Origin: a virus
Lineage: Duplodnaviria > Heunggongvirae > Uroviricota > Caudoviricetes
Length of the DNA stretch: 9,599 nucleotides
Virus record (IMG/VR): IMGVR_UViG_2713896901_000003
Coordinates: 1 to 9,599 of that record
Strand: one strand, 5' to 3'
Both the position numbers and the translations under genes were made by a program. This document shows positions 1 to 9,599 of this stretch, piece after piece (within the stretch, counting starts at the first letter, position 1; each line of letters starts with the position of its first letter). The notes below the pieces were generated by a model. It had not been told where the DNA came from. It did not search any database and was given only the letters and a program-made list of their open reading frames with translations.

Positions 1-24
1 AATTTCAAAGGTTAGTTTTTTCAT
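1..24 (-). CDS. ninB: NinB, first 8 codons only; the gene runs off the left edge of the window
   Basis: The reverse complement of 1..24 reads ATG AAA AAA CTA ACC TTT GAA ATT = MKKLTFEI. This matches the N-terminus I recall for lambda NinB. The position downstream of the replication genes is the usual start of the nin region. Confidence 0.6.
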
Positions 25-40
25 GACTTCCCTCTCCCCC

Positions 41-71
41 AAATAAAAAGGCCTGCGATTACCAGCAGGCC
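41..71 (-). terminator. Intrinsic terminator between the 89-aa ORF and ninB
   Basis: A 7-bp GC-rich stem, GGCCTGC (50-56) / GCAGGCC (65-71), with an 8-nt loop. On the minus strand it is followed by TTTTTATTT (complement of 41-49). Confidence 0.7.
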
Positions 72-97
72 TGTTATTAGCTCAGTGATGTAGATGG

Positions 98-367
98 TCA
101 TTGCTTCATCTCACTTTCCATTTCATCAATGTCAACGTCATCAGGAAGGTGGGAGCAATACGCCGCTATACCATGATGATTTATCTCATACCCTTTAAAC
201 GTTACCATCTGGCGCGTAATCTCAACTTCGTTCAGGAATCCGCCATCGCATAACTGCCTGGCTATTTTCGATTTGGTCTGGATTATTGGTAGTGCCTGTT
301 CTTTCAAAGCGTATGATATTTGTGCATCCCATGCCTTTTCGAGAATGGCTAATTGTTTTTTATTCAT
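98..367 (-). CDS. Hypothetical 89-aa protein in the lambda ren / P22 ninA slot
   Basis: ORF-track entry. Its ATG (365-367) overlaps the helicase TGA stop (367-369) as ATGA, which suggests translational coupling. An intrinsic terminator follows. I recognise no motif in the protein. Confidence 0.7.
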   Translation of the reverse strand: MNKKQLAILEKAWDAQISYALKEQALPIIQTKSKIARQLCDGGFLNEVEITRQMVTFKGYEINHHGIAAYCSHLPDDVDIDEMESEMKQ

Positions 368-1803
368 CAGAATCCTCCTTTCTTCTTGGACTGCGGTTCC
401 TCGCGTTCACGGCGGCGCATTTCAGCAGACTGTTGGTCTGTGTCATAAATAGCGCCATTTGCCTGAATGCAATACACCGTGCCGGTATTGCCATGACGAT
501 TGAGACGAAGGATTAGTTCGGTTTCACCAGGTGGAACACTGTCATCAAAAGCACCTTCACGATGGATCCCCACCCAATAATCGCAATCCTGTTCAATCTG
601 CCCTGTATCTCGGGAGTCACTTGGTAATGGGCGTTTATTGGTTCGGCTTTCCAGTGCGCGGTTAAGCTGTGTCAGAAGCACAACAACGCAATCAAGCTCT
701 TTGGCAAGGTTCTTCAGTCCTTTGGTGATCATGCCGTAGGCAAGGTCGTTACGATCGGCCTTTTCAGCGGTCATTAGTGTCAGGTAATCGACAAGAATCA
801 TGCCAACGCATCCTTTTTCTCGTTTGATTCGACGGCTTTCGCTGACGATTTGAGCCAAAGATAATCCCGGCGTGTCGTCGATGTAAAGCAGGTCGATTTC
901 ACTCAAGCGATTGGCTGTTTCTATCGCCCTGTTGAAGTCACCATCGTAATCACCCTGATAGCCGTCATCAGCGTCATTTGTCGCCGGAAGGTAAAAAATA
1001 TTCGGGTTAACACCTGACTTCTGCCCTACCAGTTTTTCCAGTATCTGGTCACTTGGCATTTCAAGGCTGAACATCAGAGCGGGCTTTTTCTCATGCACTG
1101 CGCAGTTGATTGCCATCTGGCTGTATAGCGTCGTTTTCCCCATCTTAGGGCGAGCGCCAATGACAAACAGAGAGCCTTTCACCAGACCTTTCGGTGACAG
1201 CATCCTGTCCAGCGATGGGATCCCTGTGCTCATTCCTCGTTGTTCGCCTGACGGGTCAAATCGCTTCTCAAGGTCGCTAACCCAGTCTTCCATGACCTCA
1301 CCAAATGAGCGAAGGCCGCGACGCGATCCGGTTTTTGCATGGTCTGTCAGTTGCGTGAAAATCGCCTGAATAGCTTCGTACTTCTGCGTCGCAGTCATTC
1401 CGTTGCGGGAATAGAGCAATTCCGTCGCTTCAGTCATGCGGTTGATGGCGTAGCGTTCCATTGCGGTTTCGCGAACCTGCATTGCATAGGCAACGATGTT
1501 TGCGGCGCTTGGCGTGTTCTTTGCGATCTCAGCGATATAAGCAAAACCGCCAACAGACGCCGTTAACGATTTACGCTCCAGTTCATCGAAAAGCGTCAGG
1601 CCATCTACTGGCTTTTGCTCCCGGTGCATTCTGATTATTTCTTCGAAAAGGATTTTGTGTGGTCGGCTGTAAAATGAATCAGGCTTCAGCATCGCCAGAA
1701 CTTTCTGGACGCGCTCACTGCTGTCATCATCCAGAAGCAATCCACCAATCACCGCCTGCTCTGCCTCGATGCTATGGGGCGGCGCATAAAAATTATCGGT
1801 CAT
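367..1803 (-). CDS. DnaB-family replicative DNA helicase (functional analogue of P22 gene 12)
   Basis: The N-terminus PPHSIEAEQAVIGGLLLD is typical of DnaB. Other DnaB motifs are present: Walker A GARPKMGKT, the VDYLTLM motif and the LTQLNR motif. I prefer the ATG at 1803 (GAGGG 8 nt upstream) over the GTG at 1818 given in the track. The start overlaps the end of the upstream initiator gene. Confidence 0.95.
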   Translation of the reverse strand: MTDNFYAPPHSIEAEQAVIGGLLLDDDSSERVQKVLAMLKPDSFYSRPHKILFEEIIRMHREQKPVDGLTLFDELERKSLTASVGGFAYIAEIAKNTPSAANIVAYAMQVRETAMERYAINRMTEATELLYSRNGMTATQKYEAIQAIFTQLTDHAKTGSRRGLRSFGEVMEDWVSDLEKRFDPSGEQRGMSTGIPSLDRMLSPKGLVKGSLFVIGARPKMGKTTLYSQMAINCAVHEKKPALMFSLEMPSDQILEKLVGQKSGVNPNIFYLPATNDADDGYQGDYDGDFNRAIETANRLSEIDLLYIDDTPGLSLAQIVSESRRIKREKGCVGMILVDYLTLMTAEKADRNDLAYGMITKGLKNLAKELDCVVVLLTQLNRALESRTNKRPLPSDSRDTGQIEQDCDYWVGIHREGAFDDSVPPGETELILRLNRHGNTGTVYCIQANGAIYDTDQQSAEMRRREREEPQSKKKGGF

Positions 1804-2692
1804 CGTGTTCACCCTCACGAACTTTCAGGTAGGTATTATCGTTAAGCAGGAAATCAAATCCCTTTTTGTGCCAGACAGTTCCGCGTTGATGGTTTGGGCG
1901 CTCTTCGAACATCCATCGGCAATTTTCGCCTACGTAGCTCAAATAATTTCTCCAGTCCTGCATCGAGAACCCATGCCCGTCAAGCTGGCGGGTTATAACT
2001 CCGGCTTTGCGCCAGAACGTTCGGATCTGGTTTTTACGCTTGTCATTCAGTGCGCGGATTCTTGGCGCTTCAGGAAGGATTTCGTGGTAAGCATCGACAA
2101 CATCCTGACAGCTGACGGAAGGTTTTTTCTTGTCAGACTTTTTGTCTGCTGTGGCACTCTCTAATACGTCAGTATTAGAGATAATATTATTATATTCTTT
2201 ATCTGTGGTAATTTGCTGGTAATCTGCTGGTACTGTATTGCTTACAGGCATTGGTATTGCTGGCTTTGAGGTGGTAATTTGCTGGTAATCTGCTGGTACA
2301 AAATTTGACTGATAATCGTCATATTTCTCTACCGAGAAAACTGAGAATTTACCGTGTGAAACCCAGTCAATCATGCCGAGTTTTTTGAACTTTCTAAGCA
2401 GGTACTGAACGCGATCTGGTTTGAGTCCTGTTTCAAACGCCAGAGAGTTTCTACCGCCAAGTAGCTTCCCTCTGCCTACCAGAATTTCTCCTGCGTCAGT
2501 CATTACATACTCAGGCGTATGCTTTGCTTTGAGGATTAAGTGAACCCACAGATGCGCTGCTTCTGCGTCCTTGTAAAACGGCACATCCATAATTTTACGG
2601 TGCAGCAAGGCATACCCCTTACCGCTGCTTTGATGCGGTCGTTGTAGCCTTCTGGCCTCTCTGGCTTCGGCTAGATTAGATATGTTACTCAT
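1793..2692 (-). CDS. Replication initiation protein (functional analogue of lambda O / P22 gp18) containing the ori iterons
   Basis: It lies directly upstream of the helicase gene and overlaps it. Iterons plus an AT-rich tract sit in the middle of the gene, as in lambda O. There is an AAGGAG Shine-Dalgarno 7 nt upstream of the ATG at 2690-2692. Confidence 0.85.
2205..2299. repeat. Putative phage origin iterons, with the adjacent AT-rich unwinding tract at 2161..2204
   Basis: The 29-bp sequence GTGGTAATTTGCTGGTAATCTGCTGGTAC occurs twice without mismatch, at 2205-2233 and 2271-2299. Each copy holds two GGTAAT(T/C)TGCTGG units. A degenerate unit, GGTATTGCTGG, lies between them at 2253-2263. The flanking tract CTAATACGTCAGTATTAGAGATAATATTATTATATTCTTTATC is very AT-rich. 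Confidence 0.8.
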
Positions 2693-2831
2693 GACCTTTC
2701 TCCTTCTGCATCAGCTTCACTTTTTCCAACTCAGCCCGGAATCGACCAGGCTGCTTGAAGCTGGACAGGAAGCGATCACGTAGTATGTGTTTGTGAATTT
2801 TGTCCTGGTAAGGACTGAGTTGTTTTGTCAT
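2685..2831 (-). CDS. Small basic 48-aa ORF between cII and the replication initiator (not in the ORF track)
   Basis: My translation is [48 protein letters not shown]. An AGGAG lies 5 nt upstream of the ATG (2829-2831). Its stop overlaps the initiator start as ATGAGTAA. As I recall, P22 has an 'orf48' of the same size in the same position. Confidence 0.5.
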
Positions 2832-2842
2832 AATTACTCCTG

Positions 2843-2919
2843 TGGATTGATCCAGTAATGACCTCAGAATTCCATCTGGATTTGTTCAGAACGCTCGGTC
2901 TTGCACACCGGGCGTTTTT
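2843..2919 (+). ncRNA. oop: oop-like antisense RNA overlapping the 3' end of cII
   Basis: The plus strand reads GATCCAGTAATGACCTCAGAATTCCATCTGGATTTGTTCAGAACGCTCGG...CCGGGCGTTTTTT. This is nearly the lambda oop sequence as I recall it. It ends in the hairpin GCTCGGT/ACCGGGC plus a T-run (2893-2920). The 5' end is approximate. Confidence 0.75.
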
Positions 2920-3163
2920 TCTTTGTGATTCCATCAAGCGCATACTTAAAAGCCCTGCTAATTGGACTGATGTCTGATGCCATTCCGAAAGCACACAAGA
3001 CCGAAGCAATAAACCGCCAGTCCGTTCTGCTTATCTTCGATTCATGACAGCCAATCATCTTTGCCAGACCACGCTGGGTAAGCGTTGACAGGTTGATGAG
3101 TAAATCTGTTTCTGCGCGATCAACGTCACGCTGTGATAGTTTGCTGTAACTTGTTTGTTCCAT
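2864..3163 (-). CDS. cII: CII transcriptional activator (lysogeny establishment)
   Basis: The C-terminus [19 protein letters not shown] matches the lambda CII C-terminus ([17 protein letters not shown]). An HTH-like segment, [17 protein letters not shown], is present. The position between nutR and the replication genes fits. The N-terminal two thirds differ from lambda. Confidence 0.9.
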
Positions 3164-3173
3164 TTCTTATGAT
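3141..3173 (+). promoter_or_regulatory. Candidate pRE with a CII-binding direct repeat
   Basis: The sequence is TTGC-TGTAAC-TTGT (3141-3154), then 13 nt, then TATGAT (3168-3173), then TTCC. This mirrors the lambda pRE layout (TTGC-N6-TTGC, 13 nt, AAGTAT, TTCC). It overlaps the cII start codon on the opposite strand, as in lambda. Confidence 0.5.
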
Positions 3174-3190
3174 TTCCAATAGTGAATATT

Positions 3191-3213
3191 ACGCATCTGT
3201 TGATGCGTTTTTT
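3191..3213 (+). terminator. Hairpin plus T-run between nutR and cII; the functional orientation is ambiguous (tR1 position)
   Basis: A perfect 7-bp stem, ACGCATC (3191-3197) / GATGCGT (3202-3208), with loop TGTT. On the plus strand it is followed by TTTTTG. On the minus strand it is preceded by an A-run and followed only by AAUAUUCACUAUU. Confidence 0.5.
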
Positions 3214-3215
3214 GT

Positions 3216-3253
3216 GGGGACGAATCATCCCCGACCTGATTGTTTAAAGAGCG
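3216..3253 (-). promoter_or_regulatory. nutR (boxA plus boxB)
   Basis: The minus strand reads CGCTCTTTAAACA (boxA, complement of 3241-3253), an 8-nt spacer, then GGGGATGATTCGTCCCC (boxB hairpin, complement of 3216-3232). The identical 17-nt boxB recurs at nutL. Confidence 0.8.
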
Positions 3254-3260
3254 GTGTTAC

Positions 3261-3485
3261 TTATGCTGCCTGATTCGGTTTTGGAAACAGGTGTGGCAAA
3301 TCGGGGCGAATTTCGTAAGCCTTGATCTGCCCTCCAGTGGCGTTAACGATGGCGGTAACTTTCTCTGGAGAGACCAACCCGCCTTTCAGCCATTTGTGTA
3401 CTGCTGGCTGCGTTACACCACACTTGTCGGCAAGGCGCTTTTGGCTACCGACAATTTTCAAGGCTCGTTGAATTACTAAATTCAT
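3261..3485 (-). CDS. cro: Cro-like repressor (small HTH protein)
   Basis: It is the first gene of the pR transcript. It has an HTH-like segment, SQKRLADKCGVTQPAVHKWL. I prefer the start at MNLVIQ (ATG 3483-3485, AGAGG 7 nt upstream). The track start at 3506 lies only about 6 nt from the predicted pR transcription start and has no Shine-Dalgarno. Confidence 0.85.
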   Translation of the reverse strand: MNLVIQRALKIVGSQKRLADKCGVTQPAVHKWLKGGLVSPEKVTAIVNATGGQIKAYEIRPDLPHLFPKPNQAA

Positions 3486-3518
3486 GAGCATACCTCTTGT
3501 GGTCATTACTTATAACCA

Positions 3519-3547
3519 AAGATAACTCAAGTTATAAAAAATAGCAA
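3519..3547 (-). promoter_or_regulatory. pR promoter
   Basis: The minus strand reads TTGCTA (complement of 3542-3547), 17 nt, TATCTT (complement of 3519-3524). The -10 hexamer is the same as at pL, and the operator geometry is also the same. Confidence 0.7.
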
Positions 3548-3584
3548 TAACCTTTGTTATTTTACTTTGGATAACCGTAGTTAT
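3522..3584. promoter_or_regulatory. Tripartite right operator OR1-OR3 (ATAAC-N4-GTTAT palindromes)
   Basis: ATAACTCAAGTTAT lies at 3522-3535, ATAACCTTTGTTAT at 3547-3560 and ATAACCGTAGTTAT at 3571-3584. Centre-to-centre spacing is 25 and 24 bp. The sites overlap the pR -10/spacer, abut both -35 elements, and overlap the pRM spacer/-10. Confidence 0.8.
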
Positions 3585-3589
3585 AGATT
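3561..3589 (+). promoter_or_regulatory. Candidate pRM promoter
   Basis: TTTACT (3561-3566), 17 nt, TAGATT (3584-3589). TAGATT is the lambda pRM -10 hexamer. The predicted transcription start falls at or next to the cI ATG at 3597, which implies a leaderless cI mRNA as in lambda. Confidence 0.55.
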
Positions 3590-3596
3590 TGTGGGT

Positions 3597-4304
3597 ATGA
3601 AAACATTCGCAGAAAGACTAAATGCAGCCATGAGCTCAGCAGGTGTGTCGCAATCACAGCTTGCTGACATGGTTGGAATATCTCAGCCAGCCATACAGAA
3701 GATGTCATCCGGTAAAACAAACGGATCTCGCAAGATGGTTGAATTAGCCAATGCTTTAAAAGTACGCCCTGAATGGCTTAGCTCTGGTATTGGTGAAATG
3801 AGGGATGGTACACATGAAGAACCATCCAATGTCCGTGAATCATCTTTAAAAGCTGTGGTATGGGAAGATATTAAAAGAAACGATGACGAGTTTGTCGCGT
3901 TGCCTCTTCTTAACGTTTCGCTTTCAGCTGGAAACGGTAGCTGCGAGCTAGAGGAATCATCAGAGTTCTCTTTGGTTTTCAGAAAGTACTATCTGAAAAA
4001 GATGGGGGTATCTGAAAGATCAGCCAAGCTAGTTAGGGTTGTAGGGCAAAGCATGGAACCAACGCTTCACGACGGAGATGTTGTTGGTGTTAACACACAA
4101 GATACCACAATCAGAGATGGTAAAACCTACGCTATTTGCCAGTCTGATTTGTTACGAGTAAAAACATTAATCGCCACCCCTACATCGGTGATAATCAGAT
4201 CAATAAATCGCGAAGAGTACCCAGATGAAGTAATGGATAGAGATGAATTTCATGAAACCGTAAGGATTATTGGCAGAGTATTCTGGTCGTCTCATAGTTG
4301 GTAA
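3597..4304 (+). CDS. cI: CI prophage repressor (N-terminal HTH plus C-terminal LexA/S24-type autocleavage domain)
   Basis: HTH segment SQSQLADMVGISQPAIQKMSSG. A candidate Ala-Gly cleavage site lies in LSAGNGS. The catalytic Ser context is GQSMEPT and the Lys context is LRVKTL. It is divergent from cro across the operators. I prefer the ATG at 3597 over the TTG at 3567 in the track, because that TTG lies inside the operator/promoter region. Confidence 0.9.
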   Translation: MKTFAERLNAAMSSAGVSQSQLADMVGISQPAIQKMSSGKTNGSRKMVELANALKVRPEWLSSGIGEMRDGTHEEPSNVRESSLKAVVWEDIKRNDDEFVALPLLNVSLSAGNGSCELEESSEFSLVFRKYYLKKMGVSERSAKLVRVVGQSMEPTLHDGDVVGVNTQDTTIRDGKTYAICQSDLLRVKTLIATPTSVIIRSINREEYPDEVMDRDEFHETVRIIGRVFWSSHSW

Positions 4305-4344
4305 CCGATAATCAGAAGAAGACTTACGGAAGTGCGGAGGGATA

Positions 4345-4641
4345 ATGGAATTTCTGATAGTTTTTGTTGTTGTTTTGGTCATCATTCTTTTTGTTTTGCT
4401 AAGCATTAGCAAAAAGCTATCTCAAATGATTGAACATAGCTCTAATCGCGCAAAAGAAGAAGACCATCTAATTGATATAAAAGAGATTCTCTCTGATATA
4501 AAAATCACATTAGATGAAATAAAATACACAACAGATCTAATTGAACAGTATAAAATACCAACCCCAAACGAAAGAAAAGCAATAGATCAATATCGTATTG
4601 ACTTAGAAATCGACGAAATGCTAAGCAAAAGAAAAGACTAA
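4345..4641 (+). CDS. 98-aa single-pass membrane protein with an acidic helical C-terminal domain, in the rex slot; function unknown
   Basis: GGAGGG Shine-Dalgarno just upstream of the ATG. The N-terminal hydrophobic segment EFLIVFVVVLVIILFVLLSI is followed by KK. The rest is I/L/E/K/D-rich with a heptad-like pattern. It starts 41 nt after the cI stop on the same strand and is followed by a strong terminator. Confidence 0.8.
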   Translation: MEFLIVFVVVLVIILFVLLSISKKLSQMIEHSSNRAKEEDHLIDIKEILSDIKITLDEIKYTTDLIEQYKIPTPNERKAIDQYRIDLEIDEMLSKRKD

Positions 4642-4645
4642 AAAC

Positions 4646-4673
4646 ACCCGGCCTCAGCGCCGGGTTTTCTTTT
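4646..4673 (+). terminator. Intrinsic terminator ending the cI operon
   Basis: A perfect 7-bp GC-rich stem, ACCCGGC (4646-4652) / GCCGGGT (4659-4665), with a 6-nt loop, followed by TTTTCTTTT. Confidence 0.85.
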
Positions 4674-4838
4674 CCTGCCGTCCCCCACCCAATCAACCAT
4701 CCTCATCATAGACAAGCATCAAGCCAAAGGTAGCACTTTCACCCCGCACGCAAGCCCTCAAACACCAATCAATCAGCAACATTTACAAAAATAAAATACC
4801 TTTGTTATCCATCACTTATAACTTATTTACCATAAAAT

Positions 4839-4877
4839 ATAAACTAAGTTATTGACCACACCTATAACCTAAGTTAT
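4839..4877. promoter_or_regulatory. Left operators OL2 and OL1
   Basis: ATAAACTAAGTTAT at 4839-4852 has one mismatch to the OR consensus. ATAACCTAAGTTAT at 4864-4877 is perfect. Spacing is 25 bp. More degenerate candidates lie at 4795-4808 (AATACCTTTGTTAT) and about 4818-4831. Confidence 0.7.
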
Positions 4878-4881
4878 CTTT
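4853..4881 (+). promoter_or_regulatory. pL promoter
   Basis: TTGACC (4853-4858), 17 nt, TATCTT (4876-4881). OL1 lies in the spacer/-10 and OL2 abuts the -35, a mirror image of pR. Confidence 0.75.
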
Positions 4882-4926
4882 AAGCCATCAGCAGGACGCA
4901 GGAAGCCAAACGGAACAGATTGGCAG

Positions 4927-4964
4927 GCTCTTTAACATTGATGGAATGGGGATGATTCGTCCCC
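4927..4964 (+). promoter_or_regulatory. nutL (boxA plus boxB)
   Basis: GCTCTTTAACA (4927-4937) matches the boxA consensus. A 10-nt spacer follows, then GGGGATGATTCGTCCCC (4948-4964), which is identical to the nutR boxB. Confidence 0.8.
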
Positions 4965-5119
4965 ACCAAAGAGAGGTTGGCTTTGGGATTTGATGAATGT
5001 GCAGGTCGATGCACTAACGCTTAGCGGTGAGCACCTGCCTTTGGGGCAGGATGGGTAGCCGCAATCAGGAGATCGACACCTGACATCAAATCACCAAAGT
5101 CAATCATCGGAGGTATCCA

Positions 5120-5326
5120 GTGAAAGCAAGAGAGATTCGCAAACTCGAACGCGCTCGTAAGCACAAAGAGGCGACAGCAAAACGTAAAAATATTGACCGT
5201 GTTTCAATGGTGGTTTCGCTAGCAGGAGCGAATAGGAAGAAGGTTGAATGTGGTTCGTGCTGCCTGCCAAACGTAGCTCTTTACGCAGCAGGCTACCGGA
5301 AATCAAAACAACTGACAGCAAGATGA
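5120..5326 (+). CDS. N: N-type transcription antiterminator (P22 gp24-like C-terminal half)
   Basis: GTG start with GGAGG 6 nt upstream. The N-terminus is arginine/lysine-rich: KAREIRKLERARKHKEATAKRK. The C-terminal IDRV...SLAG...VALYAAGYRKSKQLTAR resembles P22 gp24 as I recall it (IDRVTKAISLAGTRQKEVEGGSVLLPGVALYAAGHRKSKQITAR). It is the first gene after pL/nutL. Confidence 0.85.
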   Translation: MKAREIRKLERARKHKEATAKRKNIDRVSMVVSLAGANRKKVECGSCCLPNVALYAAGYRKSKQLTAR

Positions 5327-5376
5327 CTTGTGTTGGTCGCCAGAAAATGAAATTAGGCAGCAAACCACTTATTTGA
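5326..5376 (+). pseudogene. Fossil 3' end of a lambda/phage-21-type N gene
   Basis: It translates as TCVGRQKMKLGSKPLI followed by a stop. Compare the lambda N C-terminus ITCSGRQKIKGKSIPLI and the phage 21 N C-terminus VTCVGRQKIKLGSKPLI, both as I recall them. It lies in the -1 frame relative to the intact N gene and begins at that gene's stop codon. Confidence 0.6.
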
Positions 5377-5387
5377 GAGGAATTAAT

Positions 5388-6011
5388 ATGTCATCAATCC
5401 GCTTAACTACGAGAATGAAAGAGGAAATCGCTCGTAACGCTTTAATTAAGTCTGGGGTTTTCACTGAACTTGAAGAAGTAACAAAGTTAAAGAACCAGCT
5501 TGCACTTGACGCCAGAGTTATTGCGTTTGGCGGAAAAAAGAAAACTGAGGAAGTGGACAAGCTGGCATCAAACTTAATGGCTATAAGTGAAGAACTTCAA
5601 AAGGTGGGATGTTCATTTTACTCATGCGATGTTCGTTCTACATCAATTTATCTGACTGTATCTGGCAGAAGGGTGGGATGGCATTCATATGGGAAAGACG
5701 GCAACGGTGAAGATATATTGCTTCCCACCCCAGAAAAAGATAAATGCATGTTTGATGCAGAACACGAAATAACAAAAAGGTTTGATGAAATCTGCGCATT
5801 GCAACAAAAACTTGAATCCAGGAAAAAGGATATCGAATCAAATGTATGGGCTGCTTTGAACTCAGTCACAACAGTTAAGCGACTTATTGAAGTTTGGCCT
5901 GAAAGCAAAGAATTGCTACCAAAAGAAGCAGATAAAGCAAGTGCAGCACTTCCTGCTTTACGGGTAGAAGATTTGAATAAGATGATTGGACTTCCTTCCG
6001 AGGCCGCATAA
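5388..6011 (+). CDS. Hypothetical 207-aa protein, first cargo gene after N
   Basis: ORF-track frame. I prefer the ATG at 5388 (GAGAGG 7 nt upstream) over the TTG at 5328, which would overlap the N fossil. The gene is AT-rich relative to the lambda-like block, and its own terminator follows. Confidence 0.85.
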   Translation: MSSIRLTTRMKEEIARNALIKSGVFTELEEVTKLKNQLALDARVIAFGGKKKTEEVDKLASNLMAISEELQKVGCSFYSCDVRSTSIYLTVSGRRVGWHSYGKDGNGEDILLPTPEKDKCMFDAEHEITKRFDEICALQQKLESRKKDIESNVWAALNSVTTVKRLIEVWPESKELLPKEADKASAALPALRVEDLNKMIGLPSEAA

Positions 6012-6026
6012 TCGGCCTTTATTTTT
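6001..6026 (+). terminator. Intrinsic terminator after the 207-aa gene
   Basis: Stem AGGCCG (6001-6006) / CGGCCT (6013-6018). The loop CATAAT contains the stop codon. TTATTTTT follows. Confidence 0.65.
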
Positions 6027-6074
6027 GGCATAAACAACAGAATAAACACTGCACTGAATTATTTGAGGTTAGAT

Positions 6075-6545
6075 ATGACAAAATCATGGAGCGTACCTTT
6101 TCCTGAATCAGAAACTGAACATGAGGGAATGCCTGTTTTCTGGAGATTCCAGGCGACAGTTGAAGAAGATGGAATCAAAATATTCGCACTTCAATATATA
6201 GCTTTTCATCAGACAGAGCATTATGCATGGTTGGTTCCTGCGCATTGGATTGTTAATTTTAAACCAGCACCAAATCAGTGGTTACAGGAATGGAAACAAA
6301 GGAGAAATAGATATGCAATTAAGAAAGTAGCAAAAAATGCAGAAAGATCTTTTGCATTCCCAACGAAGAAACTTGCCATTGAAAGTTTATTGCGCCGGAA
6401 GAAATACCATTTAATGAGAATCAAACAAGATTTGGCTGTTGTATCAACTCTTGTTGATGGGATGAAGAATATTGATACATCAACACCAGATATTGAATAT
6501 AACTTTGGACACAACCAAGAAACAGAAAATTGGGTGTTTTATTAG
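6075..6545 (+). CDS. Hypothetical 156-aa protein with a strongly basic central segment
   Basis: ORF-track frame. I prefer the ATG at 6075 (GAGG 6 nt upstream) over the TTG at 6063. The central segment is KQRRNRYAIKKVAKNAERSFAFPTKKLAIESLLRRKKYHLMRIK, flanked by acidic and aromatic ends. Confidence 0.85.
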   Translation: MTKSWSVPFPESETEHEGMPVFWRFQATVEEDGIKIFALQYIAFHQTEHYAWLVPAHWIVNFKPAPNQWLQEWKQRRNRYAIKKVAKNAERSFAFPTKKLAIESLLRRKKYHLMRIKQDLAVVSTLVDGMKNIDTSTPDIEYNFGHNQETENWVFY

Positions 6546-6557
6546 TACGAATAAGCA

Positions 6558-6589
6558 CTGTGTATTCATTCCAACGAGTGAATACACGG
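6558..6589 (+). other. Long stem-loop in the intergenic region after the 156-aa gene
   Basis: A perfect 9-bp stem, GTGTATTCA (6560-6568) / TGAATACAC (6579-6587), with a 10-nt loop. It can be extended by 2 further pairs, one of them a G-U wobble. Confidence 0.6.
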
Positions 6590-6649
6590 AGCAATGTCGC
6601 TCGTAACTAAACAGGAGCCGACTTGTTCTGATTATTGGAAATCTTCTTT

Positions 6650-6675
6650 GCCCTCTAATGTGAGGGCGATTTTTT
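6650..6675 (+). terminator. Intrinsic terminator upstream of the 122-aa gene
   Basis: Stem GCCCTC (6650-6655) / GAGGGC (6662-6667) with loop TAATGT, followed by GATTTTTT. Confidence 0.7.
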
Positions 6676-6695
6676 ATCTATGAGGATATGAATAG

Positions 6696-7064
6696 ATGTC
6701 AAACATCAAAAAATACATCATTGATTGCGACTGGAAAGCATCAATAGAAATTGAAATCGACCATGACGTAATGACAGAGGAAAAACTTCACCAGATTAAT
6801 AATTTCTGGTCAGACTCTGAATACCGACTCAATAAACACGGCTCTGTATTAAATGCTGTATTAATCATGCTGGCGCAACATGCTCTGCTTATAGCAATTT
6901 CAAGCGACTTAAATGCATATGGTGTTGTGTGTGAGTTCGACTGGAATGATGGAAATGGTCAGGAAGGATGGCCTCCAATGGATGGTAGCGAAGGAATAAG
7001 AATTACCGATATCGATACATCAGGAATATTTGATTCAGATGATATGACTATCAAAGCCGCCTGA
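6696..7064 (+). CDS. Hypothetical, highly acidic 122-aa protein
   Basis: ORF-track entry with GAGGA upstream. By my count the translation has 22 Asp/Glu against 8 Lys/Arg. The acidity is concentrated in the C-terminal third: FDWNDGNGQEGWPPMDGSEGIRITDIDTSGIFDSDDM. Confidence 0.85.
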   Translation: MSNIKKYIIDCDWKASIEIEIDHDVMTEEKLHQINNFWSDSEYRLNKHGSVLNAVLIMLAQHALLIAISSDLNAYGVVCEFDWNDGNGQEGWPPMDGSEGIRITDIDTSGIFDSDDMTIKAA

Positions 7065-7089
7065 GCGCTGCGTTACCGCATACCAATAA

Positions 7090-7110
7090 CGCTTCACTCG
7101 AGGCGTTTTT
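7090..7110 (+). terminator. Intrinsic terminator between the cargo genes and cIII
   Basis: Stem CGCTTC (7090-7095) / GAGGCG (7100-7105) with one G-U pair and loop ACTC, followed by TTTTT. Confidence 0.6.
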
Positions 7111-7136
7111 CGTTATGTATAAATAAGGAGCACACC

Positions 7137-7301
7137 ATGCAATATGCCATTGCAGGGTGGCCTGTTGCTGGCTGCCCTTCCGAATCTTTACTTGAACGAA
7201 TCACCCGTAAATTACGTGACGGATGGAAACGCCTTATCGACATACTTAATCAGCCAGGAGTCCCAAAAAATGGATCAAACACTTATGGCTATCCAGACTA
7301 A
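7137..7301 (+). CDS. cIII: CIII, inhibitor of FtsH (HflB) protease (54 aa, not in the ORF track)
   Basis: My translation is [54 protein letters not shown]. This is essentially lambda CIII as I recall it. AAGGAG lies upstream of the ATG. Confidence 0.9.
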   Translation: MQYAIAGWPVAGCPSESLLERITRKLRDGWKRLIDILNQPGVPKNGSNTYGYPD

Positions 7302-7413
7302 ATTCACTATCGCCACTTTTATTGGCGATGAAAAGATGTTTCGTGAGGCCGTCGACGCTTATAAAAAATGGATATTAATACTGAAACTGAGATCAAGCAA
7401 AAGCATTCACTAA
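7270..7413 (+). CDS. kil: Kil, host cell-division (FtsZ) inhibitor, 47 aa
   Basis: [47 protein letters not shown] matches lambda Kil as I recall it. The gene overlaps the 3' end of cIII as in lambda. The 89-aa ORF in the track is an upstream in-frame extension of it. Confidence 0.85.
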
Positions 7414-7784
7414 CCCACTTCCCTGTTTTCCTAATCAGCCCGGCATTTCGCGGGCGATATTTTCACAGCTATTTCAGGAGTTCAGCCATGAACGCTTATT
7501 ACATTCAGGATCGTCTTGAGGCTCAGAGCTGGACGCGTCACTACCAGCAGATCGCCCGTGAAGAGAAAGAGGCAGAACTGGCAGACGACATGGAAAAAGG
7601 CCTGCCCCAGCACCTGTTTGAATCGCTATGCATCGATCATTTGCAACGCCACGGGGCCAGCAAAAAAGCCATTACCCGTGCGTTTGATGACGATGTTGAG
7701 TTTCAGGAGCGCATGGCAGAACACATCCGGTACATGGTTGAAACCATTGCTCACCATCAGGTTGATATTGATTCAGAGGTATAA
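7368..7784 (+). CDS. gam: Gam, RecBCD inhibitor (138-aa long form; the 98-aa GamS form starts at the ATG at 7488)
   Basis: [15 protein letters not shown]...[15 protein letters not shown]...[10 protein letters not shown] is near-identical to lambda Gam as I recall it. An internal start at 7488 has CAGGAG upstream. Confidence 0.95.
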
Positions 7785-7789
7785 AACGG

Positions 7790-8575
7790 ATGAGTACAGC
7801 ACTCGCAACGCTGGCAGGGAAGCTGGCTGAACGTGTCGGCATGGATTCTGTCGACCCACAGGAACTGATCACCACTCTTCGCCAGACGGCATTTAAAGGT
7901 GATGCCAGCGATGCGCAGTTCATCGCATTGCTGATCGTCGCCAACCAGTACGGCCTTAATCCGTGGACGAAAGAAATTTACGCCTTCCCTGACAAGCAGA
8001 ACGGCATCGTTCCGGTGGTGGGCGTTGATGGCTGGTCCCGCATCATCAATGAAAACCAGCAGTTTGATGGCATGGACTTTGAGCAGGACAATGAATCCTG
8101 TACATGCCGGATTTACCGCAAAGACCGTAATCATCCGATCTGCGTTACCGAATGGATGGATGAATGCCGCCGCGAACCATTCAAAACCCGCGAAGGCAGA
8201 GAAATCACCGGACCGTGGCAGTCGCATCCCAAACGGATGTTACGGCATAAAGCCATGATTCAGTGTGCCCGTCTGGCCTTCGGATTTGCTGGTATCTATG
8301 ACAAGGATGAAGCCGAGCGCATTGTCGAAAATACCGCATACACTGCAGAACGTCAGCCGGAACGCGACATCACTCCGGTTAACGATGAAACCATGCAGGA
8401 GATTAACACTCTGCTGATTGCCCTGGACAAAACATGGGATGACGACTTATTGCCGCTCTGTTCCCAGATATTTCGCCGCGACATTCGCGCATCGTCAGAA
8501 CTGACACAGGCCGAAGCAGTGAAAGCTCTTGGATTCCTGAAACAGAAAGCCTCTGAACAGAAGGTGGCTGCATGA
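7790..8575 (+). CDS. bet: Bet (Red-beta) single-strand annealing recombinase
   Basis: The 261-aa product [37 protein letters not shown]... is near-identical to lambda Bet as I recall it. Confidence 0.95.
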
Positions 8576-9252
8576 CACCGGACATTATCCTGCAGCGTAC
8601 CGGGATCGACGTGAGAGCTGTCGAACAGGGGGATGATGCGTGGCACAAATTACGGCTCGGCGTCATTACAGCTTCAGAAGTTCACAACGTGATAGCAAAA
8701 CCCCGATCCGGAAAGAAATGGCCTGACATGAAAATGTCCTACTTCCACACCCTGCTTGCTGAGGTTTGCACCGGTGTGGCTCCGGAAGTTAATGCTAAGG
8801 CGCTGGCCTGGGGAAAACAGTACGAGAACGACGCCAGAACCCTGTTTGAATTCACTTCCGGCGTGAATGTTACTGAATCCCCGATCATCTATCGCGACGA
8901 AAGTATGCGCACCGCCTGCTCTCCCGATGGTTTATGCAGTGACGGCAATGGCCTTGAGCTGAAATGCCCGTTTACCTCCCGGGATTTCATGAAGTTCCGG
9001 CTCGGTGGTTTCGAGGCCATAAAGTCGGCTTACATGGCCCAGGTGCAGTACAGCATGTGGGTGACGCGAAAAGATGCCTGGTACTTTGCCAACTATGACC
9101 CGCGAATGAAGCGTGAAGGCCTGCATTATGTCGTGGTTGAGCGGGATGAAAAGTACATAGCGAGTTTTGACGAGATGGTGCCGGAGTTCATCGAAAAAAT
9201 GGACGAGGCACTAGCTGAAATTGGTTTTGTATTTGGGGAGCAATGGCGATGA
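8572..9252 (+). CDS. exo: Exo (Red-alpha) 5'-3' dsDNA exonuclease
   Basis: The 226-aa product [40 protein letters not shown]... is near-identical to lambda Exo as I recall it. Its ATG overlaps the bet stop as ATGA. Confidence 0.95.
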
Positions 9253-9431
9253 AGCATCCTCACGATAATATCCGGGTAGGCGCGATAACTTTCGTCTACT
9301 CCGTTACAAAGCGAGGCTGGGTATTTCCCGGCCTTTCTGTTATCCGAAATCCACTGAAAGCACAGCGGCTGGCTGAAGAGATAAATAATAAACGAGGGAC
9401 TGTATGCACAAAGCATCTCCTGTTGAATTAA
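9243..9431 (+). CDS. Homologue of lambda orf60a (function unknown)
   Basis: [52 protein letters not shown]... matches lambda orf60a as I recall it. It overlaps the exo stop. Confidence 0.8.
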
Positions 9432-9595
9432 GAACGAGTATCGGGATGGCACATAGCCTCGCTCAAATTGGAGTCAGGTTTGTGCCAATACCAGTAGAAA
9501 CAGACGAAGAATTTCATACGTTAGCCACATCCCTTTCACAAAAGCTGGAAATGATGGCGGCGAAAGCAGAAGCAAACGAGAGAGACCCGGCATGA
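9404..9595 (+). CDS. Homologue of lambda orf63 (function unknown)
   Basis: [41 protein letters not shown]... matches lambda orf63 as I recall it. A further ATG at 9592 probably starts the next gene, which runs off the window. Confidence 0.8.
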   Translation: MHKASPVELRTSIGMAHSLAQIGVRFVPIPVETDEEFHTLATSLSQKLEMMAAKAEANERDPA

Positions 9596-9599
9596 CAAC

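What the first reader, a model, noticed from the sequence alone, without database searches (positions are those of the whole stretch)
4345..4673. Small membrane protein carried on the repressor operon, in the slot lambda uses for rexAB
The sequence shows a 98-aa ORF starting 41 nt after the cI stop, on the same strand, with a GGAGGG Shine-Dalgarno. It is followed immediately by the strongest intrinsic terminator in the window, and it sits just upstream of OL/pL. I see no convincing promoter between cI and this gene. It is therefore predicted to be co-transcribed with cI from pRM, which is the one unit kept on in a lysogen. In lambda this exact slot holds rexA/rexB, and in other lambdoid phages it holds unrelated exclusion or defence cargo. 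The protein has one N-terminal transmembrane helix (EFLIVFVVVLVIILFVLLSI) followed by KK, which suggests the C-terminus is cytoplasmic. The remaining ~70 aa are acidic and I/L-rich with a heptad-like pattern (IDIKEILSDIKITLDEIKYTTDLIEQY). I recognise no enzymatic motif and no similarity to RexA/B, SieA/B or other exclusion proteins I can recall. My inference is that this is a lysogen-expressed superinfection-exclusion, DNA-entry-blocking or abortive-infection factor of an uncharacterised type.
Basis: partly seen in the sequence, partly recalled or inferred. Interest (0 to 1): 0.7.

Follow-up and report, generated by a model that had tools for sequence, protein, structure and literature searches.

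The report
Small membrane protein riding the repressor operon
A real, conserved 98-residue inner-membrane protein gene sits as a promoterless "ribosome site–gene–terminator" cassette right after the prophage repressor gene, in the slot where phage lambda keeps rexAB; it is most likely lysogen-expressed anti-phage cargo, but its function has not been tested.

Summary
Window 4345-4641 (+) encodes a 98-aa protein 40 nt after the cI stop. It has a GGAGGG ribosome site, and a hairpin/T-run terminator follows it, about 130 nt before OL/pL.

- The gene is under purifying selection (dN/dS 0.14-0.19).
- It belongs to a very small family without Pfam, NCBIfam, PADLOC or structural relatives. Only PHROG 18389 (unknown function) matches.
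- In 11 lineages it always lies 0-54 nt after an S24-type cI and before N, although those cI proteins are often unalignable.
- Phages with a different cI share only window 4335-4668 (ribosome site, ORF, terminator).
- Phages with the same cI (99% nt) can carry other cargo instead (DUF3024, which matches PADLOC candidate PDC-S43). The swap boundaries are exactly 4306 and 4755.

So this is exchangeable, promoterless cargo that depends on repressor transcription. The predicted topology is N-out/C-in: a two-residue periplasmic tail and an acidic, conserved cytoplasmic helical hairpin. That argues against a periplasmic entry plug and for action at the cytoplasmic face of the membrane.

An exclusion or defence role is the best inference (about 0.5), not a demonstrated fact. 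A Hex-like lysogeny stabiliser and a host-physiology role remain open. Verdict: a new member of a known kind, of moderate interest.

The parts
3597..4304 (+). cI-type repressor (HTH + S24 self-cleaving domain), first gene of the presumed pRM transcript
   Evidence: Pfam Peptidase_S24 3.9e-17 and HTH_3 8e-07. PHROG 4 transcriptional repressor 8e-54. RefSeq relatives annotate the 235-aa form.
3522..3584 (.). OR: three perfect ATAAC-N4-GTTAT operators between cro (-) and cI (+). pRM must lie here.
   Evidence: Pattern search. cro at 3261-3506 (-).
4307..4754 (+). Swappable slot: the segment replaced by other cargo in prophages with the same cI
   Evidence: blastn against L045 (cI 99% nt identical): homology ends at 4306 and resumes at 4755. 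L045, L043 and L002 carry DUF3024/PDC-S43 plus a 173-177-aa ORF instead.
4335..4668 (+). Portable cassette: ribosome site + ORF + terminator. This is the only DNA shared with Citrobacter-type prophages that have an unrelated cI.
   Evidence: blastn against L004 and L041: 80-81% identity over 4335-4668 only. Their cI proteins are 22% identical to the window cI.
4336..4341 (+). Shine-Dalgarno GGAGGG, 3 nt before the ATG
   Evidence: Sequence. Homologues have GGAG/GAGG at the equivalent place.
4345..4641 (+). 98-aa protein gene (family = PHROG 18389, function unknown)
   Evidence: ORF. PHROG 1.8e-61 over the full length. dN/dS 0.14-0.19. 99 of 5426 complete E. coli genomes carry it.
4351..4407 (+). 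Codons for the single transmembrane helix (residues 3-21, FLIVFVVVLVIILFVLLSI), followed by S-K-K
   Evidence: Mean Kyte-Doolittle hydropathy 3.67. AF2 helix 2-38, pLDDT about 90.
4474..4626 (+). Codons for the conserved acidic cytoplasmic helix-turn-helix hairpin (residues 44-94; motif IKY[TV]TDxIExYKLPxxxERxxIDQxRxDxEI; invariant Y69, P72, D81, E88)
   Evidence: Alignments A1 and A2. AF2 helices 45-68 and 74-96. Net charge -4.
4646..4673 (+). Intrinsic terminator (stem 4646-4665 plus T-run), equivalent to lambda t_imm. It is preceded by an A-run, so it is potentially bidirectional.
   Evidence: The stem is conserved and the loop differs in L004, L041, L040 and L055. Nine of 11 lineages have a hairpin with a T-run after the stop, one has a hairpin only and one has none.
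4795..4880 (+). OL operators (4795, 4839, 4864) and the pL-like promoter TTGACC-17-TATCTT (4852-4880)
5120..5326 (+). N-type antiterminator, first gene of the pL operon. It marks the far side of the slot.
   Evidence: Pfam N_peptide 2.7e-16.

Best explanation
The 98-aa ORF is a genuine gene. It is carried as a promoterless cassette (ribosome site, ORF, terminator) inserted between the cI stop codon and OL.

Expression (inferred). It is transcribed as the second cistron of the repressor message: from pRM in the lysogen, and from pRE during establishment.

Product (inferred). The protein inserts into the inner membrane through one N-terminal helix. Only about 2 residues face the periplasm. An acidic, about 75-residue helical hairpin with a conserved Y-T-T-D...Y-K-L-P...E-R..I-D motif faces the cytoplasm.

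Function (inferred). The most likely role is to protect the lysogen against other phages. The family-wide conserved, specific part is cytoplasmic. I therefore favour a mechanism at the inner face of the membrane: binding or sequestering a conserved host or phage component during or just after genome entry, or sensing infection and perturbing the membrane through oligomerised TM helices. I consider a periplasmic plug of the DNA conduit less likely.

Shown here: gene reality, cassette boundaries, conserved position, absence of a conserved promoter, the terminator, and the family-wide topology signals. Inferred: co-transcription, membrane topology and anti-phage function.
For: Real gene:
- dN/dS is 0.17-0.19 against homologues 74-76% identical and 0.14 between two Citrobacter-type copies.
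- The C-terminal half is nearly invariant while the linker varies.

Cassette and dependence on cI transcription:
- Only 4335-4668 is shared with prophages whose cI is 22% identical.
- In 11 lineages (family identity 26-96%) the gene lies 0-54 nt after an S24 cI on the same strand, within cII-cro-cI-X-N synteny.
- In two lineages the gap is 0-1 nt, which suggests translational coupling.
- Eight of 11 have no sigma-70-like hexamer pair within 200 nt upstream. The three weak ones are at different positions.
- Nine of 11 have a hairpin with a T-run after the stop, and one more has a hairpin without one.

Cargo rather than core function:
- The same cI (92-99% nt) occurs with a different cassette. 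That cassette is DUF3024, which matches PADLOC defence candidate PDC-S43 at 2.2e-41.
- The X tree is decoupled from the cI tree.

The slot is known for lysogen-expressed exclusion and defence genes: lambda rexAB, 933W stk and 434 hex (PMC3564112), and BTP1 bstA, in a region described as a 'hotspot of mosaic diversity' (PMC8585504).

Topology: in all 18 family members the N-tail is 0-8 residues and never basic, K/R follows the TM helix, and the C-domain is acidic with pI 4.2-5.4. By the positive-inside rule this gives N-out/C-in.

Precedent: small inner-membrane prophage proteins such as HK97 gp15 and P22 SieA exclude phages (PMC3594210; PMC10883804).
Against: - There is no phenotype, transcript or protein data.
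- There is no homology to any known exclusion or defence protein: PADLOC, Pfam and NCBIfam are negative, and hhalign against RexA, RexB and gp15 gives probabilities below 9%.
- Guilt by location is weak evidence. The same slot also holds 434 Hex, whose documented activity is blocking repressor cleavage.
- PDC-S43 is itself only a candidate.
- A cytoplasm-facing acidic hairpin has no precedent among characterised entry blockers.
- The four most divergent homologues (Pelagicoccus and three metagenomic contigs) are not next to a recognisable cI, so the family is not intrinsically tied to repressors or, demonstrably, to phages.
- A weak promoter-like site exists at 4270-4298 in this particular phage.
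Confidence: 0.5

Rival explanations
1. Hex-like lysogeny stabiliser. The protein acts on the switch itself, for example by hindering RecA-stimulated cI self-cleavage or by tethering a switch component at the membrane. This would lower spontaneous induction. Any exclusion would be secondary.
For: 434 Hex is encoded on the pRM transcript directly after cI and reduces spontaneous induction 30-fold by blocking RecA-mediated cleavage (PMC3564112). X is found after an S24 self-cleaving repressor in all 11 lambdoid lineages, often with 0-15 nt gaps. That pattern would suit a stoichiometric partner of cI.
Against: - X is uncoupled from repressor type. X proteins 76% identical follow cI proteins that are 22% identical, and the closest cI relatives carry more distant X proteins.
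- The same cI works without X in other prophages.
- Hex is specific to 434 and P22 repressors and is not described as membrane-bound.
- Membrane anchoring has no obvious role in blocking cleavage of a DNA-bound repressor.
Confidence: 0.12
2. Lysogenic-conversion factor for host physiology, unrelated to phages. A small membrane protein would modulate an inner-membrane process (a transporter, stress response, protease or envelope homeostasis) and so improve lysogen fitness.
For: Many small single-pass inner-membrane proteins of E. coli regulate transporters or stress responses (general knowledge; alluded to in PMC3594210). The conserved cytoplasmic motif across Escherichia, Citrobacter and Yersinia hosts fits a conserved host target. 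The gene is enriched in STEC-type genomes and in one Stx1a phage. Distant homologues occur outside recognisable prophage switch regions.
Against: There is no link to any characterised host pathway and no co-occurring host gene. The alternative occupant of the same slot is a defence candidate. The known occupants of this slot are overwhelmingly phage-directed.
Confidence: 0.2
3. Establishment or lytic-decision helper. The gene is expressed mainly from pRE together with cI right after infection. It could, for example, modulate the membrane protease FtsH/HflKC in the way cIII does, biasing the phage's own infection towards lysogeny.
For: The position downstream of cI means pRE transcripts would include it. 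The protein is membrane-anchored and faces the cytoplasm with amphipathic helices. FtsH is a membrane protease with a cytoplasmic active site, and cIII acts through an amphipathic helix (established knowledge).
Against: The phage already encodes a lambda-type cIII with its thermoregulator. There is no sequence similarity to cIII. Presence or absence of X among phages with the same cI and cII argues against a core switch role.
Confidence: 0.08
4. Not a functional gene: a chance ORF, or merely spacer DNA that carries the operon terminator.
For: The ORF is short, has no domain hit and is annotated only as hypothetical.
Against: dN/dS is 0.14-0.19, with about 30 synonymous and 29 non-synonymous differences over about 61 synonymous and 233 non-synonymous sites. 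Length and architecture are conserved down to 26% identity. Conserved ribosome sites are present.
Confidence: 0.02

Closest known systems
Lambda rexA-rexB (pRM-operon abortive-infection/exclusion genes)
   Same: Identical genomic slot and logic: between the cI stop and OL, same strand as cI, ended by a terminator before OL, and expressed with the repressor in lysogens. One partner, RexB, is an inner-membrane protein.
   Different: No sequence relationship (hhalign probability 1.5% and 0.5%; no Pfam or PADLOC Rex hit). Rex is a two-gene system with a 279-aa soluble sensor and a multi-pass 144-aa membrane protein. Here there is one 98-aa single-pass protein.
HK97 gp15 (moron-encoded superinfection-exclusion protein, YebO-like)
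   Same: A small prophage-expressed protein that inserts into the inner membrane and blocks genome entry by other phages (PMC3594210). It is carried as an ORF with its own terminator.
   Different: No homology (hhalign probability 8.5%). gp15 is 62 aa. It sits in the tail operon and is a classical moron with its own promoter. X has no conserved promoter and sits behind cI.
Phage 434 Hex
   Same: Second cistron of the pRM transcript directly after cI. It is non-essential, and it was first detected as heterologous exclusion (PMC3564112).
   Different: Hex is a 158-aa ORF overlapping the cI 3' end and is not described as membrane-bound. Its shown activity is inhibition of RecA-stimulated cleavage of 434 and P22 repressors. 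X pairs with many unrelated cI types.
BstA of Salmonella prophage BTP1
   Same: It lies downstream of cI and presumably shares its promoter. That architecture is conserved across diverse prophages, it has its own Rho-independent terminator, and it is highly expressed in lysogeny (PMC8585504).
   Different: BstA is a large soluble abortive-infection protein that localises to phage replication sites and has a DNA self-immunity element (aba). There is no homology or shared architecture with X.
P22 SieA
   Same: A prophage-expressed inner-membrane protein that is sufficient on its own to block DNA delivery by related phages (PMC10883804).
   Different: SieA is 162-164 aa with three predicted TM helices and its own promoter, and it lies elsewhere in the genome. 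It acts on the periplasmic and membrane ejection-protein conduit. X has one TM helix and essentially no periplasmic part.

Membership tests
Accessory cargo of the lambdoid cI-N (rexAB) slot, expressed on the repressor transcript | Located between the cI stop codon and OL, on the cI strand | tested here: met
   cI 3597-4304, ORF 4345-4641, OL operators 4795-4877, N 5120-5326. The order matches the lambda record.
Accessory cargo of the lambdoid cI-N (rexAB) slot, expressed on the repressor transcript | Variable content among phages of the same immunity type (hotspot behaviour) | tested here: met
   The same cI (92-99% nt) occurs with a DUF3024/PDC-S43 cassette instead. Breakpoints are at 4306 and 4755. 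cI at 90% identity or more is in 113 genomes and the ORF in 99.
Accessory cargo of the lambdoid cI-N (rexAB) slot, expressed on the repressor transcript | Co-transcription with cI from pRM; no promoter of its own | tested here: inconclusive
   Sequence evidence only. The shared cassette starts 10 nt before the ATG. Gaps are 0-54 nt. Eight of 11 lineages have no promoter-like site within 200 nt, and the rest are weak and non-conserved. One weak 9/12 site lies at 4270-4298 in this window. Transcripts cannot be tested with these tools.
Accessory cargo of the lambdoid cI-N (rexAB) slot, expressed on the repressor transcript | Operon terminated before OL | tested here: met
   Hairpin 4646-4665 plus T-run. 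Nine of 11 lineages show a hairpin with a T-run.
RexA/RexB | Sequence homology to RexA or RexB | tested here: not met
   hhalign probability 0.5% and 1.5%. No Pfam or PADLOC hit.
RexA/RexB | Two-component system (soluble sensor plus multi-pass membrane effector) | tested here: not met
   A single 98-aa gene with one TM helix fills the slot. No second ORF lies between 4305 and 4790 on the + strand.
HK97 gp15 / YebO family | Sequence homology to gp15/YebO | tested here: not met
   hhalign probability 8.5%. No YebO hit in Pfam at E<=1.
Moron (as described in PMC3594210: inserted unit with its own promoter and terminator) | Own promoter | tested here: not met
   Only 10 nt of conserved 5' flank. 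No conserved promoter-like site.
Moron (as described in PMC3594210: inserted unit with its own promoter and terminator) | Own terminator and evidence of horizontal insertion | tested here: met
   The terminator travels with the ORF. The cassette is found behind unrelated cI genes.
P22 SieA-type entry blockers | Multi-pass (3 TM) inner-membrane protein of about 160 aa | tested here: not met
   One hydrophobic segment, 94-126 aa across the whole family. SieA features are from PMC10883804.
434 Hex | Inhibits RecA-stimulated cleavage of its cognate repressor | not testable with these tools
   This is a biochemical property. The only indirect evidence is that X is decoupled from cI type.
PHROG 18389 (unknown function) | Full-length profile match | tested here: met
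   E = 1.8e-61, residues 1-98 against profile positions 1-98 of 98.
Any catalogued anti-phage defence protein (PADLOC-DB v2) | Significant profile match | tested here: not met
   Only ZorB at E = 0.013 over the TM segment.

The most novel reading that the evidence does not exclude
X founds a new family of single-gene, membrane-tethered, cytoplasm-facing anti-phage proteins. The family spreads as promoterless cassettes that use the repressor transcript of many different immunity types. Recognition would occur on the inner face of the membrane through the conserved YTTD...YKLP...ER..ID hairpin, a mode not described for known entry blockers. A less likely alternative: it is a general membrane-anchored modulator of prophage induction shared by unrelated repressors.
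Probability: 0.4. Interest if true: 0.6.

Novelty: new member of a known kind. Interest (0 to 1): 0.42.

Why it matters
The cI-to-N interval of lambdoid prophages is one of the few places where a gene is expressed in every lysogenic cell. It has already yielded RexAB, Stk, Hex and BstA. This cassette is a clean, minimal example of how cargo exploits that transcript. It consists of a ribosome site, a 98-codon gene and a terminator. It has moved between at least 11 immunity types in Escherichia, Citrobacter, Yersinia and unidentified hosts, and it occurs in about 2% of complete E. coli genomes, including many STEC strains and one Stx1a phage. If it is a defence gene, it would add a very small, easily tested family with an unusual cytoplasm-facing architecture. 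If it modulates induction, it would bear on Stx-prophage stability. Either way it is a one-gene, one-deletion experiment.

Tried and rejected
- Pfam, NCBIfam and PADLOC scans gave only sub-threshold hits over the TM or coiled-coil stretch (DUF5385, MscL, ZorB). I rejected these as compositional.
- A weak PHROG hit to the phi29 p16.7-like replication protein (E 0.095) is an architectural analogue only (TM plus coiled coil). The acidic C-domain argues against DNA binding.
- A profile search of PDB sequences returned only designed coiled coils.
- A genome-contig scan with the family alignment found nothing, because the species representatives lack the prophage. The first attempt failed for lack of conserved columns.
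- tblastn of the full protein and of a C-domain consensus against 50,697 phage genomes found a single record, Stx1a_10051. In plasmids the only hit was a 1.4-Mb record.
- Literature searches for the RefSeq accession and for DUF3024 gave nothing useful. The HK97 gp15 primary paper is not held.
- The overlapping minus-strand ORFs (4200-4412 and 4505-4696) were considered and rejected. The substitution pattern fits the + frame, and homologues align from M1 to the stop.

Full report
**1. What is in the window**

The window is the early region of a lambdoid prophage, inverted relative to the lambda map.
- Minus strand: a DnaB-type helicase (367-1818), an O-type initiator (1793-2692), cII (2864-3163) and cro (3261-3506).
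- Plus strand: cI, the ORF in question, an N-type antiterminator (5120-5326), an Nmad5-family gene, cIII, bet and exo.
- Three perfect ATAAC-N4-GTTAT palindromes lie between cro and cI (3522, 3547, 3571). Three related ones (4795, 4839, 4864) overlap a TTGACC-17-TATCTT promoter upstream of N. These are OR and OL/pL.
- The lambda reference record shows the same order, cI-rexA-rexB-OL-N. The ORF therefore does occupy the rexAB slot.

**2. The observation**

All stated features are present.
- The ORF is 4345-4641, 98 aa.
- The gap after the cI stop codon (4302-4304) is 40 nt, and GGAGGG lies at 4336-4341.
- A 7-bp, 6-G-C hairpin at 4646-4665 is followed by TTTCTTTT.

Two details need softening.
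- The terminator is among the best in the window but not uniquely the strongest.
- A weak promoter-like pair (9 of 12 matches) lies at 4270-4298, inside cI. Such pairs occur at chance frequency in this region (4 found, 4.3 expected).

**3. It is a real gene in a tiny, uncharacterised family**

Annotation and abundance:
- Pfam, NCBIfam and PADLOC give nothing significant. PHROG 18389 (unknown function) matches over its full length.
- A word-indexed search of 5.8 billion proteins found 11 clusters, in E. coli and Citrobacter.
- An exhaustive profile search of 1.84 billion representatives found only 14, all 94-126 aa. One is from Yersinia frederiksenii and one from Pelagicoccus.

Shared features of family members:
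- an N-terminal hydrophobic helix;
- a variable linker;
- a conserved C-terminal motif, IKY(T/V)TDxIExYKLPxxxERxxIDQxRxDxEI, with Y69, P72, D81 and E88 invariant.

Selection: Nei-Gojobori dN/dS is 0.17-0.19 against copies 74-76% identical and 0.14 between two Citrobacter-type copies. The reading frame is under purifying selection.

Structure:
- AlphaFold2 predicts three helices (2-38, 45-68, 74-96) with mean pLDDT 81.
- Foldseek against the PDB and BFVD found nothing.

**4. Comparative anatomy: a promoterless, portable cassette**

Same cargo, different repressors:
- Against Citrobacter-type prophages, nucleotide homology covers window 4335-4668 only. That is the ribosome site, the ORF and the terminator, at 80-81% identity.
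- The cI proteins upstream are 22% identical.

Same repressor, different cargo:
- The intervening segment there carries a DUF3024 protein, which matches PADLOC candidate PDC-S43 (E = 2.2e-41), plus a 173-aa ORF.
- The same alternative occurs in strain 2014C-3061 and in phage SH2026Stx1.
- Among 5426 complete E. coli genomes, cI at 90% identity or more is in 113 and the ORF in 99.

Position across the family:
- I recovered the genomic context of 15 family lineages.
- In 11 of them the gene lies directly after an S24-type cI on the same strand, within cII-cro-cI-X-N synteny. The gaps are 40, 15, 15, 44, 12, 14, 1, 23, 0, 54 and 24 nt.
- Those cI proteins fall into two unalignable clades and several specificities. 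The X tree does not follow the cI tree.
- Eight of 11 have no sigma-70-like hexamer pair in the 200 nt upstream. The three weak ones are at different positions.
- Nine of 11 have a hairpin with a T-run just after the stop codon, one more (L054) has a hairpin without a T-run, and one (L037) has none. In close relatives the stem is conserved while the loop differs.
- The four most divergent members (34% identity or less) are not next to a recognisable repressor.

The simplest reading is that X cannot express itself. It persists only where a host transcript reads into it, and the repressor transcript is the one that is on in every lysogen.

**5. Topology and what it implies**

In all 18 aligned members:
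- the segment before the helix is 0-8 residues and never positively charged;
- Lys or Arg follows the helix;
- the remainder is acidic (net charge -2 to -9, pI 4.2-5.4).

By the positive-inside rule (established knowledge) this predicts N-out/C-in. In the window protein only Met-Glu would be periplasmic. The TM sequence is conserved in character only, while the cytoplasmic hairpin is conserved in sequence. Specific recognition should therefore happen on the cytoplasmic side. An acidic domain is unlikely to bind DNA. I45, I52, I59 and I66 form a heptad stripe, which is compatible with oligomerisation.

**6. Mechanism**

Best estimate (about 0.5): lysogen-expressed protection against other phages, acting at the inner face of the membrane. 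The protein could bind a conserved host or phage component during or just after genome entry. Alternatively it could sense infection and disturb the membrane.

This rests on three things:
- the history of the slot: rexAB, stk and hex, and bstA in a region described as a 'hotspot of mosaic diversity';
- the defence-candidate status of the alternative cargo;
- the precedent of small inner-membrane exclusion proteins, gp15 and SieA.

It is an inference; no phenotype exists.

Rivals:
- A Hex-like stabiliser of lysogeny (0.12). It is weakened by the decoupling of X from cI type and by cI working without X.
- A host-physiology conversion factor (0.2).
- An establishment helper expressed from pRE (0.08).
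- A non-functional ORF (0.02), refuted.

**7. Comparison with known systems**

- X works like rexAB, hex and bstA in genomic logic, and like gp15 and SieA in being a small inner-membrane prophage protein.
- It is a member of none of them. hhalign probabilities are 0.5-8.5% against RexA, RexB and gp15.
- The architecture differs from SieA, which has 3 TM helices and about 160 aa.
- It fails the 'own promoter' criterion of a classical moron.
- It is a member of PHROG 18389.

**8. Verdict**

The finding is real and the operon and slot reading is well supported. The functional label remains a hypothesis. I rate it a new member of a known kind: repressor-operon cargo in the cI-N hotspot, built on a protein family with no characterised relative. 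Interest is moderate. Specialists expect unknown cargo at this site. However, three things make it a good, cheap experimental target: the strict promoterless-cassette behaviour across 11 immunity types, the cytoplasm-facing architecture, and the presence in about 2% of complete E. coli genomes (many of them STEC).

Noticed in passing
L045 3246-4260; L043 3246-4310; L002 2604-3668: In prophages with the same cI, the slot holds a DUF3024 protein (113 aa) instead, followed by a 173-177-aa hypothetical. The DUF3024 protein matches PADLOC phage-defence candidate PDC-S43 at 2.2e-41. This includes the Stx1 phage SH2026Stx1. Neither protein appears to be characterised.
   Followed up: partly
window 4669-4754; L004 6324-6530 (-); L041 5324-5548 (-); L040 4733-4960 (-): The C-rich, ORF-free spacer between the terminator and OL belongs to the swapped segment but is not shared with the Citrobacter-type cassettes. 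Those cassettes instead carry a convergent 68-75-aa ORF on the opposite strand, just after the potentially bidirectional terminator. That ORF has no Pfam or PADLOC hit.
   Followed up: partly
window 5120-5326 (N) and 4926-4964: The N homologue is only 68 aa and matches only the C-terminal part of the Pfam N_peptide model. RefSeq marks the equivalent gene in relatives as an incomplete pseudogene. Its N-terminus (KAREIRKLERARKHKE) nevertheless looks like an arginine-rich motif. A boxA-like GGCTCTTTAACA (4926-4937) and a possible boxB hairpin (4948-4964) lie upstream.
   Followed up: no
window 5328-6011: An Nmad5 (nucleotide-modification-associated domain 5) family protein (Pfam 3e-70) is encoded immediately after N, with start and stop codons nearly abutting. 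This is an unusual first cargo of the pL operon.
   Followed up: no
window 7124-7182 and 7137-7301: Rfam finds the lambda cIII thermoregulator RNA element (88.5 bits) overlapping the start of a lambda-type cIII ORF (54 aa).
   Followed up: no
L039 (Pelagicoccus sp.), L049, L050, L051: The most divergent family members (34% identity or less) are not next to an S24 repressor. One follows a SHOCT-domain protein. One is in a Verrucomicrobia genome, after a membrane protein of unknown function. The family may therefore have a life outside lambdoid switch regions.
   Followed up: partly
window 4270-4298 (+): A weak sigma-70-like pair, TTGGCA-17-CATAGT (9 of 12), lies inside the 3' end of cI, 47 nt before the ORF start. 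It could give some cI-independent expression in this particular phage. It is not conserved in other lineages.
   Followed up: partly
L001 (Stx1a-converting phage Stx1a_10051) 1501-3215: This is the only record among 50,697 deposited phage genomes that carries the gene. It is an unannotated Stx1a-converting phage with the same cro-cI-X-OL module at 98% identity. Downstream of OL its pL region differs from the window.
   Followed up: partly

Follow-up and report, generated by a model that had tools for sequence, protein, structure and literature searches.

The question raised by this locus is why a complete gene for an N antiterminator is followed, directly behind its stop codon and in another reading frame, by what reads like the end of a second N gene, and whether that end is debris of recombination or a working part. 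The window (the whole 9,599-nt stretch of DNA that was analysed) is the immunity and early region of a lambdoid prophage, with its pL operon on the + strand and with the order repressor (3567-4304), pL-like promoter (4852-4880), nutL, N, cargo genes, cIII thermoregulator, bet and exo. N starts with GTG, 7 nt past GGAGG, and its product ends ...YAAGYRKSKQLTAR, that is ...RKSKQLTAR, before TGA. Past N, the frame offset by +2, which is equal to -1, reads MTCVGRQKMKLGSKPLI-TGA, and the bases concerned now make up most of the intergenic spacer between N and the first cargo gene, which encodes an Nmad5 domain. The coordinates that an earlier note on this DNA had given for N, for the -1 frame, for a 42-codon open reading frame (ORF) in it and for an A-run within N were all borne out by the sequence and the ORF list (Table 1).

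Table 1. Features of the window in and around the N gene, with positions counted from the first letter of the window.
Feature	Position	Strand	Details
nutR, 3' of cro	3216-3253	-	boxA CGCTCTTTAA; boxB 17-mer 3216-3232
nutL	4927-4964	+	boxA GCTCTTTAACA 4927-4937; boxB hairpin GGGGATGATTCGTCCCC 4948-4964
N antiterminator gene	5120-5326	+	68 codons and TGA (stop 5324-5326); from the ORF list
42-codon ORF MWFVLPAKRSSLRSRLPEIKTTDSKMTCVGRQKMKLGSKPLI	5248-5376	+	mechanical ORF; its ATG lies in allele-specific N sequence
Conserved segment for the P22-type N tail (...PNVALYAAGYRKSKQLTAR)	5261-5323	+	blastn matches begin at 5261
A4 run (TC-A AAA C)	5305-5308	+	C-AAAA-C at 5304-5309; not conserved
Mosaic joint AGA-TGA-C	5321-5327		context tables; backward homology 53-54 nt
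17-codon ORF MTCVGRQKMKLGSKPLI	5323-5376	+	ATG overlaps the N TGA (ATGA, 5323-5326)
Remnant of a phage-21-type N end, last 16 codons (TCVGRQKMKLGSKPLI) and stop	5326-5376	+	frame -1 to N
Cargo gene, 207 aa, Nmad5 domain	5388-6011	+	Pfam PF18757, E 2.2e-70
Intrinsic-terminator-like hairpin and T-run at the end of the Nmad5 gene	6000-6027	+	terminator scan
Second TTATTTGAG copy	6059-6067	+	before an HK97-gp45-like gene (6075-6545)

The description of N as P22-type in the earlier note applies to the C-terminal two-thirds of the protein and fails for the arginine-rich N-terminal part, which is short and different. The protein matches Pfam PF25694 (N_peptide) with an E value of 2.7e-16 and 60.3 bits against a cut-off of 27.9, at profile positions 44 to 100 only, and in tblastn it is 67% identical to P22 gp24 (the product of gene 24) over residues 21 to 68 only; NCBIfam profiles had no match for N or the cargo genes. 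Mosaicism in the N-terminal part of N has been noted for epsilon34 (PMC2629481). In sister prophages, PGAP labels the same 68-aa N an incomplete "regulator" pseudogene. N is the first gene past pL, matching nut sites are present in both early operons, and a boxB 17-mer occurs in the window twice, where 0.03 copies are expected by chance. Because this identical boxB follows a boxA in both nutL and nutR, the 68-aa N is probably functional despite the pseudogene label.

We found that positions 5326-5376 match the last 51 nt of the phage 21 N gene at 50 of 51 nt and the 3' end of lambda N at 30 of 51 nt. The alignment to these two 3' ends that the earlier note had proposed thus returned significant nucleotide similarity, and the protein tails that it had given were exact, with phage 21 N (in the lambda h434 imm21 record) ending ...MGVTCVGRQKIKLGSKPLI and lambda N ending ...ITCSGRQKIKGKSIPLI (also given as GITCSGRQKIKGKSIPLI). 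In addition, blastn aligns the 127 nt of 5324-5450 without a mismatch (100% identity, E 4e-58) to HK542, HK244, SH2026Stx1 and dozens of Stx2a phages, in all of which the counterpart closes an annotated N in frame, with the tail ...MGVTCVGRQKMKLGSKPLI or ...RSEMGVTCVGRQKMKLGSKPLI; in HK542 and SH2026Stx1, the same downstream gene (hypothetical, Nmad5) comes after that in-frame N. In the window, homology to the 21-type N reaches back no further than 53 nt from the stop codon of the latter. These alignments indicate that the resemblance to an N end is genuine and far beyond chance, and they show what a pseudogene fragment should show: nucleotide homology, a missing 5' part with the rest out of frame, and the same position as the intact gene. 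A functional lambda/21-type RNA-polymerase-binding C-terminus was not found, as the remnant stands behind the TGA in another frame, with no conserved route for its translation. The only match in an Rfam gathering scan of the whole window was the cIII thermoregulator at 7124-7182, with nothing in or near the scar, and a promoter and terminator scan of 4600-6200 returned nothing within 5300-5390.

To the left of the joint, the sequence follows P22-type N ends, which carry AGR and then TAA or TGA elsewhere, and to the right, from TGAC onward, it follows the 21-type N (GG[TCG]-GTG-ACT). At the switch point, in-frame 21-type genes read GG[TCG] GTG ACT TGT, and P22-type ends that are free of the remnant read AGG TAA..., AGA TGA TAA... 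or AGG TGA CGA TCC.... The blastn matches likewise fall into two classes that meet at the N stop codon, one covering 5261-5450 at ~98% in phages with a P22-type tail and the out-of-frame remnant (PhiR12, Stx1a) and the other running from 5324 onward in phages with an in-frame 21-type N. These comparisons place the switch point within AGR-TGAC, with an N stop that would either come from the 21-type sequence or be common to both sides; the 6 nt GGTGAC may have served as microhomology at the joint. The earlier note had put a mosaic junction inside the 3' end of N, and a joint is indeed present, but its place is at the stop codon or right beside it, outside the coding sequence of N. Therefore, the P22-type N is complete.

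Both flanks of the joint also occur in other contexts. The 68-aa N allele of the window is found in eight complete Escherichia coli genomes, and in two of these (F2_407_2_2 and E2865) it ends ACG GCG AGG TAA and is followed directly by a different gene, without the scar, while in SJ2D it ends AGG TGA and is followed by the scar and then by a different next gene. P22 gene 24 ends ACA GCG AGG TAA, also without the scar. Since the same N allele and P22 gene 24 do without the scar elsewhere, the scar is part of the downstream module rather than of the N allele. More generally, the left flank is found with TAA or TGA and at least six other downstream sequences, and the right flank is also paired with in-frame N, with Nun and with others. 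The proposal of the earlier note that this is a recombination scar, and that the cargo once stood behind a 21-type N, is supported by the same bases forming an in-frame N end before the same gene elsewhere and by the scar-free occurrences of the N allele.

To measure how far homology to the 21-type N reaches back from its stop codon, we scanned IMG/VR with an anchor placed solely on the start of the cargo gene (n = 110 loci, 109 from IMG/VR and the window). The N 3' end in front of the cargo was 9 nt long in 15 loci, 20 to 21 nt in 11, 39 nt in 1, 53 to 54 nt in 26 (the class of the window), 82 nt in 1, 86 to 87 nt in 12 and 93 nt in 8; a further 11 loci had 153 to 202 nt, belonging to mosaic but in-frame N genes, and 25 had 327 to 342 nt, which are full genes. 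By this series, we count at least seven independent joints at which a 21-type N lost its 5' part to other sequence but kept its end on the cargo. The 87-nt class stands after a Nun gene and its terminator, as does the same kind of joint before other cargo genes, and the 93-nt class stands after an unrelated gene with its own terminator. At 26 of the 110 loci, the cargo gene has only 9, 20 or 21 nt of the remnant, and from these contexts we conclude that the cargo functions with as little as 9 nt of it.

The presence of the same scar in related prophages, another check proposed in the earlier note, was confirmed on a large scale. The joint type of the window recurs in HK97, H-19B, EDL933-Stx (933W-type), VT2-Sakai, BP-4795 and others, and the identical scar is present in 614 of 5,426 complete E. 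coli genomes (~11%). The conserved tail segment, which has ~98% nucleotide identity to the 127-aa N of the PhiR12, Stx1a, HK97 and H-19B phages, is found before the scar in N alleles of at least five families that differ in their arginine-rich motifs. That several N alleles precede one shared block suggests that homologous exchange later took place within 5261-5323.

In the view of Hendrix, Juhala and Casjens, it is a hallmark of lambdoid phage genomes that mosaic joints and remnants of genes mark the places where modules meet. As at other novel joints of these phages, similarity in the window switches abruptly at a gene boundary, the flanks are recombined elsewhere and the neighbours are intact; this joint is unusually clean in falling on a stop codon and in having a graded series of remnants for comparison. 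The N-gp45 intergenic region of HK97 and H-19B (also of 933W/EDL933-Stx, VT2-Sakai, PhiR12 and Stx1a) has an identical joint and scar, with ...YAAGYRKSKQLTAR-TGA followed by the out-of-frame (M/V)TCVGRQKMKLGSKPLI-TGA. However, N in HK97 and H-19B is the 127-aa allele, whereas the 68-aa N of the window has another arginine-rich motif and boxB, and a gp45-like gene comes directly after their scar, where the window has the Nmad5 gene in between. In phage 21 and in the mosaic N genes of HK542, HK244 and SH2026Stx1, the segment is in frame and is the real N C-terminus, in contrast to its position out of frame behind a stop codon here. In Nun-encoding (HK022-like) prophages, too, the 21-type N end has stayed with the same cargo while the remainder of N was exchanged, and the remnant there is longer (87 to 93 nt) and follows the nun terminator. 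An N remnant was expected after nun in the HK022 reference genome and was absent there, nun being followed by other sequence and IS903.

On the cargo side, the Shine-Dalgarno sequence of the Nmad5 gene, GAGAGG, begins at the fossil stop codon. The first copy of TTATTTGAG (5369-5377) is made up of the final 8 nt of the 21-type N gene and a G; with the second copy, it brackets the Nmad5 gene, and in HK97 and H-19B the scar directly abuts the gp45-like gene. The TTATTTGAG brackets, the gene's own terminator and the direct abutment of scar and gp45 in these two phages suggest that, at the boundary formed by the old N stop, the Nmad5 gene was either inserted in the manner of a moron or deleted.

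We also compared remnant copies with in-frame copies of the same 51 nt, in samples that were not conditioned on the remnant sequence. Copies identical to one consensus, which is that of the functional copies, numbered 42 of 52 for the remnant and 34 of 43 in frame, and the 52 remnant copies had no indel and no premature stop in the old frame. Private point changes in the remnant copies (R5H, twice, K9R and L10S) were all non-synonymous in the old frame, and the private single-base changes of the in-frame copies were synonymous at K13K and T1T and non-synonymous at P14Q. This contrast was not significant, with too few substitutions (Fisher p = 0.14), and it points toward relaxed constraint. The comparison of synonymous and other changes that the earlier note had suggested thus gave no sign of coding constraint on the scar, at low power. 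Polymorphisms such as M8I and a ...KLLYEG ending are present in both the remnant and the in-frame context, so both contexts still exchange sequence. The 51 nt had a nucleotide diversity (pi) of 0.009 as remnants and of 0.011 as in-frame copies, compared with 0.05 to 0.06 for the first 300 nt of the cargo. We considered the low pi of the scar as a mark of constraint and rejected it, because a sliding window showed that the 51 nt are not an outlier in the cargo gene: the cargo mean is raised by a divergent block at cargo positions ~130 to 360, and the gene has several 51-nt windows that vary just as little. The lack of indels and premature stops, with 42 of 52 copies identical to the consensus, could by itself suggest constraint and so speak against an inert scar. 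However, intact copies are equally expected from the low overall divergence and the ongoing exchange with in-frame copies, and from these comparisons we attribute the intactness of the remnant to low divergence and recombination, not to function.

Several ways in which the remnant might nevertheless act can be weighed against these data. In one, it is translated alone, either within the 42-codon ORF or as the 17-residue (M/V)TCVGRQKMKLGSKPLI made by termination and reinitiation at RTGA (5323-5326). ATGA and GTGA overlaps are the classical arrangement of translational coupling, and an ATG or GTG overlaps the N stop in 72 of 75 scar-bearing loci (39 ATG, 33 GTG, with 2 GTA and 1 ATA in the other three); the 17-codon frame is uninterrupted in 73 of the 75, and the other two run to a 19-codon ending. 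However, the presence of ATG or GTG at the overlap needs no selection, because the variable base is the third position of an arginine AGR codon, which is used as end codon by scar-free N genes also, and GTG is the ancestral 21-type valine codon. The start codon is lost to GTA or ATA in three loci, the AGA allele has no Shine-Dalgarno sequence at a useful distance, the private substitutions of the scar copies are non-synonymous throughout, and remnants of 9 to 21 nt serve the same cargo. As for the longer ORF, the open stretch of the fossil frame upstream of the CAG (Gln) codon of the tail varies from 13 to 33 codons in relatives and lacks an ATG in 3 of 54, which marks the 42-codon ORF, on this comparison, as specific to the allele of the window. 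We regard a small protein of its own as highly improbable. In another reading, a programmed -1 frameshift at the A-run would add the 21-type tail to the P22-type protein (...YRKSK-TTDSKMTCVGRQKMKLGSKPLI), so that N would exist in a second isoform whose RNA-polymerase-binding end differs. No stop codon interrupts the -1 frame between the A-run and the fossil stop, and it reads ...TTDSKMTCVGRQKMKLGSKPLI-TGA, the A before the lysine AAA allows re-pairing of a single tRNA in principle, and the A4 run is kept (AAA TCA AAA CAA) in 23 of 54 scar-bearing loci sampled without regard to the slip site. In the other 31, however, it is removed (AAA TCC AAA CAR); at the K-S-K codons H-19B has TCC, HK97 has TCA and P22 has AGC AAA. 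What is present is only A-AAA-C, a single-site slip at best, without a tandem X-XXY-YYZ heptamer. The region 5296-5400 folds at -14 kcal/mol (z = +0.92; 168 of 200 shuffles were at least as stable), and a search for a stimulator found no downstream RNA structure and no GGAGG-like sequence just upstream of the A-run. The same N tail works without the scar in P22 and in sister prophages, and the same cargo is found behind remnants too short to encode the tail. Known bacterial programmed -1 sites include the A-AAA-AAG of dnaX, an IS element site and the G/GT sites of phage tail-chaperone genes; the window has in common with them only an A-run before an open -1 frame and differs in lacking a tandem heptamer, a stimulator and conservation of the site among carriers. 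With heptamer, site conservation and structure all against it, we rejected a -1 frameshift signal here and consider the grafted isoform extremely improbable, in agreement with the earlier note, which had itself rated the idea unlikely.

The remnant could also be kept as non-coding sequence, as a spacer or standby site for downstream translation or as a homology patch for swapping N alleles and early-left cargo, its ~51 nt being enough for exchange of the RecA or Red type. The lack of indels in the 52 copies, the polymorphisms common to scar and in-frame copies, which imply exchange through the segment, the many N alleles and several different cargo genes that flank it, and the recurrence of the boundary motif TTATTTGAG before the next gene would fit such a role. 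Expression of the cargo, however, does not need 51 nt, given the 26 loci with far shorter remnants, the diversity of the segment is no lower than that of several windows of the neighbouring coding gene, and use in crossovers is a consequence of homology for which selection is not required; we consider this role very unlikely. A combined reading, in which the remnant is active because RTGA or rare TCA-AAA slippage yields a 17-residue RNA-polymerase-binding tail that modulates antitermination, or because a 51-nt linker is under second-order selection, has in its favour that the scar copies hold no frame-breaking mutation and that ATG or GTG is kept at the overlap in 72 of 75 loci, and we rate it as very unlikely. 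We conclude, with a probability of about 90%, that the 51 to 53 nt past the N stop are an inert recombination scar derived from the 3' end of a 21-type N gene.

For this inert scar, we propose the following origin. In the ancestor, a 21-type N would have stood directly upstream of the early-left cargo, as it does today in HK542, HK244, SH2026Stx1 and phage 21, and a short-homology or illegitimate exchange would have swapped nearly all of it for an N with a P22-type C-terminus. A crossover on the stop codon (AGR-TGAC) would have left the incoming N complete and correctly terminated, while the final 17 codons of the replaced N would have stayed behind, out of frame, as a spacer before the ribosome-binding site of the cargo. 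Selection would have kept this joint because neither N nor the cargo ribosome-binding site was damaged and both neighbours could go on working. The block of P22-type tail, scar and cargo would later have spread, with homologous exchange in 5261-5323 putting it behind several N alleles, including the 68-aa allele of the window. What was observed is the homology itself, where the joint lies, the other contexts in which its flanks occur, the nested remnants and how frequent the scar is in the population; from these observations we infer how and in which direction the original exchange ran and that the scar is without function, and the direction is not provable from extant sequences.

The scar is common and ordinary, and it is not a frameshift device. 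It would not surprise a specialist, having been public in the HK97, H-19B and 933W-type sequences for decades; a full-text literature search found no paper describing the remnant, and the likeliest sources lie outside the coverage of that search. For annotation, neither the 42-codon nor the 17-codon ORF should be called a gene, and what is known of N function is unchanged by the scar. The locus illustrates cleanly, and in a way that can be dated, how lambdoid phages come to be assembled: an exchange with very little homology, or none, fell exactly on a stop codon and left both genes intact, and the leftover end of a gene has since travelled with its cargo into ~11% of complete E. coli genomes, with Shiga-toxin phages among the carriers. 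The graded N-end remnants of 9 to 93 nt before one cargo gene are, in addition, a data set on where mosaic joints survive.

The arginine-rich N-terminus of the short N encoded in the window, MKAREIRKLERARKHKEATAKRK, had no match when it was compared with the phage collection, and in sister E. coli prophages PGAP labels this 68-aa protein as an incomplete "regulator" pseudogene. We also found that the boxB hairpin, GGGGATGATTCGTCCCC, is identical in both early operons, where it follows boxA each time. Taken from the sequence, this protein probably functions as an unusually short N and has a nut specificity of its own.

Features of the window and N-end remnants in other prophages (window positions unless a locus is named)
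Feature	Position	Strand	Description
nutR	3216-3253	-	boxA, then 17-nt boxB GGGGATGATTCGTCCCC
nutL	4927-4964	+	boxA, then 17-nt boxB GGGGATGATTCGTCCCC
N	5120-5326	+	68 aa
Nmad5 gene	5388-6011	+	Nucleotide modification associated domain 5, PF18757; first gene after N
Terminator	6000-6027		Belongs to Nmad5 gene
Lambda_thermo	7124-7182	+	Rfam, cIII thermoregulator; 88.5 bits, full length
N-end remnant after nun terminator	L012 about 616-760; also L034, L052, L062, L078, L086, L091		IMG/VR prophages

At the end of N, the junction created the stop context UGA-C, a weak termination context, and an ATG overlaps the stop codon (ATGA, window 5323-5326). This gives a 17-codon ORF, MTCVGRQKMKLGSKPLI, positioned for termination-reinitiation. 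The corresponding bases in relatives read ATGA (39), GTGA (33), GTAA (2), or ATAA (1), and the overlap is most likely a by-product of an Arg AGR codon.

Beyond this stop lies the scar, an out-of-frame 3' end of a phage 21-type N. Its terminal segment, TTATTTGAG, with which the old N gene ended, is found on both sides of the Nmad5 gene, at 5369-5377 and 6059-6067. HK97 and H-19B are without the Nmad5 gene, and in both the gp45-like gene (window 6075-6545) directly follows the scar. The Nmad5 gene looks like a moron that was inserted, or else deleted, at the old N-end boundary. Further downstream, the Lambda_thermo match sits upstream of a cIII-like ORF.

Remnants of the 21-type N end also occur in other prophages. 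Prophages with a Nun protein of the HK022 type carry 87 to 93 nt of it (NRIYYSKPRSEMGVTCVGRQKMKLGSKPLI) directly 3' of the nun terminator. We also examined the reference genome of HK022, which is without such a remnant after nun. In a separate class, 86 nt of this end remain (prophage locus L042, minus strand, about 11510-11660, plus 8 loci like it). The remnant starts with an ATG and gives a predicted 36-codon ORF, MWLKDRHNLYYRKPRSEMGVTCVGRQKMKLGSKPLI, which lies downstream of a gene in divergent orientation; no recognisable N was found upstream.

An alternative 21-type tail ending in ...GSKLLYEG, rather than ...GSKPLI, was seen at prophage locus L085 and at L016-type loci. Since N genes that are in frame and scars that are out of frame both have this ending, it shows that the two contexts exchange sequence. 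At L007 (2569-2841; E. coli 23CRST013), a P22-type tail is fused to a 21-like middle (ARKIALKLSGCVRADKAASLGSLRCKK), and in the N of HK542 a 21-type tail is fused to a lambda N body. By sequence comparison, N genes have a mosaic make-up, in which the arginine-rich motif, the middle part, and the tail, at least, can each be exchanged.

Follow-up and report, generated by a model that had tools for sequence, protein, structure and literature searches.

An accessory interval of a lambdoid pL operon that carries an Nmad5-family gene, a gp45-type gene, PreS and ea10

Results

Layout of the N-to-cIII interval

The window analyzed here was the whole 9,599-nt stretch of the IMG/VR virus record IMGVR_UViG_2713896901_000003 (positions 1 to 9,599), and the interval under study spanned positions 5388–7110. 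The interval contained three plus-strand ORFs, ORF1 (5388–6011), ORF2 (6075–6545) and ORF3 (6696–7064), which encoded proteins of 207, 156 and 122 aa, as the initial annotation had reported. Of the antisense ORFs, five that lay within the interval or next to it had no PHROG match and were rejected as genes. The dN/dS values ranged from 0.06 to 0.31, indicating that the genes are real and under selection. The GC content of the interval was 38.9%, compared with 45.2% in the left flank and 50.0% in the right flank. The AT-richness that had been pointed out was thus confirmed, but it was not peculiar to this interval, as the lambda counterpart, from ral and sieB to ea10, had an equally low GC content (39.8%).

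The pL region (4818–4880, plus strand) comprised the operator-like repeats TATAAACTAAGTTAT and TATAACCTAAGTTAT and the promoter-like site TTGACC-17-TATCTT found by the promoter scan, with direct and inverted repeats across 4818–4877. It was followed by a putative nutL site (4928–4965, plus strand), consisting of the boxA sequence GCTCTTTAACA and a boxB-like hairpin whose fold was computed; positions 4879–4945 were 95.5% identical to the mEp235 stretch that contains an annotated boxA. The N antiterminator gene (5120–5326, plus strand; Pfam N_peptide, E = 2.7e-16) lay to the left of the interval, as expected, and encoded a short form of 68 aa with a GTG start. The tblastn results obtained with the HK97 and 933W N proteins indicated that its C-terminal half was of the HK97/933W type, and positions 5261–5377 were 93–95% identical to these two phages. 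A conserved linker (5323–5377, plus strand) followed N; its 3' end read …CCACTTATTTGAG, and it ended in TTATTTGAG, a motif that recurred at 6059–6067. In HK97 and 933W this linker is followed by gp45, and in mEp235 by the Nmad5 gene. In another frame, the linker encoded the remnant of a C-terminus of lambda/Nun type (MTCVGRQKMKLGSKPLI, then a stop). A frameshifted N pseudogene was considered for this lambda-like C-terminus and was rejected because HK97 and 933W show the identical relic after intact N genes.

The right-hand boundary was marked by the cIII RNA thermoregulator (7124–7182, plus strand; Rfam RF01804, 88.5 bits, E = 4.5e-21) at the start of cIII (CDS 7137–7301). In the Rfam scan, this element alone passed the threshold; an S15-leader RNA candidate scored 18 bits, below the 39.5 needed, and was rejected.

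Lambda ea10 and the PreS sRNA in the right half of the interval

In the lambda record, the slot between N and cIII is occupied by ral and sieB. Local alignment revealed that identity to lambda (97.5%) began at position 6555 and extended over PreS, the terminator tL2a, ea10, the terminator that follows it and the genes from cIII to exo, and that a further lambda-like patch of 43 nt lay at 6014–6056. The initial annotation had set the onset of near-identity at about 7065 and had assigned none of the three proteins to a lambda gene. However, ORF3 (plus strand) shared 121 of 122 residues with lambda Ea10 (DUF2528), from which it differed by a Y11C substitution; it matched PF10800 with 160.9 bits (cut-off 22, E = 1.5e-47), its flanking DNA was 97.5% identical, and its placement upstream of cIII was the same. 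Since ORF3 is lambda ea10, this gene has been retained, and only ral, orf28 and sieB are absent relative to lambda. The proposed replacement of ral, sieB and ea10 was therefore correct for the first two and wrong for the third. The ea10 module spanned 6678–7077 and was absent in HK97 and mEp235. The Ea10 protein was acidic (pI 4.3), and acidity is a trait of some DNA-mimic inhibitors. Previous studies have reported that Ea10 is dispensable (PMC10695390) and is made abundantly in lambda (PMC3961180).

Upstream of ea10, an island (6549–6677) containing the PreS sRNA was almost invariant across lambda, HK97, mEp235 and 933W. Compared with lambda, positions 6555–6677 had two base differences only, both in a hairpin loop, and the stretch between the hairpins was identical. 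PreS (also LPR1), an Hfq-dependent sRNA, could be placed at 6589–6676 (plus strand), and is marked by the sequence GCACTGTGTATTC…; the 5' end is approximate, being set 88 nt upstream of the terminator U-tail from the published length only. The assignment follows from sequence, as the element, which in lambda lies between ral and ea10, ended in the GC-rich tL2a hairpin and U-tail, and its computed fold had an energy of −32.9 kcal/mol (z −4.7). In lambda, and for lambda only, PreS has been described as an RNA of ~88 or 68 nt that binds Hfq and activates dnaN, raising dnaN translation through Hfq and aiding lytic replication (bioRxiv 10.1101/2024.10.31.621285). The terminator tL2a, named in the same report, corresponds to positions 6648–6676 (plus strand) and forms the PreS 3' end. 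The initial annotation had listed this terminator at 6650–6675 and had overlooked the sRNA that ends in it.

ORF1 as a stand-alone Nmad5-family protein

ORF1 (5388–6011, plus strand) occupied the slot held by ral, orf28 and sieB in lambda and encoded a stand-alone protein of the Nmad5 family. Residues 4–203 aligned with positions 1–206 of the 206-position profile PF18757 (237.4 bits, cut-off 27, E = 2.2e-70), and the PHROG match was phrog_1965. The protein was 94% identical to mEp235 gp37 and to the HK244 protein, its orthologue is likewise named Nmad5 by PGAP, and its dN/dS was 0.18–0.31. A profile search of 1.84 billion representatives returned 2669 matches (clusters at 50% identity); almost all of the best 150 were stand-alone proteins of ~200 aa, and no domain fusion was found among these 150. 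In 143 diverse representatives, the near-invariant residues were R5, I14, A18, R43, G48, G93, T162, L166, W170, P171, E172, L176, P178, L196, N197, G201 and L202. The predicted structure (AlphaFold2, pLDDT 83) did not resemble an enzyme fold, and residue conservation revealed no catalytic positions. The model suggested that Nmad5 is probably not an enzyme and that it looks like a non-enzymatic helical adaptor, not a base-modifying enzyme.

In prophages of E. coli, Serratia, Providencia, Klebsiella, Pantoea and Erwinia, the Nmad5 gene was promoter-proximal, with the repressor on one side and cIII, kil or recombination genes on the other, and in three lineages it had its own terminator. The promoter-proximal placement across six genera hints at a specific early function. 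Other contexts were found as well. In the virulent Shigella phage B2, the Nmad5 homologue adjoined thymidylate synthase and lay near DNA polymerase genes, and in Pseudomonas phage Aergia (an M6-like Yuavirus) it adjoined thymidylate synthase, with a DNA polymerase further downstream. In a Providencia prophage, Nmad5 lay upstream of a DUF2800 protein, an Enc34-type ssDNA-binding protein and a family A DNA polymerase, and in SPN3UB it followed the replication genes, within the nin region.

The names of the Nmad domains reportedly originated with Iyer and colleagues in 2013, and the family name Nmad5 rests on guilt by association. The name itself, and the presence of homologues in M6-like phages with hypermodified thymidine, would suit a role of Nmad5 in phage DNA base modification that shields the genome from restriction. 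We consider this role highly improbable. The association with nucleotide or base-modification genes was seen only in the virulent phages B2 and Aergia; the 9.6-kb window encoded no thymidylate-synthase homologue, kinase, glycosyl- or aminoacyl-transferase or methylase, no such enzyme was recognizable beside Nmad5 in the lambdoid prophages inspected, and the predicted structure is not that of an enzyme. The literature searched contained no published biochemical activity for Nmad5.

On the basis of the same contexts, Nmad5 could instead assist phage DNA replication or nucleotide metabolism as an accessory factor, perhaps as an adaptor that recruits or modulates a replication or recombination protein, rather than act as a counter-defence protein; in the present phage it might then serve the Red and replication functions of the same early programme. 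The homologues of B2 and Aergia within replication and nucleotide-metabolism modules, the Providencia and SPN3UB contexts near replication genes, and the helical, adaptor-like predicted fold without a catalytic constellation are all consistent with this role. However, the lambdoid Nmad5 gene precedes recombination genes and lies far from replication genes of the O/P type, and most lambdoid phages replicate well without it, the gene being carried by 211 of 5426 complete E. coli genomes. We therefore regard this role as conceivable but rather doubtful.

ORF2 as an in-operon module

ORF2 (6075–6545, plus strand) matched phrog_1636 over all of its 156 positions (E = 7.3e-112) and was 98.7% identical to HK97 gp45 and 99.4% identical to 933W L0079, with a dN/dS of 0.06–0.09. 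The gene lay in a 498-bp module (6057–6554, plus strand; GC 36%) that was flanked by GCACTG at both ends and inserted at a point matching lambda 34040–34045. Lambda, mEp235 and the Stx1a phage JNE122398 lacked the module at exactly this joint. A profile search of 5.8 billion proteins yielded no informative relatives and none with an informative Pfam domain, and the literature searches on L0079 and HK97 gp45 returned nothing relevant. The AlphaFold2 model, built from a 20-sequence alignment, had a pLDDT of 54 and was for that reason kept out of the fold search.

The module recalls the morons, a concept that reportedly goes back to Juhala and colleagues in 2000, in being an extra gene of lower GC content between sequences that are contiguous in related phages. 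It differs from them in having no promoter-like site upstream, and the terminator after ORF2 belongs to the conserved PreS element. ORF2 is thus an in-operon module and not an autonomous promoter-gene-terminator unit.

Terminators and predicted expression of the interval

Between positions 4300 and 7500, six terminator-like sites with a hairpin and a T-run were found, compared with 2.6 ± 1.6 in shuffled sequences, and the five on the plus strand were all intergenic or at gene ends. Three of the hairpins lay in the interval (6000–6019, 6648–6669 and 7088–7107), each followed by its tail, with fold energies of −11, −14.2 and −10.3 kcal/mol and z values of −1.9, −4.9 and −4.2, respectively. With a GC-rich hairpin, a T-run and a position on the transcribed strand, the three sites can be classed by sequence as predicted intrinsic terminators. 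The hairpin and T-run that had been proposed for each gene were therefore found, but two of the three, including tL2a, are lambda's own and not specific to the cargo.

The first site, T1 (6000–6026, plus strand), spans the Nmad5 stop codon, and its 5' arm is formed by the codons for the protein end EAA and the stop. It was the weakest of the three hairpins, as 8 of 200 shuffles folded equally well; T1 was retained downstream of Nmad5 in Pantoea and Erwinia, where it showed compensatory changes. Its 3' arm and T-run, with the downstream bases up to GCACTG, constituted a linker (6014–6056, plus strand) that was 97.7% identical over 43 nt to lambda 34082–34040, which lies directly after ral. The third site (7088–7112, plus strand), between ea10 and cIII, was common to lambda, 933W, HK97 and mEp235, and we take it to be probably tL2b. 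The lambda records NC_001416 and J02459 contain no annotated terminators for this part of the genome, so the name tL2b is tentative.

In the promoter scan, none of the three ORFs was preceded by a promoter-like site, and no terminator-like site was found on the plus strand between pL and position 6000. ORF2, ea10 and the Red genes lie beyond predicted intrinsic terminators and should therefore be expressed only under N antitermination, in line with the initial annotation. N dependence should not extend to ORF1, which precedes the first terminator downstream of pL. Against an N-independent ORF1 transcript, Rho-dependent termination between N and ORF1 is conceivable, and mEp235 has a hairpin terminator at that place, between Nun and Nmad5.

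Assortment of the modules among phages and prophages

Local alignments with lambda, 933W, HK97, mEp235 and the Stx1a phage indicated that the genes form individual modules, joined to one another at short conserved linkers, and every combination in the slot was represented among these phages and the window; the modular layout that had been suggested was thus borne out. The window shares with lambda the operon, its orientation and its low GC content; it differs by the Nmad5 gene replacing ral, orf28 and sieB, by the gp45-type insertion, and by a different and shorter N allele. In 933W, the order is N, L0079, ssb/ea10, cIII, kil, gam, bet and exo, which many Stx phages share; the N 3' end and linker are alike, and positions 6059–9041 were 98% identical, but 933W has no Nmad5 gene, and L0079 directly follows the N linker. 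In mEp235 (also in HK244) and the Stx1a phage JNE122398, the Nmad5 gene, its upstream linker and its terminator were as in the window (94–96% identity). The Stx1a phage continues with PreS and ea10 through a lambda-type joint and differs in lacking the gp45 module only, whereas mEp235 lacks both gp45 and ea10 and, unlike the window, has Nun upstream.

The closest arrangements were found in E. coli prophages (95NR1, ST131-type O25:H4 and others), with the order Nmad5, hypothetical protein, DUF2528 and cIII onward and 97.1–97.5% identity over the whole interval; RefSeq annotations already show the identical three-gene arrangement, for example in strain 95NR1. The 95NR1 match began at 5261 and continued to the window's end, and in this prophage, the single one inspected, the immunity region and the N allele differed from those of the window. 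No record matched the interval at 99% or better.

The three genes had been regarded as one cassette, and their co-occurrence was counted in the 5426 complete E. coli genomes. ORF2 was present in 598 (11%) and ea10 in 1479 (27%), besides the 211 with ORF1. The ORF1–ORF2 joint occurred in 48 genomes and the ORF2–ea10 joint in 284, and all three genes were adjacent in 18. These 18 matched at ~97% identity and are consistent with one shared prophage, as most were near-identical (97.1%) and lay at similar chromosomal positions. The results demonstrated that ORF1, ORF2 and ea10 assort independently and reassort freely and do not form one cassette.

Discussion

In the present study, we conclude, with a probability of about 0.82, that the interval constitutes a proximal and non-essential accessory segment of the leftward early (pL) operon of a lambdoid phage or prophage, recombined from four independently circulating modules. 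These would be the Nmad5 gene with its own terminator, the HK97 gp45/933W L0079 gene, PreS with tL2a, and ea10 with the pre-cIII terminator; the joints would lie at the TTATTTGAG motif that follows N, at GCACTG upstream of PreS, and at the terminator sequences. Transcription from pL would cross nutL and produce N and Nmad5 in a first, N-independent transcript ending at T1. N-modified polymerase would then pass T1, tL2a and the third terminator, allowing synthesis of the gp45-like protein, Ea10, cIII, kil, gam, bet and exo, and transcripts terminating at tL2a, or processed near it, may give rise to PreS.

The initial annotation had interpreted the three genes as an early-expressed anti-defence or host-takeover cassette, which would functionally replace ral and sieB, each gene neutralizing a defence. 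Lambda holds ral and sieB in the same slot, all three families were confined to early-left operons in the prophages examined, Nmad5 is promoter-proximal in six genera, and the acidity, dispensability and abundance of Ea10 would also fit. We nevertheless consider such a cassette unlikely. The genes assort separately rather than together, and ea10 is not new cargo. Homology searches, which had been proposed as a check, identified ORF1 as Nmad5 (PF18757), ORF2 as gp45/L0079 and ORF3 as Ea10, but gave no match to a defence family: searches of PADLOC, functional PHROG and NCBIfam with all three proteins returned nothing meaningful, PDB sequence searches returned no solved-structure match, and homology to characterized anti-defence proteins (Ral, DNA mimics of the Ocr/Ard type and others) was found neither in sequence nor in structure. 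In the literature searched, the sole experimental link of these proteins to defence was a gain-of-function K-to-E point mutation in a Dhillonvirus nmad5, by which the phage escaped Tmn; the gene resisted cloning, apparently owing to toxicity (PMC11846954). Deletion of this nmad5 left Tmn sensitivity unchanged (PMC11846954), and thus the wild-type Dhillonvirus Nmad5 is not an anti-Tmn factor.

Within the modular reading of the interval, Nmad5 might be an early factor of lambdoid prophages whose promoter-proximal place is conserved, transcribed here together with N ahead of T1. As an adaptor without enzymatic activity, it would disarm or evade a sensor of the host and would substitute functionally for ral and sieB in this slot. 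This proposal is tentative, and we consider it unlikely. If it were true, the lambda half-terminator after ral would be a scar of the exchange between Nmad5 and ral.

No part of the interval is new: each one is known from published phage genomes, and RefSeq annotations of E. coli genomes already show exactly this arrangement. The value of the present analysis is in part corrective: because the interval retains ea10 and the PreS sRNA, it does not represent a wholesale swap of the lambda accessory genes. Collectively, the interval provides a base-resolved example of the shuffling of lambdoid early-left cargo at terminator and sRNA linkers, involving three widespread early proteins, Nmad5, gp45/L0079 and Ea10.

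Gene content of the interval between N and cIII

The window was found to cover an early region of lambdoid (pro)phage type, whose leftward operon is encoded by the + strand. Genes for a DnaB-type helicase, an O-like replication protein, cII and cro lie on the minus strand, and the + strand carries, in order, cI (3567-4304), a 98-aa ORF, a bidirectional terminator, pL with its operators, nutL, N, the interval under study (5388-7110), cIII, kil, gam, bet and exo. The initial annotation had described this interval as AT-rich and composed of three genes, which was borne out: ORF1 (5388-6011, +), ORF2 (6075-6545, +) and ORF3 (6696-7064, +) encode 207, 156 and 122 aa, respectively, and the GC content was 38.9%, compared with 45.2% in the left flank and 50.0% in the right. 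This low GC is that of lambda's own accessory interval. All three genes were under purifying selection (dN/dS 0.06-0.31), and none of five antisense ORFs tested matched a family.

The three proteins had been regarded as unassignable and near-lambda identity as starting at about 7065; both statements required revision. Local alignment revealed that window 6555-9599 corresponds to lambda 34045-31001 at 97.5%, and that an extra 43-nt patch (6014-6056) corresponds to lambda 34082-34040, directly 3' of ral. ORF3 is Ea10 of lambda, from which it differs by a single substitution (121/122 residues identical; Pfam DUF2528, E = 1.5e-47); thus ea10 is retained rather than replaced, as had been proposed, and the genes missing relative to lambda are limited to ral, orf28 and sieB. 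ORF1 matched the Nmad5 family over its full length (PF18757, 237 bits) as well as phrog_1965; its counterpart in phages mEp235 and HK244, an unnamed protein, was 94% identical. ORF2 matched phrog_1636 over its full length, with 98.7% identity to HK97 gp45 and 99.4% to 933W L0079, and gave no match to Pfam families.

A further element had been overlooked. Positions 6648-6676 are the lambda terminator tL2a, and an RNA of ~88 nt ending at tL2a has been described as the Hfq-dependent sRNA LPR1/PreS, which in lambda is made during lytic growth, activates the translation of dnaN and aids phage replication (2024 preprint, bioRxiv 10.1101/2024.10.31.621285). The PreS element was nearly invariant in the window, lambda, HK97, mEp235, 933W and one E. 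coli prophage, whereas its flanking genes differed. The island of PreS and tL2a (6549-6677) spans ~125 nt; a 401-nt query including it had matches in 2239 of 5426 E. coli genomes, mostly over the island portion.

Two other features of the early region were observed. The 98-aa ORF (4345-4641, +) has 30% GC, an N-terminal transmembrane helix and a match to phrog_18389 (no assigned function), and is followed by a strong bidirectional terminator (4646-4665) matching the end of lambda rexB. Lying between cI and this terminator, it occupies the rexAB slot and is a candidate for an exclusion or defence gene expressed in the lysogen. At 68 aa and with a GTG start, N (5120-5326) is unusually short; it has a distinct arginine-rich N-terminus joined to a C-terminal half of the HK97/933W type.

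Modular organization and linkage

A base-resolved map was built from alignments to HK97, 933W, mEp235, a Stx1a-converting phage and a RefSeq prophage. The 3' end of N (HK97/933W type) and a linker (5261-5377), whose last bases are TTATTTGAG, are followed by the Nmad5 module (5378-6056), as in mEp235; the gp45 module (6057-6554), with GCACTG at both edges and TTATTTGAG recurring at its left end; PreS with tL2a (6555-6677); the ea10 module (6678-7077), missing from HK97 and mEp235; and, from 7078, a terminator and cIII leader that the compared phages all share. Just 3' of the N stop (5323-5377), the linker contains in another frame a relic of the lambda/Nun-type C-terminus (MTCVGRQKMKLGSKPLI*). 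The same relic was observed behind the N genes of HK97 and 933W, and directly upstream of Nmad5 in mEp235. The linker at 5323-5377 acts as a conserved joint for the exchange of post-N modules.

Filled and empty slots exist in every combination among the compared phages. The first slot holds the ral block (ral, orf28 and sieB) in lambda, which has PreS and ea10 and lacks gp45; with the first slot empty, 933W has gp45, PreS and ea10, and HK97 has gp45 and PreS; with Nmad5 in the first slot, mEp235 has PreS alone, Stx1a-JNE122398 has PreS and ea10, and the window has gp45, PreS and ea10. The interval is the 933W order (N, L0079, ea10, cIII) plus an mEp235-type Nmad5 module after N or, equally, the Stx1a-JNE122398 order plus a gp45 module before PreS. 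The earlier inference of modularity was right.

The co-occurrence data did not support the three genes travelling as a unit. Among 5426 complete E. coli genomes, ORF1 was carried by 211, ORF2 by 598 and ea10 by 1479; the ORF1-ORF2 joint occurred in 48 and the ORF2-ea10 joint in 284, whereas only 18 had the three genes next to one another. Most of these 18 gave near-identical matches at similar chromosomal positions and look like carriers of one shared prophage. ORF1, ORF2 and ea10 do not form a cassette. The arrangement, whose genes PGAP labels Nmad5, hypothetical protein and DUF2528, is already known from public genomes at ~97% identity and is not new.

Terminators and predicted expression

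The three reported hairpins with T-runs were recovered at 6000-6019, 6648-6669 and 7088-7107, with fold energies of -11, -14.2 and -10.3 kcal/mol and z-scores of -1.9, -4.9 and -4.2, respectively; six terminator-like sites were detected within 4300-7500, compared with 2.6 +/- 1.6 in shuffles. Two of these terminators are lambda's own. The first terminator, T1 (6000-6026), overlaps the Nmad5 stop codon, and its 5' arm is formed by the codons of the conserved C-terminal ...EAA. The hairpin was also found 3' of Pantoea and Erwinia Nmad5 genes (~54% protein identity), with compensatory changes in both arms (GAGGCCG/CGGCCTT versus GAGGCTGC/GCAGCCTT); T1 is therefore part of the Nmad5 module. Of T1, lambda retains just the 3' arm and T-run, directly after ral and within the 43-nt patch, where the fold is insignificant. 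This remnant resembles a scar left by an exchange between the ral block and the Nmad5 gene inside the hairpin loop, an exchange whose direction we infer.

The terminator scan, to which Rho-dependent sites are invisible, found no terminator-like site on the + strand from pL to 6000, which leads us to expect Nmad5 together with N on a first, N-independent transcript. ORF2, PreS read-through, ea10 and the Red genes lie downstream of terminators and, judging from this layout, should need N. A hairpin between Nun and Nmad5 in mEp235, however, bears against the N-independent first transcript. A further terminator-like hairpin (7438-7455, +; GCCCGGC...GCGGGC with a T-rich tail) lies inside the gam frame (7368-7784) in the lambda-shared region and may also belong to the tL2 cluster of lambda.

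Predicted functions of the encoded proteins

ORF1, ORF2 and Ea10 had no match to defence or anti-defence models, named NCBIfam models or solved structures. The AlphaFold2 model of Nmad5 (pLDDT 83) combined a helical bundle with a small beta element, together with a C-terminal segment that is conserved. The family comprises 2669 clusters at 50% identity, and nearly all of the best-scoring 150 representatives were stand-alone proteins of ~200 aa. Across 143 representatives, only R5, I14, A18, R43, G48, G93, T162, L166, W170, P171, E172, L176, P178, L196, N197, G201 and L202 were near-invariant, a pattern that does not resemble an active site. The gene is positioned close to the start of the leftward operon in lambdoid prophages of E. 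coli, Serratia, Providencia, Klebsiella, Pantoea and Erwinia, with the repressor on one side and cIII, kil and recombination genes on the other; its surroundings in virulent phages and in one Providencia prophage are thymidylate-synthase, DNA-polymerase and SSB genes. Just upstream of Nmad5, several inspected Serratia, Klebsiella and Erwinia prophage loci had a gap of ~0.4-0.6 kb without a called gene, which may harbour small unannotated N-like antiterminators.

The sole Nmad5 experiment found in our literature search concerned Dhillonvirus, in which a K-to-E change in nmad5 conferred escape from the Tmn host defence system, deletion of the gene did not, and the gene resisted cloning, apparently through toxicity (PMC11846954). 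The data fit an adaptor touching DNA metabolism or a sensor and do not show anti-defence activity; a base-modifying enzyme is argued against in the lambdoid early-left context. The ORF2 protein is basic (pI 9.1) and tryptophan-rich, and its structure model was of too low quality for use. Its family was found almost exclusively in Enterobacterales prophages, always in the early-left operon, adjoining N in some and xis and int in others. Ea10 is acidic (pI 4.3); in lambda it is non-essential and abundantly produced.

The anti-defence role proposed for the interval is a guess equally applicable to thousands of sequenced prophages. What remains of value is that Nmad5 has a conserved early position and a private terminator, and that the PreS/terminator island serves as a recombination joint.

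Follow-up and report, generated by a model that had tools for sequence, protein, structure and literature searches.

The 9,599-nucleotide stretch of phage DNA analysed here (the window) represents the early region of a lambdoid phage, and the gene that comes first after the N antiterminator encodes a genuine, full-length member of the already known, uncharacterised Nmad5 family, a sequence-based assignment of which we are certain. Our results indicate that the name of this family probably misdescribes its function, and we tentatively favour, with a confidence somewhat short of even, the view that the protein is an early accessory factor without enzymatic activity, active at the interface of phage DNA replication and host defence. 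Within this window it is an ordinary accessory gene, already catalogued and recognised correctly in the preliminary description of the DNA; the analysis adds the evidence on the name, together with a defined residue and a phage for testing. The window carries the following features:

367-1818, minus strand: DnaB-like helicase gene
1793-2692, minus strand: O-like initiator gene
minus strand: cII-like and cro-like genes
3567-4304, plus strand: cI-like repressor gene
4345-4665 region, plus strand: 98-aa membrane ORF with a hydrophobic N-terminus (phrog_18389, function: unknown)
4852-4880, plus strand: pL-like sigma-70 promoter found by consensus scan (TTGACC-17-TATCTT)
4927-4965, plus strand: nutL-like site, with boxA GCTCTTTAACA at 4927-4937 and a boxB-like hairpin at 4947-4965
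5120-5326, plus strand: short N antiterminator gene, 68 aa, GTG start (PF25694, E = 2.7e-16; phrog_271)
5327-5387, plus strand: cassette leader with a GAGAGGA ribosome-binding site
5388-6011, plus strand: Nmad5-family gene under study, ATG at 5388, TAA at 6009-6011, 207 aa
5868-5921, plus strand: most conserved motif of the protein (residues 161-178), T-T-x-K-R-L-I-x-x-W-P-E-x-x-E-L-L-P, which includes R165
5949-5996, plus strand: conserved C-terminal tail (residues 188-203), L-P-A-L-x-V-x-D-L-N-x-x-I-G-L-P
6000-6027, plus strand: intrinsic terminator, GAGGCCG-CATAAT-CGGCCTT followed by TATTTTT, with the stop codon in the loop
6063-6545, plus strand: 160-aa gene, function: unknown (phrog_1636, E = 8e-112)
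6696-7064, plus strand: Ea10/DUF2528 gene, after which come cIII, kil, gam, bet and exo

The 207-aa open reading frame that had been proposed at 5388-6011 was borne out with the same limits, and both peptides quoted from it were found in its translation, at residues 4-23 (IRLTTRMKEEIARNALIKSG) and 88-113 (YLTVSGRRVGWHSYGKDGNGEDILLP). The GAGAGGA site lies 7 nt 5′ of the ATG, and the N-terminus M-[ST]-x-[IV]-R-L-T is the start of all homologues. Given the size of the family, with 2689 cluster representatives at 50% identity matching a profile of 24 relatives at E <= 1e-3, and the median dN/dS of 0.25 measured against 58 distinct close alleles, the comparison indicates that this is no chance reading frame. 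A start at TTG 5328, which would give a protein of 227 aa, was rejected, as it is used by 0 homologues and the GAGAGGA site fits the ATG at 5388. An antisense reading frame at 5648-6049 was taken as spurious, since it lies within a gene under purifying selection.

A resemblance to Nmad5 proteins had been suggested loosely, and this guess was fully confirmed: the protein matches PF18757 with an E value of 2.2e-70 and 237.4 bits against a cut-off of 27, its residues 4-203 lying on profile positions 1-206 of 206, and RefSeq gives the E. coli copies the same name ('Nmad5 family putative nucleotide modification protein'). It also matches phrog_1965 (function: unknown) with an E value of 4.4e-82; no NCBIfam model matched the protein, nor did any PADLOC model at E <= 0.01. 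The closest copies, with a protein identity of 93-96%, are found in E. coli prophages, mEp235, HK542, HK244, Kapi1 and Stx1a phages, and at the DNA level 77 phage records, including mEp235, HK542, HK244, PhiR12 and Stx1a/Stx2a phages, hold copies with 90-96% identity. About 4% of the complete E. coli genomes (211 of 5426) carry the gene, and the family spans lambdoid, N4-like, Yuavirus and Dhillonvirus phages, among others. Throughout the best 150 representatives and the 120 listed profile hits the protein keeps its stand-alone size of ~200 aa (almost all have 180-230 aa), and no domain fusion was found in either set, the 120 listed hits carrying PF18757 only. In 48 Stx2a phages the homology begins at about codon 34, with unrelated sequence upstream (in Stx2_716, locus L181, about 1500-2022 corresponds to window positions 5489-6011); judged by the alignment, these 48 Stx2a-converting phages hold a 5′-truncated remnant without the conserved N-terminal residues.

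The gene had been described as the first after N, which is correct. The pL-like promoter lies just 3′ of the cI-side terminator, within a set of operator-like repeats, and would drive both N and the Nmad5 gene. The boxB-like hairpin of the nutL-like site (TGGGGA-7 nt-TCCCCA) has a folding prediction z-score of only -1.5. For the 61-nt spacer between N and the gene no stable RNA structure was predicted, and the consensus scan detected neither a terminator-like nor a promoter-like site in it. The label immediate-early is plausible, as the scan, which covers intrinsic terminators and has Rho-dependent sites outside its scope, found no terminator-like site from pL to the end of the gene, and the hairpin at 6000-6019 with its T-run is the first such site after pL. 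A gene transcribed before the first terminator would yield its product once the repressor is lifted, with no need for N antitermination. The N gene is itself unusually short: its 68 codons are preceded by a GGAGG site before the GTG, the N-terminus is Arg-rich, and the match to the N_peptide profile involves the C-terminal part only (positions 44-100). The 98-aa frame lies directly 3′ of cI, with a bidirectional terminator then at 4646-4665; related Stx phages have other cargo at this post-cI position, annotated as stk or H0093.

Sequence comparison among lambdoid phages delimits a unit that consists of the leader, the gene and the terminator in a variable slot after N. The leader, roughly 60 nt from ~5327 to the ATG, is common to mEp235, whose upstream gene differs, and thus would mark the left edge of a mobile cassette. 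At the other end, the terminator is kept in 85 close loci, and a second lambdoid clade (<70% protein identity) has another hairpin sequence in the same place, for example CAGGTCGCTTAGGCGGCC+TTTTT; the terminator is conserved with compensating changes. In 53 of the 85 close loci the next gene upstream on the same strand belongs to the N family, and across all 85 the next same-strand genes downstream belong to at least 7 different gene clusters. As expected of a moron or accessory cassette, the unit has its own terminator and variable flanks, is truncated in Stx2a phages and has a Dhillonvirus counterpart that can be deleted (PMC11846954); the promoter that a moron would have for its own expression from the prophage was not found by the consensus scan.

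The three cassettes between N and cIII each end in a terminator-like hairpin and T-run of their own (6000-6027, 6648-6677 and 7088-7115). The scan returned 5 terminator-like sites in 3.1 kb where 2.0 were expected, a string that N would have to override. The 160-aa gene at 6063-6545 matched nothing in Pfam, NCBIfam or PADLOC and adds another uncharacterised cassette to the post-N slot. Farther downstream, gam (7368-7784) is a long frame of 138 aa; VT2-Sakai annotates the same gene as a 98-aa form only.

The prediction of a helical protein was upheld by the AlphaFold2 model (built from a 45-sequence alignment; pLDDT 91.3, pTM 0.80), in which residues 8-22, 24-47 and 50-72 form helices, residues 86-100 a beta hairpin and residues 127-158 one long helix, and in which short helices lie around the C-terminal conserved motif. 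Confidence is lowest at the C-terminus, with block means of 67, 73 and 60 over residues 181-207. A Foldseek search of the PDB gave no match below an E value of 0.1 and no TM-score above 0.3, a search of viral models returned only other Nmad5 proteins, and the PDB searched by sequence and by profile yielded no match; likewise, the solved anti-restriction and anti-defence folds (Ocr, ArdA, Gam and similar) showed no structural or sequence similarity. As modelled, and the model is a confident one, the protein has a fold that is not seen among solved structures.

Conservation was measured in 145 diverse representatives. The strongest motif, at residues 161-178, contains L166, W170, E172 and P178 (99% each), P171 (97%) and T162 (94%), and in the tail N197 is invariant (100%), followed by L196 (98%) and G201 (94%). 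That the tail is conserved and at the same time weakly modelled would fit binding to a partner or to another subunit. The conserved positions comprise R5, L6, I14, A18, K21, G23, R43, G48, G49 and G93 in the N-terminal half, T162, K164, L166, W170, P171, E172, E175, L176 and P178 in the C-terminal motif, and L188, P189, L196, N197, G201, L202 and P203 in the tail. All the family-wide positions conserved at 90-100%, namely the N-terminal R-L, A18, R43, G48, G93, T162, L166, W170-P171-E172, E175-L176, P178, L196-N197 and G201-L202-P203, are present in the protein; the sole exception is position 40, which is Glu in 80% of the family and Leu (L40) here. No recurrent set of His, Cys, Asp or Ser residues typical of enzymes is conserved in the 145 representatives; an active or ligand-binding site that escapes recognition could still be made up of the conserved Arg, Lys, Glu, Asn and Thr residues. 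The central part (~residues 50-150) varies, and in Dhillonvirus it contains a large insertion. The charge of the protein is close to neutral (pI 6.2; family median 7.7), which does not support a DNA mimic or a strong DNA binder.

Across other phages the commonest setting of the gene is an early or replication module, and it also behaves as a movable insert. In two clades (29 of 40 and 25 of 40 loci) it follows a DUF2800 nuclease gene and is flanked by Enc34-type SSB and family-A polymerase genes; in Acinetobacter phage Scuro it overlaps the start of the polymerase gene. It lies 3′ of a helicase gene in ECO1230-10 and in the metagenomic phage L170, one small gene downstream of the helicase-primase gene in eiAU-183, 5′ of the O gene in Vibrio phage Athena1, near the polymerase gene and immediately 5′ of an Rv2179c-like exonuclease gene in L172, and directly after a ThyX-type thymidylate synthase gene in the N4-like replication block of Pollock. 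A Microbulbifer prophage has it directly after a C5 DNA methylase gene, and in the window it lies upstream of gam-bet-exo. In Dhillonvirus and two metagenomic siphoviruses the gene is placed between the portal/MuF and the scaffold/capsid genes. The earlier view that the protein is not structural is reasonable for this phage, although some homologues adjoin head genes. In the siphoviruses L171 (2946-3542) and L175 (7001-7597), Nmad5 is the first gene of an operon that continues with a scaffold-like and a capsid gene (DUF6260) and diverges from portal and MuF, an arrangement that mirrors Dhillonvirus and constitutes a second preferred location. The position of the gene may reflect insertion hot spots more than function.

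Genetic data on the family come from Dhillonvirus. Escape of SM_S22 and SM_A8 from the Tmn defence system maps to K296E and K216E in 'nmad5', and reversion of the substitution brings back Tmn sensitivity; the gene can be deleted, yet its deletion gives no escape, and cloning of it did not succeed, apparently owing to toxicity (PMC11846954). The authors suggested a gain of function for the substitution (PMC11846954). As deletion does not relieve Tmn sensitivity, Dhillonvirus Nmad5 is not simply the trigger of Tmn. The start of the deposited SM_S22 CDS0006 (PP627283; L167 4261-5265) is misplaced by 80 codons in the 5′ direction, as the MRLT start of the family is at position 4501 of L167, and the deposited frame overlaps the scaffold gene, which lies on the opposite strand; the misplaced start explains the K296E versus K216E numbering. 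In SM_S22 the escape substitution affects the second Lys of D-K-K-L-I-K-A-W-P-E, a residue aligned with R165 of the protein studied here. In T2, Tmn is triggered by RIIB, described as a replisome-associated early protein (2026 preprint, PMC13001434). Homology between Nmad5 and T4 RIIB was considered and rejected (hhalign probability 0.9%, with 20 columns aligned).

The preliminary description had seen in the name a hint of a link to DNA modification, and this did not hold, as there is no modification enzyme in the window, no catalytic set of residues and no known enzyme fold. The neighbourhood with nucleotide or base modification enzymes that gave the family its name (the basis of the name was taken from the Pfam title and later papers) is absent around this gene, which bears on its function and not on its membership. 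In M6 and YuA the Nmad5 gene does lie inside a thymidine hypermodification cassette, and in these and related phages it is found two genes upstream of the dUMP hydroxymethylase gene (PMC9476957). The hypermodification steps of M6 have been assigned to gp51-54 and reconstituted in vitro with pure enzymes, and the Nmad5 homologue, which we identified as gp56, is absent from the proteins used (PMC8989533); the pathway that gave the family its name thus does not need it. Moreover, homologues of M6 gp51-55, gp58 and gp59 and of Pollock ThyX were found in 0 of 160 related viral loci within ~8 kb on either side (the loci, ~16 kb each, were gathered by a single peptide pattern, and enterobacterial prophages abound among them); the M6 and YuA loci alone held homologues of the M6 hypermodification enzymes. 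When three genes per side were counted in 24 clades, repressor, N, family-A DNA polymerase, DUF2800 nuclease and SSB families dominated, the leading families being HTH_3 (6), DNA_pol_A (5), Peptidase_S24 (5), DUF2800 nuclease (4) and N peptide (3); HMUDK, Thy1 and thymidylate synthase occurred once each, in M6 and Pollock only, which are reference phages added deliberately. The gene-neighbourhood check therefore gave no general association with modification enzymes over the 24 clades and 160 loci, and as far as we can see the link to nucleotide modification exists in one lineage only. It is improbable that the protein is an enzyme, or an obligatory accessory subunit, of nucleotide or DNA base modification, which in lambdoid phages would work with host enzymes or distant phage genes. 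The M6/YuA cassette and the positions in Pollock and the Microbulbifer prophage would speak for such a role, and the conserved charged cluster of R5, K21, R43, K164, E172, E175 and N197 could form a site; it is opposed by the want of a partner enzyme in the window and of the M6 enzymes in the viral loci, the reconstitution that proceeds with gp51-54, the absence of an enzyme-like fold and of catalytic-domain fusions, and the truncation of the gene in the 48 Stx2a phages.

Host defence offers two further readings. The protein could be a dedicated counter-defence protein that inhibits host immunity and is made first, like T7 Ocr, with no role in replication, and we hold this to be unlikely. Its expression straight after N and before the first terminator would suit that role, as would the variable N-to-ea10 slot, which in lambda houses ral and sieB, the variable central region with its Dhillonvirus insertion and a moron-like placement that differs between phages. 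The Dhillonvirus homologue is, in addition, dispensable, and a point mutation in it escapes Tmn (PMC11846954). Still, no PADLOC model and no solved anti-defence structure was matched, the wild-type Dhillonvirus protein gives no protection from Tmn, the protein is not acidic as DNA mimics are, and the fixed SSB-polymerase place in two clades is unusual for a free-floating anti-defence gene. The suggestion of an anti-restriction role is thus possible in a loose counter-defence sense only, on account of the post-N slot and the Tmn escape genetics (PMC11846954), and finds no likeness to known anti-restriction proteins. Far less probable is a function in prophage defence or superinfection exclusion that helps the lysogen, as with sieB or rex. 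The slot of the gene is the one that sieB has in the lambda genome, which counts for this function. The toxicity reported for a cloned homologue (PMC11846954) counts for it too; against it stand the lack of a PADLOC match and the location of the gene downstream of the repressed pL, and a lysogen-protecting role is unlikely because the scan revealed no separate promoter for the gene and strictly lytic phages (N4-like, Yuavirus, Dhillonvirus) commonly carry members of the family.

We infer instead a non-enzymatic mode of action, a link to the replisome and a role in counter-defence. In the explanation that we favour, that of an accessory protein acting between replication and defence, the cassette of leader, gene and terminator would occupy the variable slot between N and ea10/cIII, and the gene would be co-transcribed with N from pL, ahead of the first terminator. 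The product, of ~200 aa, would be built from a trio of long helices, a hairpin region that varies and a further long helix, all of them seated on a conserved base; this base would comprise the N-terminal R-L strand, helix 1 and the [KR][KR]LxxxWPExxELLP motif, after which comes the invariant LN..IGLP tail. Such a protein would work by binding through its conserved base and tail, not by catalysis; it would attach to a component of DNA replication or recombination, of the phage or of the host, and in this way would assist the DNA metabolism of the phage or protect it against a sensor of host defence. The link to replication is suggested because elsewhere the gene adjoins SSB, polymerase, helicase or O genes or an N4-like replication block, and the interplay with defence because the Lys-to-Glu change by which SM_S22 nmad5 escapes Tmn falls on the conserved basic position of R165. 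We also put forward, as a rather doubtful extension, that Nmad5 is misnamed, is no modification enzyme and founds a class of small early phage proteins of new structure, which dock onto the replication or recombination machinery via the invariant WPE / LN..IGLP surface and are read or blocked by membrane defences like Tmn; the lambdoid protein would then be a first-wave factor made with N before the first terminator.

The functional name of Nmad5 derives solely from the genes that surround it in a single phage lineage and, if it is wrong, thousands of annotations misdirect experimenters; a Dhillonvirus paper has already taken the name at its word and terms nmad5 a 'DNA modification enzyme'. 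For tests of function the lambdoid copy is convenient, as it is a single dispensable cassette in the K-12 phages mEp235 and HK542, its transcript is defined, and R165, the equivalent of the residue substituted in Tmn escape, is a defined position to mutate.

When compared with known systems, the protein resembles the Nmad5 family (PF18757, PHROG 1965) in full length, in its stand-alone size of ~200 aa and in all motifs, and differs from it in nothing at the sequence level; only the genomic link to modification enzymes is missing. Lambda ral, sieB and ea10 share with it the N-to-cIII slot, whose cargo varies among lambdoids, and the dependence on pL, but neither sequence nor fold, and the ea10 homologue of the window is a separate gene. 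In VT2-Sakai the position equivalent to the pL-like promoter is annotated as the major leftward promoter, and the boxA of the window and the leader that precedes it match the 'N-utilization leftward' site; the nutL hairpin is unlike that of the window, as expected for a different N, and an unrelated 83-aa gene occupies the post-N slot.

M6 gp56 (25.6% identity over its full length by tblastn) and YuA gp15 (44% over the C-terminal 87 residues by tblastn) are, like the protein studied here, encoded by early genes, and in M6 and YuA these lie near the DNA polymerase gene; their flanks hold 5-hmdU DNA kinase, aGPT-Pplase, radical SAM and PLP enzymes and dUMP hydroxymethylase, none of which the window has. 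Dhillonvirus nmad5 (SM_S22 CDS0006, SM_A8 CDS7), the only family member with genetics, has the same MRLT start and C-terminal WPE and LN..GIP motifs, and the LM40P1 orthologue is matched by our own family profile with an E value of 1.9e-28; unlike the lambdoid protein it has about 254 aa with the large central insertion, and its gene lies on the opposite strand inside the head-gene block and not after N. RIIB of T2 escapes Tmn through nonsense mutations (PMC13001434), whereas deletion of Dhillonvirus nmad5 brings no escape (PMC11846954); what T4/T2 RIIB and Nmad5 have in common is that the phage makes them early and that mutations in either can confer escape from Tmn.
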